The notes: a model not told the origin generated them from the letters alone. A DNA stretch of 64,000 bases from Tagaea sp. (GCA_965279525.1 CBDIIB010000004.1:736001-800000), one strand, 5' to 3'; shown: positions 1 through 64,000, counted from the first letter of the stretch. Translations and numbers: made by a program.

Positions 1-28
1 TCGCGGACAGGTTGATGGCATCGAACAT
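1..28 (-). CDS. 5' fragment of a gene running off the left edge (MFDAINLSA...)
   Basis: ATG at 28-26 on the minus strand with a GGAGG Shine-Dalgarno shortly upstream; only 9 codons are visible, so the product is unknown. Confidence 0.45.
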
Positions 29-91
29 GGGGAACTGACCTCCAGGCCCGATATTCCGAGATCGGCCCGCGCACCGTCAATCCATACAATG

Positions 92-120
92 AAAAGGGCC
101 GGTCCTCGCGGACCGGCCCT
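92..120 (-). terminator. Rho-independent terminator of aceA
   Basis: 11-bp stem AGGGCCGGTCC/GGACCGGCCCT with a 4-nt loop, followed on the minus strand by a short U-run, just past the aceA stop. Confidence 0.75.
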
Positions 121-149
121 CCCCCGCCTCCCCCATTTTTCTTCTTGAT

Positions 150-1439
150 TCAGTCGGCGGCGTGCGGAACGGCGCGTGGCTTGTCGTGGAACTGGTCGGT
201 TTCGGTCGAGCCCGCCATCGCCGTCGTCGAGGCCTTGCCGGCCGAGATCGCGACCGCGACCGCGTCGAAATAGCCCGTGCCGACTTCGCGCTGGTGGCGC
301 GTGGCGGTGTAGCCGTGCTTCTCGGCGTCGAACTCGGCCTGCTGGAGTTCCGAATAAGCACCCATGCCGCGCTTGGCATAGCCGCGCGCCAGCTCGTACA
401 TCGAGTAGTTGAGCGCGTGGAAGCCGGCGAGCGTGACGAACTGGAACTTGTAGCCCATCTCGCCAATCTGCTGCTGGAAGGTCTCGATCGTCTTCGGGTC
501 GAGCTTCTTGCGCCAGTTGAACGAGGGCGAGCAGTTGTAAGCCAGCATCTTGCCCGGGAACTGGCGGCGCAGCTCGGTCGCGAACTCGCGCGCCTCGCCA
601 AGGTCCGGCTCCGACGTCTCCCACCACAGCAGGTCCGAGTACGGCGCGTAGGCGAGACCGCGCGCGATCGCGTATTCCACGCCCTTGCCTTCCTTGATGC
701 GGAAGAAGCCTTCGGGCGTGCGCTCGCCGGTCAGGAACGGGCGGTCGCGCTCGTCCACGTCGGTCGTGATGAGCTGGGCCGAGTGCGCGTCGGTGCGCGC
801 GAGCAGCACGGTCGGCACGCCTTCGACGTCGGCGGCCAGACGTGCGGCGTTGAGCGTGCGGACATGCTGGCTCATCGGCACCAGCACCTTGCCGCCCAGA
901 TGGCCGCACTTCTTTTCCGACGCGAGCTGGTCTTCGAAATGGACGCCGGCGGCACCGGCCTCGATCATCGCCTTCATGAGTTCGTAGGCGTTGAGAGCAC
1001 CGCCGAAGCCCGCTTCGGCATCCGCGATGATCGGCGCCATCCAGTGGGTGTCGCCCTTGCCTTCCATCGTCTGGATCTGGTCGGCGCGGCGCAGCGCGTT
1101 GTTGATCCGCTTGACGACGTCGGGAACCGACGAAACCGGATAGAGCGACTGGTCGGGATACATCTGGCCCGCGTTGTTCGCGTCCGCCGCCACCTGCCAG
1201 CCCGACAGGTAGATCGCCTTCAGCCCCGCCTTGACCTGCTGCATGGCCTGGTTGCCCGTCAGCGCGCCCAGCGTGTTCACGTAGGGCTCGGACTGCAGGA
1301 TGTCCCACAGGCGCTCGGCCCCCTTGCGGGCCAGCGTGTGCTCGACGCGGAACGAACCGGCAAGCTTGCGCACGTCCTCGGGCGTGTAGTCGCGCACAAT
1401 GCCGTTCCAGCGGGGATCGGTGTTCCAGGTGGCGCTCAT
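150..1439 (-). CDS. aceA: isocitrate lyase
   Basis: catalytic KKCGH motif, [20 protein letters not shown] and HQREVG; start MSATWNTD follows an AGGAG RBS. Confidence 0.97.
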
Positions 1440-1480
1440 GGCAGGCTCCTTCGCGGGGATGAGGGTTCGACCTTTCGGCC

Positions 1481-1591
1481 TGTAAATATCTTCACGCTGC
1501 GGGCGCGAAGGACGAAGCCTGAAAACCCCGGAAAACCGTAAATACGTCGCCGGATTTGCAAGCCGCTGCGCCGCGGTGTAAAGTTTGTAAA
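1481..1591. promoter_or_regulatory. divergent aceA/regulator promoter with repeated TGTAAA/TTTGCAA-like boxes
   Basis: TGTAAA at 1481, CGTAAA at 1537, TTTGCAAG at 1555, GTGTAAA at 1576 and TTTGTAAA at 1584; similar to ScfR-family (PccR TTTGCAAA) sites. Confidence 0.5.
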
Positions 1592-1611
1592 TCACGGCCG
1601 GAGACTGCCCC

Positions 1612-3030
1612 ATGGCGCGCAAGACCCTGCTCGGCAACAAGATCCGCCGCCTGCGCGAGCAGTCCGGCCTCACGCAGGCGCGCATGGCCGAGCAGCTCGG
1701 CATCTCGGCGAGCTACCTCAACCTCATCGAGCACGACCAGCGGCCAGTGACGGTCTCGCTGCTGCTGAAGCTCGGCAAGCAGTTCGATGTCGAACTCACG
1801 GATCTATCCGACGACGACGACCGCAAGCTCGCCGGCGGCCTGCGCGAGGTGTTCTCGGATTCCACCCTCGCCGCGCACGGCGTGACCGGCGACGAGATCA
1901 AGTCGCTGGCGGAAGCCGCCCCCAACGCCGCCAAGGCGATCCTCGAGCTCTACCGCGCCTATCGCCTCGCGCGCGACGACGCGCAGTCGATGACGCTGGG
2001 CCTGCCCAGCGGGACCACGCGCAAGATGGTGCTGCCGGCCGAGGAAGCGCGCGACTTCTTCCACGACAGGACGAACTATTTCGACGAGATCGAGCGCGCG
2101 GCCGAAAAGGTCGTCGCGGAGGCGAACCTGCCGCCGGGCGAGCCGTGGCGCGGCCTCGTCGACTACGCCAAGGGCAAGCACGGCATATCGGTCGACATCG
2201 TCGAACCCGGCCCGCTCGCCGGTGCCGTGCGCCGCTACGACACGCGCACCAAGAAGCTGCAGCTGAGCGAGATCCTGCCGCGCCCGTCGCGGCGCTTCCA
2301 TCTCGCCTACCAGATCGGCCAGCTCGAGGCGCGCAAGCCCGTCGACATGATCCTCGCGACCGCGAAGCTCGCCTCGAAGGAGACCGAGACGCTGGTGCGC
2401 GTGGGCCTCTACAATTATTTCGCCGGTGCCGTGCTGATGCCGTATGCGCCGTATCTGGAAGCAGCGAAGGCGCTGCGCTACGACATCGAGATGCTGAGCC
2501 ACCATTTCGGCACGAGCTTCGAGCAGGCGTGCCATCGCCTGTCCACGCTGCAGCGCCCCGGCGACAAGGGCGTGCCGCTGTGGCTCGTGCGCACCGACAT
2601 CGCGGGCAATGTGTCGAAGCGCTTCTCGGCTGCGGGCTTCCACTTCTCGCGCTTCGGCGGCTCGTGCCCGCGCTGGATCGTGCACGAGGCCTTCACCAGC
2701 CCCGGGCGTATCCTCACGCAGGTGGCCCGCCTTGCCGACGGTGCCACGTTCTTCTGCGTGGCGCGCACGGTGGCGAAATCGGCCGGCGGCTGGCGCGAGC
2801 CGCCGACGACCTATGCGCTGGGCATCGGCTGCGAGATCGGCCAGGCGTCGGAACTCGTCTATGCCGACGGGCTCGATCTGGAAAAGCTCGGCTCGGTCGT
2901 CGAGATCGGCGTGGGCTGCCGGGTGTGCGAACGCGAGAACTGCCGCCAGCGCGCCTACCCGCCGCTGCAGCACCGGCTCGACGTGGACGTCAACGTGAAG
3001 GGCGCGACGGCGTATTCGTTCCGGAAATGA
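1612..3030 (+). CDS. XRE-HTH short-chain fatty acyl-CoA regulator (ScfR; RamB/PrpR/PccR-like)
   Basis: N-terminal HTH ([26 protein letters not shown]), [16 protein letters not shown] and C-terminal [13 protein letters not shown] Cys motif; divergent from aceA. Confidence 0.92.
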
Positions 3031-3928
3031 GCCCGATGGCGACGGCAAGACCGGCACTGACCACGAGCAGGCCCGCGATCTGGAGCAGGGTCGGAATCTC
3101 GCCGATCGCCGGAATGCCGATCAGGATCGAGATCGCCGGCACGGTCGCCGGGAAAAGCACGGCGCGGCTCACGCCGAGGATCGCGACCGCGCGGCTGTAG
3201 GCGAGCATCGTGAAGATCGCCTGCACGAAGCCCTGCGTCAGTCCCTGGAATGCGAGTGCCGCGAACGGCAGCGACGCGAGATGCTCGAAGCCGCGGATCG
3301 CGAGATAGCCCGGCGCGACGACCGCACCCGACAGCACGCAGACGACCGCCGTCGCGCGCAGCGCATCGAGCCGCCAGACGCGCAGCAGGATCGTGAACGC
3401 GGCCCAGAACAGGCTCGAGGCGAAAAAGAGCAGATCGCCGATCCACGTCGTGTCGCCCTGCCCGCTCTGCGCGATCCCCTGCCAGCTGATCATGACGATC
3501 CCGGCGACGACGACCGCGGCGCCGACGACATGCGCGCGCGTCAGCCGTTCTCCCAGCGTCAACGCCGCGACGAGCGTGCTGACGATCGTCACCGTCGAGG
3601 GTGCGATGACGGCGCCGTGCGCAAGCGGAGCGAAAGCGTAGCCGCCGGTCTGGAGGAGCGCGAATGTCGGACCGCCGGTCAGCAGCAGGGCTATGCCGCG
3701 CGGCCAGCCGATGCCGCCCAGTGTGCGAAATCCCCAGATCGCGACGAAGGGCAGCATGACCGTACCGGCGACGACGAAACGCGCGAAGATCATGTCGTCG
3801 GCGGAAAGCCCGCCGAGGATGCCCGCCCGCGCCGCGGCGAACGCGACCGAAGCGCCGATCGCCATCGCGAAGCCGCACGCATAGCCGAACGCGAGGCTTG
3901 GCGCCTTCCCGGAGCCGGGATCGGTCAT
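2990..3928 (-). CDS. DMT/EamA-family transporter
   Basis: about 10 hydrophobic segments and two EamA-like halves (LGERLT; GDLLF; IGEIPT). Confidence 0.85.
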   Translation of the reverse strand: MTDPGSGKAPSLAFGYACGFAMAIGASVAFAAARAGILGGLSADDMIFARFVVAGTVMLPFVAIWGFRTLGGIGWPRGIALLLTGGPTFALLQTGGYAFAPLAHGAVIAPSTVTIVSTLVAALTLGERLTRAHVVGAAVVVAGIVMISWQGIAQSGQGDTTWIGDLLFFASSLFWAAFTILLRVWRLDALRATAVVCVLSGAVVAPGYLAIRGFEHLASLPFAALAFQGLTQGFVQAIFTMLAYSRAVAILGVSRAVLFPATVPAISILIGIPAIGEIPTLLQIAGLLVVSAGLAVAIGLISGTNTPSRPSR

Positions 3929-3956
3929 CCTCTGGTCCTTTGCACCGGCGTGGCGC

Positions 3957-3996
3957 GAAAAAGGCCCGCCCCGCTTGCGCGGAACGGGCCCTGTTT
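3957..3996. terminator. probable terminator downstream of aapJ
   Basis: imperfect GC-rich hairpin GGCCCG...CGGGCC flanked by A5 (U-run on the minus strand). Confidence 0.55.
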
Positions 3997-4010
3997 CCCG
4001 CCGGTTCCGG

Positions 4011-5039
4011 TCAGCGCAGCGGCAGCGCGTACATCAGGCCGCCCTTGGTCCAAAGATCGTTGACGCCGCGCTCGAGGCCGATCGGCGTCTTCGTGCCGAC
4101 ATTGCGCTCGTAGCTCTCGCCGTAGTTGCCGATGGCCTTGATCACGTTGTAGGCCCACTTCTCGTCGAGCCCGAGCGCCTTGCCGAAGCCGGGCGTCACA
4201 CCCAGCATGCGCTGGATGCCGGGATTGGTCGATTTCAGCATCTCGTCGACATTGGCCTGCGTGACGCCATATTCCTCGGCCTCGATCATCGCGGTCAGCA
4301 CCCACTTCACGACGCCGAACCACTGGTCGTCGCCCTTGCGGACCATCGGCCCGAGGGGCTCCTTCGAGATGCGCTCGGGCAGGATGTAGTGGTCGCCGGG
4401 GACGGCGAGATTCGAGCGGACGGAGGCTAGCCCCGACGCGTCGGTCGTGTAGACGTCGCAGCGGCCGGCCTGGTAGGCAGCGATGTTCTCTTCCAGGCGC
4501 TCGATCACGACGGGCGTGAAGCGCATCCGGTTGGCGCGGAAATAGTCGGCAAGGTTGAGCTCGGTCGTCGTGCCGGGCTGCACGCAGACCGTCGCCCCGT
4601 CGAGTTGCTTGGCGTTCGTGACGTTCATCGAGCGCTTCACGATGAAACCCTGCCCGTCGTAGAAATTCACGCCCGCCATGTGCAGGCCGAGCGTCGTGTC
4701 GCGCAGCAGCGTCTGCGTGGCGTTGCGCGTCAGCACGTCGATCTCGCCCGACTGGAGCGCGACGAAACGCTGCTGGGCCGTGGTCGGCACGAACTTGGCC
4801 TTGGTCGGATCGCCGAGCACCGCGGCCGCGATCGCGCGGCACAACTCGACATCGAGGCCGCGCCATTCGCCCTGCGCGTTGGGGGCCGAGAAGCCCGGCA
4901 GGGCGGTGTTGACGCCGCAGGTCAACACGCCCCGGCTCTTGACCGCGTCGAGCGTGGATGTGCGGGGCGTCTGGGCGTTCGCCGTGGCGGCGAGGCCCAG
5001 CAGCGCCAGCGACGCGATTGCTGTACGGGTAACTTTCAT
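4011..5039 (-). CDS. aapJ: general L-amino acid ABC transporter substrate-binding protein (AapJ/BztA-like)
   Basis: signal peptide, TLDAVKSRGVLTCGV, FYDGQGF, ISKEPLGP and GNYGE motifs. Confidence 0.9.
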   Translation of the reverse strand: MKVTRTAIASLALLGLAATANAQTPRTSTLDAVKSRGVLTCGVNTALPGFSAPNAQGEWRGLDVELCRAIAAAVLGDPTKAKFVPTTAQQRFVALQSGEIDVLTRNATQTLLRDTTLGLHMAGVNFYDGQGFIVKRSMNVTNAKQLDGATVCVQPGTTTELNLADYFRANRMRFTPVVIERLEENIAAYQAGRCDVYTTDASGLASVRSNLAVPGDHYILPERISKEPLGPMVRKGDDQWFGVVKWVLTAMIEAEEYGVTQANVDEMLKSTNPGIQRMLGVTPGFGKALGLDEKWAYNVIKAIGNYGESYERNVGTKTPIGLERGVNDLWTKGGLMYALPLR

Positions 5040-5084
5040 GGGGTCCTGTCTCCTGTTCGGGGGCCGGTCGTGTCGAGCCCTTCA

Positions 5085-5103
5085 TTGGCATCAATCATGC
5101 CAA
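5085..5103 (-). promoter_or_regulatory. putative sigma-54 (-24/-12) promoter of aapJ
   Basis: minus strand TTGGCATGATTGATGC gives GG-N10-GC about 45-60 nt upstream of the start; the element is palindromic. Confidence 0.55.
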
Positions 5104-5144
5104 CCCGGCCGACGGCGTGCCAGCACGGAGTTCGCGGACGCCGC

Positions 5145-6059
5145 TCACGCGTCGTATTCGAGGCCCCAGTCCTTGAAGAAGTCGCGCTTCTCGTCCCAGC
5201 CGGGTGCCACTTTCACATGCAGGAACAGGTGGATCTGCCGGTCGAGCATCTTGGCGATCTCGGCGCGCGCCATCTCGCCGATCTTCTTGACCTGCGCGCC
5301 CTTGGCGCCGATCACGATCTTGCGCTGGCCTTCGCGCGCGACATAGATCGTCTGCTCGATGCGCGCTGAACCGTCCTTGCGCTCCTCGAACTTGTCGGTC
5401 TCGACGGCGATGGCATAGGGCAGCTCCTGGTGGAGCTGGCGGAATATCTGCTCGCGCGTGGCTTCGGCGGCGAGCAGGCGTGCCGGCAGGTCGGAAATCT
5501 CGTCCTCGGGGTAGAGATAGGGGCCTTCCGGCAGCCGGCCGATCAGCTTGGCCTTCAGCGTGTCGCAGCCGTCGCCGGTCTCGGCCGAGACCATGAAGAT
5601 CTCCGACACCAATCCGGTCGCATCGTAGCGCTTGGCAAGCGTCAGCAACGCCGGCGGATCGAGCAGGTCGATCTTGTTGAGCACGAGGATCGCCTTGGCC
5701 TTGCGACTGCGCAAACCGTCGAGGATCAGTGCTTCATCCTCGTCGTCACCACCGCGCGAGGCCCGCTTGGCGTCGACGACGAACAGCAGCGCGTCGGCAT
5801 CCTGCGCCCCGCGCCAGGCGGCATCCACCATCGCGCGGTCGAGCCGGCGCTTGGGCGCGAACACGCCGGGCAGGTCGAGGAACACGGCCTGCGCGCCGTC
5901 CTCGACCAGGATGCCGGTCACGCGCGTGCGCGTCGTCTGCACCTTGGGCGAGACGATGGCGACCTTGGTGCCCACCAGCCGGTTGACCAGCGTGGATTTG
6001 CCCGCGTTGGGCGCTCCCAGCATCGCGACATAGCCGCAGCGCGTTTTCGTGTCCGTCAT
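5145..6059 (-). CDS. era: GTPase Era
   Basis: GAPNAGKST, NKID and KH-domain VIGAKG motifs; follows rnc with an ATGA overlap. Confidence 0.96.
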   Translation of the reverse strand: MTDTKTRCGYVAMLGAPNAGKSTLVNRLVGTKVAIVSPKVQTTRTRVTGILVEDGAQAVFLDLPGVFAPKRRLDRAMVDAAWRGAQDADALLFVVDAKRASRGGDDEDEALILDGLRSRKAKAILVLNKIDLLDPPALLTLAKRYDATGLVSEIFMVSAETGDGCDTLKAKLIGRLPEGPYLYPEDEISDLPARLLAAEATREQIFRQLHQELPYAIAVETDKFEERKDGSARIEQTIYVAREGQRKIVIGAKGAQVKKIGEMARAEIAKMLDRQIHLFLHVKVAPGWDEKRDFFKDWGLEYDA

Positions 6060-6748
6060 TTCGACTCCAGGCGCGCGAGAAGCGTGGCGGCGGCCGCGCG
6101 CTCGGCCTCGCGTTTTGATGTTCCTTCGGCGGTCGCCGGCAGTTCGCCGTCGACCGCGACCTCGATCGTGAAGCGGGGTGCGTGCGCCAGCCCCTCGCGC
6201 GACAAGGTGCGATAGCGCGGCAGCGCCAGCCCCCGCCCCTGCGCCCATTCCTGCAAGGCAGTCTTCGGCTCGCGCGGCGGGGCGGTCTCGGCGACCGCGA
6301 GCGGCTCGAACAGCCGGCGCACGATCGCGCGCGCGGCGGCAAAACCGCCGTCCATATGCACGGCCGCGACCAGTGCTTCGAACGCGTCGGCAAGCACCGC
6401 CGGATTGTCGCGCCCGCCGCCCTGGTGCTCGCTGGTCGACAGCGTCAGCGCTTCGCCGATGCCCAGCGCACGCGCATGCTCGGCCAGCTGTTCGCCGCGC
6501 ACCAGATAGGCGTGACGCTTGGCAAGGTCGCCCTCTTCCTCGGTCGGGAAGCGTTCGGTCAGAAGCTCGGCGACGACGAGCGACACGACCCGGTCGCCGA
6601 GGAACTCCAGCCGCTCGAAATCCGCTCCCGAGCGCTGCGCGTTGCCGCGCCGCCCGAGCGAGGAATGCGACAGGGCGGCGACGAGCAGTTCGGGATCGGC
6701 GAAGCGATGGCCGAGGGCCGCTTCGAGCTTTGCGTGGGCGGCCTTCAT
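6056..6748 (-). CDS. rnc: ribonuclease III
   Basis: ERLEFLGD signature, ADAFEA and dsRBD (PKTALQEWAQ...SKREAE). Confidence 0.97.
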   Translation of the reverse strand: MKAAHAKLEAALGHRFADPELLVAALSHSSLGRRGNAQRSGADFERLEFLGDRVVSLVVAELLTERFPTEEEGDLAKRHAYLVRGEQLAEHARALGIGEALTLSTSEHQGGGRDNPAVLADAFEALVAAVHMDGGFAAARAIVRRLFEPLAVAETAPPREPKTALQEWAQGRGLALPRYRTLSREGLAHAPRFTIEVAVDGELPATAEGTSKREAERAAAATLLARLESK

Positions 6749-6755
6749 CGGCGGC

Positions 6756-7514
6756 CTATCGGATCGGGTTCAGCAGGCGGCTGTAGCGCGCGGCGGTGAA
6801 CCAGGTCCAGGGCAGCACCAGATTGGCGCTGCCGTCGGTCGAGAAGAACAGGATCTCGGCGCGGCCCACCAGGTTCTCGAACGGCACAAAGCCGACGGCG
6901 TTGGGATCGCGGCTGTCCTGGGAATTGTCGCGGTGGTCGCCCATCGCGAAATAGTGGCCGGGCGGCACGGTGAACTCGGGCGTGTTGTTGTAGTAGCCGT
7001 CCACGTGCATCTTCAGCACGCGATGCTGGCGCCCGCCGGGCAGTGTTTCGACATACTGCGCCACGCGGCGCGAGAAGCCGCCCTCGGTCTCGACGAAATC
7101 CTCGATGCGCTCGACCGCCGCGGCTTCGCCGTTGATGTGCAGGATGCCGCGCGTGACCTGGATGCGGTCGCCCGGCAGGCCGACCAGGCGCTTGATGTAG
7201 TCGGTCTTGCCGTCCTTGGGCAGCTTGAAGACGACCACGTCGCCGCGCTGCGGCTCGCGCGACAAGGCGCGCCCCGGGAAGCGCGTCGTCACATAGCTCG
7301 GCAGCGAGGCGAACGAGTAGCCGTAGGAGAATTTCGACACGAACAGGTAGTCGCCGATCAGCAGCGTGGGCACCATCGAAGCCGACGGGATGTTGAACGG
7401 CTCGAAGGCAAGCGTGCGGATGCCCATCGCGATGATGAACGCGTAGGCGAGCGTCTTGACGACGTCGAGAAATCCGTTCTTCGGCTGGGCTTTTGCGGTC
7501 GGGGGCAGCGACAT
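6756..7514 (-). CDS. lepB: signal peptidase I
   Basis: IPSASMVPTL (catalytic Ser), YIKRLVGLPGD (Lys) and GDHRDNSQDSR; start uncertain. Confidence 0.95.
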   Translation of the reverse strand: MSLPPTAKAQPKNGFLDVVKTLAYAFIIAMGIRTLAFEPFNIPSASMVPTLLIGDYLFVSKFSYGYSFASLPSYVTTRFPGRALSREPQRGDVVVFKLPKDGKTDYIKRLVGLPGDRIQVTRGILHINGEAAAVERIEDFVETEGGFSRRVAQYVETLPGGRQHRVLKMHVDGYYNNTPEFTVPPGHYFAMGDHRDNSQDSRDPNAVGFVPFENLVGRAEILFFSTDGSANLVLPWTWFTAARYSRLLNPIR

Positions 7515-7576
7515 GGTTTTCTTGGGCTTCAGGGTCCGGTTCGGGGCGGGATAAGGCGCTTGGCCGGTGCGGCCTG

Positions 7577-7981
7577 TCAAGTCGCGGCCGGAACCGCGGT
7601 GATGATCACGATGGCCTGCGCGATGGGCGGGTCGTCGGTGAGGCTGACGTCGATCTGGGCGCGCATGCCGGGGGGCAGCATTTTCTCCAGCCGCGCCAGC
7701 GCCCCGCCGGTCAGCCGCATCGTGGGCTTGCCGCCGGGCAGGTTCACCACTTCCATGTCGCGCCAGTAGACCGAATGGCGGAAGCCGGTCCCCAGCGCCT
7801 TGGAGCAGGCTTCCTTGGCCGCGAACCGGCGCGCGTAGCTGGCCGCCCGGTTGGCCCGGCGCTCGGACTTCGCGCGCTCGCCTTCGGTGTAGAGACGGTG
7901 CGTAAAGCGCGTGCCGAACCGTTCGAGCGTCTTCTCGACGCGTCGAATGTCGACGAGATCGGAGCCAAGGCCGAGGATCAT
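7577..7981 (-). CDS. acpS: holo-[acyl-carrier-protein] synthase
   Basis: [29 protein letters not shown] and VSLTDD. Confidence 0.95.
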
Positions 7982-10140
7982 CCGCGCGCGCGCTCCGCCG
8001 AATTGATGACCGGCGTAGCGCGCAGGGCCGCGATCACGTTGGTCAGGTGCTTGAGGTCGCGCACCTCGATGTCGATGATCATTTCCCAGAACTCGGTCGT
8101 CCGGTTCACGATCTTGAGGTTCGTGATGTTGCCCGCGTTCTTGGCGATGACGGTCGACAGCGAGCCGAGGCTGCCGGACTCGTTGCGCACGACCAGCGCC
8201 ACGCGGCCCACGAAGCCGGCGCCGGAAGCCGCATCCTCGACGTCCCAGCCCACATCGAGCCAGCGCGCGGGCTGGTCGGCGAACTGTTCGAGCGTGTCGC
8301 AGTCGATCGTGTGGACGGTCACGCCGCGGCCCGTGGTGACGATGCCAACGATGCGGTCGCCGGGCAGCGGGTGGCAGCAACCGGCATAGTGGATCGCCAT
8401 GCCCGGGATCAGGCCCTTGATGGGGACATGCGCGTGCGACGACGAGCCGTCCTTGGGCTTCTGCTTGCGCAGCGGCACGACGTTGGCGGGTTTGGGCTGC
8501 TGGCGGCTTTCCGGGAAAAGCGCGCCGATGATCTCGCGCTCGCTGACCTGGCCCGCCCCCACCATCGCGATCAGGTCGTCGACGTCGTCGGCTTTCAGCG
8601 GCTTGACCGCCCCTTCGAGCGACTTGTCGGCATAGTCGTAGCCTTCGGACTTGAAGGCCTTCTGCAGCATCGAGCGGCCGAGATCGAGGAACTGGTGGCG
8701 CTGCTGGGCGCGGATGAAGCGCCGGATGCGCGCGCGCGCCTTGCCCGTCACGACGAAGCGTTCCCAGGTCGGCGACGGGACCTGCGCCTTGGACGTGACG
8801 ATCTCGACCTGGTCGCCGTTCGACAGCGACGTGCGCAGCGGCATCATGCGTCCGTTGATCTTGGCGCCCACGCAATGGTCGCCGACCTCCGAGTGCACGG
8901 CATAGGCGAAATCGACGGGCGTTGCCCCGCGCGGCAGCGCGATGAGGTCGCCCTTCGGCGTGAAGCAGAAGCACTGGTCCTGGTACATCTCGAGCTTGGT
9001 GTGCTCGAGGAATTCCTCGGGGTTCGACGCGTGCTCGAGGATGTCGAGCAGTTCGCGAAGCCAGCGGAACGTGCCCTTGGCGTCGCCCGCCGCCGGGCGC
9101 CCTTCCTTGTACGACCAGTGCGCGGCCACGCCGAACTCGGCGACCTCGTGCATCTCGCGCGTGCGGATCTGGATCTCGATGCGCTGGCGTTCGGGTCCGA
9201 AGATGCCGGTGTGCAGCGAGCGATAGCCGTTGGGCTTCTGGACCGAGATGTAATCCTTGAAGCGCCCGGGCACCACCGGCCAGCGCGAATGGATCGAGCC
9301 CAGCGCGCGGTAGCATTCGGCCGTGTCGGGCACGATGACGCGGAAGGCCATGATGTCGGAGAGCTGCTCGAACGCGACGTTCTTGCGCTGGGTCTTGCGC
9401 CAGATCGAGAACGGCGTCTTTTCGCGCCCCGAGACCTGCGCGTCGATCCCCTCCTCCTTCAGCGCGGCCGCCACCTGGTCGGCGATGCGCGTCACCACGT
9501 CCTGGCCGCGCGAACGCAGGTGCTGGAGGCGCATGACGATCGACTCGCGTGCGTCGGGATTGAGCTCGCCGAACGCGATGTCCTCGAGCTCTTCCTGGAT
9601 GCGACGCATGCCGATGCGCTCGGCGAGCGGCGCATAGATCTCCATCGTCTCGCGCGCGATGCGCTGGCGCTTCTCGATCTTCGGGATGAAATTGAGCGTG
9701 CGCATGTTGTGCAGCCGGTCGGCGAGCTTGACCAGCAGCACGCGGATGTCCTCCGACATCGCGAGCAGCAGCTTGCGGAAATTCTCCGCCTGCTTGGCCT
9801 TGTCGGACTGCGCCTGCAGCTCCAGACGCGAAAGCTTGGTCACGCCGTCGACCAGCCGGGCGATCTCGGGCCCGAACAGGCGCTCGATCTCCTCGATGCT
9901 GGCGAGCGTGTCCTCGACCGTGTCGTGCAGCAGGGCCGTGACGATCGTCGCGGTGTCGAGCCGGTAGCTCGTCAGGATGCCGGCGACTTCGAGCGGATGG
10001 GAGAAATAGGGATCGCCGGAGGCGCGCGTCTGCGCGCCATGCACTTTCAGGGAATAGACGTAGCCGCGATTGATGAGGTCTTCGTCGGCTTCGGGGTCGT
10101 AGGCCTTGACGCGCTCGACCAGTTCGAAGGCCCGCATCAT
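7978..10140 (-). CDS. spoT: bifunctional (p)ppGpp synthetase/hydrolase (long RSH)
   Basis: HD motif [19 protein letters not shown] and EIQIRT, plus TGS and ACT domains; alternative TTG start at 10251. Confidence 0.96.
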
Positions 10141-10269
10141 CGGCGGGCGGGCCCGTTTGGGCGCTTCGCCGCCCGCGGCGGTCAGCGGTACCGGAGCGGG
10201 TCCGGCATCCGCCGTCGCTGGAGGGGTGTCGGTGGCGCCGTCGGCGTTCAACCCGGCCCCCGCCCCGCC

Positions 10270-10665
10270 TTACTCTTCGACCGCAGCCGCCGCCGCATCG
10301 CCGCCGGCCAGCTTTTCCTCGGCGTCCTCGATCTCCATCTCGTCCTCGATGCCGTCGAGCGTCGCGTCTTCGGCAACGCCGGCGACATCGCGGTCGGCGG
10401 CGAGCAGTTCCATCGCGTCTTCCTCGGGCTCTTCGCTCTCGACCTGGCGCTGGAGACCCTGGACGAGCGACTGCTTGAGGTTATCGAGGTCGAGGGAATT
10501 GTCGGCGATCTCGCGAAGCGCGATGACCGGGTTCTTGTCGTTGTCCTTCTCCACCGTCAGCGGCGAGCCGGCCTGGATCTCGCGCGCGCGCTGGGCGGCG
10601 AGCATGACGAGCTCGAAGCGGTTGGGGATCTTGACGACGCAATCTTCAACGGTAACGCGGGCCAT
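10270..10665 (-). CDS. rpoZ: RNA polymerase omega subunit
   Basis: [35 protein letters not shown] with an acidic tail. Confidence 0.97.
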
Positions 10666-10770
10666 ACGGTGCTCCGGAGGGAAAGGCGACAGAGTCGCAA
10701 AATGGGCGAAGAATATAGCCCTTGCCGCATCGCAAAACAATCGATTTCGCCGACCGAAAGCCCAATCCGG

Positions 10771-11280
10771 TCAGTTGCTTGCGGGCCGTTCCGCAAGCGG
10801 CCGGCAAATCGTGTCGGCCGGCAGCCGCGCGATCAGTTCCGCGATCGGCGTTCCGTCGGCGGGATGGCGCCAGCCGGGTGCAAGCTCGGCGAGCGGCAGC
10901 AGCACGAAAGCGCGCGTCGCCATGCGCGGGTGCGGCAGCAGCGGGGCCACGTCGTGGCGCACGGCGCCGTCATGGTCGATGAGGTCGAGATCGAGGGCCC
11001 GCGGCGCGTTGGGCACGCTGCGCACGCGGCCGAACGCGCGCTCGACCGCATGCAGCCGCGCCAGCAGCGCCTCCGGATCCAGCCGCGTTTCCAGGCGGAC
11101 GACGGCATTGGCGTACCAGGGCTGGTCGGACGGCTGCGGCCAGGGCGGGCTTTCATAGATGCGCGAGCGTGCGGCAACGCGCAGGCCGGCCGCGTCGAGT
11201 GCTTCCATCGCGGCGACGAGCGTGCGCGCGGGCGGACCGGCTTCGCTTGGCAGGTTGGCGCCGAGTGCGACGAAGATCAT
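10771..11280 (-). CDS. folK: 6-hydroxymethyl-7,8-dihydropterin pyrophosphokinase
   Basis: VALGANL, NAPRALDLDLI and PHPRMATRAFVLLPL. Confidence 0.95.
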   Translation of the reverse strand: MIFVALGANLPSEAGPPARTLVAAMEALDAAGLRVAARSRIYESPPWPQPSDQPWYANAVVRLETRLDPEALLARLHAVERAFGRVRSVPNAPRALDLDLIDHDGAVRHDVAPLLPHPRMATRAFVLLPLAELAPGWRHPADGTPIAELIARLPADTICRPLAERPASN

Positions 11281-11385
11281 CGACGCACGCCGGCTTGTGC
11301 GGCCCGCGCAAAGGCGATAAGGAACCGGAATTCCATTTTACCGATCGATTGCATCCGGCACGTTATATCCGAAAGGAATTCCACG

Positions 11386-11979
11386 ATGGCCTTCTATCCG
11401 CAGGAGCGTCTGGCGCTCTTCATCGACGGCCCGAACCTCTACAACGCGGCGCGCGCGCTGAATTTCGACATCGACTACCGCCGTCTGCTCCAGCTCTTCC
11501 AGAGCAAGGGCCGGCTGATCCGCGCTTTCTACTACACCGCACTGGCCGAGGATCAGGACTATTCGCCGATCCGCCCGCTCGTCGACTGGCTGGACTACAA
11601 CGGCTTCACGATGGTCACCAAGCCGATGAAGGATTTCACCGACAGCCAGGGCCGCCGGCGCTTCCGCGCCAGCATGGACATCGAGATCGCGGTCGACATG
11701 ATGGACCTTGCCGACAAGCTCGACCATGTCGTGCTGTTCTCCGGCGACGGCAATTTCCGCCGCCTCGTGGAATCCGTGCAGCGGCGCGGCGTGCGCGTGT
11801 CGGTCGTCTCGACGATCCGCACCCAGCCGCCGATGGTCTCGGACGAACTGCGCCGACAGGCCGACATGTTCGTCGACCTGTTCGACCTTGCCCAGCACAT
11901 CCAGCGCGCGACCGGCGAGCGGCGCGAGAACTCGGGCGCTTCCCCCGCCCTGCCGACGACGCCGGCCGAGAACACCTGA
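11386..11979 (+). CDS. NYN-domain (LabA/DUF88) protein
   Basis: LFIDGPNL, MDIEIAVDM, LFSGDGNF and LRRQAD motifs; usual position divergent from folK; AAGGA RBS. Confidence 0.92.
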   Translation: MAFYPQERLALFIDGPNLYNAARALNFDIDYRRLLQLFQSKGRLIRAFYYTALAEDQDYSPIRPLVDWLDYNGFTMVTKPMKDFTDSQGRRRFRASMDIEIAVDMMDLADKLDHVVLFSGDGNFRRLVESVQRRGVRVSVVSTIRTQPPMVSDELRRQADMFVDLFDLAQHIQRATGERRENSGASPALPTTPAENT

Positions 11980-11987
11980 AGCCCCTC

Positions 11988-12635
11988 GTGCTGGAACCCA
12001 CGCGCGACTGTCCGCTCTGCCCGCGCCTCGTGGCGCTGCGCGAGAAGCTGCGCGGTGCCCATCCCGCCTGGCACAACGCGCCTGTTCCCAGCTTCGGCAC
12101 GCGCGAAGCACGCCTGCTCGTCGTCGGTCTCGCCCCCGGCCTCAAGGGTGCCAACCGCACGGGGCGGCCCTTCACGGGCGATTTCGCGGGCGACCTTCTC
12201 TATTCCACGCTCGCCAAGTTCGGACTGGCGCGCGGTACCTACCGCGGCGGGCGCGAGGATGCGGCGTGGGTCCCCGACGATCTGGAACTGACCGGTGCGC
12301 GTCTTGCCAACGCGGTGCGCTGCCTGCCGCCGGAAAACAAGCCGGTTCCGGCCGAGGCCGCCGCGTGCCGGCCATTCCTGCGCGCCGAGATCGAGGCGAT
12401 GGCGAACCTGAAGATCGTGCTGGCGCTGGGCCGCATCGCGCACGACGCCGTGCTGGCCACGCTCGGCCGGCGCGCGTCGTCGGCGAAATTCGCGCATGGC
12501 GCCTTCCACGAACTGCCGGACGGCCGCCTGCTGGCCGACAGCTACCACTGCTCGCGCTACAACACGAACACGCGCCGGCTCACGCCGGAAATGTTCGAAG
12601 CGGTGTTCGGCGCGATCGCGCGAAAGCTGGCGTGA
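11988..12635 (+). CDS. uracil-DNA glycosylase (family 5, UdgB-like)
   Basis: CPLCPRL, GLAPGLKGANRTGRPFTGD, RCLPPENKP and YHCSRYNTNT; GTG start assumed. Confidence 0.92.
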   Translation: MLEPTRDCPLCPRLVALREKLRGAHPAWHNAPVPSFGTREARLLVVGLAPGLKGANRTGRPFTGDFAGDLLYSTLAKFGLARGTYRGGREDAAWVPDDLELTGARLANAVRCLPPENKPVPAEAAACRPFLRAEIEAMANLKIVLALGRIAHDAVLATLGRRASSAKFAHGAFHELPDGRLLADSYHCSRYNTNTRRLTPEMFEAVFGAIARKLA

Positions 12636-12810
12636 GCTTGCGCGCCTGCCAGAAGTTCCACGCCTTTTCGTGGAAGAAATATGCAACGGTATTCACCAAC
12701 GGCTCGACCAGCGCCAGCGCGCTCGAAACCGCCAGGCTGCCGGTGAGCAGGTACGCGACGCCGAACGCGACCGAGAAATGCACCACCGCGAATGTCGCCG
12801 TCTTGACCAT
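12580..12810 (-). CDS. small DUF2061-like membrane protein
   Basis: KTATFAVVHFSVAF...ALVEPLVNTVAYFFHEKAW pattern; AGGAGG RBS. Confidence 0.85.
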   Translation of the reverse strand: MVKTATFAVVHFSVAFGVAYLLTGSLAVSSALALVEPLVNTVAYFFHEKAWNFWQARKLTPAFARSRRTPLRTFPA

Positions 12811-12863
12811 CGGACCCTCCTTGGAATTCGAGACATGCTCGCATTCTCCGGAGGTTTCGTAAA

Positions 12864-12900
12864 ATCGATTGAATTTCAATAAATGATCGATTTAGACGAT
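12864..12900. promoter_or_regulatory. OxyR/LysR-like four-box site upstream of the DUF2061 gene
   Basis: ATCG-N7-TTCA-N7-ATCG-N7-CGAT in an AT-rich island, matching the ATAG-N7-CTAT-N7-ATAG-N7-CTAT spacing. Confidence 0.5.
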
Positions 12901-13440
12901 CATTTCCGGAATGTCGAGATTGTGCAGCGTGAGCGTGCGCCGGCCACCGCGCAGCGGATAGTTGCGCTCGACCGGCCCCTCGGCGCGGAAGCCGAGCTTC
13001 TCGAGCACGCGCACGGACGCTGCATTCCCGGGGAACGTCTCGGCGACCATGCGGCGCACGCCCAGCCGGCGCGCATGCGCGATGCAGGCGTTCCCGGCCT
13101 CCGTCGCGTAGCCGCGCCCGCGGAACGGCGCGCCGATCCAGTAGCCGAAACCGGGCACGCCGTCGCGCGGGCCGCCGAAGCCACTCGTCCCGACGAACGT
13201 GCCGTCGGCGAGGCGGACCGCGAAGACATGGCCGCCAGGTCCGGTGCGAAGTTCGATCCACTCCGTGGCCGCCGGCACCGTCAGCGGCTCGGGCATGTGC
13301 GACAGCATCGAGATCGCGGCAGGGTCGTCACCGAGCAGTTCGGCGAAATGGCGCCCGTCGTCAGGGACAAGCGGACGAAGCCGGAGATTCGGCGTCGCGA
13401 GCAGGGCCGTGTTGGTCGCGTAGAGGAGCGGAACGCGCAT
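12892..13440 (-). CDS. GNAT (RimJ/RimL-like) N-acetyltransferase
   Basis: LRLRPL, GYWIGAPFRGRGYATEA and NAASVRVLEKLGF. Confidence 0.88.
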   Translation of the reverse strand: MRVPLLYATNTALLATPNLRLRPLVPDDGRHFAELLGDDPAAISMLSHMPEPLTVPAATEWIELRTGPGGHVFAVRLADGTFVGTSGFGGPRDGVPGFGYWIGAPFRGRGYATEAGNACIAHARRLGVRRMVAETFPGNAASVRVLEKLGFRAEGPVERNYPLRGGRRTLTLHNLDIPEMIV

Positions 13441-13454
13441 CCGGCGGCCGGCCG

Positions 13455-13928
13455 CTAGCGCCGGGCCGACAACAGCCGCGCCTGGCTGCGCTTCCAGTCG
13501 CGCGTGGCGACGGCCGCGCGCTTGTCGGCCTTCTTGCGGCCCTTGGCGAGGCCGAGTTCGACCTTGGCGATGCCACGCACGTTGAAATAGACCTGCAGGG
13601 GAACCAGCGTCATGCCTTCGCGCGTGACCGAACCGATCAGCTTGTTCATCTCGGTGCGATTGACCAGAAGTTTGCGCGCCCGGCGCGGCTCGTGGTTCTG
13701 GCGGTTGCCGCCGGCATATTCGGGGATATGCGCGTCGATGAGCCACAGCTCGCCGTTGCGCTCGACCGCATGCGCCTCGGCGATGGCCACGCCCGCACCC
13801 GCGCGCAGCGCCTTGACCTCAGTGCCCATCAGCACGAGGCCCGCCTCGAGCGTGCGCTCGATCGTGTAGTCGTGACGCGCCTTGCGGTTGGTCGCGGCGA
13901 CCTTGCGGCCGGTATCCGGTGCTGCCAT
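13455..13928 (-). CDS. smpB: SsrA-binding protein
   Basis: [27 protein letters not shown] and KGRKKADKR. Confidence 0.97.
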
Positions 13929-13949
13929 CGGTGCCGCTGTCGGAACCCC

Positions 13950-14825
13950 CTAGCGCAGGAGCCCCGCCCCCTTCATCGCCGCGCGGACCCGCTCCTTGGT
14001 CTCGGAGGTGATCGGGCCGAGCGGCAGGCGCACCTCGTCGGTGCAAATACCCATCAAGGAGGCGGCATACTTGACCGGACCCGGGCTCGTCTCGGCGAAC
14101 AAGGCCTTGTGCAGCGGCATCAGCGTGTCCTGCAGCTTGAGGGCGGCCTTGCCGTCGCCCTTCAGCGAGGCGGCCTGCATGCGCGCGACCATCTTGGGCG
14201 CGATGTTCCCGGTGACCGAGATGCAGCCCGAGCCGCCCGTCGCGTTGAAGGCGAGCGCCGTGCCGTCGTCGCCGTCGAGCTGGACGAAATCGGCGCCGCA
14301 GGCGAGCCGCTGCAGGCCCGGACGCGTCAGATCGCCGGTGGCATCCTTGACGCCGACGATGTTCTTGATCTGCGCCAGCCGCCCCATTGTCTCGACCGAC
14401 ATGTCAACAGCACAGCGGCCGGGGATGTTGTAGATGTAGATCGGGATCTTGACCGACTTCGCGATCGCCGCGTAGTGGCGGTAGAGGCCTTCCTGCGTCG
14501 GCCTGTTGTAATAGGGCGTCACGACGAGGGCGGCATCGCAGCCGGTCTGTTCGGCATGGCGCGTGAGGCTGATCGCCTCGTCGGTCGAGTTCGAGCCGGT
14601 ACCGGCCATCACCGGCACGCGGCCCTTGGCGGCGGCAACGCACATCTCGATGACGGCTTCGTGTTCCTCGTGGCTCAATGTCGGCGATTCGCCGGTCGTG
14701 CCGCACGGGACGAGCCCGTTCGTGCCCTGCGCGATCTGCCAGGCGACGAATTTCTTGAACGCCGGCTCGTCCACCTGTCCGTTGCGAAACGGCGTGATGA
14801 GGGCGACGAACGATCCCTTGAACAT
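13950..14825 (-). CDS. dapA: 4-hydroxy-tetrahydrodipicolinate synthase
   Basis: GTTGESPTL, TPYYNRP, YNIPGR and GVKDATG. Confidence 0.96.
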   Translation of the reverse strand: MFKGSFVALITPFRNGQVDEPAFKKFVAWQIAQGTNGLVPCGTTGESPTLSHEEHEAVIEMCVAAAKGRVPVMAGTGSNSTDEAISLTRHAEQTGCDAALVVTPYYNRPTQEGLYRHYAAIAKSVKIPIYIYNIPGRCAVDMSVETMGRLAQIKNIVGVKDATGDLTRPGLQRLACGADFVQLDGDDGTALAFNATGGSGCISVTGNIAPKMVARMQAASLKGDGKAALKLQDTLMPLHKALFAETSPGPVKYAASLMGICTDEVRLPLGPITSETKERVRAAMKGAGLLR

Positions 14826-14944
14826 GGGGAGGTCTCTCCGGACGGTTTCTGGTTGTCGGGCCGGGAACTTAGACCCGCAAGCCGCGCCACGCAACACGCA
14901 CCTCGCGCCTTGCGCCGGGGGGCCGGGCGGTCTTAACTCGTGGA

Positions 14945-17104
14945 ATGACTTCCAGGACCCGATTCGCGCTGGCCCTCGCCTGGGCCGCATTGACGCTGAC
15001 TGCCTGCACGCGCGGCGATGCGGCTGCCATCCCGGGCGATTCCGGTGCCGCGTCGAAGGCCGAAGCGAACGGCGCCGAGGTCGAACAGGTCGCGGCTGCC
15101 GTCGAGACGGGCGAGATCCGGCTGGCCCAGGCGCGCACGAGCGGGACCCAGTCGGCAGCGATATCGACGGCCGCCCGGTCGATCCCGCCCCTCGGACCGC
15201 CGGTGCTCAACGCCCAGCAGCGCGAGATCTACACGCAGGTTTTCGCGGCCGTCGAAGCGGGGCGCTGGGAAGCGGCGCGCACGCTGCTGGCCCGCGGCAA
15301 CCATCCGGTCGCCAACAAGCTTTTCCGGTGGCTCGAACTGCAGTTGCCGCGCTCGGGCGTGGCGTTCGAGGACATCGTCCAGTTCGTCGACCAGAACCCG
15401 GACTGGCCGGCCCTCGACACGATCTCGCGCCGCGCGGAAGAAGCACTGCTCGACCGGCCGGCGAACGACACGCTCGTCCTGGCCTGGTTCGGCACCCGCA
15501 ACCCGCTCACGCCGGACGGTGCCATGCGCTATGCCGACGCGCTCGCGGCGTCGGGCGACCGGGCGCGCGCCCAGCAGGTCATCCGCGACCATTGGGTCTC
15601 GGGCACGTTCAACGAAGTCCAGCACAAGCGCTGGATGGAACGCTATCGCAGCCAGTTCACGCCGGACCTTCACTGGACCAAACTCGACCGCCTGCTGTGG
15701 GAAGGCAAGATCGAGGAGGCGCGGCGCATCTTCCCGCTCGTCAGCCCCGAACGGCGCACGCTTGCCGACGCGCGCCTGCGCATCCGCTCGGGCGGCAACG
15801 CCGAGGCGCAGAGCCGCCGCGTGCCCGAATCCCTGCGCGACGATTCCGGCCTGCTGTACGAACGCGTGCGCGCCCAGCGCAAGGCCAACCGAGACGCGAC
15901 GGCGCGCGACATCCTGCGTGCCCTGCCACGCGACATCTCCAAGCCCGATCTCTGGTGGGGCGAGCGCGGCACGCTTGCGCGCCGCTCGATCGTCGCCGGC
16001 GACGCGGGCGAGGCCTATCGCCTGGCATCCGAACACCGGATGACGCCGGCCAACGGCGCCAACTTCCTCGAAGCTGAATTCCTTGCGGGCTGGGTCGCAC
16101 TTCGCCGGATGAACAAGCCGGCCGACGCCCTCGCGCATTTCGAAAAGGTGCACGAGACCGCCCGCTTCCCCGTATCGCGCGCACGTGGCGCCTACTGGTC
16201 GGGCCGCGCGTTCGAAGCGCAGGGCAATGCCGACAAGGCGCGCGAATGGTACGTGCGCGCGGCGTCCTACCACACGACCTACTACGGTCAGCTCGCCAAC
16301 GGCCGGCTCGCCGGCGCCGCGCGCCAGTCGTGGCCGGCCGCGATCGTGCCGACGGCCGAAGACCGCCGTGCCTTCGAGCGCAGCGAGGCGGTGCAGGCCG
16401 CGCGCATCCTGATCGAGACGCGCGAGAAGCCCGAACGCGCGCGCCCGTTCCTCGTGCGCCTTGCCAATGTCGCGCGCACGCCGGCCCAGCACGCGCTGGT
16501 CTCCGAGTTCGCGCACCAGCTCGGCCGCAACGACCTCGCGGTCATCGTCTCGAAGCGTTCGGCGCAGGTCGCCGGCGTGCAGCTCCACGATCTGGGCTGG
16601 CCGACGATGCCGATCGCCGGCGACAAGCCGGAACGCGCACTCACCTACGCGATCATCCGCCAGGAAAGCCAGTTCGAGCCGGAGGCCGTCAGCCGTGCGG
16701 GTGCGCGCGGCCTGATGCAGCTGATGCCCGCGACGGCGCGCGCGGTCGCCAAGTCCGACGGCCAGAATGCCCATAGCGAAGCGAAGCTGTTCGAGCCGGC
16801 GTACAACGTCCGCCTCGGGCGCGCATATCTGGCGTCGCTCATCGACGATTTCAACGGCTCGTACGTGCTGGCGATCGCCGGGTACAACGCCGGCCCCGGC
16901 CGGTCGCGCGAATGGATGCGCAATTTCGGCGATCCGCGATCGCCGGAAGTCGATGTCGTCGACTGGGTCGAGATGATCCCGTTCGAGGAGACGCGCACCT
17001 ATGTCCAGCGCGTCATGGAAAACCTGCATGTCTACCGCCGCAACCTGCAGCCCACGCAGATGGCGGTCGACATCGAACGGGATCTGCGGCGCGGCCGGAA
17101 CTGA
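14945..17104 (+). CDS. soluble lytic transglycosylase (Slt70-like)
   Basis: signal peptide or lipobox, helical repeats, IIRQESQF, GLMQLMP, GYNAGPG and ETRTYV. Confidence 0.93.
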   Translation: MTSRTRFALALAWAALTLTACTRGDAAAIPGDSGAASKAEANGAEVEQVAAAVETGEIRLAQARTSGTQSAAISTAARSIPPLGPPVLNAQQREIYTQVFAAVEAGRWEAARTLLARGNHPVANKLFRWLELQLPRSGVAFEDIVQFVDQNPDWPALDTISRRAEEALLDRPANDTLVLAWFGTRNPLTPDGAMRYADALAASGDRARAQQVIRDHWVSGTFNEVQHKRWMERYRSQFTPDLHWTKLDRLLWEGKIEEARRIFPLVSPERRTLADARLRIRSGGNAEAQSRRVPESLRDDSGLLYERVRAQRKANRDATARDILRALPRDISKPDLWWGERGTLARRSIVAGDAGEAYRLASEHRMTPANGANFLEAEFLAGWVALRRMNKPADALAHFEKVHETARFPVSRARGAYWSGRAFEAQGNADKAREWYVRAASYHTTYYGQLANGRLAGAARQSWPAAIVPTAEDRRAFERSEAVQAARILIETREKPERARPFLVRLANVARTPAQHALVSEFAHQLGRNDLAVIVSKRSAQVAGVQLHDLGWPTMPIAGDKPERALTYAIIRQESQFEPEAVSRAGARGLMQLMPATARAVAKSDGQNAHSEAKLFEPAYNVRLGRAYLASLIDDFNGSYVLAIAGYNAGPGRSREWMRNFGDPRSPEVDVVDWVEMIPFEETRTYVQRVMENLHVYRRNLQPTQMAVDIERDLRRGRN

Positions 17105-17105
17105 C

Positions 17106-17633
17106 ATGGCTTTCACGGTGCGACCTGTACGGGCCGACGACGGTCCGATCCTCGCGGACCTGCACGTGCGCAGCTGGCGCAGCGCCTATCGCGGCATCCT
17201 GTCGGACGCGTTCCTCGAAAGCGGCGTGGTCGAGGAACGCCGGGCCGTCTGGTCCGCGCGGATGGCGGCATGGAACCCGGCGCGCAGCTTCGCCGAGATC
17301 GCCGAGATCGACGGCGTGCCCTGCGGGTTCGTGTGCGTGATGCGCGACATCGGACCCGAGCACGGCGTGCTGCTCGACAACCTCCACGTCCTGCCCGGCG
17401 ATCGCGGCGGCGGCATCGGCCGGCGCCTGCTGGCCGATGCCGCGCGCTGGGTCGCCGACCGGTGCCCGGGCTCGCCGATGTACCTGACGGTCTATTTCGC
17501 GAACGAGAACGCGTGCGCGTTCTACCGCCGGATGGGCGGCATCGCATCCGAGCCCTACGACGAGCGCGAACATGACGGCCGCACGCACCGCGTCCTGCGC
17601 TTCGTCTGGCCGAAGCCCGAAACGGTCCGATGA
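17106..17633 (+). CDS. GNAT N-acetyltransferase
   Basis: LHVRSWRSAYRG, LHVLPGDRGGGIGRRL and NENACAFYRRMGG. Confidence 0.88.
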   Translation: MAFTVRPVRADDGPILADLHVRSWRSAYRGILSDAFLESGVVEERRAVWSARMAAWNPARSFAEIAEIDGVPCGFVCVMRDIGPEHGVLLDNLHVLPGDRGGGIGRRLLADAARWVADRCPGSPMYLTVYFANENACAFYRRMGGIASEPYDEREHDGRTHRVLRFVWPKPETVR

Positions 17634-18289
17634 GCGCCGCTCTCGTCATCTTCGACATGGACGGCGTGCTCGTCGATTCCGAGCGCATCGCCAACCGGAT
17701 CCTGCACGAGGACCTGCGCGCGGCCGGCGTCGACCTGACGCTCGAGGAATCGACCCGCAGCTTCGTCGGCCGCAAGGCCGGCTGGACGGTCGCGAACGTG
17801 CGCGAACGCTGGGGCATCGTGCTGCCGGCCGATTTCGAGAAGCGCCTGCGCGAGCGCACGCTTGCGGCCTATGACGGCGAACTGCGTGCGGTCGACGGCA
17901 TCGAGGCGGCCCTCGACGCGCTCGCCCTGCCCTATTGCCTCGCCTCGTCGAGCGACCCCACGCGCATCGACAAGAGCCTGTCGCTGTGCGGCCTTTCGGC
18001 GCGCTTCGAGGGGCGTACGTTCAGCGCCACGCAAGTGAAGCACGGCAAGCCCGCTCCCGACCTGTTCCTGTTCGCGGCCGAACGGATGGGTGTGGGGCCT
18101 GCGCGCTGCGTCGTCGTCGAGGATACGCTCGTGGGGCTTGCGGCCGCGAAGGCGGCCGGAATGCCGGCCTTCGCCTATGCCGGGGCCGGCCACACCGCGC
18201 GCGGCGAACTTGCCGCGACGGGTGCGACCGTCTTCGACCGGATGGCCGAACTGCCGGCCCTGCTCACTCTTTCGCGAGCAGGTGGATGA
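17630..18289 (+). CDS. HAD-superfamily hydrolase (IA)
   Basis: FDMDGVLVDS, KPAPDLF and VVEDT. Confidence 0.92.
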   Translation: MSAALVIFDMDGVLVDSERIANRILHEDLRAAGVDLTLEESTRSFVGRKAGWTVANVRERWGIVLPADFEKRLRERTLAAYDGELRAVDGIEAALDALALPYCLASSSDPTRIDKSLSLCGLSARFEGRTFSATQVKHGKPAPDLFLFAAERMGVGPARCVVVEDTLVGLAAAKAAGMPAFAYAGAGHTARGELAATGATVFDRMAELPALLTLSRAGG

Positions 18290-19133
18290 GCGAGGACGTG
18301 TCCCAGCGCCCGCCGCCGCGCGCCTGCACGGTCGCGTAGAACTGGTCGACGAGCGCGATCACCGGCAGGCGGGCCTTGTTGTTCTTCGCCTCGTCGAGGC
18401 AGATCGCCAGGTCCTTGCGCATCCAGTCGACCGCGAAGCCGAAATCGAACTTGCCCTGCACCATCGTCTTGGCGCGGTTTTCCATCTGCCACGAGCCGGC
18501 GGCACCCTTGGTGATGACCGACAGCACCTTGTCGGTGTCGAGGCCGGCCTTGACCGCGAAGTTCATGCCTTCCGACAGGCCCTGCAGGAGCCCGGCGATG
18601 CAGATCTGGTTGACCATCTTGGTGAGCTGGCCCGCACCGGCCGGCCCCATGTGGGTCAGCGCCTTGGCGTAGATCTTCAGGACAGGCTCTGCCGTGGCGA
18701 ACGTGGGATCGGCGCCGCCGACCATGATGCCGAGCTGGCCGTTCTCGGCGCCGGCCTGCCCGCCCGACACGGGCGCGTCGAGGAAGCCCACGCCCTTTTC
18801 CGCCGCCGCCTTCTCGATCTCGCGCGCGACGGCCGCCGATGCGGTCGTGTGGTCGACGAGGATTGTGCCCGCCTTCATGCCGGCGAGTGCGCCGTCCTTG
18901 CCGTAGACGACCGAGCGCAGGTCGTCGTCGTTGCCAACGCAGGTCAGCACGATATCGGCACCCTGTGCGGCAAGAGCGGGCGTGGCGGCACTGGTGCCGC
19001 CGTGCTTGGCCACCCACGCCTCGGCCTTCTTGGCGTTGCGGTTATAGACGGTGACGGCGTGGCCGGCCTTCTGAAGATGGCCCGCCATCGGAAAACCCAT
19101 CACGCCCAGTCCCAGGAATGCCAGCTTGGCCAT
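18264..19133 (-). CDS. NAD(P)-dependent beta-hydroxyacid dehydrogenase (3-hydroxyisobutyrate/tartronate semialdehyde reductase family)
   Basis: FLGLGVMG, DAPVSGG, KMVNQ and KDL motifs. Confidence 0.92.
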   Translation of the reverse strand: MAKLAFLGLGVMGFPMAGHLQKAGHAVTVYNRNAKKAEAWVAKHGGTSAATPALAAQGADIVLTCVGNDDDLRSVVYGKDGALAGMKAGTILVDHTTASAAVAREIEKAAAEKGVGFLDAPVSGGQAGAENGQLGIMVGGADPTFATAEPVLKIYAKALTHMGPAGAGQLTKMVNQICIAGLLQGLSEGMNFAVKAGLDTDKVLSVITKGAAGSWQMENRAKTMVQGKFDFGFAVDWMRKDLAICLDEAKNNKARLPVIALVDQFYATVQARGGGRWDTSSLIHLLAKE

Positions 19134-19193
19134 CGTCGAAACCCTCCCTCGGCACGCCGTGAATTCGGCGCGCGCAAATCGCCGGAACTTTTC

Positions 19194-19319
19194 TCAAAGA
19201 CAGGCGAAGAACGCAAGGTCGAGGAGGATCGCAGGTCCCCTGGTCGCCCACAGCCACACGGCCCCCAGGAACACCGCCCCGGTCCCGGCGATCACGCCGA
19301 TCTGGGTCGGGGTTCCCAT
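19194..19319 (-). CDS. 41-aa hydrophobic small protein
   Basis: MGTPTQIGVIAGTGAVFLGAVWLWATRGPAILLDLAFFACL fills the gap between two co-oriented genes. Confidence 0.55.
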   Translation of the reverse strand: MGTPTQIGVIAGTGAVFLGAVWLWATRGPAILLDLAFFACL

Positions 19320-19324
19320 GTGAC

Positions 19325-20530
19325 TCAGGCCCCGGCCGGCGCCGTCAGTCGCGCCTGCGGGGCATCGCGCAGCGGCCAATGGAGGGCCGCCGCGATGAAC
19401 CCGGTTACGACGCACAGGCCCCAGACGATGTCGTAGGACCCGTAGAGGTCGAAGACCTTGCCGCCGAGCCAGGCGCCCATGAAGCTGCCGATCTGGTGCG
19501 AGAAGAAGACGATCCCGTAGAGCGTCGAGATATAGGTCGTACCGAAGATCTGCCCGACGAGGCCCGAGGTCAGCGGCACGGTCGACAGCCACAGGAGGCC
19601 GAGCGCCGCGGCAAAGACCAGCACGCTCGCCTCGCTGATCGGCGTCAGCAGGAACACGATGAACACGACCGAGCGGCCGATATAGATGCCGGCCAGCAGG
19701 TACTTCTTCCGCCGGGTCTGGCCGAGCATGCCGGCCGTATAGGTGCCGATGATGTTGAACAGCCCGACAAGCGCCAGTGCCCACGCACCGACCCAGCCCG
19801 GCAGGCCCTTGTCGGCGACGTAAGCCGGCAGGTGGACGCCGACGAACACGACCTGGAAGCCGCAGACGAAGAAGCCGATCGTCAGCAGCCAGAAACCCGA
19901 ATGGCCGAACGCTTCCTTGAGGGCGGCGCGCAGCGTCTGCTGCGACTGGGCACTGGCCGGCGCCGCGAGCCCGCGCAGGCCGAGCGCCAGCGGCAGGATC
20001 GACAGCGCCGTGACCGCAAGCACGAACAGCGCGCCGCGCCAGCCGAGCGCGTCGAGGAAGAGCTGGCCATAGGGCAGGAAGGCGAACTGGCCGAACGACC
20101 CGCCCGCCGCGACGATGCCGAGCGCCATCGAGCGCTTTTCCGGCGGTGCGGCGCGGCCGACGGCCCCAAGAATGATCGAGAACCCGGCACCGGCCATCGC
20201 GAGGCCCTGAAGCACGTTGCCAAGGATGATCAGCGAGCCGTCCGTGGCGGCCGACAGGCCCCAGAAGCCGCCCGCATAGAGCAGGCCGCCGACAAGGATC
20301 GCGCGCGAGGTGCCGAACTTGTCGGCGATGGCGCCGGCGAACGGACCGGCGGCCCCCCACAGCAGGTTCGAGATCGCCAGGCCGAACGCGAGCACCTCGC
20401 GTCCCGTCCCCAGTTCGATCGTCATCGGCTTCATGAACAGGCCGAGCGTGTTGCGCAGCCCCATCATCACGGTCAGCACGAGCGATCCGCATATCAGGAT
20501 CGTCAGATAGCTGCTCTTGCGTTCTTCCAT
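19325..20530 (-). CDS. MFS transporter
   Basis: about 12 TM segments, GAIADKFG motif A, FFVCGFQ and HQIGSF. Confidence 0.92.
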   Translation of the reverse strand: MEERKSSYLTILICGSLVLTVMMGLRNTLGLFMKPMTIELGTGREVLAFGLAISNLLWGAAGPFAGAIADKFGTSRAILVGGLLYAGGFWGLSAATDGSLIILGNVLQGLAMAGAGFSIILGAVGRAAPPEKRSMALGIVAAGGSFGQFAFLPYGQLFLDALGWRGALFVLAVTALSILPLALGLRGLAAPASAQSQQTLRAALKEAFGHSGFWLLTIGFFVCGFQVVFVGVHLPAYVADKGLPGWVGAWALALVGLFNIIGTYTAGMLGQTRRKKYLLAGIYIGRSVVFIVFLLTPISEASVLVFAAALGLLWLSTVPLTSGLVGQIFGTTYISTLYGIVFFSHQIGSFMGAWLGGKVFDLYGSYDIVWGLCVVTGFIAAALHWPLRDAPQARLTAPAGA

Positions 20531-20644
20531 GGGATGTTCCTTTGCGGGCAGGCGGCGATTGTCTCGCGGAACTTCGCGCACCCGCAAGCCGAACATTGTC
20601 GCCTTACGCGCCAGGCCGGCAGACCTGCCATGCAACCGGGTCGT

Positions 20645-21226
20645 TCAACCTTGGACGGTGTAGGGGGATTCCGCCGCCGGCGACCAATCCTTGCGGTGCA
20701 GGCGATAGAGCAGATGACGCCGCAGGGGGTGACCCTCCGCCACGCGCGGATGGTCGAAGGCGCCTTCGGGATCCTCGCGGAGGCCGATCCGCTCCATCAC
20801 CGTGCGCGAGGCACGGTTGTCGGGCACGACGAAGGCGATGATCTCCGCGAGGCCGCCGGGTCCGAAGGCGAAATCCAGTGCCGCCTTCGCCGCCTCGGTC
20901 GCGTAGCCCTTGCCCCAGTGCGCGCGCGCCAGCCGCCAGCCGATCTCGACGCGGCGCGGCGGGTCGTCGAAACTGACTTCCCACGGACCGACGAAGCCGG
21001 CAAACGGCGTCACGCCGGGGACCTCGACGGCCCACGGCCCGTAGGGCGTGCGCTCGAACTGCGAGGACAGGAAATCGGCGTTCGCATCGCTTTCGGCGCG
21101 CGTCTGCAATGTGGGGAAGAACCGCCGGACTTCCGGATCGGCGTTGAGGGCGGCGAACGGCGCGCGGTCCGCGTCGCGCCAGGGCCGCAGCACGAGGCGC
21201 GACGTGCGCAGCGTGACGCCGGTCAT
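20645..21226 (-). CDS. GNAT (RimJ/RimL-like) N-acetyltransferase
   Basis: TSRLVLRPW, EIGWRLARAHWGKGYATEAA and NRASRTVMERIG. Confidence 0.9.
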   Translation of the reverse strand: MTGVTLRTSRLVLRPWRDADRAPFAALNADPEVRRFFPTLQTRAESDANADFLSSQFERTPYGPWAVEVPGVTPFAGFVGPWEVSFDDPPRRVEIGWRLARAHWGKGYATEAAKAALDFAFGPGGLAEIIAFVVPDNRASRTVMERIGLREDPEGAFDHPRVAEGHPLRRHLLYRLHRKDWSPAAESPYTVQG

Positions 21227-21663
21227 AGGGCGCCGGCGGCCTGTTTGCGCCGATGCATGTTGAGGCTCATCTCGTCCATCGCGATCGTGTCCTTGCGCTC
21301 GAACTCCGCCTTCGCGGACTTGATCCGCAGGTCGAGCGCGATCTCGTAGCGCTTGAGGTCCTGGAAGGCTTCGGAGACGGCCTGCCTTGCCTCCTCGAGC
21401 ATCGGCTGCATGCCGGCGATCTGCGCTTCGATCCGTTCGCGTCGCTCGATCACGCCGCGCGCGTACCCGGTATAGGCGAAGGCGCCGAATTCCATCGAGC
21501 GGGCGTTCTGCTGCTCCTGCACCTTTTCGACCTCGAGCGCGTCGAGCCGCTTGCGCAGCTCGTCTTCCTGGCGTTCGAGTTCGTTGAGTTCGCGCCGCTT
21601 CTCGTTCAGGTTCGCGTCGGCGAGCCGGATCAGCGACGTCAGGCCCTTGTTCTTGGCGGCCAT
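21223..21663 (-). CDS. fliJ: flagellar export protein FliJ
   Basis: 146-aa coiled coil directly downstream of fliI; LTSLIRL..., EAFQDLKRYE. Confidence 0.85.
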   Translation of the reverse strand: MAAKNKGLTSLIRLADANLNEKRRELNELERQEDELRKRLDALEVEKVQEQQNARSMEFGAFAYTGYARGVIERRERIEAQIAGMQPMLEEARQAVSEAFQDLKRYEIALDLRIKSAKAEFERKDTIAMDEMSLNMHRRKQAAGAL

Positions 21664-21671
21664 CTACCGGC

Positions 21672-23039
21672 TCAGACCGCGTGCGCGGCTTCTTCGGGCA
21701 CGTCGCCGGCCGCGGTCGGATCCGGCATGCCGAGAATCTCGGCGAGCATGCGGTACCCGTCGGGAAGCAGTGCCCGGTCGCGCTTGCCCTGCTTCAGGAA
21801 GGCCTCGATCTCGGGACTGTAATGGATCGCCTCGTCGACCAGCGGATCGGAACCACGCCGGTAGGCGCCGAGCCGGATCATTTCGGCCATGTCGTCGTAC
21901 TGCGACATCAGCTGGCGCGCGCGCGAAACGACGGCGTTCTCGCTGGGCGTATTGCAGCCCGGCATGGTTCGCGACACCGAACGCAGCACGTTGATTGCGG
22001 GATAGCGGCCGCGCTCGCCGATGGCGCGTTCCAGCACGATGTGGCCGTCGACGATGCCGCGCACCGCGTCGGAAATCGGTTCGTTGGTGTCGTCGCCCTC
22101 GACCAGCACCGTGAACAGGCCCGTGATGCTGCCCTGACCGATGCCGGGGCCGGCGCGTTCGAGCAGGCGCGGCAGTTCGGCGAAGACGGACGGCGTATAG
22201 CCCTTCGAAGCCGGCGGTTCGCCGGCGGACAAACCGATCTCGCGCTGCGCCATCGCGAAACGCGTGACGGAATCCATCAGGCACAGCACGTCGCGGTCCT
22301 GGTCGCGGAAATATTCGGCGATCGCCAGCGTCAGATACGCCGCCTGGCGGCGCATCAGCGGGCTTTCGTCGCCCGTCGCGACGACCACAACCGAGCGCGC
22401 GAGGCCCTCGGGACCCAGATCGTCCTGGATGAATTCCTGCACTTCGCGGCCGCGTTCGCCGATCAGGCCGATCACGACGACGTCGGCTGCCGTGAAGCGC
22501 GTCATCATCGACATGACGGACGACTTGCCCACGCCCGAGCCTGCGAAGATGCCCATGCGCTGCCCGCGGCAGCAGGTAAGGAACGTGTTGATCGCCCGGA
22601 TGCCCAGATCGATCTTGCCGCGCACGCGCTGGCGCTTGTGGGCGGACGGCGGCGAGGCCTTGATCGTGTAGGGTGCCGGCCCCATCGCCAGCGGCCCCTT
22701 GCCGTCGACCGGCTCGCCCAGCGCGTTGACGACGCGCCCGAGCCAGCCCTTGTGCGGATAGACGACCGGATCGGAGTCCGCGATCTCTGCGCGACTGCCC
22801 ACGCCGATGCCGTCGACGGTGCCGAAGGCCATCAGCAATGCGCGTCCCTGGCGGAAACCGACCACTTCGCAAGGCACGCGGCGGCGATCGCGGGTGGAAA
22901 CGAAACAGCGCGAGCCGACGGCGAGCATGTCCTCGACGCCGCCGATCTCGACGAGCATGCCTTGAATCGCCGAAACGCGGCCGAAGTAGCGGTAATTCGG
23001 AATTCGGTCGACCGAAGCGATCAGCTCGTGCGCGGACAT
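21672..23039 (-). CDS. fliI: flagellar export ATPase FliI
   Basis: [33 protein letters not shown] and DGHIVL. Confidence 0.96.
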
Positions 23040-23064
23040 TCGGCGGGCAGCTCCGGAATAGGTC

Positions 23065-23261
23065 GAATTCGAGTCAAATTCGAGTCGAAAGCGACTTTAC
23101 CCAAGCTTGATTAATGATCTGTAAAGATATGTACAGTTCGTTGATTTAACATGGTTAATCGGTTTATTTCCGCACTATTTCCGGATGCAATCAGATGCTC
23201 GGCAATTCGTTAATTCTGCCTGTTTCGCGGCACCGGCGCGTGTTAACTTATTAACGTTAAC
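23065..23261. promoter_or_regulatory. fliI/ctrA divergent promoter with CtrA-like sites and GANTC sites
   Basis: TTAA-N7-TAAA at 23111-23125, TTAACCAT half-site (minus) at 23151-23158, clustered TTAA at 23243-23260, and tandem GAGTC at 23071 and 23082. Confidence 0.6.
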
Positions 23262-23273
23262 CCGGAGGCGCCC

Positions 23274-23969
23274 ATGCGCGTTTTGTTGGTTGAGGACGAT
23301 CAGGCCACTTCCCGCTCGATCGAGCTGATGCTCAAGCAGGAAGGATTCGTCTGCGACACCACCGATATGGGCGAAGACGGCCTCGAGATCGGCAAGCTCT
23401 ACGATTACGACATCATCATCCTCGACCTGATGCTGCCCGACATGGACGGCTACGAGGTCCTGCGCCGCTTCCGGGCCGGCCGCATCAAGACGCCGATCCT
23501 GATCCTGTCCGGCCTCACCGAGCTCGATGCCAAGATCAAAGGCCTCGGCTTCGGCGCCGACGACTACCTGACGAAGCCGTTCGACAAGCGCGAACTCGTC
23601 GCACGCATCCACGCGATCGTGCGCCGCGCCAAGGGCCACTCGCAGTCGGTCATCAAGACCGGCAAGCTCGTCGTCAATCTCGAGGCGCGCACCGTCGAGG
23701 CGGGCGCGCGACCGCTGCACCTGACCGGCAAGGAATACGCGATCCTCGAACTCCTCAGCCTGCGCAAGGGCACGACGCTGACCAAGGAGATGTTCCTCAA
23801 CCATCTCTACGGCGGGATCGACGAGCCGGAGCTGAAGATCATCGACGTGTTCGTGTGCAAGCTGCGCAAGAAGCTGTCGACGGCCTGCGACGGCGAGAAC
23901 TACATCGAGACGGTCTGGGGACGCGGCTATGTGCTGCGTGATCCGCCGGCCAAAGGCAAGGCGGCCTAG
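23274..23969 (+). CDS. ctrA: cell-cycle response regulator CtrA
   Basis: [49 protein letters not shown] and [10 protein letters not shown]; C-terminal AA. Confidence 0.97.
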
Positions 23970-24802
23970 ACCGCCTTCGCCGCTCCGCCAGGCGCCACGA
24001 CCTGGTAGATTCCGCGCTGGGCCGGCATCGGCTGGAAGCGCTCGGTGACGCCAAGCACGGTTTCGGCACCGCCGAGATACAGCAGCCCGTCTGCAGGCAG
24101 CAGCTTGGCCATGCGGTCGAGGATCGTGCCCTTGGTCTTCTGGTCGAAATAGATCAGCACGTTGCGGCAGAAAATCACGTCGAAGCTGCCGAGCGACGCG
24201 AACTCCGTGAGCAGGTTGAAGCTGCGATACTGCACGGCCGAGCGGATCTCGGGCGCGATCTGCCACTTGTCGCCCTGCTGCTTGAAATACTTCACCAGAA
24301 GCTGGATCGGCAGGCCGCGCTGCACCTCGAACTGCGTATAGAGGCCGGACTTGGCCCGCTCGAGCGCGTCGTGGCTGATGTCGGTCCCGACGATCTCGAC
24401 GCGCCAGCCGGCGAGCTTCGCCGCTTCTTCCTTGAGGATCATCGCCAGCGTATAGGGCTCCTGCCCTGTCGACGCGGCGGCGCACCAGATGCGGAAGCTC
24501 TTCTTGGCGGCCCGCGACTGCAGCAGGCCGGGCAGCACGAGCTGGCGGAACTGGTCGAACGGCTTGCCGTCGCGGAAGAAGAACGACTCGTTCGTCATCA
24601 TCGCGTCGACGATGTCGCGCTGCAGGTCGCTCGTGCGTGCGCTGCGCAGCTGGCCGACAAGCAGATCGATGTTCGCGACATTGTACTTGCGCGCGAGCGG
24701 CGCCAGACGGCTTTCGATCAGGTACATCTTGTCCGGGCCGAGCACGAGGCCGGTCTGGTCGTAGATGTACTTCGTGAAGAAGGCGAAATCGTCGGGCTTC
24801 AC
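23966..24802 (-). CDS. cheR: chemotaxis protein methyltransferase CheR
   Basis: [22 protein letters not shown] and FCRNVLIYF. Confidence 0.96.
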
Positions 24803-25995
24803 GGGCGCCCTCCGGTCAGGCGGACGATCTCGCCCGGAAGCTTGTCGAGCGGCAGGACGGCCGAGCAGATGCCGGCGATCGCCGCCGCACCGGGCATGCC
24901 CCAGACGACGCTGGTGGCCTCGTCCTGTGCTATCACCGTGCCGCCGGCCTCGACGAGCACCTTGCCGCCCTTCGCGCCGTCCGATCCCATGCCGGTCAGC
25001 ACGACGCCGAGCACGGCAGCACCATAGACGGCCGCAAGGCTGCGGAACATCGGATCGACGGCCGGCCTGCAGAAATTCTCGGGCGGCTCCTTGGTGAGAC
25101 GGACGACCTTCTGTCCGCCCTGCACCTCGATCTTCATGTGGTTGTCGCCGGGTGCCAGATAGATGCGGCCGGCTTCGAGCTGCTGGCCATCGACACCCTC
25201 GGCGCAGGGCCGCTTGGCCGTGCGCGTGATGTGCTCGGCAAGGATCGTCGTGAACGTCGCGGGCATGTGCTGCGTGATGCAGATCGGCAGGCGCATCGTC
25301 GCCGGCAGCGACGAAAGCAGCGTGAACAGCGCCTGCGGGCCGCCCGTCGAGCTGCCGATCGCGAGGACCTGGGGCTGCGTGCGCGAAGCCTGACGCAGCA
25401 CGATCGGCGAAGTCGGCGACAGGAGCGAGGCCCGTGTCGGTGCCGCACTCGCCGCGGCCGCGGTCGCCGCGCGCGTGGCCGGCGTGTGCTGGGGTCGCGC
25501 ATCCGGCATGCCCGCCGCCCGGTTGCGGTCGCGCTTGTCGCGCCGGGCGCGGCCGAGCGCCTTCACTTTCTCGGTCAGGTCGCGCTTGAAATCGGCCGAG
25601 GCATTGATGGCGCCGGTCGATGTCGGCTTCGGGATGTAGTCCGCAGCACCCTTCTGCATCGCCTCGATGCTGACCTGCGCGTTGCGCTGCGTCAGGGTCG
25701 AGGCCATGATGATCTTCACGTCGGGCGCCACTTCGAGAAGCTTCGGCAACGCCGTCAACCCGTCCATCACGGGCATCTCGATATCGAGCACGATCACGTC
25801 GACGTCGCTGCGCCCGAGCTGGCCGATGGCGAGCTGTCCGTTGCCGACCGTCGCGACGACCTGGACGCCCGGGTCGGTCTCGAGCGCGCGGGTGATGAGA
25901 CCGCGGATCACGGCCGAATCGTCGACCACCATCACGCGGACCGGCGAAGGGCCGGATGCGCCCGCTGAAACAGATTCGGTCGGAGCCAGCGCCAT
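24799..25995 (-). CDS. cheB: chemotaxis methylesterase CheB (receiver plus catalytic domain)
   Basis: VVDDSAV, LDIEMP, GSSTGGP, QHMP and TGMGSDG. Confidence 0.96.
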   Translation of the reverse strand: MALAPTESVSAGASGPSPVRVMVVDDSAVIRGLITRALETDPGVQVVATVGNGQLAIGQLGRSDVDVIVLDIEMPVMDGLTALPKLLEVAPDVKIIMASTLTQRNAQVSIEAMQKGAADYIPKPTSTGAINASADFKRDLTEKVKALGRARRDKRDRNRAAGMPDARPQHTPATRAATAAAASAAPTRASLLSPTSPIVLRQASRTQPQVLAIGSSTGGPQALFTLLSSLPATMRLPICITQHMPATFTTILAEHITRTAKRPCAEGVDGQQLEAGRIYLAPGDNHMKIEVQGGQKVVRLTKEPPENFCRPAVDPMFRSLAAVYGAAVLGVVLTGMGSDGAKGGKVLVEAGGTVIAQDEATSVVWGMPGAAAIAGICSAVLPLDKLPGEIVRLTGGRP

Positions 25996-25996
25996 C

Positions 25997-26362
25997 TCAG
26001 AGAAGGCCGACTTGCAGCAGCTTGGATTCGACGATTTCGCTGTCGAAAGGCTTCATGATGTATTCGTTGGCGCCGGCCTCGATCGCCTGCTGGATCTTGG
26101 TCATCTCGGTCTCGGTCGTGCAGAAGAGCACGATCGGCGCATCGCCACCCGGCGTCGCGCGCAAGGCACGCAGGAACTCGATGCCGTTCATCACCGGCAT
26201 GTTCCAGTCGAGCAGGATCCCGTCCGGCATCGCGCGCTTGCAGGCCTCGAGCGCCAGCTGGCCATCGGCCGCTTCCTCGATCTTGAAACCGAGCGCTTCG
26301 AGAATCCGGCGCGCGACGTTCCGGATCACCCGAGAATCGTCTACCACCAAGAACGACTTCAT
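25997..26362 (-). CDS. cheY: single-domain response regulator CheY
   Basis: LVVDDSRVIR, LLDWNMP and YIMKPF; GGAGG RBS. Confidence 0.92.
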   Translation of the reverse strand: MKSFLVVDDSRVIRNVARRILEALGFKIEEAADGQLALEACKRAMPDGILLDWNMPVMNGIEFLRALRATPGGDAPIVLFCTTETEMTKIQQAIEAGANEYIMKPFDSEIVESKLLQVGLL

Positions 26363-26494
26363 CAACGTCCTCCGTTCCGGCACGAACCCGCCAGGCACCT
26401 GATGCCCCACAGCATAAGGAACCCTTCGAGCGGAACCTTCCCCAAACAGGTATAGCGGACGCGACCGTCCGCGCCAACCTTGGCAGAAACCGAG

Positions 26495-27151
26495 TCAGTC
26501 ATCGCCAAGTGCCGGAAAGGCGACGGAAATTCCGATCATGTCCTTGCCCGGCGCCACGCCGATGCGCCCCCCGAGAGCGCCGGCCAGAATTCGCAGCATT
26601 TCTGCCGGTGCGGCCTTGGCGGAAAGCTCGTCGACCGGAACCTTGCCCGCCAATGTCGCAGACACTTCTTCGAACAGCCGGGCGCCCTGCCCGGTCGCTG
26701 TCGCATCGAGCTTGGCTGCGTTGCCGGATAGCTTCGCATCCAGCCGCACTTCGCCGCCCCGCGGCAAGGCCTCGACCAGCAGGAAAGCGGCCAGGAGTGC
26801 GATCCGCGCGCCCGCACGGCCGGCTGCGGCTTCGATCCCGGGATCGATGGTCCAGGGGCCGGACGCGACCTTTTCCCCGTCGAGCATTCCGGAAAGCAGT
26901 TGTGCCGCTGCGGCAAATGGCGCTCCGGCGGGCAACGTTCCGGCCGTACCGTAGATCGCGCGGAAAACCTGCAACCGGCGGCTTGCCTGGCGGGCGGACT
27001 GGCCGATCAGCCGGACGACATCGGCATCGGCAGCCTGGTCTTCGGTCAGCAGTTCGACCCCGTTGACAGTGGCACCCACGGGCCCGACAAGGTCGTGACT
27101 CATGCGGGCTGCAATCAACTCGACGAGCCTGAGTTCGTTCTTTCCGGTCAT
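26495..27151 (-). CDS. chpT: histidine phosphotransferase ChpT
   Basis: ARMSHDLVGPVGATVNGVELL H-box, RLQVFRAIYG and degenerate CA domain; near ctrA and DUF3553. Confidence 0.88.
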   Translation of the reverse strand: MTGKNELRLVELIAARMSHDLVGPVGATVNGVELLTEDQAADADVVRLIGQSARQASRRLQVFRAIYGTAGTLPAGAPFAAAAQLLSGMLDGEKVASGPWTIDPGIEAAAGRAGARIALLAAFLLVEALPRGGEVRLDAKLSGNAAKLDATATGQGARLFEEVSATLAGKVPVDELSAKAAPAEMLRILAGALGGRIGVAPGKDMIGISVAFPALGDD

Positions 27152-27220
27152 GACCCGGGCAGCCTCGCCCGAAACGGTCCCGGGTTTCAAGTTCGGCAGG
27201 TCCTGGGCTAGGATAATCCC

Positions 27221-27406
27221 ATGCGTCATCTCGTCCCCGGAGACTATGTGCGCCATCCCGATTGTCCCGATTGGGGCATCGGACAGGTCCAGTCGGCGAT
27301 TGCCGGTCGCGTTACCGTCAATTTCGAGCACCGGGGCAAGCTGCTGATCGATGCCGATGTCATCGAACTCGAAGCGGTAGACCCGGGCGGTCCGGAAGCG
27401 CTTTGA
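27221..27406 (+). CDS. DUF3553-like small protein
   Basis: PGDYVRHPDCPDWGIGQVQS..VTVNFEHRGK; divergent from chpT. Confidence 0.85.
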   Translation: MRHLVPGDYVRHPDCPDWGIGQVQSAIAGRVTVNFEHRGKLLIDADVIELEAVDPGGPEAL

Positions 27407-27799
27407 ATGTATGCTTTCTGCCAATTCAGGACCTTCGCGGTCGCCCTGCTTGCACTTGTCGCACTGGCGCCAGTCGGACCTGCTGCCGCCGCCGATCCTC
27501 GCCGCGGCGAGGAGATCTTCCGCAAGTGCGTCACATGCCACACGCTCGAGGCCGGCGGGCGCAACCGGGTCGGCCCGAGACTGGCCGGGCTCTTCGGCCG
27601 CACGGCCGGCTCGGTCGGCGACTACAGGTATACGGACGCGTTGAAGCGATCGGGCATCGTGTGGAACGACACGACGCTCGATGCCTATCTGAAAGATTCC
27701 GAAGCGTTCGTGCCTGGTACGAAGATGTACGGCGGCCTGACGCTCGATGCCGACCGAGCCGACCTGATCGCCTATTTGCGCCGTGCGACAGCACCCTGA
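27407..27799 (+). CDS. class I cytochrome c (c2-like)
   Basis: signal peptide, CVTCH heme motif, VGPRLAGLFGRTAG and PGTKM axial Met. Confidence 0.93.
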   Translation: MYAFCQFRTFAVALLALVALAPVGPAAAADPRRGEEIFRKCVTCHTLEAGGRNRVGPRLAGLFGRTAGSVGDYRYTDALKRSGIVWNDTTLDAYLKDSEAFVPGTKMYGGLTLDADRADLIAYLRRATAP

Positions 27800-27889
27800 A
27801 GACCGGCGCCAAGCTACGGCAAATATTGCAAAATCCGGCCGATTGAGTACAATCCGGCCCAATAAATCCGTTCTAGCGGGAGACAAAAA

Positions 27890-28015
27890 ATGCAGTCCAT
27901 GATGCTCGGTTTTGCGGTCGCGATCGTCCTCGCCGTCGGCGCGCATTTCGTGCTCGGCTCGATCCAGACCTCGACGGCGGATCGCTACGCAGCACCCGTC
28001 AGCGTCCGCCTCTGA
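27890..28015 (+). CDS. 41-aa single-TM small protein
   Basis: MQSMMLGFAVAIVLAVGAHFVLGSIQTSTADRYAAPVSVRL with a GGGAGA RBS; not in the supplied ORF track. Confidence 0.7.
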   Translation: MQSMMLGFAVAIVLAVGAHFVLGSIQTSTADRYAAPVSVRL

Positions 28016-28025
28016 GCCGTCCGGG

Positions 28026-28979
28026 CTATTGCGGCGCCTCGACTTCGGCGCCGGACGCGAGGTCCCAGACCTTCGCCACCTCGTCGTAGCCCGCCGACAC
28101 AGCAAGCCGGCGGCCGGGTACGAACGCGACACCCCAGACGGGCCGTTTGTGGCCCAGAAACTCGCGCATCTGGCGGCCGTCCGCGACCTGCCAGAGCCGC
28201 ATCGTGCGGTCGCCCCCACCGGACAGCACCGTCAGTCCGTCGGCCGAGAGTGCCACCGAGGTGACGAAGCCCCGATGGCCCTCGAGAACGGCTTTCTCGC
28301 GGCGGGCCCCCAGATCCCATAGCCGGACCGTCGCGTCGGTCGACGCGGACGCGGCGAGCCGCCCATCCGCCGACACGGAGACGGCATTCACGCTGTTCGT
28401 GTGCCCCTCCATCAGGGCGAGTTCACGGCCCGTCTCGCTGTCCCACAGCCGCAGGGACAGATCGTAGCTGCCGGAAAGCACCGTGCGTCCGTCCGGCAGG
28501 AACGCGACGGACATGACATTGGCCTTGTGGCCTTCCAGCGTGCGCAGCAACCGGCCAGTCGCGATATCCCACACCGCGATCGTGCGGTCCCAGCTCGCCG
28601 AAACCGCGCGCCTTGCGTCCGGGCTTACGGCCACCGACGCGACATTCGCCTTGTGCCCCTCGAACGTGCGGATCGACCGGCCAGTCTCGATATCCCAAAG
28701 GCGCAGCGTCGTATCCCAGCTTGCCGAAAGCCCGGTGCGGCCGTCCGGCAAAAAAGCGACACCGTTGACCGACGCCTTGTGTTCGTCGAGCACCCGGATC
28801 TCGCGCTGCGTGGCGAGATCCCACACGCGCAGCGAATAGTCCCAAGAGCCGGTCAGCACGCGCGTGCCGTCCGGCGAGACGGCAATGGCGTTGACCATGG
28901 CGCCGTGCCCGGCCATCTCCGCCCGTACCGCCGTTGCGGCGAACAGGACACCCACGAGAACTGCGCCGAATATCCTCAT
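28026..28979 (-). CDS. exported WD40 beta-propeller protein
   Basis: N-terminal signal-like segment followed by seven GH...WD-type repeats. Confidence 0.9.
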   Translation of the reverse strand: MRIFGAVLVGVLFAATAVRAEMAGHGAMVNAIAVSPDGTRVLTGSWDYSLRVWDLATQREIRVLDEHKASVNGVAFLPDGRTGLSASWDTTLRLWDIETGRSIRTFEGHKANVASVAVSPDARRAVSASWDRTIAVWDIATGRLLRTLEGHKANVMSVAFLPDGRTVLSGSYDLSLRLWDSETGRELALMEGHTNSVNAVSVSADGRLAASASTDATVRLWDLGARREKAVLEGHRGFVTSVALSADGLTVLSGGGDRTMRLWQVADGRQMREFLGHKRPVWGVAFVPGRRLAVSAGYDEVAKVWDLASGAEVEAPQ

Positions 28980-29003
28980 CGCCAGAACCGGTCTCCCGAA
29001 ACG

Positions 29004-29037
29004 AAAAAGGCCCGCGCCGATCGCTCGGCGCGGGCCC
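29004..29037 (-). terminator. Rho-independent terminator after fdhC
   Basis: 12-bp stem GGCCCGCGCCGA/TCGGCGCGGGCC followed by U5 on the minus strand. Confidence 0.8.
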
Positions 29038-29052
29038 ATTCTAGCCTGCGTA

Positions 29053-30135
29053 TCAGTCGTGGCCCATCTTGTAGGTCGGCATCGCCTGACCCTTGACCTT
29101 GGCGAGCCATACGCCGTGATGTTCCTTCGCCCAGTTCTCGTCGACCTGGCCGGTTCCCATCGCGTCGAAGGCCTGCTCCATCCCGAGCGAGCCGATATAG
29201 ATGTGCGCGATCACGATCGCCGTAAGCACCAAGCCGACGATCGCATGGATCACCTGCATGAGCTGCATCGAGGCGATGTCGCCGAACTGGAAGGGGAACA
29301 GCAGCCAGACGCCCGTGACGCTGAGCGCGACGCCGCCGCCGACGACCGACCAGAAAACGATCTTCTGGCCGGCATTGAACTTGTCGGCCGGCGGATGGAT
29401 GCCCTTCGAGAACAGCCCGCCGCCGACGGCAAGCCACTGCAGGTCGAGCTTCGAGGGGATGTTGTGACGCACCCAGAGCACGAACATCAGCACGATGCCG
29501 AGCATGAATGCGAACGACAGGTAGTTGTGCGCGTACTTCAGCAGCACCGACAGGCTCGTGAACATGTCGGGGCCGAGCAGCGGAAGGAGCAGATAGCGGC
29601 CATAGGTGATGTTGAGCCCCGAAATCGCCAGCACGACGAAAGCGCCGGCCGTCATCCAGTGGACGAAGCGCTCCGTTCCGTTGAAGCGCTCGATCGTCCG
29701 GCCGGAAAGCCCGCCGTCGATCATGATCTTGCCGCGAAGCAGGTAGAACGCGATCAGCGCGCAGCACATGCCCAGGATCAGCCACGAGCCCCAGACGCGG
29801 ACGGGGCCCTTGACCGTCTGGCGCCAGTCGCGGCCGGCCGGCTGGATGAGCGTGGCGGCATTCTGGTCCGGGATCGAGACCCAGCCGCGCGTCGGTGCCA
29901 GTGCGCGGAGCAGTTCGGTGTCGTTCGCCATCAGGCCGGCTTCGGGCCGCTGCGACGGGCTCTGGTAAGCGCCTGCGGCCGGCGGCATCAGGCGCGCGTT
30001 GTCGCTGGTGCTGACCGTCGGCGTCGACGAAGAGTTGACGGGTGCCGGTGCCTGCGCATCGGCCGGACCTGCCGCGAGGAAGCCGATCGCGAATGCGGCC
30101 AGCGCCAGGCTGCGGAATTTCGTGGCGAACGTCAT
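29053..30135 (-). CDS. fdhC: formate dehydrogenase gamma subunit (cytochrome b)
   Basis: ERFVHW, KYAHNY, KFNAGQK, AHIYIG and WAKEHH; N-terminal periplasmic extension. Confidence 0.93.
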   Translation of the reverse strand: MTFATKFRSLALAAFAIGFLAAGPADAQAPAPVNSSSTPTVSTSDNARLMPPAAGAYQSPSQRPEAGLMANDTELLRALAPTRGWVSIPDQNAATLIQPAGRDWRQTVKGPVRVWGSWLILGMCCALIAFYLLRGKIMIDGGLSGRTIERFNGTERFVHWMTAGAFVVLAISGLNITYGRYLLLPLLGPDMFTSLSVLLKYAHNYLSFAFMLGIVLMFVLWVRHNIPSKLDLQWLAVGGGLFSKGIHPPADKFNAGQKIVFWSVVGGGVALSVTGVWLLFPFQFGDIASMQLMQVIHAIVGLVLTAIVIAHIYIGSLGMEQAFDAMGTGQVDENWAKEHHGVWLAKVKGQAMPTYKMGHD

Positions 30136-30157
30136 GTTGGTTCTCCCCTCTTCCGGC

Positions 30158-30361
30158 CTAGTAGCGCTGGGCCGTGTTGGCGCGATTGGTGAGCGCGTCG
30201 CGGGCCGGTGCCGGGACCTGCTGCGCCTTGCTCACGCTGCGTCCGAGATAGCTTCCTTGCGCGCCTTCCTGCAGGCCGCTTTCGCGGGCGCTGAAGCCGA
30301 TCGCGACGACCAGCAGAACCGTGAAAACCGCCCACATGACCGTTCGTTGACCGCTGGACAT
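30158..30361 (-). CDS. small membrane-anchored/exported protein in the fdh operon
   Basis: 67 aa with an N-terminal hydrophobic helix and C-terminal LTNRANTAQRY; between fdhB and fdhC. Confidence 0.65.
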   Translation of the reverse strand: MSSGQRTVMWAVFTVLLVVAIGFSARESGLQEGAQGSYLGRSVSKAQQVPAPARDALTNRANTAQRY

Positions 30362-30416
30362 CGTCTCTAACCCCTGCATGCTTGCCATATGTGCCTGCCC
30401 CCCAGATCAGCCGGCC

Positions 30417-30452
30417 GCCGGTGCCGCACGCGCGATGGCGTGCGGCACCGGC
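30417..30452. repeat. perfect 15-bp inverted repeat after fdhB
   Basis: GCCGGTGCCGCACGC-N6-GCGTGCGGCACCGGC with no U-tract. Confidence 0.7.
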
Positions 30453-30465
30453 CGGTCGGCGTGCA

Positions 30466-31062
30466 TCAGGTACGCGAACCTTCGCCGTAGGCCGTCGCCC
30501 AGCCCCAGGCGCCCGAACCGTAACCGCGCGTCGTGACGCGCTCGCGGTAGATGCCCGCGATCACGTCGCCGTCGCCGGCGAGCAGGGCCTTGGTCGAACA
30601 CATCTCGGCGCAGAGCGGCAGCTTGCCTTCGGCCAGACGGTTGCGGCCATACTTGACGAAGCTGGCTTCCGTATTCGACGGCTCGGGGCCGGCGGCGCAG
30701 AAGGTGCACTTGTCCATCTTGCCGCGCGTACCGAAATTGCCCGCCTGCGGATACTGCGGCGCGCCGAACGGGCACGCGTAGAAGCAGTAGCCGCAGCCGA
30801 TGCAGAGGTCCTTGGAGTGCAGGACCACGCCTTCGGCCGTCTTGTAGAAGCAGTCGACCGGGCAGACCGCCATGCACGGCGCGTCGGTGCAGTGCATGCA
30901 GGCCATCGAGATCGAACGCTCGCCGGGCTTGCCGTCGTTGAGGGTGACGACACGCCGACGGTTGATGCCCCACGGCACCTCGTGTTCGTTCTTGCAGGCG
31001 GTGACGCAGGCGTTGCATTCGATGCAACGCTCGGCGTCGAGGAGGAACTTCATACGAGCCAT
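30466..31062 (-). CDS. fdhB: formate dehydrogenase iron-sulfur (beta) subunit
   Basis: CIECNAC, CMHC..C...CP, CIGCGYC...CP and KCTFC motifs. Confidence 0.95.
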   Translation of the reverse strand: MARMKFLLDAERCIECNACVTACKNEHEVPWGINRRRVVTLNDGKPGERSISMACMHCTDAPCMAVCPVDCFYKTAEGVVLHSKDLCIGCGYCFYACPFGAPQYPQAGNFGTRGKMDKCTFCAAGPEPSNTEASFVKYGRNRLAEGKLPLCAEMCSTKALLAGDGDVIAGIYRERVTTRGYGSGAWGWATAYGEGSRT

Positions 31063-31081
31063 GTCAATCGCTCCCTAGCCC

Positions 31082-34015
31082 TTAGGCCTTCTCGATGCGG
31101 CACAAGGTGGTTTTGGTTTCCTGCATCTGGGTCACCGGGTCGTAGCCGTAGGTGGTGATGGTGTTCACCGCCTCGCCGAGCACGATCGGATCTGTCCCTT
31201 GCGGATAGGACGAACGCATGTCCTTGCCCATCCAGTGGCCGGCGAAGTGGAACGGCATCCATGCCACGCCGCGGCCCACGCGTTCGGTCACCAGCGCCTT
31301 GACCTTGATCCGGGCGTTGTTCTCCGGACCGAAGACCCAGACGTCGTCGTTGTTCTTGGCGCCGATCCGGGTGGCGTCGGTCGGATTGATCTCGACGAAC
31401 ATCTGCTGCTGCAGTTCGGCGAGCCACTTGTTGGATCGGGTCTCGTCGCCGCCGCCCTCGTACTCGACCAAGCGCCCCGACGTCAGGACGATCGGGAACT
31501 GCTTGGAAACGTCGCGGTCCTGGATCGTCTTGAACAGCGTCGGCACGCGGTGGAGCATCCGGTCGGTGTAGGTCGGATACTTGGCGACCAACTGGCGGTC
31601 CGGCGAATAGAGCGGTTCGCGATGCGTCGGGACCGGGTCCGGGAAGTTCCAGACATTCGCCCGGGCGCGCGCGTTGCCCTTGGGATCGCAGCCGTGGAGG
31701 ATCGCCACGCGGATGACTCCGCCCGAGGTGTCGAAGTTCCAGGAGACGTTGTCGGCGTTGCCGGCAAACACCATCCGCCCGATGTCCTCGATTTCCGTGC
31801 GCTCCGCTTCCGTCAGGTCCTTGTCCCAGCCGAGGCGCTTGAGCATGCCATAGCTGAAGGCCGGGTGGCCGTCCTTGATCTCCGAACCCTGTGCCGCGAC
31901 GCCGTCGGCGAGAAGGCTCACGCCCTCGCGTTCGGCACCGAAGAGGACGCGGAAATTGCCGCCGCCCTTGGCGACCGGGATCGACTGGTCATAGAGGACG
32001 TGGGTTCCGGTGTGGCCGTGTTCGGGCTTGCCCCAGCACGGCCACGGCAGGCCGTAGAACTCGTCCTTCGCGATGGCCGCCATCCCGTCCTTGGCCGGGA
32101 TGTCCTTCAACGCGCGCAGGCTGACGCGGTCGAACGCGTCCTGGTTGGCCATGTGCGCCTTGAGACGTTCCGGGCTCTGGCCCGAATAGCCGGCCGTGAA
32201 GCACGTCTTGTTGATCTCGCGAAGGATGTCTTCGGCGAGCGGCTTCTTTCCGTCGACCTTGATGTTCTTGAACATCTCGGTCGCGAAGCCGAACTTCTCG
32301 GCGAGCAGATACATGATCTCGTAGTCGTTCTTCGATTCGAAGATCGGCTCGACGATCTGGCTGCCCCACTGGAGCGACCGGTTGGATGCCGTGCGGCTGC
32401 CGCTCATCTCGAGCGAGGTGCAGGCAGGCAGCAGGTAGACGCCGTCCTTGCGCTCGGCCGCCATGACCGGGATCTGCACGGGATGCGGGTCGATGACGAC
32501 GAGCGTGTCGACCTTCTCCATCGCCTTCTTGCCGTCGGGACCGCGTGTCTGGGTATTGGCGCCGTGGCCCCAGAACACCATTGCCTTGAGCGGCTCGGGC
32601 TGCCCCTGGATGTTCGCCTTGCTCTCGAGCGCAAGGTCATGCCAGCGGGACGCGGGCGTCCCCGGCAGTTCCATCAGCGCCTTCGACTTGAAGCGGGCCA
32701 GCATGTATTCGTACGGCACGCCCCAGCCGCGCGCGAAGTGGCGCCACGCCTGTTCGGTCAGGCCGTAGTAGTTGGGCAGGTTGAGAACGTCGAGGCCGAG
32801 ATCCGTGGCCCCCTGCACGTTGCAGTGGCCGCGGAAGATGTTGGTACCGCCGCCCGAGGTGCCGATCGTGCCGTAGTTCATCGCGAGGATGCAGTACGCG
32901 CGCACGTTGGCCGAACCGACCGTGTGCTGCGTGCCGCCCATGCACCAGATCACGCTGAACGGGCGGTTGTTCCACAACGTCTGCGCCACGCGGCGAAGCT
33001 GCGCGCCCGGCACGCCGGTGATCCGCTCGACTTCGGCCGGGTTGTACTTGGCCACTTCCTTCTTGACGTCTTCCCAGCCGTAGATGCGCCGGCGGATGAA
33101 CTCGTGGTCCGTCCAGCCGTTCTCGATCGCGTGCCAGAGGATGCCCCAGATCAGCGGAATGTCGGTGCCCGGGCGCAGGCGCACATGCTCGGTCGAGTGC
33201 GCGGCCGTGCGCGTGAAGCGCGGATCACAGACGATGAACGGCGCCTGGTTCTGCTCCTTGCCGCGCAGCACGTGCAGCATCGAGACGGGATGCGCCTCCG
33301 CCGGATTGCCGCCGATCAGGAACGTCGAACGCGAGTTCTGGATGTCGTTGTAGGAATTGGTCTGCGCGCCGTAGCCCCACGACTGGGCGACGCCGGCAAC
33401 CGTCGTCGAGTGGCAGATGCGCGCCTGGTGGTCGACGTTGTTGGTGCCCCAGAACGCCGCGAACTTGCGATTGAGATAGGCCGCCTCGTTCGTGAACTTC
33501 GCCGAGCCGAGCCAGTAGACCGAGTCAGGTCCCGCACTCTCGCGGATCTTCAGCAGGCGGTCGCCGACCTCGTTGACAGCCTGCGCCCAGCTCATGCGGA
33601 CCCAGCGGCCGTTCTCGAGCTTCATCGGGTATTTCAGGCGGCGGTCGCCGTGGACGATCTCGCGGATCGCGGCACCCTTGGCGCAGTGTGCGCCGAGGTT
33701 GATCGGCGATTCGAACGTCGGCTCCTGGCCGGTCCACACGCCGTTCTGCACTTCCGCGGTGACCGTGCAGCCCACCGAACAGTGGGTGCACATGTTCTTG
33801 ACGATCTTCGTCTCGACGCCGGCCTTCGGCGGCCCGAAGGCACCGGCGGCTTCGACCGTCTTGAACTTGAGCGTCGCCGCGGCGGCAACACCGCCGGCCA
33901 CGAGGCCCGAACGGCGCAGGAAGGCGCGGCGATCCATCGCCCCGCCCGCGGCACCCGCGAGGGCGGCCGTCAGACGCGTACCGGCGGCCTTGCCGGAGGA
34001 TTTCTTGGTAAGCAT
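31082..34015 (-). CDS. fdhA: formate dehydrogenase alpha subunit (Mo/W-bis-PGD, Cys ligand, Tat-exported)
   Basis: Tat RRAFLRR, CTHCSVGC..CAKG, ARICHSTT (TGC at 33415-33413), RGHCNVQG and ETK. Confidence 0.95.
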   Translation of the reverse strand: MLTKKSSGKAAGTRLTAALAGAAGGAMDRRAFLRRSGLVAGGVAAAATLKFKTVEAAGAFGPPKAGVETKIVKNMCTHCSVGCTVTAEVQNGVWTGQEPTFESPINLGAHCAKGAAIREIVHGDRRLKYPMKLENGRWVRMSWAQAVNEVGDRLLKIRESAGPDSVYWLGSAKFTNEAAYLNRKFAAFWGTNNVDHQARICHSTTVAGVAQSWGYGAQTNSYNDIQNSRSTFLIGGNPAEAHPVSMLHVLRGKEQNQAPFIVCDPRFTRTAAHSTEHVRLRPGTDIPLIWGILWHAIENGWTDHEFIRRRIYGWEDVKKEVAKYNPAEVERITGVPGAQLRRVAQTLWNNRPFSVIWCMGGTQHTVGSANVRAYCILAMNYGTIGTSGGGTNIFRGHCNVQGATDLGLDVLNLPNYYGLTEQAWRHFARGWGVPYEYMLARFKSKALMELPGTPASRWHDLALESKANIQGQPEPLKAMVFWGHGANTQTRGPDGKKAMEKVDTLVVIDPHPVQIPVMAAERKDGVYLLPACTSLEMSGSRTASNRSLQWGSQIVEPIFESKNDYEIMYLLAEKFGFATEMFKNIKVDGKKPLAEDILREINKTCFTAGYSGQSPERLKAHMANQDAFDRVSLRALKDIPAKDGMAAIAKDEFYGLPWPCWGKPEHGHTGTHVLYDQSIPVAKGGGNFRVLFGAEREGVSLLADGVAAQGSEIKDGHPAFSYGMLKRLGWDKDLTEAERTEIEDIGRMVFAGNADNVSWNFDTSGGVIRVAILHGCDPKGNARARANVWNFPDPVPTHREPLYSPDRQLVAKYPTYTDRMLHRVPTLFKTIQDRDVSKQFPIVLTSGRLVEYEGGGDETRSNKWLAELQQQMFVEINPTDATRIGAKNNDDVWVFGPENNARIKVKALVTERVGRGVAWMPFHFAGHWMGKDMRSSYPQGTDPIVLGEAVNTITTYGYDPVTQMQETKTTLCRIEKA

Positions 34016-34027
34016 CGGTCGGCCTCC

Positions 34028-34222
34028 TTACTTCGCGAGGGCGTAATAGGTCTTCACGTGCGCCGTTTCGGCGTAACCGGCCGACGGCGATGCCGTCGTT
34101 TCGGCGGCCTTGGCGGGCGCCGTTCCGGCGACGCTTCCCGCACCGGCGGCGACGGCGCCGAGGCCTGCGACTTTGAAGAACTGGCGACGCGAGGCCGCCT
34201 TGGGTTCCGGGTTCTGGCTCAT
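34028..34222 (-). CDS. 64-aa Tat-leader mini-protein
   Basis: SRRQFFK twin-arginine motif, Ala-rich h-region and C-terminal YAETAHVKTYY; AGAGG RBS. Confidence 0.85.
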   Translation of the reverse strand: MSQNPEPKAASRRQFFKVAGLGAVAAGAGSVAGTAPAKAAETTASPSAGYAETAHVKTYYALAK

Positions 34223-34236
34223 CGTTTTCTGCCTCT

Positions 34237-35106
34237 CTATCCCGCGTGTTCGTTGCTTGGCGACGCTTCGCCGATGGCGAAGGCCGCGCGTTCGATTTCG
34301 ATGAAGATGCGGCCGATCTGGCCGATCGGCATGTAAAGGCGTGCGGCCTTGGCGCTCGCGAGGTCGGCGAAGAACTTCTCCGCCCATGTCGCGACGTGGG
34401 CGTCGAAAAAGCGCTTCTGTGCCTCGAGCGGGGCAGGTTCGCCGAAAGCGCCGACGATCAGCCCCGCCATCATCTCGCAAAGCGAGGCCATGTGGTCTTC
34501 GGGTTCCGGCCGGTCGTTCGTGCGCGCGATGCCGAGACGGGTCATGGCGCCGCGCAGGTTGGCGAGCGGCTTCTCGTGCAGGAAGCCGGTCAGGTAGAAC
34601 GACGCATAGGGCTGAAGCTCGCCGCGTGCCAAGCCGACGAACAGGTCGTGGAACTCGTCGCTCGCCTCGTGCGGCGTGGTCTTGCGCGCGACGGCGGCAA
34701 GCGCCCGGATATGGCCGCCCAGTTCGCTGTCGTCGCCTTCCATGGCGCCAAGCCGGTTCAGCAGTTCCTGCGACGGCACTTCGGCAAGGAGTTCGCCAAG
34801 CAGCGCGTACCACGACGCGCGCACGGCTTCATCGGGATCGATGTCGATTTCGCTCTTCGGGATTTCGGCGCTGTCCATCTTCGCTGTACCGCCTGCGGCC
34901 GGATAAACGTCGGGGCGCAATTCGTGCCTCGGGACGCCGGTCGCGCCTTCAATCGCGAGCACGGCTTCGGCCGGAACACGCTTGCCGACCTTCAGCCAGT
35001 GCCAGACATGGCCCTGCGACTTGCCGATCAGCCGGGCAAGCGCCGACTGGCCGCCGGCCACCGCGATCGCGCGCTCCAATGCCGAAAGACTGCCGAGATC
35101 GCTCAA
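34237..35106 (-). CDS. Cro/YdaS-like HTH fused to a TorD/DmsD-family maturation chaperone
   Basis: N-terminal LERAIAVAGGQSALARLIGKSQGHVWHW..VPAE..IEGATG.VPRHELRPDVY; C-terminal PYASFYLTG, EPEDH and FFDAHV..W; no stop between them. Start uncertain (TTG 35106 or 35079; internal ATG 34878). Confidence 0.88.
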   Translation of the reverse strand: MSDLGSLSALERAIAVAGGQSALARLIGKSQGHVWHWLKVGKRVPAEAVLAIEGATGVPRHELRPDVYPAAGGTAKMDSAEIPKSEIDIDPDEAVRASWYALLGELLAEVPSQELLNRLGAMEGDDSELGGHIRALAAVARKTTPHEASDEFHDLFVGLARGELQPYASFYLTGFLHEKPLANLRGAMTRLGIARTNDRPEPEDHMASLCEMMAGLIVGAFGEPAPLEAQKRFFDAHVATWAEKFFADLASAKAARLYMPIGQIGRIFIEIERAAFAIGEASPSNEHAG

Positions 35107-35116
35107 ACTGTCACCG

Positions 35117-35134
35117 CTACTAACGGGTTTGTCG
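35117..35134. promoter_or_regulatory. putative operator copy 1 (CTACTA-ACGGGT-TTGTCG)
   Basis: 18-bp pseudo-palindrome about 10 nt upstream of the TTG start; inverted twin at 35284-35301. Confidence 0.6.
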
Positions 35135-35283
35135 CGAAAACCGCGTCGGTTCGAACCGTCAACTGGCTTACGTTTTCCATGCGGCGAACTTGGCGTTCCT
35201 GAAGCGACCTTGCGTTTGATCTCCGCAGGTCTTTTTTGTTGCGAGTCATTGTCAACATCCTCTTTCCAAAGGGAAAACGGCGC

Positions 35284-35326
35284 CGACAAGATGGTTAGTA
35301 GATAGCGCTACGCCGGAGCATGTCAA
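35284..35326 (-). promoter_or_regulatory. putative sigma-70 promoter (TTGACA at 35326-35321) overlapped by operator copy 2 (35284-35301)
   Basis: exact TTGACA, a CTATCT/TCTACT -10-like region 15-18 nt downstream, and CGACAA-GATGGT-TAGTAG covering the -10/+1 region. Confidence 0.55.
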
Positions 35327-35434
35327 CAACGTGCTGCGCATCGGTGGACATGTTGCGCTGCAGCATTCGGAATGTTCAAAAAATGCCCGGCCCGCTGTTT
35401 CGGGCGCACGCCGTACTGCGATGCAAAAATTCGA

Positions 35435-35971
35435 TCAGGCCGATTTGGACGACGGATCTTCGGGCGCCGGACTCTCCGCAGGCGTCGAATCGGCTGCTGT
35501 ACCCGTCTCCGCCGCAGCAAGGCGGGCCTTCTCGGCAGCCTCGGCCCGCTCGATCTCCTCCACGGCCTCGACCATGCCGGAGCCCACCCTGTAGATCGTG
35601 TTCTTGAGCCCCTCGGGGAAACACTGGACGGCGTTGAAGTCGATCGAGTGGCACTCCGAGATGTCGATGGTCGCGAAGTGCGGGTCGAGCGTCCAGAGCT
35701 TGCGTAGCGCCTGCGTGCGCAGGTCGGACGCGACATCGCCGCGCATGAAAAGGCTGTAGTCCGAATCCCGCGTCAAGGATTCGAGCGGCGGGAGTTCGAC
35801 GGGCTTCTCCTCGGCCGGCGGTGCTACCGGCTGAAGTTCGTTCGCCTGTTCGGGTACGGCCGGAGGGAGATCCTCGACCGGCGGCACGGCAGCTTGCGTC
35901 GCGCGTGCCTCGCTCTTCAGGCGCGACCAGCGACCCGCGAACCCTTCGGTCTGCCCGTCGTGCTCAGCCAT
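35435..35971 (-). CDS. DUF3306-like protein
   Basis: FAGRWSRLK, LPPLESL..DSDYSLFM and LRTQALRKLW..DP; FDH-cluster context. Confidence 0.85.
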   Translation of the reverse strand: MAEHDGQTEGFAGRWSRLKSEARATQAAVPPVEDLPPAVPEQANELQPVAPPAEEKPVELPPLESLTRDSDYSLFMRGDVASDLRTQALRKLWTLDPHFATIDISECHSIDFNAVQCFPEGLKNTIYRVGSGMVEAVEEIERAEAAEKARLAAAETGTAADSTPAESPAPEDPSSKSA

Positions 35972-36530
35972 CGTTTTCCTTCTGCGCGAAGGAAGCACGA
36001 TAGTCGTTTCCCTCCGCCCCCTTGCCGAACCCCTTGTTCGGATCGATGCGCGTGCGCTTGCGCTTCTTGAACGTCTCCTCGACGTGGTAGGCGGCGACAT
36101 AGCCGGTGAGCCACTGCACCATGGCCGACGTCATCGGCACCTTTTCGACCGAATGGACGCCGTCGACTGTGAAGGCCTCGGCCTCGCCGGGACTGGCCGT
36201 GACATGCCGCACGACGATGCCGGGTGCCGGAAGCGACGGATCGCGACGCAGCACCACGTAGACCGACGGGACCGGCTCGGCGAGATTCATCCGGTACATG
36301 ACGGTCTCGGCAACGAACAGCTCCAGCTCGAACTGCCCGGCGAACCAGATCGTCGCATCGCCTTCGACGCGCATCTTCGTCCATGGCGCCAGATCGGTGG
36401 TGCCGGCGACGATGTCGTGCGGCATCCATTGTTCTTCGCCCCAGGCCGTCTTGGGCGGACGTGCCGCCAGCAGCACGCCGATCGGCATGCGCTCGTCGCG
36501 CGAGACTTCTGGCTGAAGCTGGTCGTTCAT
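35964..36530 (-). CDS. DUF3305-like protein
   Basis: [23 protein letters not shown] and [11 protein letters not shown]; paired with DUF3306. Confidence 0.85.
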
Positions 36531-37147
36531 CGGGCCGTCTGCTCCAGTTGCCGGCGTGCGGCTTCAAGATCGTCGGGACGGTTCGCGTTGAAGAACGGGT
36601 CGTCCGGAACAGCCGGATATTCGACCGTCGCCAATCGATAGCGCGCCGTCCACCGGTCGACCTTATATATCTTTTCGCGGACCATCGCATCGCGCAAAGC
36701 CTCGCGCAGGTCGACGCGCCAGAGGCCGAAGACCGGATGCGCCTGTCCGCCCGACGTGGCACAGGCAAGGTCGGCCTTGTCCCCGGCCACTGCCGCATGC
36801 AGGCGCGCGACAAGATCGGTCGGGAAAAAAGGCGCGTCCGACGCGAAGCTTGCCACCCAAATTGCCGCCGGCGCGTTGGCCGCCGCCCAGTCGAGCCCGG
36901 CAAGTACGCCAGCCAGCGGCCCGGCATAGCCTTCGACCGTGTCGGCGACAACCGGCAGCCCGAAGGGCGCGAAGCGCGCCGGGTCGCCGTTGGCGTTAAG
37001 TACGAGCCTTGCGACCTGCGGGCGGGCACGATCGAGAATGTGCGCCAGGATCGGCCGGCCGCCGAGGTCGCGCAGGCATTTGTCGCCCCCGCCCATGCGC
37101 GTCGATTGTCCGCCCGCGAGCACGACGCCGGCAATGTCAGTCCTCAT
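36527..37147 (-). CDS. mobA: molybdenum cofactor guanylyltransferase
   Basis: [23 protein letters not shown] and [10 protein letters not shown]. Confidence 0.95.
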
Positions 37148-38015
37148 CGCGCGTCCCCTTGCGGCGCGCCTTCGCATCCTCGTCGGCGACTGCCCGGGCG
37201 TCGGCATCGAACTCGATGCGCTCGGCACCGGCCAGCACGACGAAACGCGAGCCCTTGGCGCGGCCGATCAGCGTCAGGCCCGCCTTGCGCGCAAGTTCGA
37301 CGCCCCAAGCCGTGAAACCCGACCGCGAGACGAGGATCGGGATGCCCATCTGGACGGTCTTGATGACCATCTCGGAGGTCAGCCGCCCGGTCGTATAGAA
37401 AATCTTGTCGTGCGCCGACATGCCATGGCGGAACATGTAACCGGCGATCTTGTCGACCGCATTGTGCCGGCCGACATCCTCCATATAGACGAGTGCCCGG
37501 TCCTGCTGGCACAGCACGCAGCCATGGATGGCGCCCGCCTCCAGATAGAGCGAGGGTGCGGTATTGATCTTCCGGGTGAGTCGGTAGAGCCAGGACGTCT
37601 TCAGCCGCGCGTCCTTGGCAAGCGCGACCTTGTCGAATTTTTCCATCAGGTCGCCGAAGGCGGTTCCCTGCGCGCATCCCGATGTCAGCGTCTTCTTGCG
37701 CAGCTTGTCTTCGAAATCCGTCGTTCGGTCAGTCCGCACGACGACGACATCGAGCTCGGTATCGTGCTCGACCGCGATGATCTTCTCGTCGGCCGCCAGC
37801 ATGTTCTGGTTAAGCAGGTAGCCGATCGCCAGATATTCGGGATAGTCGGCGATCGTCATCATCGTGACGATCTCGCGGGCGTTGAGATAGAGCGTAAGTG
37901 GGCGCTCGACCACGACCGCCGTTTCGACGTCGGCACCCGTCTGGTCGATGCCGCGCACGCGCTCGACCAGACGTGGATCGTCCGGATTCGGCTTCAGCAG
38001 GAACTCGTCGGCCAT
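37137..38015 (-). CDS. fdhD: formate dehydrogenase accessory sulfurtransferase
   Basis: [31 protein letters not shown] and TGRLTSEMV. Confidence 0.95.
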
Positions 38016-38101
38016 GGATCGAGAATGACCCCGGCGACCCGCGCTTTCAAGGTCCGCGAGAAACGCCTTGATCGCCTGCGCCAGCTTTGCAACATACCCC
38101 T

Positions 38102-40174
38102 ATGGAAATCGGCGACAAGCTCGTTCTGGTCTGCGACTGCACGGGCACGATTCCGCTCGACGGCAAGGCCCTGCGCAAGGCTTGCTCCGCCGCTGCCGGC
38201 GCGGATGTCGGCGAAGTCGTTCCCGACACGATCTTGTGCCGCGCACAGCTCGGGAATTTCGAAGCCGCCCTCAAGTCGGGCAAGGAACTGATCGTCGCCT
38301 GCACGCAGGAAGCGCCGTTCTTCGCCGAGACGCGCGCCGAACTCGGCGTCGACAACGACATCCGCTTCGTCAACATCCGCGAGCGCGCCGGCTGGTCGGA
38401 CGAAGCCGACAAGGCGATGCCGAAGATCGCCGCCCTGCTCGCCGAAGCCGCGATCGACGTGCCGCCGACCGCAAGCGTGCCGATGCGCTCGCAAGGGGTG
38501 GCACTAATCTACGGCCGCGACGAGACGGCGATCGACGCGGCAAAGCGCCTCGGCGAGCGTCTCGACTGCACCGTCCTGCTATCAAAGCCCGCTTCGGTGA
38601 GCCCGCCCCGCCTGACCGACGTCCCGATCTTCAGGGGCACGATCGTGCGCGCGGGCGGCCATATGGGCGCGTTCGAGATCGTCGTCGACGACTATGCGCC
38701 GGCCCTGCCCTCCTCGCGCGGCCAGCTCGGGTTCGAGCGCGCGCGCGACGGCGCTTCGTCCAAGTGCGACCTGATCCTCGATCTGACGGGCGGCGCCCCC
38801 CTCTTCCAGGCACACGAGAAGCGCGACGGCTATTTCCGGCCAGATCCGAAAGATGCCGCCGAAGTCGAGCGGACGATCTTCGCGATGGCGGACATGATCG
38901 GCGAGTTCGAGAAGCCCCGCTACATCGACTATGACGCGGCGATCTGCACGCACAGCCGCAACACCAAGAAGGGCTGCCAGCGCTGCCTCGATGTCTGCCC
39001 GACCGGCGCCATCACGTCGAAGGGCGATGGCGTCGAGTTCAACGCCTATGTGTGCGCCGGCTGCGGTTCGTGCGCGTCGGTCTGCCCGACGGGGGCCGCG
39101 ACCTACGCGCTGCCGCCGCAGGAGACCGTCTTCGAGCGCCTGCGCACGCTCCTGCTCGCCTACGCGCGCGCCGACGGGAAGCGGCCGGTGCTCTTCGTCC
39201 ACGATTCGCGGCATGGCGAGGCGATGATCGACATGATCGCGCGGCACGGGCGCGGCCTGCCGGCCAACGTGCTGCCTTTCGCGGTCAGCGAGATCACGCA
39301 GATCGGGTTCGACTTCCTTTCCGCCGCACTTGCCTTCGGTGCTTCGCAGATCCGCCTGCTCGTCGATCCGGCAAAGCGCGACGAGCTTGCCGGTCTTGCC
39401 GGACAGATCGGTCTGGCGGAAACAGCGATGGTCGGGCTCGGCTTCGGCGAAGGCCGCGTGGCGATCATCGACGCGACGGATCCCGAAGCCGTCGAAGCGG
39501 AACTCTATGGCACGCGCGCCCAGGAGCCGGCCAAGGCGGGCGGCTTCCTGCCGATGGGCGGCAAGCGCGAGATAACCTTGCTGGCGCTGCGACACCTGCA
39601 TTCGGTGGCGCCGACGCCGGTGGACGTGCTGCCGCTTGCCGCCGGCTCGCCCTACGGGACACTGGCGGTCGACACGGACGGCTGCACGCTTTGCCTGGCC
39701 TGCGTCGGCACGTGCCCGACCGGCGCGTTGATCGACAACCCGGACCTGCCGCAATTGCGCTTCATCCAGGAAGCCTGCGTGCAATGCGGCCTTTGCAAGG
39801 CGACGTGCCCCGAGAAGGTCATCCAGCTCAAGCCGCAGATCGATTTCACGAGTGCGGCGAAATCACCCAAACTCGTCAAGGAAGAGGAACCGGCCTGCTG
39901 CGTGCGCTGCGGCAAGCCTTTCGGGACACTCTCGGCGATCGAGAAGATCACCGAGAAACTGGCCGGCAAGCACTGGATGTTCCAGACCGGCGAAGTCGTC
40001 GAACGCATCCGCATGTGCGAGGATTGCCGTCTGGTCCGGCAGGCCGAAGCCGCCATCGATCCGTTTGCCGGCCCGGCCCGGCCGGTCACACGCACGACCG
40101 AGGACTATCTGCGCGAAGCCGAACGGGCCAAGCGGGCGGCCGAAAACCGCAACGATGGCCCGCCAAAAGCCTGA
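38102..40174 (+). CDS. large multi-[4Fe-4S] (polyferredoxin-like) protein
   Basis: four ferredoxin motifs (C..GCQRCLDVCP, CAGCGSCASVCP, CTLCLACVGTCP, CVQCGLCKATCP) plus CVRC...CEDC, ACTQE and VNIRE. Confidence 0.9.
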   Translation: MEIGDKLVLVCDCTGTIPLDGKALRKACSAAAGADVGEVVPDTILCRAQLGNFEAALKSGKELIVACTQEAPFFAETRAELGVDNDIRFVNIRERAGWSDEADKAMPKIAALLAEAAIDVPPTASVPMRSQGVALIYGRDETAIDAAKRLGERLDCTVLLSKPASVSPPRLTDVPIFRGTIVRAGGHMGAFEIVVDDYAPALPSSRGQLGFERARDGASSKCDLILDLTGGAPLFQAHEKRDGYFRPDPKDAAEVERTIFAMADMIGEFEKPRYIDYDAAICTHSRNTKKGCQRCLDVCPTGAITSKGDGVEFNAYVCAGCGSCASVCPTGAATYALPPQETVFERLRTLLLAYARADGKRPVLFVHDSRHGEAMIDMIARHGRGLPANVLPFAVSEITQIGFDFLSAALAFGASQIRLLVDPAKRDELAGLAGQIGLAETAMVGLGFGEGRVAIIDATDPEAVEAELYGTRAQEPAKAGGFLPMGGKREITLLALRHLHSVAPTPVDVLPLAAGSPYGTLAVDTDGCTLCLACVGTCPTGALIDNPDLPQLRFIQEACVQCGLCKATCPEKVIQLKPQIDFTSAAKSPKLVKEEEPACCVRCGKPFGTLSAIEKITEKLAGKHWMFQTGEVVERIRMCEDCRLVRQAEAAIDPFAGPARPVTRTTEDYLREAERAKRAAENRNDGPPKA

Positions 40175-40223
40175 TTACGGCAATAACCCGCCCCACGAAG
40201 GGGTCGAATTCCGGGGACCGGGT

Positions 40224-40247
40224 CGCTATATTCATCCGGATATAACG
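40224..40247. promoter_or_regulatory. ModE-box upstream of moaA
   Basis: CGCTATAT-N8-ATATAACG matches the molybdate-responsive ModE consensus, about 30 nt before moaA. Confidence 0.75.
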
Positions 40248-40279
40248 CCGACGACCCAGCAGGAAACGCCAGGTCACGC

Positions 40280-41308
40280 ATGGACGGAAATACCACCCCG
40301 AATGCCGACACCCCGCTGATCGATCCGTTCGCACGGGCGATCTCGTATCTGCGCGTGTCGGTGACAGACCGCTGCGACTTCCGCTGCGTCTATTGCATGT
40401 CCGAGGACATGACGTTCCTGCCCAAGGCGGACATCCTGAGCCTCGAGGAACTCGACCGGCTCTGCTCGGCCTTCGTGCGTCTCGGCGTGCGCAAGCTGCG
40501 CCTCACCGGCGGCGAGCCGCTCGTGCGGCGCAACGTGATGAGCCTGATCCGCAACCTCGGTCGTCACACAAGCAGCGGCGCGCTCGACGAGTTGACGCTG
40601 ACGACCAACGGCTCCCAGCTCGTCAAGTTCGCCGACGAGCTCGTCGATGCCGGCGTGCGCCGCATCAACGTGTCGCTCGACACGCTCGACAGCGCCAGGT
40701 TCACGGCTCTCACCCGCTGGGGGAAGCTCGATCAGGTTCTTGAAGGCCTGCAGGCCGCGAAACGCGCGGGCCTCGCGGTCAAGATCAACGTGGTGGCGCT
40801 CAAAGGCATGAACGACGACGAGTTCGACCGGCTCGTCGCATGGAGCGGCGAGCAGGGTTTCGATCTCGTCTTCATCGAGGTCATGCCGATGGGCGACATC
40901 GGCGGCGAGGCACGCCTCGACCAGTATCTGCCGCTGTCGCTCGTGCGCGCCGGACTGGCGAAGAGCTGGACCCTCGACGAGACGGATTATCGTACCGGCG
41001 GACCGGCGCGGTATTTCACGGTCCGCGAGACCGGGCGACGGCTGGGCTTCATCACGCCGCTTACGCATAATTTCTGCGAAAGCTGCAATCGCGTGCGACT
41101 TACCTGCACGGGCACGCTCTATATGTGCCTGGGCCAGGACGACGCGGCCGACCTGCGTGCCTCTTTGCGCGCCACTGCCGACGACGGGATGCTCGACAAG
41201 GCGATCCGTGCGGCGATCGCGCGCAAGCCCAAAGGACACGATTTCGTCATCGACCGCCGGCATACCGGCCCGGCCGTGCAGCGGCACATGTCCGTGACCG
41301 GCGGCTGA
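40280..41308 (+). CDS. moaA: GTP 3',8-cyclase
   Basis: radical [26 protein letters not shown] and C-terminal GG. Confidence 0.97.
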
Positions 41309-41373
41309 TCCCGGACGGGCCAGCGATTGGAACTGGCCCCGCCCCCCCTCCGCGTCGTATGAGTCGGCCGGTC

Positions 41374-42147
41374 ATGGCCGAACCCAATCCCAAGCTCGCC
41401 TTCGTCGCCGCCGACACGCCCCAGGCGAAGGCGGCCCTTGCGACCCTGCGCAGGCGCTACGCGCACGTTCCGCCTGCCCGCGCGGATATCGTCGTGGCAC
41501 TCGGCGGCGACGGATTCGTCCTGCAGACGCTGCATGCCAATATTGATCGCGGCGTGCCCGTCTTCGGCATGCATCGCGGATCGGTCGGTTTCCTCATGAA
41601 CGGGTTCAGCCTCGCTGGCCTGCACGCGCGTCTCAAGAACACGCAGCGCGTCACGCTCCATCCGCTGCGCATGACGGCCTGGCGCAAGAACGGGCGCAAG
41701 GAAGTGGCGCTCGCCATCAACGAGGTCAGCCTGCTGCGCCAGATGCGCCAGGCGGCGAAGATCCGCATCCTGATCGACGGCGTCGTCCGGATGGAAGAGC
41801 TGATCGCCGACGGCGTGCTGCTGTCCACGCCCGCAGGCTCGACGGCTTACAATCTTTCGGCACACGGCCCGATCGTCCCGATGGGTGCCGAACTGCTGGC
41901 GCTGACCCCGATCACCGCATTCCGGCCCCGGCGCTGGCGCGGGGCACTGCTGCCGTCGATCGCCAAGGTGGGTTTCGAGATCCTCGAATCCGAAAAGCGG
42001 CCGGTCAGCGCCACCGCCGACCACACCGAAATCCGCGATGTCGTCCGCGTCGAGGTCGCCGAAGACCGCACGAAGCGCCTCACGCTTCTGTTCGACCCGG
42101 AGCACAATTTCGAAGAGCGCGTCCTCAAGGAACAGTTCGCTCCTTGA
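41374..42147 (+). CDS. nadK: NAD kinase
   Basis: [17 protein letters not shown] and [16 protein letters not shown]. Confidence 0.95.
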
Positions 42148-42154
42148 CGGGGTG

Positions 42155-42940
42155 CTAGCCGCGCCCGCCGATCATCCGGAGGGCTGCCTTGCGCAGCTTG
42201 GGATCGATCGGCGGCGGCCGCGTGTCGATGCCCTTGCCGAGAACCGCCAGCACATGGTCGAGCGCATCGATGCGCGCGCGCCATTTGCTGTCCGCGTGGA
42301 TCGCCTTCCAGGGCGCGCCGGTCCACGACGTGCGGGCGAGCATGTCGTCGATCGCGCGGCGGTAATCGTCGCTTTTCAGATGCGCGTCGATGTCGGCCTG
42401 CGTGAGCTTCCATTGCTTCGTCGGATCGCCGAGACGTTCGGCGAAGCGCTCGAGCTGGGTCTTCGGCGTGATATGCAGGAAGACCTTCGCGATCCGCACT
42501 CCGTCGTCCGCCAGCATCCGCTCGAACTCGACGATCTCGCGATACGCCCGTTTCCAGTCCGCTGGCGGACAGAGCCTGTCGACCCGCTCGACCAGCACGC
42601 GCCCGTACCAGGAACGGTCGAAAATCGCGAGCGTGCCGGGTGCCGGCAGGCGCTGCCAGAACCGGTAGAGATAGTGCCGTCCCTGCTCGTCCGGGGTCGG
42701 CGGACCGATCGGCCAGACATGGACGCCACGCGGATCGAGCTTTTCGGTGAGGCGGCGGATGGCGCCGCCCTTTCCGGCCGCGTCGACTCCTTCGAACACG
42801 ATCACGCCGCGCCGTTTCTGGTGCCAGTATGTCTGCTGCAGCGCCAGCATCGCCCGCTGGCGCTTTTCGAGGGCCGCCTCATAGGCGTCCTTGTCGGCAA
42901 ATCGTCGGCCCGGCTTCAGACCCGATACACGTACCGTCAC
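42155..42940 (-). CDS. ppk2: polyphosphate kinase 2 family protein (single domain)
   Basis: EGVDAAGKGG Walker A and FDRSWYGRVLVERV; GTG start overlaps the upstream TGA. Confidence 0.92.
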   Translation of the reverse strand: MTVRVSGLKPGRRFADKDAYEAALEKRQRAMLALQQTYWHQKRRGVIVFEGVDAAGKGGAIRRLTEKLDPRGVHVWPIGPPTPDEQGRHYLYRFWQRLPAPGTLAIFDRSWYGRVLVERVDRLCPPADWKRAYREIVEFERMLADDGVRIAKVFLHITPKTQLERFAERLGDPTKQWKLTQADIDAHLKSDDYRRAIDDMLARTSWTGAPWKAIHADSKWRARIDALDHVLAVLGKGIDTRPPPIDPKLRKAALRMIGGRG

Positions 42941-43935
42941 GACGCGTCGTTCAGGTGGCACGACGACCGGCGGCCGGGCGCGATCTCGCGCAGGACGGGC
43001 GCTTCGACCTTGCAGCGCGCCATGGCCTGCGGGCAGCGCGGATGGAAATGGCAGCCCGGCGGCGGATTGAGCGGCGACGGGATCTCGCCCTTGACCGGGG
43101 CGAACACGCGCTTGCGCGTGTCGAGGCGCGGGATCTCGCCGAGCAGGGCGATCGTGTAAGGGTGATTGGGCTTCGCGAAGAGTTCGTCGGTCGTGCCTTC
43201 CTCGACGACGCGCCCCAGATACATGATGACGACGCGATCGGAGAGATGGCGCACCACGCCCAGATCGTGGCTGATGAACAGGTAGGTGAGGTTCAGTTCC
43301 TGCCGCAGCTGGATGAACAGGTTCAGGATCTGCGCCTGGATCGACACGTCGAGGGCCGCGACCGATTCGTCGCACACGACGAACTCCGGCTTCACCGCGA
43401 GCGCCCGTGCGATCCCGATGCGCTGGCGCTGGCCGCCGGAGAACTGGTGCGGATAGCGCCGCTTGTAGCCCGGGTCGAGGCCGACCCGACGCATCGTCTC
43501 GTCGATATAACCGTCGGCGCCTGCGGAATCGGTCAGGCCATGATAGAGCGGCGCCTCGCCGACGATATCGGCCACGCGCATGCGCGGGTTGAGGGAGGCG
43601 AACGGATCCTGGAAGATCATCTGCACGGCAAGTGCGGCACGGATGCGTTCGCGGTCGGGCAGATCGGCAAGCCTGCGCCCGCGATAGAGCATGTCGCCTT
43701 CGCTTTGCGGCAGGATGCCCGCGACGATGCGCCCGAGCGTGGACTTCCCGCAGCCGCTCTCGCCGACGAGGCCGACGACCTCGCCCTCCTTCACGACAAG
43801 ATCGACCTTGTCGACCGCGTGGACGATCTCCTCGCGCACGTTTGCGCCGAACTTCGCGGCAAGACGTGCAGCGACATCGAGGCCTTTGACGAAGCGCCTC
43901 GAAACACCCTTCAGCTCGATGATCGGGGCTGCCAT
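42937..43935 (-). CDS. peptide ABC transporter ATP-binding protein (DppF/OppF-like)
   Basis: GESGCGKST, FSGGQRQR and C-terminal HPYT..CHFHPRC. Confidence 0.94.
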   Translation of the reverse strand: MAAPIIELKGVSRRFVKGLDVAARLAAKFGANVREEIVHAVDKVDLVVKEGEVVGLVGESGCGKSTLGRIVAGILPQSEGDMLYRGRRLADLPDRERIRAALAVQMIFQDPFASLNPRMRVADIVGEAPLYHGLTDSAGADGYIDETMRRVGLDPGYKRRYPHQFSGGQRQRIGIARALAVKPEFVVCDESVAALDVSIQAQILNLFIQLRQELNLTYLFISHDLGVVRHLSDRVVIMYLGRVVEEGTTDELFAKPNHPYTIALLGEIPRLDTRKRVFAPVKGEIPSPLNPPPGCHFHPRCPQAMARCKVEAPVLREIAPGRRSSCHLNDAS

Positions 43936-44906
43936 CAGGAAAGCTCCGTCAGGGGATGGACGCAGCGGACCTGCCGTTTCCGGCCGACCGGCGGCGGCGT
44001 GTCGTTGGCGCACGCCGCATCGGCATGGGTGCACCGCATGCGGAACGAACAGCCCGAAGGAAGGTTCAGCATCGAGGGCATGACACCGGGGATCTGCACC
44101 AGCGGCTTGCCCTTCTCGTTGCGGCTGGGCACCGAACCGATCAGGCCCGCCGTGTAGGGATGTGCCGGCCGGTCGAGCACTTCGTCGACCGAGCCACGCT
44201 CGACGATGCGTCCGGCATACATCACGCAAATCTCGTCGGCGAGCGAGGCGACGACGGAAAGGTCGTGCGTGATCCAGATGAGGGCCGTGCGCGTCTCGCG
44301 CGCGAGCTTCTGCACCTCGTAGAGGATCTGGCCCTGGATCGTCACGTCGAGCGCCGTCGTCGGCTCGTCGGCGACAATGAGGTCGGGCTTGTTAAGCAAC
44401 GCGATCGCGATCGCCACGCGCTGGCGCATGCCGCCGGAAAACTGGTGCGGATAGGCGGCAAGTCGCTCTTCCGGGCTGGGGATGCCGACCTGGCCGAGCG
44501 CGTCGCGGGCACGTGTCCAGGCGGTCTTGCGGTCGACGTCGCCATGCGCCTGCACGGCCTCGATCATCTGCGTCTCGACCTTGAGGACGGGGTTGAGCGT
44601 CATCATCGGGTCCTGGAAGATCATCGCGATGCGGTTGCCGCGCAGCTTGCGGATCTCGTCCTCCGGCATGCCGACGATGTCGTGGCCCTGGAACCGGACC
44701 TTGCCCCCGACGATGCGCCCCGGCGGATCGACGAGCCCCATGATCGAAAATCCGGTCACCGACTTGCCGGACCCGGACTCCCCCACCAGACCGAGAATCT
44801 TGCCCTGTTCGACCGAGAACGAAACGTCGTTGACGGCTTTCAGCACGCCGGCCTTCGTGAAGAAGTGGGTCTCGAGATTCTCGACCGAGAGCGTGGGCGC
44901 CGTCAT
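43935..44906 (-). CDS. peptide ABC transporter ATP-binding protein (DppD/OppD-like)
   Basis: [16 protein letters not shown] and DEPTTALD. Confidence 0.94.
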
Positions 44907-45823
44907 TTCTGGAGCCGCGGGTTGAGCACGTCGCGCAGGTGATCGCCGACGAGATTGATCGACACGATGGTGACCAGCAGGGCAAGGCCGGGGAAGAAGC
45001 TTATCCAGTAGACGCCCGACAGGATGTACTCGAAACCGTTGGCGATGAGCAGGCCGAGCGAAGGCTCGGTGATCGGCAGACCGACGCCGAGGAACGAAAG
45101 CGTCGCCTCGAGTGCGATCGAATTGGCGATCTGGATCGTGCCGACCACGATCAGCGGCGGCAGGCAGTTGGGCAGGATATGGCGGAACAGGATGCGGCTC
45201 TTGGGCAAGGCGAGGCACTGCGCGGCCTCCACATACTCCTTGCGCCGCTCGACCATCGCAGCCGCCCGAACGCATCGCGCATAATAGGCATACTGGATCA
45301 CGACGAGGGCGAGGATGATCTTGCCCACCCCCTGCCCCAGCACCGCCAGCAGCACCAATGCGATCAGGATCGCCGGGAACGACAGCTTGATGTCGACCAT
45401 CCGCATGAGAATCGTATCGAGACGACCGCCATAGTAGGCCGCGAAAAGGCCAACCGAGGTCCCGACAAAGGCAGCGATCAGGCCCGAAGTGACCGCGACG
45501 AGGAACGATGTGCGCAGCCCGTAGAGGATGGCCGATACCATGTCGCGGCCCTGGCTGTCGGAACCCAGCCAAAAGGCGAGTCCGTGCATGCTGACGGAGC
45601 CCGGCGGCATCTTGCCGTCCATGATGTCGAGTTGGCGCAGGTCGTAGGGGTTCTGCGGGCTGATGAACGCGCACAGCATAGCGGCCACGAAGATCACGGC
45701 GAATACACCGAGTGCGCCCAGCGCCATGCGGCTTTCACTGAAGTCGGCGACGAACCGCCTGAACGGGGTCTCGACCCTGGCGCCGCCTTCGGTCGACGGC
45801 GCGGATGCAGCGGGGCCGCTCAT
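44903..45823 (-). CDS. peptide ABC transporter permease (DppC-like)
   Basis: LGSDSQGRD, EYVEAA..L, RHILPN and EATLSFLG. Confidence 0.94.
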   Translation of the reverse strand: MSGPAASAPSTEGGARVETPFRRFVADFSESRMALGALGVFAVIFVAAMLCAFISPQNPYDLRQLDIMDGKMPPGSVSMHGLAFWLGSDSQGRDMVSAILYGLRTSFLVAVTSGLIAAFVGTSVGLFAAYYGGRLDTILMRMVDIKLSFPAILIALVLLAVLGQGVGKIILALVVIQYAYYARCVRAAAMVERRKEYVEAAQCLALPKSRILFRHILPNCLPPLIVVGTIQIANSIALEATLSFLGVGLPITEPSLGLLIANGFEYILSGVYWISFFPGLALLVTIVSINLVGDHLRDVLNPRLQK

Positions 45824-46800
45824 GATTTGCCTGCGTCCGCGAGGCGCACGCGCGGGTCGAGGACCGAATAGAGGATGTCGACGACGAGGTTGATGAAGAT
45901 GAACATCAGAACCGTGACAAGCAGGTATGCGACGATGACCGGCCTGTCGAGATTGTTGATACTGTCGATGATCAGCTTTCCCATGCCAGGCCACGCGAAG
46001 ATCGTCTCGGTAACCACCGCGAACGCGATGACTTGCCCAATCTCGAGGCCGATCACCGTGACGACAGGGATCATGATGTTCTTCATCACGTGGACGAAGA
46101 CGACGCGCTTCTGCGAGAGGCCCTTGGCGCGCGCGAACTTCACGTAATCCATCGGCATGTTCTCGCGCATGCCCGAACGCGTCAGTCGGATCACCAGCGA
46201 GATGTTGAAAAGCGCCAGGTTGAACGCGGGCAGCAGCAGGTGCGCAAGTCCGTCGAGTGTGAACAGGCTCGATCGGATGCCGAGGAACTGGCCGAGTTCT
46301 CCGCGTCCGGTTGACGGCAACCAGCCGAGTTCGACTGCGAAAATGAGGATCAGCATCAGCCCGACCCAGAAAGTCGGCAGGCTGAAGCCGGCAATCGATG
46401 TCGCCATGATCGTCTTCGAGATGCGGCTTTCCGGTCGGTAGCCGGCGAACATGCCAAGCGGAATGCCGAGCACGATCGAGATCGTCACGGCACACAGTGC
46501 AAGCTCGATCGTCGCCGGCATGCGCTGCAGGATGAGGTCGATCGAGGGGATGTTGAAGACGAAGGAACGCCCGAGATCGCCCGAAAGCGCGTTCGCGACA
46601 AAATAGCCGTATTGTGCCCAGACCGGCTTATCGAGCCCGAGCGCAATGATCGCACGCTCGCGCTCGGCCTGGTCGGCATCGGCCGCGATGAAGATCTCGA
46701 CCGGATCGCCGATCGCATAGACGCCGAAAAACACCAGCAGCGACATGATCAGCAGCACGAATGCGCTCTGCATCAGTCGGCGGATGATGAAGACGGTCAT
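45820..46800 (-). CDS. peptide ABC transporter permease (DppB-like)
   Basis: GDLGRSF, PATIELA, DYVKFARAKGL and ETIFAWPG. Confidence 0.94.
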   Translation of the reverse strand: MTVFIIRRLMQSAFVLLIMSLLVFFGVYAIGDPVEIFIAADADQAERERAIIALGLDKPVWAQYGYFVANALSGDLGRSFVFNIPSIDLILQRMPATIELALCAVTISIVLGIPLGMFAGYRPESRISKTIMATSIAGFSLPTFWVGLMLILIFAVELGWLPSTGRGELGQFLGIRSSLFTLDGLAHLLLPAFNLALFNISLVIRLTRSGMRENMPMDYVKFARAKGLSQKRVVFVHVMKNIMIPVVTVIGLEIGQVIAFAVVTETIFAWPGMGKLIIDSINNLDRPVIVAYLLVTVLMFIFINLVVDILYSVLDPRVRLADAGKS

Positions 46801-46826
46801 GGACGCTGCGTGTTCGGGGTTCGGAA

Positions 46827-46855
46827 ATGGGGACCCGGCAAAACCGGGTCCCCAT
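46827..46855. terminator. intercistronic hairpin after the binding-protein gene
   Basis: 12-bp stem ATGGGGACCCGG/CCGGGTCCCCAT with only a short U-run; typical stabiliser or attenuator after an SBP gene. Confidence 0.65.
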
Positions 46856-46878
46856 CCGTCGTGCGCGTCAGGTCGCGA

Positions 46879-48459
46879 TCAGCGCGGCTTGACGAAGTGG
46901 GCGAGCGTGTACTCGTCGCTGCGCGCCTGGAACGAAACGTTCGAACGCATCGCCCAGAGATTGACCTGATAGTAGAGCGGGATCAGGCCAAGGTCAGTCA
47001 CGGCGAGTTCGGATGCCTCGTACAGCAGCTTCTCGCGTGCGCCCGTGTCGACCGTCTGGAGTGCCTTGGTGAGGATCTCGTCGACCTTCGGGTTCGAGTA
47101 GCGGCCGCGGTTGGATGCCCCGAAGCCGAGATCGCGGTTCGGCGTGGCCAGAAGGGCGCGAAGCGGCGAGGACGTTTCGCCGGTGTCCGACCCCCAGCCG
47201 ACCAGCATCACCGAGAACGCGTAGTTCGGCGCACCAGCCTGGGCGACGTAGGTCGACCAGGGCTGCGGCTGCACGACGGTATCGATGCCCACACGCGTGA
47301 ACATCGGCCCGATCGCCTGGAGAACCTTGTCGTCCTCCGGATAGCGGTCGTTCGGTCCATGGATGGTCAGCTTGAAGCCGTTGGGGAAGCCCGCTTCGCG
47401 CAGCAGTCGCTGGGCAGCGGCTGCATCCAGCGCTTCCGGCTTCAGCTTCGGCGATGCGCCGAAGAATCCGTCCGGCAGCAGGCCGCCGGCCGGAATGGCC
47501 TGACCGTCGAAGATGCGCTCCGCGATCGCCTGACGGTTGATCGCCTTCGAGAGCGCCTGACGCACGCGAAGATCCTTGAGCGGGTTCTTGGCGAGCGGCT
47601 GGCCGGACGCCTTGTCCACCGCGAACGGCGTCACGTCGCGGTTGTGGTCGATGTGAAGATAGATGAGGCGGTTCGACGTGACCTGCTCGAGACGCAGGTT
47701 CGTGTTCTGCTTCAGGCGCGGAATGTCGGCCGTCTGGACCTGGTCGATGATCTGGACGTCGCCGGAAAGCAGGGCTGCCGTGCGCGCCGAGGCGTTGGTC
47801 ACGATGCGCGTCGTCACGCTCGACCAGGACGACTTTTCGCCCCAGTAGGCGTCGTTGCGGTCCATCGCGACCCGGTCGCCGGGCACGAATTCCTTGAACT
47901 TGTAGGGGCCGGTGCCGAGCATCGCGCGGCCGGCATTGAACTCGGCGGTCGGTGCCTCGAAATTCTTGCGGTTCACGATGTTGACCACCGCCATGTCCAG
48001 CGGCAGCAGCGGACGGGGTGCCGGCGTCTTGATGCGCAACGTATGCGCGTCGACGACGGTGACCTCGAGACCGCGGACCATCGCGGTGAAGGACGACGGC
48101 GAGTTCGGGACCCACGGCACGCGCTTGAACGTGGCGAGCACGTCCTGGGCGTCGAAGTCCGAGCCGTCGTGGAACTTGACGCCCTTGCGAAGTTTGAACT
48201 CCCAAGACGTGTCGTCGATCGCACGCCAGGACTCGGCGAGGCCGGGGATCGGGCGCTGCTGGTGGTCGAAATGGACGAGACGGTCGAAGAAGTACTGCGC
48301 GATGTTGTTGTTGGGACCGAGATTATGGAAATGCGGATCCATCGACGTGATGTTGCCGCCGACGGCGATTGTCAGGTTCTGCGCCTGGGCGCCGGGCGCC
48401 ATGCAGGCGATGCCGATCGCGACGAACGCGGTGGCAAGGCGGTAGGAAAGTCGATTCAT
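46879..48459 (-). CDS. peptide/nickel (family 5) ABC substrate-binding protein, copy 1
   Basis: signal peptide, SMDPH, LAESW, FHDGS, GTGPY and VRQALS. Confidence 0.94.
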   Translation of the reverse strand: MNRLSYRLATAFVAIGIACMAPGAQAQNLTIAVGGNITSMDPHFHNLGPNNNIAQYFFDRLVHFDHQQRPIPGLAESWRAIDDTSWEFKLRKGVKFHDGSDFDAQDVLATFKRVPWVPNSPSSFTAMVRGLEVTVVDAHTLRIKTPAPRPLLPLDMAVVNIVNRKNFEAPTAEFNAGRAMLGTGPYKFKEFVPGDRVAMDRNDAYWGEKSSWSSVTTRIVTNASARTAALLSGDVQIIDQVQTADIPRLKQNTNLRLEQVTSNRLIYLHIDHNRDVTPFAVDKASGQPLAKNPLKDLRVRQALSKAINRQAIAERIFDGQAIPAGGLLPDGFFGASPKLKPEALDAAAAQRLLREAGFPNGFKLTIHGPNDRYPEDDKVLQAIGPMFTRVGIDTVVQPQPWSTYVAQAGAPNYAFSVMLVGWGSDTGETSSPLRALLATPNRDLGFGASNRGRYSNPKVDEILTKALQTVDTGAREKLLYEASELAVTDLGLIPLYYQVNLWAMRSNVSFQARSDEYTLAHFVKPR

Positions 48460-48561
48460 CGGTGGGGGCCTCCATGTGATGTCCGATTATAGGACGAGAT
48501 TACGACGTGCCTTGCGGATTGTCCCAACGAATCTGCCGTATGGAACGGACCGCCAGGGCCG

Positions 48562-50163
48562 TCAGTTTGCCGGGCGAACCTGATACGCAAAGGTGTATTC
48601 ATCGGCGCGCGGCGCATACTGGACTGTTTTCCGGTGTGCCCAGAGATTGACCTGGTAGTACAGCGGAATCAGGCCCATGTCGGCGATCGCCGCCTCGGAT
48701 GCCTCCGCCAGCAATTTGGCGCGAGCACCGTCGTTGACCGTCGCAAGGGCGCGGGCAAGCATTTCGTCGAACTGCGGGTTCGAATAGCGGCCGCGGTTGG
48801 AAGCACCCATGCCCCCCTCGCGGTTGACCGTGGCGAGCAGCGAGCGCAACGGGGACGAAACCTCGCCCGTCCCTGCCCCCCAGCCGACGAGCATGATGCT
48901 GAAGGCATAGTTCGGCGCGCTCGACTGCGTGGCATAGCTCGCCCAAGGGCTCGTCACGACGCGGGTGTCGAGGCCCACGCGGCTGAACATCGGGCCGATC
49001 GCCTGAAGGACCTTCTCGTCCTCCGGATAGCGGTCGTTCGGCCCGTGTATCGTCATGGCGAAGCCGTTCGGATAGCCGGCCTCGCCGAGCAGCTTGCGCG
49101 CGGCATCCTGGTCGAACGCGTCAGGCTTCAGCTTCTCGGACGCGCCGAAGAACCCTTCCGGCAGGAGTCCGCCGGCAGGGATCGCCTCGCCGTCGAAGAT
49201 CCGCTGCGTGATGGCTTCGCGGTTGATCGCGCGCGAGAGCGCCTGACGCACGCGACGGTTCTTGAGGGGGTTGTTCGGCAGCACGGCCCCCTGCTTGTCG
49301 GTCACGAACGGCGTCTGGTCGCGGTTCTGGTCGAGTGCCAGATAGATGAGCCGGTTCGAGGTGATCTTCGACAGGGCGACCGCCGGGCTTGCGCGCAGGC
49401 GCGGGACATCAGCCGTCTGGACCTGATCGATGATGTGCACGTCGCCGGCGAGCAGTGCGGCCGTGCGGGCGGAAGCGTTCGTGATGACCCGGATGGTCAC
49501 TTTGCTCCAGTGCGCCTTGCCGCCCCAATAGGCGTCGCTGCGCTGCAGGACGAGCCGGTCGCCGGGCGCGAACTCGACGAAGCGGAACGGCCCCGTGCCG
49601 ATCGCGGCCTTGCCCTGATTGAAATCGCCGGTCGGCGCTTCGACGGCTTTTCGGGAAACGATGTTGACGATCGAAAGATCGTTGGGCAGCAGCGGATAGG
49701 GCTTCGCCGTGCGGAAACGGATCGTGTGGCTGTCGACGACCGTCGTTTCGGCGATGGCGCGCGTCGAGATCGCGAAGGACGACGGCGAATTGGGGACCCA
49801 CGGCACGCGCTTGAGCGTCGCCATGACGTCCTCGGCATCGAACGGGGAGCCGTCGTGGAACTTCACGTTCGCGCGCAGCTTGAATTCCCAGGTCGTGTCG
49901 TCGACCGCCCGCCATTCCGTGGCAAGGCCCGGGATCAGGCGCTGCTGCTCGTCCTGATGCACCAGCCGGTCGAAAATGTGTGTCGCCACGCCGTTGTTCG
50001 GCGCCAGATTGTGGAAATGGGGATCGATCGACGTGATGTTGCCGCCGACACCGATCACGAGATCCTGTGCGTGCGCCCCGTTCGACGGCCCGGTCACGAT
50101 CCCGATGGCCAACAGGGCGCCAAGAAACAACGGGCGGAATTCACCTGCGAATTTCACGAACAT
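48562..50163 (-). CDS. peptide/nickel (family 5) ABC substrate-binding protein, copy 2
   Basis: close paralog of copy 1 (DPHFHNL, KRVPWVPNSPSSF, GPNDRYPED and IPLYYQVNLWA shared). Confidence 0.94.
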   Translation of the reverse strand: MFVKFAGEFRPLFLGALLAIGIVTGPSNGAHAQDLVIGVGGNITSIDPHFHNLAPNNGVATHIFDRLVHQDEQQRLIPGLATEWRAVDDTTWEFKLRANVKFHDGSPFDAEDVMATLKRVPWVPNSPSSFAISTRAIAETTVVDSHTIRFRTAKPYPLLPNDLSIVNIVSRKAVEAPTGDFNQGKAAIGTGPFRFVEFAPGDRLVLQRSDAYWGGKAHWSKVTIRVITNASARTAALLAGDVHIIDQVQTADVPRLRASPAVALSKITSNRLIYLALDQNRDQTPFVTDKQGAVLPNNPLKNRRVRQALSRAINREAITQRIFDGEAIPAGGLLPEGFFGASEKLKPDAFDQDAARKLLGEAGYPNGFAMTIHGPNDRYPEDEKVLQAIGPMFSRVGLDTRVVTSPWASYATQSSAPNYAFSIMLVGWGAGTGEVSSPLRSLLATVNREGGMGASNRGRYSNPQFDEMLARALATVNDGARAKLLAEASEAAIADMGLIPLYYQVNLWAHRKTVQYAPRADEYTFAYQVRPAN

Positions 50164-50329
50164 CCAGAAAATCCCCGATTGCGGCGTCCCGGTCCCGATC
50201 CGGGGCCCTTGATCGCCCCGCCCCCGTTTGCCCGCGGTCAGCAAGCAAACGACGGGCCGGAGCGCCGGACCCTCGTGACGGGGCGGAGGATACAGGATGG
50301 ATCGACGCTGGCAAGCCCGTCCGGGGGCC

Positions 50330-51853
50330 TCAGGCGGAACTCCAGACGGCGTCCCGGTCCAGCGGAAAGACGGGCCGGGGCAGATGGCGGAACTCGATGC
50401 GCTCGAGGACCGGGGCCGTCAGACCGCCGGTATCCACTTCGAACACGTTCTCCGGCGCAAAAAAGATGTCGAAACCTGCCCGGAAATGCCCGCGGGACTT
50501 GACGACGACCGCAGCGGCACCGGCTACGTCGAGACCATGCATCGCGAAGAAAACGGGGTCGGCGCACTGCTTGCGCTGGCTGACGACGACGACGACGACC
50601 CCGTCCAGATCGAGCGCCGCGGTAAGGCCCAGTTCGACGCTTCGCCCCTTGTAGATGCCCCGTTGCCCGACGACGCGTCCATCCGTCACGGCCAGGATGC
50701 GGGCATGCGCCGTGAACCTTTCGCCGAAGCGGTCGGCATTCGTCCGGTTGAACTCCGCCTCGAACTGTCCGCCGGTCCCGCGCGCGTGCGCGTCGGCGGC
50801 CAGTGCAGGGTCAACGAAACATCCGTAGAGAACGCCGGTGGCCCGGGCCGCGATCAAGGCGCGCAGCAGTTCGGTCGTGTTGCCGCGCCCACCGCCGCCG
50901 GGATTGTCGCCGGAATCGGCGAATATGACCGGCGAGCGCATCTTGGCCGCCGCCGCCCGGGCAAGGTCGATCGCATCGGCAATCGGCGTCAACGTGCGCA
51001 CGAAGCGATGGCGATCGGCCCAGCCAAGACGGGCAAGGTCAAGTGCCGCAGCCTTCGCATGCGCCTTCCCCTCACGCGACGTCGCCACGATCGCGACCCC
51101 GTTTTTCGGCGTATCGCCGAACACGAAGCCGCCGACGACGGAAAGATTCATGAGGCGCGCGTCCGACGCCATGCGCGCTTCGGCCGCGTTCATCAGGTCG
51201 GCATAGGGACCGCTGGCGGTCAGCAGCGTGACGGATGCCGGCGTGAGCGGCAGGCGCACGAGTGCCGTGGCCGAACGGCCGCCGCGCAGTAGCTCGACGA
51301 CATGCCGCGCGCACTCGGCCCCCCGCTCCTCCTGGTCGATATGCGGATTGGTCCGGTACGAGACGAAGGCGTCGACGCTGTCGATCATGCGATCGGAGAT
51401 GTTCGCGTGGAGATCGACCGATGTGACGAACGGCGCCCGCCCGATCTCGGCGCGGATGGCGGCGTAGAGCACGCCGTCGGGATCGAACTCGGCGGTCGAA
51501 GTCATGGCGCCGTGGTTCGTGAGATAGACCGCGTCGATCCGTCCGGCCGATCTGAGGCCGGCCACGATCCTGCGCACGCAATCCTCGAAGAACGCGTGCT
51601 CGATCGGGCCGCCGGGTTCGGCGCCCGTCACGAGGATCGGGACCGGCTCCCATGCGAAATCCAGCCGCGCCAGCTCCTTGACGAAGCCGGGCACTTCGAG
51701 CGGCATCGCCGGCGCTTGCCGTGCCGCCTCTTCGACGATGGCCGGCCCCTCGAGATAGCAAAGGCGCCTGAAATCACCCTCGGTCGTCGGCGGCGCAAAG
51801 GAATTGCTCTCGAGGTGCATGCCGATCAGCGCGATCCGCGGCAGCACAGCCAT
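50330..51853 (-). CDS. M81 (MlrC-like) metallopeptidase/deacylase
   Basis: ESNSF, HGAM, DLHAN, YRTNPHID, DNPGGG and VKSRGHFRAGF. Confidence 0.9.
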   Translation of the reverse strand: MAVLPRIALIGMHLESNSFAPPTTEGDFRRLCYLEGPAIVEEAARQAPAMPLEVPGFVKELARLDFAWEPVPILVTGAEPGGPIEHAFFEDCVRRIVAGLRSAGRIDAVYLTNHGAMTSTAEFDPDGVLYAAIRAEIGRAPFVTSVDLHANISDRMIDSVDAFVSYRTNPHIDQEERGAECARHVVELLRGGRSATALVRLPLTPASVTLLTASGPYADLMNAAEARMASDARLMNLSVVGGFVFGDTPKNGVAIVATSREGKAHAKAAALDLARLGWADRHRFVRTLTPIADAIDLARAAAAKMRSPVIFADSGDNPGGGGRGNTTELLRALIAARATGVLYGCFVDPALAADAHARGTGGQFEAEFNRTNADRFGERFTAHARILAVTDGRVVGQRGIYKGRSVELGLTAALDLDGVVVVVVSQRKQCADPVFFAMHGLDVAGAAAVVVKSRGHFRAGFDIFFAPENVFEVDTGGLTAPVLERIEFRHLPRPVFPLDRDAVWSSA

Positions 51854-51939
51854 GCGTTCCCTCCCCCTTCTGCAATGCCGTGGAGTTGGGCATACTCGCC
51901 CGCTCTTTCGCAAGCCCCCGCCCCAGATCCCGAGAGACA

Positions 51940-53112
51940 ATGACGTCCCTTCCCAGTAAAGAAGCACTCGACATCGTCAAGAAGCTCGTGTCGTTCGACA
52001 CGACAAGCCGCGACAGCAATCTCGCCCTGATCGACTGGGTGCGCGGATATCTGACGAAGCTCGGCATCGAATCGCATCTCGTGTTCGACGAGACCGGGAA
52101 GAAGGCCAATCTCTGGGCCACGATCGGCCCCGCAGACCGTCCGGGCCTCGTCCTGTCGGGCCACACCGACGTCGTGCCGATCGACGGACAGGAATGGACC
52201 GTTTCGCCTTTCGAGCCGATGGAACGCGACGGCAAGCTCTACGGGCGTGGCACGACCGACATGAAAAGCTTCGTCGGCGTCTGCCTTTCGCTCGCCCCCG
52301 AATTCGTCCGCACGAAGCTCAAGACCCCGATCCATTTCGCCTTCTCCTACGACGAGGAGGTCGGCTGCATCGGCGTCCGTCGCCTGCTTGCCGATCTGGA
52401 AGCGCGCGGGATCCGGCCGATGGGCTGCGTGGTCGGCGAGCCGACGAGCATGAAGGTCATCCGCGCACACAAGGGAAAACTCTCGTTCCGCGCGCATGTG
52501 CGCGGGTTCGAGTGCCATTCCTCGCTCGCACCGCGCGGCGTCAACGCGATCCAATTCGCGGCGCGCGCGATCGCCCGCCTCATCGAGATGGGCGACAGGT
52601 TCGCCGCCGACGGTCCCTTCGACCGCGAGTTCGACATCCCCTTCACGACGATCCACACCGGCACGATCCACGGAGGTACGGCACTCAACATCGTGCCGAA
52701 GGACTGCAGTTTCGATTTTGAGTTCCGCCACCTGCCCGTCCACGACCCGCGCGATCTGTTCGGCGAATTCGAAAAATTCGTGCGCGGCGAACTCGAGCCG
52801 AAGATGAAATCGATCCACGCCGACACGGGCTTCACGTTCGAAGAGCTTTCGACCTTTCCCGGTCTCGCAGGCGACGAGGATGCCGAGGTCACGCAGGCCG
52901 CCAAAGCCGCCTCGGGCGGCAACGCGACCGGCAAGGTGGCATTCGGCACCGAAGCGGGCCTGTTCGAGGCGAGCGGAATTCCGACCGTCATCTGCGGACC
53001 CGGCGACATCGATCAGGCGCACAAACCAGATGAGTTCGTGGCGTTGGCGCAGATCGCGCAATGCGAGCAGTTCCTGCGCCGTCTAGTCGAGCGTCTCGAG
53101 GTCCGCGCATGA
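51940..53112 (+). CDS. argE: acetylornithine deacetylase (M20)
   Basis: SGHTDVVP, GRGTTDMK, DEEVGC, GEPT and AHKPDE. Confidence 0.9.
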   Translation: MTSLPSKEALDIVKKLVSFDTTSRDSNLALIDWVRGYLTKLGIESHLVFDETGKKANLWATIGPADRPGLVLSGHTDVVPIDGQEWTVSPFEPMERDGKLYGRGTTDMKSFVGVCLSLAPEFVRTKLKTPIHFAFSYDEEVGCIGVRRLLADLEARGIRPMGCVVGEPTSMKVIRAHKGKLSFRAHVRGFECHSSLAPRGVNAIQFAARAIARLIEMGDRFAADGPFDREFDIPFTTIHTGTIHGGTALNIVPKDCSFDFEFRHLPVHDPRDLFGEFEKFVRGELEPKMKSIHADTGFTFEELSTFPGLAGDEDAEVTQAAKAASGGNATGKVAFGTEAGLFEASGIPTVICGPGDIDQAHKPDEFVALAQIAQCEQFLRRLVERLEVRA

Positions 53113-53714
53113 AGCCCGATACGGTCGTCTTCGATCTTGGCGGCGTCCTGATCGACTGGAATCCACGCTATCTCTACAGCAAGCTGATACCGGACGAGGC
53201 AGAGCGCGAGCGCTTCCTCGCCGAAGTCTGCACCCACGATTGGAACGTTGCCCAGGACGCAGGCCGGACGATCGCGGACGCCGTCGCCGAGGCGATTTCG
53301 CGTCATCCCGGCAAGGCAGACCTGATACGCGCGTTCTACGACCGCTTCGACGAGATGATGGGCGGGCCGGTTCAAGGCACGGTCGACATCCTCGAACGGC
53401 TCCATGCGAAGGGCACGCCGCTTTACGCGCTAACGAACTGGTCGGCCGAAACATTCCCGATCGGCCGGCGGCGCTTCAAGTTCCTCGGCAGGTTCCGCCA
53501 CATCACCGTGTCGGGTGAGCTGAAGCTCGCCAAACCGGATCCGGCGATCTACCGGCATGTGCTTGCGGCGGCAGGAAAGCCGGCGACGTCCTGCGTTTTC
53601 ATCGACGACGCGCCCAAGAACGTCGCCGCAGCGGCGGCTCTCGGGTTCCATGCGATCCATTTCGTCGACCCGGACGATCTGGGCATGAGGCTCGCGGGCT
53701 TGGGATTTCTGTAA
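53109..53714 (+). CDS. HAD-family phosphatase
   Basis: FDLGGVLIDW, LTNWS, KPDPAIY and FIDD. Confidence 0.9.
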   Translation: MKPDTVVFDLGGVLIDWNPRYLYSKLIPDEAERERFLAEVCTHDWNVAQDAGRTIADAVAEAISRHPGKADLIRAFYDRFDEMMGGPVQGTVDILERLHAKGTPLYALTNWSAETFPIGRRRFKFLGRFRHITVSGELKLAKPDPAIYRHVLAAAGKPATSCVFIDDAPKNVAAAAALGFHAIHFVDPDDLGMRLAGLGFL

Positions 53715-53761
53715 AGCCTGCGTAGAATTCCGGCACGAGCGAATGATTGGGGACGAGTGAC

Positions 53762-54715
53762 GTGAGCGAAGACAGCTATCCGGTAAATATCGCGCCGCCC
53801 GACATCTCCGCCTACAAGGCCGGGAATACCGGCATCGACTACGCCACGACGCTCGATTCCGGTATCGACGGCCCGCACGCCATGATCACGGCCGTCGTGC
53901 ATGGAAACGAGCTTTGCGGCGCCATCGCGCTCGACTGGCTGATGCGCGAGAGCGTCCGGCCCGTGCGCGGCAAACTGACGCTGATGTACTGCAACATCGC
54001 CGCCTTTCTTTCCTTCGATCCCGCAAATCCGCAGGCCTCGCGATTTGTCGACGAGGATTTCAACCGCGTCTGGGCCGAGGCCACGCTCGACGGGCCGCGC
54101 AAATCGCGCGAGCTGGCGCGCGCGCGCGAAATCCGCCCGCTCGTCGCGCAGGCCGACCTGCTTCTCGACATCCACTCGATGCAGCATCCCACGCTTCCGT
54201 TGATGCTGAGCGGCCCGCTCGAGAAGGGTCGCCGTTTCGCGCGTGACATCGGCGTGCCCGAGACGATCGTCAGCGACGAAGGCCATTCGGCGGGCAAGCG
54301 GATGCGCGACTACGGCGCCTTCGCCGATCCCGCCAGTCCGAAGAACGCGCTCCTGATCGAGTGCGGACAGCATTGGGAGACGGATTCCGTCGATGTCGCC
54401 AAGGAAACGGCTTTGCGGTTCCTGCTGGCGACGGGCTGCGTGGCCCGGGACTGGATCGAGGAACGCCTTCCGCCTCGCAAGCCGGCGGCGCAGCGCACGA
54501 TCGAAGTCACGCATGCGGTGACGATCGGGAGCGAGGATTTCCGGTTCGTTTCCGAATTCAAGGGTCTTGAGGTAATCGCGAAGACAGGCGACGAGATCGC
54601 GCGAGACGGGGACAAGGTCGTTCGCGCACCGTACGACAACTGCGTCCTGATCATGCCGTCGCGCCGTCTGGGCAAGGGACAGACGGCCGTCCGTCTCGGT
54701 CGCTACGTTTCCTGA
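53762..54715 (+). CDS. M14 succinylglutamate desuccinylase/aspartoacylase family protein
   Basis: HGNE, DFNR, LDIHS and IECGQH; GTG start assumed. Confidence 0.88.
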   Translation: MSEDSYPVNIAPPDISAYKAGNTGIDYATTLDSGIDGPHAMITAVVHGNELCGAIALDWLMRESVRPVRGKLTLMYCNIAAFLSFDPANPQASRFVDEDFNRVWAEATLDGPRKSRELARAREIRPLVAQADLLLDIHSMQHPTLPLMLSGPLEKGRRFARDIGVPETIVSDEGHSAGKRMRDYGAFADPASPKNALLIECGQHWETDSVDVAKETALRFLLATGCVARDWIEERLPPRKPAAQRTIEVTHAVTIGSEDFRFVSEFKGLEVIAKTGDEIARDGDKVVRAPYDNCVLIMPSRRLGKGQTAVRLGRYVS

Positions 54716-55797
54716 TGGGGAACACGACGACGGCCGGCAGCATCGACTGGAAGGCATTGTTCGTTACCGTGGCGCTCGGGACAGCCGGTGGCGCGCTGTT
54801 CCGCTGGCTGACCATCCCGCTGCCGTGGATGCTGGGCGCCGTCACCTTCACCACGATCGCGGCAATGTCGGGTGCCGTGCCGCTGACGATGCCACGCCGG
54901 ATACGTGCCGGATTTCTGACCATCCTCGGCGTTCTCCTCGGGGCCAGCTTCACGCCTGCGATCATCTCGCGCATGCACGAGTGGCTGTGGACCGTGGCCG
55001 GTCTTGCGGTATGGGCGATCGTCGCGGGCGCAGGCGCCTATGTCTATCTCCGGCGGTTCGCGCGCTTCGACAAGGTCACTGCCTTTTTCGCCGCCACGCC
55101 CGGCGGCCTTGCCGAGATGGTGCTTGTCGGCAGCCAGAACGGCGCCAATGTGCCGACGCTGGCGCTCTGCCACGCCGTCCGCGTTATGCTTGTCGTCCTC
55201 GTCGTTCCGATCTGGTTCCGCCTCGAAGGCCTGATTTCACCCCAGCAGACGCAGGCGCTGGTCGGGATCCTCGACGTCGCACCGGTGGACTACGCGATTC
55301 TTGCCGCATGCGCGATCGGCGGCAGCTTCCTCGGAACGCGCCTCGGGCTTCCGGCTGCCGGAATGCTCGGACCGCTGCTGTGCTCGGTCGCGGTGCACCT
55401 CGCGGGCTTCACCGAAAGCCAGCCGCCTTATCTGCTCACGGCCGCGGCACAGGTCGTCCTCGGCTCGGCGATCGGTCTGCGTTTCGCTGGCACGACGCCG
55501 CGTTCGATTGCGGCCGATGCCGGCCACGGCGCCGTCGCGACGGTGATCATGCTCGGCTTCGCGATCCTTTTCGCGATCGGCTTCGCGCGACTGACCGGAC
55601 AGTCCTTCGCCGGCCTTGTGCTCGCCTTCGCACCCGGCGGCTTCGCGGAGATGAGCCTCATCGCGCTCGCATTGTCGGTCGATTCCGCGTTCGTCGCCTC
55701 GCACCACCTGATCCGCATCATCCTGGTGGTGACGCTGGCACCGCTGATTTTCCGGCGCTTCGCCGGACCTCCGCCGCCCGGCTCTACTGGATTTTGA
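54715..55797 (+). CDS. AbrB-family (duplicated) membrane protein
   Basis: two repeats of PWMLG/AGMLG...PGGLAEM/PGGFAEM..H..R; very hydrophobic. Confidence 0.88.
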   Translation: MGNTTTAGSIDWKALFVTVALGTAGGALFRWLTIPLPWMLGAVTFTTIAAMSGAVPLTMPRRIRAGFLTILGVLLGASFTPAIISRMHEWLWTVAGLAVWAIVAGAGAYVYLRRFARFDKVTAFFAATPGGLAEMVLVGSQNGANVPTLALCHAVRVMLVVLVVPIWFRLEGLISPQQTQALVGILDVAPVDYAILAACAIGGSFLGTRLGLPAAGMLGPLLCSVAVHLAGFTESQPPYLLTAAAQVVLGSAIGLRFAGTTPRSIAADAGHGAVATVIMLGFAILFAIGFARLTGQSFAGLVLAFAPGGFAEMSLIALALSVDSAFVASHHLIRIILVVTLAPLIFRRFAGPPPPGSTGF

Positions 55798-56599
55798 GCG
55801 TGACGCCGCCATCGACAGGCAGCGCCACGCCTGTGATGTAGCTCGCCTCGTCGGAGGCAAGGAAAAGCGCTGCCCGCGCCACATCCCACGCGTCGCCCAT
55901 CTTCCCGGTCGGGCACATCGCATCGCGCACGGCGATCATCCTGGCGATGTCGCCGCCGCCGTAGGCACCCTTGAGCGGTTCGACGATCATCGGCGTGTTC
56001 ATCAGCCCCGGCAGGATGCAGTTGGCGCGCACGCCCTTGGCCGCATACTGGACCGCCACCGACTGCGTGAACGGGATCACGGCGCCCTTGGTCGTGCCGT
56101 AGGCGATGTACGGTACGCCGAGATAGCGGATGCCGGCGATCGAAGCGATGTTGACGATCGCCCCGCCCCGTCCGTCTCGCGCATGCTGCGCCACGAAGAC
56201 CGGAAGTACATGCTTGCAGGTGAGGAACATCGATTTGAGATTGACGCGCACGACACGGTCCCAGTCGGTCTCGTCGAGTTCTTCCGGCCCGCCGAGCGCC
56301 ACGATCCCGACATTGTTGTGCAGCACGTCGACGCGGCCCCATGCCGCGACGCAAGCACGCACCACCGTCGAAACGTCATCGGCCTTCGACACGTCAGCCG
56401 CATGCGCGATCGCCGTCCCGCCCTCGGACGCGATGATCGCCGCGGTCTCCTCGGCGGCTTCGCGGCGCAGATCGACGCACATCACGCGCGCACCTTCACG
56501 CGCATAGAGCACGCTTGCGGCCTTCCCGTTGCCCCAGCCGGGCCCGGACGAACCCGCACCGGTCACGATCGCCACCTTGCCTTCGAGCCGTCCGGCCAT
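55784..56599 (-). CDS. SDR-family oxidoreductase
   Basis: TGAGSSGPGWGNG, NNVG, YGTTK and VDGG. Confidence 0.92.
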   Translation of the reverse strand: MAGRLEGKVAIVTGAGSSGPGWGNGKAASVLYAREGARVMCVDLRREAAEETAAIIASEGGTAIAHAADVSKADDVSTVVRACVAAWGRVDVLHNNVGIVALGGPEELDETDWDRVVRVNLKSMFLTCKHVLPVFVAQHARDGRGGAIVNIASIAGIRYLGVPYIAYGTTKGAVIPFTQSVAVQYAAKGVRANCILPGLMNTPMIVEPLKGAYGGGDIARMIAVRDAMCPTGKMGDAWDVARAALFLASDEASYITGVALPVDGGVTLKIQ

Positions 56600-56600
56600 C

Positions 56601-58076
56601 CTATTTCTCCTTCGCCATGCGTGCGCGCAGTTCCGTCTTCAGGATCTTGCCGTAGGCGTTCTTGGGAAGCGCTTCGACGAACCTGTATTCCTTGGGTCGC
56701 TTGAAACGCGCGATGCGCGACAGGCACAGCGAGTCGAGATCGGCTGACGCCAGCGTGCCGTCCCTCGCGACGACGAACGCCACGACGCTCTCGCCCCATT
56801 CGGCATCCGGCACGCCGATCACCGAAACTTCCGCGACGCCCGGATGCGCCTGCAGGGTTTCCTCGACCTCGCGCGGATAGATGTTCGATCCGCCCGAGAT
56901 GATGACATCCTTCGAGCGGTCCTTGAGCGTGAGGAAGCCGCGCGTGTCGAACGCGCCGATGTCGCCGGTATGGAGCCAGCCGTCCGCGAGCGTCCGGGCG
57001 CTTGCGGCTGGATCCCGCCAGTATCCCTTCATCACGCTATCGCCGCGCACCAGCACCTCGCCGTCGTCGCCAAGCCGCACTTCGACCACGGACTGCGGCG
57101 TTCCCGCCGAGCCGAGGACCGCATCGTCGCCCGCCCGATGGGCGGCCTCCATCGTGGCGCGCGTCATGCCGGTGATGCACATCGGCGACTCGCCCTGGCC
57201 ATAGAGCTGGGCGAAGCGGAAGCCGTAGGCGGAGATAGCCGCCTTGAGGTCGGCAACGTACATCGGTGCACCGCCATAGACGATGGTGCGCAGGTTGCCG
57301 GGATCGGCCGAAGGCGGGTTCGCGACAAGTCGCTTGATCATCGTCGGCGCCGCGAACATCGTTGCGGCCGGCCAATGCGCGAACAGCCGTGCGAGTTCCG
57401 TCGGCTCGAAGTGCCCGCTTTCGGGAATGACCTGCGCGTTGCCGATCGCAAGCATCGGCAGCATGTAGAGGCCCGAGCCGTGCGACATCGGTGCGGCGTG
57501 GACGATGATACCCGGTGCGGGCGGATCGATGTCGATGAAATAGCTCGTCGCCATCGCCAGCAGGTTGCGGTGACTCAACATCGCGCCTTTCGGGCGCCCG
57601 GTCGTGCCGCTCGTATAGAAAAGCCATGCAAGATCGTCCGGCTCGGTCGGTGCGATTCCGACGGCATCGGCGGCAAGGAGCCGTCGCCATTCGGTCCCGC
57701 CGATCTCGACCGCGCGGATCGCGGCCGCCGCCTCGCCGACCGCTTGCGCCAAGTCGGACGAATGGAGAATCAACGACGCCTCGCTGTGGGCGAAGCAATA
57801 GGCGATTTCCCGGGCATGCAGCTTCGCGTTGATAGGGACCGCGGCAAGGCCGGCGTGCCATATCGCGTAGAGGGCGCGCGCATAGTCCGGCGAGTTGGCG
57901 GCGACGATCGCCACCCGGTCGCCCCGCGTCAGGCCGAGCGCCAGCAGGCCGCCGGCAAGTGCTGCCACATCGCGCGCCATGCCCGCCCAATCCGCCACGA
58001 CGCGCAGGCCGTGACCGAGCGCCGGACCAAAGGGATCGCGCAGCGCGTTGCGCTGCAGATGCGCGGCAAGATTCAT
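56601..58076 (-). CDS. AMP-dependent acyl-CoA synthetase
   Basis: YTSGTTGRPKG, YGQGE, TGDIG, RSKDVIISGG and GKILK. Confidence 0.93.
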   Translation of the reverse strand: MNLAAHLQRNALRDPFGPALGHGLRVVADWAGMARDVAALAGGLLALGLTRGDRVAIVAANSPDYARALYAIWHAGLAAVPINAKLHAREIAYCFAHSEASLILHSSDLAQAVGEAAAAIRAVEIGGTEWRRLLAADAVGIAPTEPDDLAWLFYTSGTTGRPKGAMLSHRNLLAMATSYFIDIDPPAPGIIVHAAPMSHGSGLYMLPMLAIGNAQVIPESGHFEPTELARLFAHWPAATMFAAPTMIKRLVANPPSADPGNLRTIVYGGAPMYVADLKAAISAYGFRFAQLYGQGESPMCITGMTRATMEAAHRAGDDAVLGSAGTPQSVVEVRLGDDGEVLVRGDSVMKGYWRDPAASARTLADGWLHTGDIGAFDTRGFLTLKDRSKDVIISGGSNIYPREVEETLQAHPGVAEVSVIGVPDAEWGESVVAFVVARDGTLASADLDSLCLSRIARFKRPKEYRFVEALPKNAYGKILKTELRARMAKEK

Positions 58077-58510
58077 GCAACCGGCCCCAGGATCGCGTAA
58101 GTTGAGGAGACCTGCACGGCGGTCTCGCTCCCGGCGCCGGCAGCCAGCGAAACTTCGCCGAAGGCCAGCGTGCGGCCGACTTTCAGCAGATGCACGCGCG
58201 CGATCACTTCCGGGCCAGCGAGCGGCCGGATGAAGGTCGTCGTCTGCGAAACGGTCGTCATCGGGCGATAACCGCCCGACGCCGCCGAAATCGCGAAAAC
58301 CATCGCGGTGTCGGCCAGCGCCATGCTCGCCTGCCCGCAGACGATTCCACCTTCGCGGGCGATCCGGTCGCCTGCCGGCATCCGCAGCACGGCCATGCCG
58401 TCGCGCCGGAGTTCGACGAAGTCGATTCCGAGTTCGACGATCCATGGCGCGAATTTTGCGGCAAGGACTGCGCGCGCCGCGTCGATATCGAATGTCACGA
58501 GGCCATCCAT
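58073..58510 (-). CDS. PaaI-family hotdog thioesterase
   Basis: GIVCGQASMALADTAM, TTVSQTTTFIRP and KVGRTLAFGE. Confidence 0.88.
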   Translation of the reverse strand: MDGLVTFDIDAARAVLAAKFAPWIVELGIDFVELRRDGMAVLRMPAGDRIAREGGIVCGQASMALADTAMVFAISAASGGYRPMTTVSQTTTFIRPLAGPEVIARVHLLKVGRTLAFGEVSLAAGAGSETAVQVSSTYAILGPVA

Positions 58511-58696
58511 TGCAGAAGGCCGGTCTCCCGGCTGACGTACACGAGAAGCCGGACCACCGCATAGGCGGCAAGCCCGAATGCCGCGGCGACCGCCAGGACC
58601 TTGAGATGCGCCATCCGCCCTGTCCTTTCGAGCGGCTTTACCGCACAGCTTCTTTGCGCGCATTATCGCCCCAGTCGCAACAGACGGGCAACCCGG

Positions 58697-60022
58697 ATGC
58701 CGCCGAGCACAAAAGTAAGCCAACACGACATAAACCACGCCGTCGGCCTGCACGAGAAGATGGCCAAGGGACAGACCGGGGGCGTGCGCCTGGTACTTTC
58801 GTTCAAGGTCGCCGAGCGGATGAACTTCCAGGGGCGCGACCTGTCGGAAGCCGAACTCGTCGGCGCCTATCTGTGCGAATCGAACTTTGGCAAGGCGAAG
58901 CTCACCCGCGCCAACCTGTTCGGCGCCGACCTGACGGGCTGCGACCTGCACGAGGCGGACCTGTCGAAGGCGGATCTGCGCGGCGCGCAGCTCAAGCGCG
59001 CCAATCTAGAGCGCGCCAACCTGACCGCCGCCGACATCCGCGACGGCTTCATCATCGTTCGCGACAAGGACGGCAACTTCAGCTACCACAACAACCAGCC
59101 GCAGGGCGCGGTCATCACCGACGCCAAATTCAACAACGCCGATCTCACCAACGCGAAGATGAGCCGCGTGTTCGGCCCGCGCACCGACCTGACCGGATGC
59201 ATCATGCGCGGCGCCATCCTGCGCCAGGCGGACCTCTCCAACTCCGACCTCAGCGGCGTCGTGCTGACGGGTGCGGACCTCACCAACGCCAATCTGTCGA
59301 ACTGCATCCTGCACGGCGCCACGCTAGCCGGAGCGCTGCTCGACAACACCAATCTCGAAGGAGCCGACCTGACGGCCTCGAATTTCGGCACGAAGGATCT
59401 TGCGCGCGTCGATACCTCGAAGGCGGTCCTGCCGGTCAACATCTCGAGCCTCGAGAAGTCGATCCAGCAGATCTTCATCGACCATCTCGAATGGCTGAAG
59501 ACGGAGGGCCGCAGCGGCGCCCAGGCCGATTTCGAACGCGTCAACCTCGCCGATCTCAACGCGCCCGGCGTCAACCTGTCGGCCGGACGGCTGGCGCTGT
59601 GCATCCTGCGCAACGCCAAGCTTGCCGGCGGCTATTTCCAGATGGCGGATTTCTCGTCGGCCTTCATGGCGAACTGCGATCTCGCCGGGGCCAAGCTCCA
59701 GGGCTCCAAGTTCGACAAGGCGACGCTGACCGGGGCAAAGCTGCGCGATGCCGACCTGTCGCCGATGCCGGTCGACAACATGAACCAGCGCAACTGGAAC
59801 TCGAAGCTCAAGGAAGCCAACCTCTCGAGCGCCGACCTGCGCGGGACGAACCTTGCGAAGGCCGATCTGACCGGCTCGATCCTGCGCCGCGCCGACTTGC
59901 GCGGCGCCGACCTTTCCGACGCGATCCTGCTCGATTGCGATTTCTCGGGCGCCGATCTGCGGGAAGCCAACCTGAAAGGTGCCGACACGCGCGGAACGTC
60001 GGGGCTGGAAAAAGCGCTCTAA
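58697..60022 (+). CDS. large pentapeptide-repeat protein
   Basis: many A(D/N)LXX repeats arranged in two capped blocks. Confidence 0.92.
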   Translation: MPPSTKVSQHDINHAVGLHEKMAKGQTGGVRLVLSFKVAERMNFQGRDLSEAELVGAYLCESNFGKAKLTRANLFGADLTGCDLHEADLSKADLRGAQLKRANLERANLTAADIRDGFIIVRDKDGNFSYHNNQPQGAVITDAKFNNADLTNAKMSRVFGPRTDLTGCIMRGAILRQADLSNSDLSGVVLTGADLTNANLSNCILHGATLAGALLDNTNLEGADLTASNFGTKDLARVDTSKAVLPVNISSLEKSIQQIFIDHLEWLKTEGRSGAQADFERVNLADLNAPGVNLSAGRLALCILRNAKLAGGYFQMADFSSAFMANCDLAGAKLQGSKFDKATLTGAKLRDADLSPMPVDNMNQRNWNSKLKEANLSSADLRGTNLAKADLTGSILRRADLRGADLSDAILLDCDFSGADLREANLKGADTRGTSGLEKAL

Positions 60023-60128
60023 GTTTCCGCAAATTTTTCTGTGAACAATTCGCATCCCGGGCTTTGCAATCTGCGAATCCCGACTACAGTTGTGGGATGC
60101 CAAGTTGTCTCCCCCCGCCCCCCGCCTG

Positions 60129-60812
60129 ATGGGCGAAGGTCCGAAATTCGAACGCAAGGTCGTCATGACGCTGAAGGGCGTCGACGGGGCATTGCGCGAT
60201 TTCGAGATCACACAAGGTCCGCGCCTGCAGCGCTTCCGCTTTCCCGCCGGTGCGCTGATCTTCAAGGAAGGCGAGCCCGGCGACAACGCCTTCCTGATCG
60301 AAAGCGGAACGGTGTCGATCGTCCAGACCCTGAGTGTGCCAGGAAAGAAAACGCTCAACACGACCGCAGCGGTCATCGAACCCGGTCGCGTTGCGATCCA
60401 CGAATTCACGTCGGAAGCGGCGCCCCCGGACGCCGAAATAGCTCGGCTCGGCGTCGGCGCCATGTTCGGCGAACTGGCGCTGATCGACGGCATGCCCCGC
60501 TCGGCAAGTGCGCGCGCGGCGGACAACACCGTGTGCGTCGCGGTGTCGCCTTCCCAACTCGACACCCACCTCCAGCAAGCCTCGCCCGAGCTCGCCGCGC
60601 GCATCCGCGTGCTGATGGCCTTCATCCGCGCCGTGCCGGCGCGCGCGACATGGCCGGACGACAAGTTCCCGCAAGCCCGCCTGAGCGACCTTGCGGCCGT
60701 GCAGCTCGCCCTCGATCCGCGCGACCGGGGCGGTCCGCTGGACATCAAGAGCGCGTTCCTGCGCGCGATCTACCGTTCTCTGTGCGAATACGCGCTGTCG
60801 CGCTTTCCCTGA
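60129..60812 (+). CDS. stand-alone cyclic-nucleotide-binding domain protein
   Basis: IFKEGEPGDNAFLIESG and phosphate-binding cassette FGELALIDGMPRSASA; no HTH visible. Confidence 0.82.
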   Translation: MGEGPKFERKVVMTLKGVDGALRDFEITQGPRLQRFRFPAGALIFKEGEPGDNAFLIESGTVSIVQTLSVPGKKTLNTTAAVIEPGRVAIHEFTSEAAPPDAEIARLGVGAMFGELALIDGMPRSASARAADNTVCVAVSPSQLDTHLQQASPELAARIRVLMAFIRAVPARATWPDDKFPQARLSDLAAVQLALDPRDRGGPLDIKSAFLRAIYRSLCEYALSRFP

Positions 60813-61394
60813 TCAGCCCTTGTCGGGCAGCGCCGCGTCGAGCCGTTTGGACAGATACCAGGCGACGGCGAGGAACAGGATCAGCATCACCAGTGCCGCC
60901 TGTCCGGCAACTTCGCCCAGCGCCTTGTCCGAAACCTCGCTGAAGCCAAAGCCGATGCTCACCAGCGTGAGCGCCCAGATCGCGGCTGACGGCACGTTGA
61001 GGGCCGTGAACCGCCAGCGCGGCATGCTCGACATGCCGAAGGCGAAGCCCGCGAAGCCGCGAACGCCGTGGGGATAGCGGTAGACGAACATCATCCACCA
61101 ATGGTGCCTGTCGATCAGGCGTGCGGATTTCTCCACGCCTTTGCGCAGGCGCGGAAACGAATCGAACAGTGCCCCGCCGAAGCGTCGGCCCATCCAGAAC
61201 CGCAATTCGTCGCCGACGATGCCGCCGATCCAGACGGCAAGCACGGTCGGCCAGAAAGACAGCGCGTCCATGTGGACCGCATAGCCTGCGAACAGCGGCA
61301 GCAGCAGCGAGTTCGACGCCGCATATGACGCGACGAAGCCATAGGCAAGGTTGCCCTGGCTGCGGATGATTTCGAGTATCTGGGCGAGATCCAT
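60813..61394 (-). CDS. DedA-family membrane protein
   Basis: GDELRFWMGRRFG, RYPHGVR, F..LN..SA.IW. Confidence 0.85.
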   Translation of the reverse strand: MDLAQILEIIRSQGNLAYGFVASYAASNSLLLPLFAGYAVHMDALSFWPTVLAVWIGGIVGDELRFWMGRRFGGALFDSFPRLRKGVEKSARLIDRHHWWMMFVYRYPHGVRGFAGFAFGMSSMPRWRFTALNVPSAAIWALTLVSIGFGFSEVSDKALGEVAGQAALVMLILFLAVAWYLSKRLDAALPDKG

Positions 61395-61441
61395 TGGCGA
61401 CCGCGATGGCAATGAGCTGCGTACATGGCTACGCTCAGCCC

Positions 61442-62455
61442 ATGAGTCAACACCCGATCTCGCTCGGTATCCTCGACCAGTCGCCGATCCCCGACGGCGG
61501 CACGGCCGCACAGGCCGTCGCCGCCACACTCGAGCTTGCCCAACTTGCCGAAAAGCTGGGCTATTCGCGCTACTGGGTCGCCGAGCACCATAATGCGCCG
61601 GGGTTCGCAGGGACCGTGCCCGAAATCCTGATCACGCGCATCGCGGCACTGACGTCACGCATCCGCGTCGGCTCGGCCGGCGTGATGCTTTCGCACTACG
61701 CGCCGCTGAAGGTGGCCGAGACGTTCCGGATGCTCGAAACGCTGTTTCCCGGCCGCATCGACCTGGGCATCGGGCGGGCACCGGGGTCCGACCAGCGCAC
61801 GGCCTACGCGCTCGAGCCGGGTGGTCCCTACGACATCGCGGAGTTTCCGGGCAAGATCCGCGACCTTCTCGGCTTCCTCGCCAACGACCTGCCCGAGGGC
61901 CATCCGTATCGCCAGATCCTCGCCCAGCCGGCCGGCCCGGCGATGCCGGAGATGTGGGTGCTCGGCTCGTCCGACCAGAGTGCGGCCTATGCCGCGATGT
62001 TCGGCCTGCCCTTCGCCTTCGCGCATTTCATCAGCGGCCAGGGCGGCGACGAAGCCTGTGACGCGTACCGCCGCCACTACACGCCGTCGAACGCCTATCC
62101 GGCACCGCGCACGGCACTGGCGGTCTTCGCGATCTGCGCTTCGACGGCCGCCGAGGCGACGCGGTTGGCGGCAAGCCGCGAACTCTGGCGCCTGCGCATC
62201 GAGCGCGGCGAACTCGGACCCATCCCGAGCCCGGAAGAAGCGCTCGCCTATCCCTACACCGATATCGAACGCGCCCGCATCGCGCGCACACGCGCCCGGC
62301 AGATCGTCGGCGATCCGGCCGAAGTGAAAATGAAAATCGAGGCACTGGCGCAGGCGCACGGCGCCTCGGATATCTCGATCGTGACCATCACGCACGATCC
62401 GGCGGCCCGCCGACGATCCTACGAATTGCTGGCCGCGGAGTTCGCGATCGTCTAG
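61442..62455 (+). CDS. LLM-class (luciferase-like) flavin-dependent oxidoreductase
   Basis: YWVAEHH, RVGSAGVML, GRIDLGIGRAPG and WVLGSS. Confidence 0.92.
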   Translation: MSQHPISLGILDQSPIPDGGTAAQAVAATLELAQLAEKLGYSRYWVAEHHNAPGFAGTVPEILITRIAALTSRIRVGSAGVMLSHYAPLKVAETFRMLETLFPGRIDLGIGRAPGSDQRTAYALEPGGPYDIAEFPGKIRDLLGFLANDLPEGHPYRQILAQPAGPAMPEMWVLGSSDQSAAYAAMFGLPFAFAHFISGQGGDEACDAYRRHYTPSNAYPAPRTALAVFAICASTAAEATRLAASRELWRLRIERGELGPIPSPEEALAYPYTDIERARIARTRARQIVGDPAEVKMKIEALAQAHGASDISIVTITHDPAARRRSYELLAAEFAIV

Positions 62456-62793
62456 CCGCGAACGGTCGGTAGGCCCGCCTGTTTCCAGGCACCCAGTCCG
62501 CCGGCAAGCGACACGACATTGGCGGCACCCAGCACGGGTGCCAGTGCCTGTGCCGCGCGCATCGATCGGCCGCCGGCCAGACACGCGACGACAACCCGTT
62601 TGCCCTTCAGGCCCGCGAGACTTGCCGGATCGAAGGTCGACAGCGGCGAAAGCAGCGCGCCGGGGATCCGCTCGGCCGCGAATTCCGCGACCTCGCGCAC
62701 GTCGATCAGCACCGCATCGCCGGCTTTGAGCCAGTCGCTTGCCTGTGCGCTATCGATCTCGCGCACGGTCGCCTGATTGTCGGACGGGCTCAT
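62452..62793 (-). CDS. single-domain rhodanese-like protein
   Basis: LIDVRE..EF...IPGA, active-site CLAGGRS and LAGGLGAW. Confidence 0.9.
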   Translation of the reverse strand: MSPSDNQATVREIDSAQASDWLKAGDAVLIDVREVAEFAAERIPGALLSPLSTFDPASLAGLKGKRVVVACLAGGRSMRAAQALAPVLGAANVVSLAGGLGAWKQAGLPTVRG

Positions 62794-62895
62794 CGCTTCC
62801 TCGGGGGCCGGTTGTGCTACGTGGGGGTACAATTGGAGTATCCGGCGGGCGAAAACAAGATGGACTTTTCGCTCGAATGGCCGAAATTGACGGCC

Positions 62896-63807
62896 ATGTC
62901 GCGCAGGCTCCCGCCGCTCAATTCGCTCCGCGCCTTCGAGGCCGCCGCCCGCCTGCTGTCCTTCTCGAAGGCGGCCGACGAGCTTGCGGTCACGCCGGCG
63001 GCCATCAGCCACCAGATCAAAGGGCTGGAAGACCAGCTTGGCGCGAAGGTCTTCAGGCGCGACAAACAGAAGGTCACGCTGACCGAAGCCGGCGCCCTGC
63101 TGCTGCCGGGCCTGCGCGATGGTTTCGATCTCATCGCCGGGGCCGTCGCCGACGTCACCGAACGCGACATCAAGGGCGTGATGACGGTGTCCTCGGCACC
63201 CTCCTTCGCCGCGAAATGGCTCGTCCCCCGCCTCGACCGTTTCGCCGAACGCCACCCGGAAATCGACGTGCGCGTGTCGGCCTCGATCGCCCTCGTCGAT
63301 TTCGCGCGCGACGATGTCGACGTCGCCGTGCGCTACGGCTCGGGCCAGTATCCGGGCCTGCTGGTCGAGCGGCTTTTTCCCGAGACAGTCGTGCCGGTCT
63401 GCGCGCCCGCACTCCTCAAGGGCAAGCACAAGCTCAAGGTGCCCGCCGATCTCAAGCACCATACGCTGCTGCACGACGATGCATCGGACGGCGACGAGAC
63501 ATGCCCGGACTGGCGGATGTGGCTGAAGGCCGCCGGCGTCAACGGCATCGACCCGCGCTTCGGGCCGCGCTTCAACCAGTCGAGCCTCGTGCTCGAGGCA
63601 GCGATCCTCGGACGCGGCGTGGCGCTCGCCAAGCTGCGTCTGGCCGAGAACGACCTGGCAAGCGGCCGTCTCGTGCGGCCGTTCGCGGTCGCAACACCCG
63701 TGCGTTTCGCCTATTTCGTCGTAAGCCCGCCCGCGCGCGCCGAGCGGACGAAGGTCGCAGCGTTCCGGGCCTGGCTCAAGGAAGAGGCGGCGGCGACGAA
63801 GGATTGA
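62896..63807 (+). CDS. gcvA: GcvA-type LysR transcriptional regulator
   Basis: MSRRLPPLNSLRAFEAAARLLSFSKAADEL, WLVPRL and DVAVRYG; target specificity not established. Confidence 0.85.
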   Translation: MSRRLPPLNSLRAFEAAARLLSFSKAADELAVTPAAISHQIKGLEDQLGAKVFRRDKQKVTLTEAGALLLPGLRDGFDLIAGAVADVTERDIKGVMTVSSAPSFAAKWLVPRLDRFAERHPEIDVRVSASIALVDFARDDVDVAVRYGSGQYPGLLVERLFPETVVPVCAPALLKGKHKLKVPADLKHHTLLHDDASDGDETCPDWRMWLKAAGVNGIDPRFGPRFNQSSLVLEAAILGRGVALAKLRLAENDLASGRLVRPFAVATPVRFAYFVVSPPARAERTKVAAFRAWLKEEAAATKD

Positions 63808-64000
63808 ACGACGCCGCCAGCTGCGCCGGCACGGATATCGGCATGTCGAGCAGGCGCTGCGCAAGGCCGCGGGCGGCAGGATCGATCGCAAGATCGTGGC
63901 CGCGTCCCGCACCGGCAGCACCCTCGATCACGAAATGGAAAGCTGCCAGCCCGGGGAACTCGCGCCGCACGACACGCGCGGCACGGAACGCGCCGAACCA
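63776..64000 (-). CDS. 3' end of an AtuA-related (acyclic terpene utilisation) protein, truncated by the window edge
   Basis: VVRREFPGLAAFHFVIEGA...DP...LAQRLLDMPISVP resembles the AtuA C-terminal domain. Confidence 0.55.
   Translation of the reverse strand, partial: WFGAFRAARVVRREFPGLAAFHFVIEGAAGAGRGHDLAIDPAARGLAQRLLDMPISVPAQLAASFNPSSPPPLP

Follow-up and report, generated by a model that had tools for sequence, protein, structure and literature searches.

The operators of phage 434 are 14 bp long with a 5+4+5 arrangement, contacted outer bases and four central bases that are not contacted, and their reference form is of the ACATNNNN-type, ACAATNNNNATTGT (PMC1636474). In PMC6649833, 434 Cro is described as a displaced cI paralogue. 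The two sites described here, the proximal and distal candidate operators O_P and O_D, have the same 14-bp 5+4+5 core as the 434 operators, and the outer ACAA...TTGT is present here as ACAAA-N4-TTTGT. The phage 434 lineage is cI-like (HTH_3/XRE), whereas the fusion protein encoded at this locus matches YdaS/P22_Cro instead. The 434 system has three adjacent operators and divergent promoters, whereas here two sites lie 167 bp apart with a single promoter direction. In a sequence-only reading of this DNA, a 434-Cro geometry had been proposed. This proposal holds for the DNA (14 bp, 5+4+5) and fails for the protein, which belongs to the true Cro lineage (YdaS/P22_Cro, 3BD1). The likeness of the DNA to the 434 operators is best read as convergence.

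The Cro proteins of the true lineage (P22 Cro, N15 Cro and Xfaso 1 Cro) have the same small all-alpha helix-turn-helix (HTH) fold as the HTH of the fusion protein. According to PMC6649833, they are associated with short imperfect palindromes overlapping the promoter and with self-repression at high occupancy, and the fusion protein is predicted to act alike. Unlike phage Cro, the fusion protein has no cI partner, divergent promoter or immunity region, and a chaperone domain of some 200 residues is covalently attached to its HTH. Phage Cro has three tandem OR sites, whereas two sites 114–226 bp apart are found here. The fusion gene is also chromosomal, unlike that of phage Cro, and is vertically conserved within a respiratory operon.

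To our knowledge, the known TorD/DmsD/NarJ members are stand-alone chaperones without a DNA-binding domain. Redox enzyme maturation proteins have, as far as we know, been treated as pure chaperones, and the regulation of their operons has been assigned to separate sensors. The closest described operons are the 'DmsD-fdh' operons, which, in their survey (PMC4464133), have the same chaperone domain, fdh tat, fdhGHI-like subunits and upstream DUF3305/DUF3306 as the operon here. The main text of this survey contains none of the terms HTH, helix-turn-helix, fusion, fused and DNA-binding. In a literature search mostly outside subscription journals, no maturation chaperone (TorD/REMP) with a DNA-binding domain was found. 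As far as these searches reach, a Cro-type autoregulator fused into a molybdoenzyme chaperone is undescribed.

Type III secretion chaperones double as transcription co-factors. Their logic is analogous to that of the fusion protein, a binding module that could set the activity of a DNA-binding partner. The RRNPP regulators (PlcR, ComR and Rgg) combine an HTH with a helical peptide-binding domain, a logic like that of the fusion protein. This likeness is an analogy only; in a search for homology to ComR, PlcR and Rgg, Foldseek gave probabilities of 0.14–0.47 and a TM of about 0.2. Unlike the RRNPP regulators, the fusion protein would have a twin-arginine signal peptide as its ligand, if the analogy applies. 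Finally, the two-operator looping systems of the lac, gal and deo type have two operators flanking or overlapping the promoter, as is also found here. Their operators are helically phased, whereas the phase is not kept here.

The fusion gene and its operon

The window is the whole stretch of 64,000 nucleotides of Tagaea sp. DNA that was analysed. Coordinates written as start..end refer to features on the minus strand (-) and are counted from the first letter of the window.

The Cro/YdaS-HTH–linker–TorD gene (34240..35106; start TTG 35106, stop 34237-34239) encodes 289 aa. The Cro-like HTH domain comprises aa 1–70 (34897..35106) according to Pfam, the AF2 model and the match to 3BD1. PF15943 (YdaS) matches aa 10–70 with 67.4 bits (cut-off 30), PF14549 (P22_Cro) scores 16.4 bits, under its cut-off, and the HTH_31 match is sub-threshold (E 0.031). 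The AF2 model of the HTH is all-alpha with five helices in aa 2–63 and pLDDT >90. The recognition helix QGHVWHW lies within the helix of aa 31–41 (34984-35016, minus strand). Xfaso 1 Cro from a Xylella prophage element (3BD1) is matched by phmmer with an E of 1.1e-5. The HTH model is fitted to 3BD1 by Foldseek with TMt 0.86–0.88, an r.m.s.d. of 1.1 Å and 42–44% identity. According to the sequence matches and the model, the HTH has a genuine Cro-type DNA-binding fold. A homodimer prediction using two full-length copies and a 46-row alignment resulted in a score of 0.00, which was counted neither for nor against binding.

The linker (aa 67–90, about 24 residues) has low AF2 confidence and is read as disordered or flexible. 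It is followed by a TorD/DmsD-type redox enzyme maturation chaperone domain (aa 91–285; 34252..34836) assigned by Pfam, AF2 and Foldseek. PF02613 matches aa 125–246 with 97.3 bits (cut-off 22.2). The Foldseek matches of the chaperone-domain model are YcdY (9M26), DmsD (3EFP/3CW0), 1S9U, TorD (1N1C) and NarJ (8JZD), and those to YcdY, DmsD and 1S9U have a probability of 1.00 and TMt of 0.63–0.77. The scores of the NCBIfam TorD and DmsD equivalog models are far under their cut-offs. Thus, the domain is a member of the TorD/DmsD/NarJ family and an orthologue of neither TorD nor DmsD.

The gene is the first of a unit for a Tat-exported formate dehydrogenase. Two proteins with Tat signals are encoded directly 3′ of the chaperone gene. 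One is a small 'formate dehydrogenase region TAT target' protein with the sequence SRRQFFK (34028..34222; TIGR02811 47.8 bits, just under the cut-off of 48.45). The other is a formate dehydrogenase alpha-like molybdopterin subunit of 977 codons with the twin-arginine sequence MDRRAFLRR (31082..34015). The unit also contains an FDH3-type iron–sulfur beta subunit (30466..31062; NF038355 334 bits, cut-off 240) and a formate dehydrogenase gamma (cytochrome b) subunit (29053..30135; TIGR01583 147.7 bits, cut-off 115.85). On the upstream side, a DUF3306 gene (35435..36100) ends 328 nt before the start of the Cro-TorD gene. DUF3305, mobA and fdhD precede DUF3306, and the neighbours are all on one strand. 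Both O_P and O_D are located inside the 328-bp gap. In a prophage immunity setting a divergent cI-type gene would be the neighbour; here, DUF3306 is found upstream and the formate dehydrogenase genes are found downstream.

Two near-palindromic sites

The 18-mer of O_P lies at 35117..35134 (-), where the plus strand reads CTACTAACGGGTTTGTCG, and its core ACAAACCCGTTAGT lies at 35132..35119. The 18-mer of O_D lies at 35284..35301 (-), and its core ACTAACCATCTTGT lies at 35299..35286. The plus strand from 35284 to 35301 reads CGACAAGATGGTTAGTAG, the reverse complement of CTACTAACCATCTTGTCG. The two 18-mers lie where the sequence-only reading had placed them, and a repeat search also detected them as an inverted pair with 14/18 matches (78% complementary) and 149 nt between the arms. 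Against ACAAA-N4-TTTGT, O_P scores 9/10 and O_D scores 8/10. The O_P core ends 12 nt before the start codon, and the centre-to-centre distance between O_D and O_P is 167 bp.

The shared pattern CTACTAAC-N4-TTGTCG occurs twice in the window (shuffle mean 0.08) and twice in the whole 4.35 Mb genome. In both cases the two occurrences are O_P and O_D. With two mismatches allowed, the genome contains four extra matches, versus six for a reversed control. Since the O_P/O_D pair itself supplied the pattern, this uniqueness count is circular. An 18-nt inverted repeat with at least 14/18 matches was found in 57/300 (19%) of the dinucleotide shuffles of the 328-bp intergenic region, and comparable inverted repeats (I1 and I2) were detected close to the pair by the repeat search. 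As a lone inverted repeat, the O_P/O_D pair is not significant. With 19% of the shuffles as good, the weight of the pair comes from conservation in other genomes and not from the repeat itself.

Two further palindromes had been read as symmetric elements of the same region. TGTTG-N11-CAACA (35237-35257) and CGGTTCGAACCG (35147-35158) are present, but they are not conserved; the former recurs in 3/16 and the latter in 1/16 of the orthologous upstream regions. They carry no weight for the regulation reading.

Putative promoter and leader

On the gene strand, the order of the elements is TTGACA, 16 nt, a -10-like element, the O_D core, a leader of about 150 nt, the O_P core, 12 nt and the TTG start. 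The -35-like hexamer TTGACA of the inferred promoter of the Cro-TorD gene lies at 35321..35326, and TTGAC is present in 9/9 close loci. The -10-like element TATCTA/CTATCT (35299..35305) lies 16 nt after TTGACA; the reading CTATCT (35305..35300) is shifted upstream by one base. Each position of its consensus cTATcT is kept in at least 6/9 close loci. The CTATCT-like element resembles what we take to be the alphaproteobacterial -10 consensus. An E. coli-type promoter scan detected 0 promoters in 35000-35500, and a terminator scan of the same region also gave 0. As the E. coli-type scan calls none, the promoter is assigned from its conservation and from this likeness to the consensus. The distance from TTGAC to the O_D core is fixed at 27 nt in 9/9 close orthologous loci. 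O_D begins at the last base of the -10-like element and spans the expected +1. These coordinates agree with the earlier placement of O_D over the -10/+1 region of a TTGACA promoter and of O_P before the start codon, 167 bp away.

According to the promoter position, the 5′ untranslated leader would be about 186 nt long (35107..35292). In the consensus fold of the leader, a conserved GGTGTTGACA block is base-paired to the right half of O_D, resulting in a predicted 11-bp 5′ stem, which is kept in 8/8 leaders by one-sided changes only. The predicted stem could add to the conservation of the right half-site of O_D, and another part of the conservation of O_D could be due to the adjoining -10 element. 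In an Rfam search of 34900-35600 with E up to 1, only a chance microRNA match (E 0.12) was obtained, and neither a Moco nor another riboswitch was detected. A search of sequencing runs for RNA evidence of the transcription start gave Logan contigs only, from which a start cannot be read; four data sets of unspecified kind contain 0.74–0.98 of the words, and RNA runs contain at most 0.08. A 48-codon ORF in the leader (35249..35106) has a stop that overlaps the TTG start. It was rejected as a conserved element; in L009 and L010, nine codons are followed by a stop.

Another palindrome, TGCTGC-N3-GCAGCA, is located at 35350-35366 with one mismatch here. At a score of at least 11/12, it was observed in 16/61 HTH-bearing upstream regions versus 1/61 control stretches, and in 0/17 truly HTH-less regions.

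Conservation of the sites

From 41 related genomes, 16 loci with an HTH-TorD gene of the type found here were collected, and 14-mers were scored against ACAAA-N4-TTTGT. A site with at least 8/10 is present within 80 nt of the start codon in 16/16 loci. In 14/16 loci, exactly 12 nt separate the end of this site from the start codon. In the alignment, the leader around the proximal site is poorly conserved.

The distal site directly follows the promoter in 9/9 close relatives, where TTGAC-N16-CTATCT is conserved. The distal half-sites TACTAA and CTTGT are kept in these relatives, and the central 4-nt spacer is variable. Such a pattern is expected of a palindrome contacted by a protein. The equivalents of O_D score only 7/10 in 3/9 of the relatives. 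In five other loci of the same genus, this distal site is absent, and a 10/10 palindrome instead precedes the -35 by about 45 nt. Thus, the two-site design is kept though one site has moved. Two or more sites are present in 14/16 loci when 7/10 distal sites are counted.

The site-to-site distances are 167, 166, 152, 149, 158, 225, 217, 225, 226, 225 and 114 bp. The range of 114–226 bp corresponds to 10.9–21.5 turns with no common helical phase. As the helical phase is not conserved across the loci, looping is unproven. The spacing had been called compatible with looping; the idea is allowed, but the distances are out of phase and give it no support. In the single-site relatives (Ferrovibrio-type loci), the equivalent site is located between -35-like and -10-like hexamers. 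Thus, O_P may descend from a promoter operator.

The genome of the window (66% G+C) contains 0 sites at 10/10, 8 sites at 9/10, one of which is O_P, and 202 sites at 8/10. With the genome of the window left out, a matrix was made using the proximal sites found at 15 other loci, 12 of them distinct. Using this matrix, O_P ranks 1 of 4,347,154 genome positions (23.3 bits), which partly reflects shared ancestry. With the same leave-out proximal matrix, O_D ranks 33 genome-wide (11.9 bits), and a stretch of 328 bp should contain only 0.0025 positions as good as this. The rank of O_D is free of the shared-ancestry effect, because two different places in one locus are compared. The genome-wide scan called for by the sequence-only reading thus places the two sites at ranks 1 and 33 with a proximal-site matrix from other species. 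When the next-best matches of the matrix were inspected as a possible regulon (C4:917141, C5:1796194 and C3:152236), no link to formate dehydrogenase was found; in their vicinity are an SBP_bac_5 gene, a Fer4_20/Pyr_redox_2 gene and unannotated ORFs.

Candidate operator motif and recognition helix

In 50 genomes of the window's own order, four states of torD were distinguished, namely three classes of recognition helix and an HTH-less form. The xVWHW helices (QGHVWHW here) pair with ACAAA-N4-TTTGT. The QPSVSxW helices (such as QPSVSNW), found in a sister genus, are not accompanied by ACAAA-N4-TTTGT, and a CCATAGG-N5-CCTATGG-like palindrome lies over the promoter. With the divergent HTH carrying HCTTVQGW, TTACG-N7-CGTAA is located in the promoter spacer or -10, and a second site of this locus, CTACG-N7-CGTAG, abuts the start codon. 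At the HTH-less genes, no site of these three kinds is present. As all three classes and the HTH-less form occur within the window's own family, the link between helix and motif is not simply species phylogeny.

A test set of 80 loci was taken from named genomes across Alphaproteobacteria; 79 were scored with three fixed templates, and the remaining one was omitted because it duplicates L008. Templates two and three had been derived from subsets of the data before they were tested on other loci. According to our own estimate, a chance 9/10 match in 330 nt is expected in about 0.5% of loci. For the xVWHW helices, ACAAA-N4-TTTGT was found at 10/10 in 4/5 loci, at -24 to -27, and the other templates were found in 0/5. 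The exception is L066, an xVWHW-type locus without the site. For the QPS/A-x-S-x-W helices, CATAG-N7-CTATG was found at 9/10 or better in 39/55 and at 8/10 or better in 51/55 loci, 16/55 being under 9/10; the other two templates reached at least 9/10 in 4/55 and 0/55. For HCTTVQGW, TTACG-N7-CGTAA was found at 10/10 in 2/2 test loci (L112 and L082), L082 being possibly the same organism as L024. The match stopped short of the HTH in 18 loci. One of these, L082, carries the third HTH type and its palindrome, and the other 17 are HTH-less. None of the three templates was found at these 17 HTH-less torD loci (0/17). The counts of co-variation come from related genomes and are not independent samples. 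The motif had been predicted to track with the HTH and to be missing before HTH-less torD genes; three helix classes with their own templates and 0/17 at HTH-less loci are what was found.

The co-variation of helix and half-site parallels the published Cro code of phage Cro proteins. In this code, Gln at H1 pairs with A at +2, and Ser/Thr at H3 pairs with G at +5 (PMC6649833). With helix numbering inferred from the HMMER alignment to 3BD1, QPSVSNW/CATAG fits at both positions (H1 and H3), HCTTVQGW/TTACG fits at H3, and QGHVWHW/xACAAA fits at H1. The apparent fit of the three pairs to the Cro code is suggestive only.

Proposed regulation and alternative explanations

It is very probable that O_D and O_P are operators of the fused HTH encoded directly behind them, and that they control its own formate dehydrogenase operon. 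Putative autoregulation by the fused HTH is well supported, because the motif follows the recognition helix and is absent from the 17 HTH-less loci. The autoregulation suggested earlier from the sequence thus gains from site conservation, from the co-variation of motif and helix, and from the lack of the motif at HTH-less loci. In the presumed mechanism, a symmetric HTH dimer would bind each ACAAA-N4-TTTGT pseudo-palindrome. A dimer on O_D would lie over the -10/+1 junction and block initiation, since the last part of the -10 and the expected transcription start fall within O_D. For a bound O_P, which lies beside the ribosome-binding region, three roles are conceivable, namely a roadblock, cooperation with O_D or occlusion of a weak second promoter. 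The net effect would most likely be negative autoregulation of the chaperone and the formate dehydrogenase operon, the sign being deduced from the positions of the sites. In some Bradyrhizobium loci, the palindrome is just upstream of the -35. Regulation may thus have different signs in different lineages, and activation is possible there.

Three other explanations of the sites were considered. The conserved sites might be bound by a separate factor, such as a global regulator or a Cro/YdaS-like protein that stands alone, with the fused HTH directed at another target or at none. Stand-alone YdaS-like ORFs do exist in some relatives (G005, G010 and G020), and TGCTGC-N3-GCAGCA in the same regions indicates that other factors probably act there. 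However, stand-alone homologues were found in only three of the genomes searched, and the best site of the genome stands before the Cro-TorD gene itself. Across three classes, the motif also shifts together with the recognition helix of the fusion, and 17/17 HTH-less loci lack it. We therefore consider a separate factor improbable. That the O_P/O_D pair is a functionless chance inverted repeat would agree with the 19% of shuffles of the region that are as good and with the similar repeats nearby. Against chance stand the positional conservation over 16 loci and across orders, the genome-wide ranks of 1 and 33, and the co-variation of the motif with the helix, so that this explanation is extremely unlikely.

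The conserved letters might also reflect a constraint on the promoter, the 5′ end, the ribosome-binding site or an RNA structure, with no protein operator. O_D would then be the -10/discriminator and a strand of the 5′ stem-loop, and O_P would be an element beside the Shine–Dalgarno region. O_D does abut the -10, its right half lies in the 11-bp stem with GGTGTTGACA in 8/8 leaders, and O_P is at a fixed distance of 12 nt from the start codon. However, the arms are conserved in sequence, beyond complementarity, and both sites share one motif. At the five loci of the same genus, the perfect palindrome that forms the second site precedes the -35 and is thus untranscribed, and the palindrome of the second helix class overlaps or precedes the -35. 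Moreover, a stem of ACAAA and UUUGU with a 4-nt loop would be weak, and the leader has no Rfam match. Such a constraint in place of an operator is quite improbable.

Beyond the binding of the fused HTH to O_D and O_P, the architecture permits a more speculative step. When the TorD domain is free because no unfolded Tat substrate awaits it, the Cro domains might sit on O_D and O_P and keep the operon off. Occupancy of the TorD domain by the Tat leader of the apo-formate dehydrogenase or of the small Tat-target protein, or recruitment of the chaperone to the enzyme under maturation, might then abolish or change DNA binding, so that more chaperone and enzyme are produced. This sensing of the maturation workload may follow from the architecture only, namely the HTH, the flexible linker, the leader-binding domain and the two Tat leaders encoded downstream, and we regard it as a tentative and rather unlikely extension.

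Occurrence and annotation

Both Pfam domains are present in 56 of the best 120 database matches, and 9 of the best 150 representatives of 50%-identity clusters align over both domains. The fusion is thus common, and the design occurs in many Alphaproteobacteria. In it, the chaperone brings a DNA-binding domain with it, and the candidate cognate operators can be picked out directly in genome sequences. The three helix/operator pairs would constitute a natural specificity series and add non-phage examples to the problem of the Cro recognition code. As the system occurs in cultivable genera (Bradyrhizobium, Bosea and Salinarimonas), binding, the sign of regulation and the effects of Tat leaders are directly testable. 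If the TorD domain does sense the workload, a domesticated phage Cro would provide direct feedback from the maturation of Tat substrates to transcription. Such feedback would have spread through Bradyrhizobium, Bosea, Nitrobacter, Afipia, Ferrovibrio and relatives, with helix and operator re-tuned at least three times.

One source names its match 'TorD / YdaS (Cro superfamily)', and the remainder of the matches are called plain TorD chaperones. The gene start also deserves the attention of annotators. A start codon, ATG in most cases, coincides with the position of TTG 35106 in every orthologue. Stops are found farther upstream, in agreement with the start codon just after O_P that had been read from the sequence. 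A 350-codon ORF from TTG 35289 was rejected as the gene, since 5/8 of the closest orthologues have stops in the 5′ extension. Annotation of this ORF over-extends the gene across its own putative operator.

Further elements upstream of the fusion gene

A G+C-rich palindrome, TGCTGC-N3-GCAGCA, is located upstream of the -35 element of the HTH-TorD fusion gene (window 35350-35366), and a weaker copy is present near 35415-35426. In loci L063-L132, the palindrome was detected with at least 11 of 12 matches in 16 of the 61 HTH-bearing upstream regions, against one of the 61 control stretches. Among the 18 loci where the match did not reach the HTH (the unaligned loci), it was found at this level in one, L082, and this locus does have an HTH. 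The palindrome may be the binding site for a different regulator, or an extra target of the fusion protein.

At the 5' end of the leader, an 11-bp RNA stem was predicted by RNAalifold using eight leaders (window about 35249-35292, minus strand). In the predicted stem, the distal operator contributes its right half, paired with a conserved GGTGTTGACA block; a second TTGACA is present inside this block. The pairs are maintained among the eight leaders by one-sided changes only.

Two ORFs on the minus strand overlap this region. The 48-codon leader ORF (window 35106-35249) has a TGA overlapping the TTG start of the fusion gene as TTGA; this ORF is not conserved, ending after nine codons in L009 and L010. 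The longest ORF, 350 codons from TTG 35289 (window 34237-35289), spans both operators and the leader. Because stops are present there in relatives, this ORF is an annotation trap.

Related sites and proteins elsewhere

Using the operator matrix, the next-best matches in the window's own genome (G000) were C4:917141, C5:1796194 (L143) and C3:152236 (L144), with scores of 17.9-19.7 bits. One of the three is located between divergent SBP_bac_5 and Fer4_20/Pyr_redox_2 genes, and no link to formate dehydrogenase was evident at these three matches. In some relatives (G005:C11:149960-150166, L028; G010:C11:130535-130735; G020:C39:484-798), YdaS/Cro-like ORFs stand alone, with lengths of about 80 residues and 38-54% identity to the fused HTH. 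Their products could compete with the fusion protein for the same operators.

In the QPSVSAW-helix loci L099, L105, L116 and L125, the element ACAAAAGT(T/C)TTTG(C/A) is located 16-17 nt upstream of CATAG-N7-CTATG, between about -106 and -122 relative to the start, and it resembles the operator of the other helix class. Within the same order, the TorD genes that lack the HTH (L042, L046, L047, L049, L050, L023 and L025) have a conserved N-terminal GRWEASLQ motif in common, which occupies the place where other TorD genes have the HTH.

Downstream genes

The C-terminal third of a 574-codon ORF (window 26495-28219, minus strand) matches the ChpT histidine phosphotransferase with 100.7 bits, under the cut-off of 225. 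In the Fdh alpha ORF, 26 codons precede MDRRAFLRR (window 33937-34015, minus strand). The Met of MDRRAFLRR may be the true start, and if so, the twin-arginine motif would be placed at the N-terminus.
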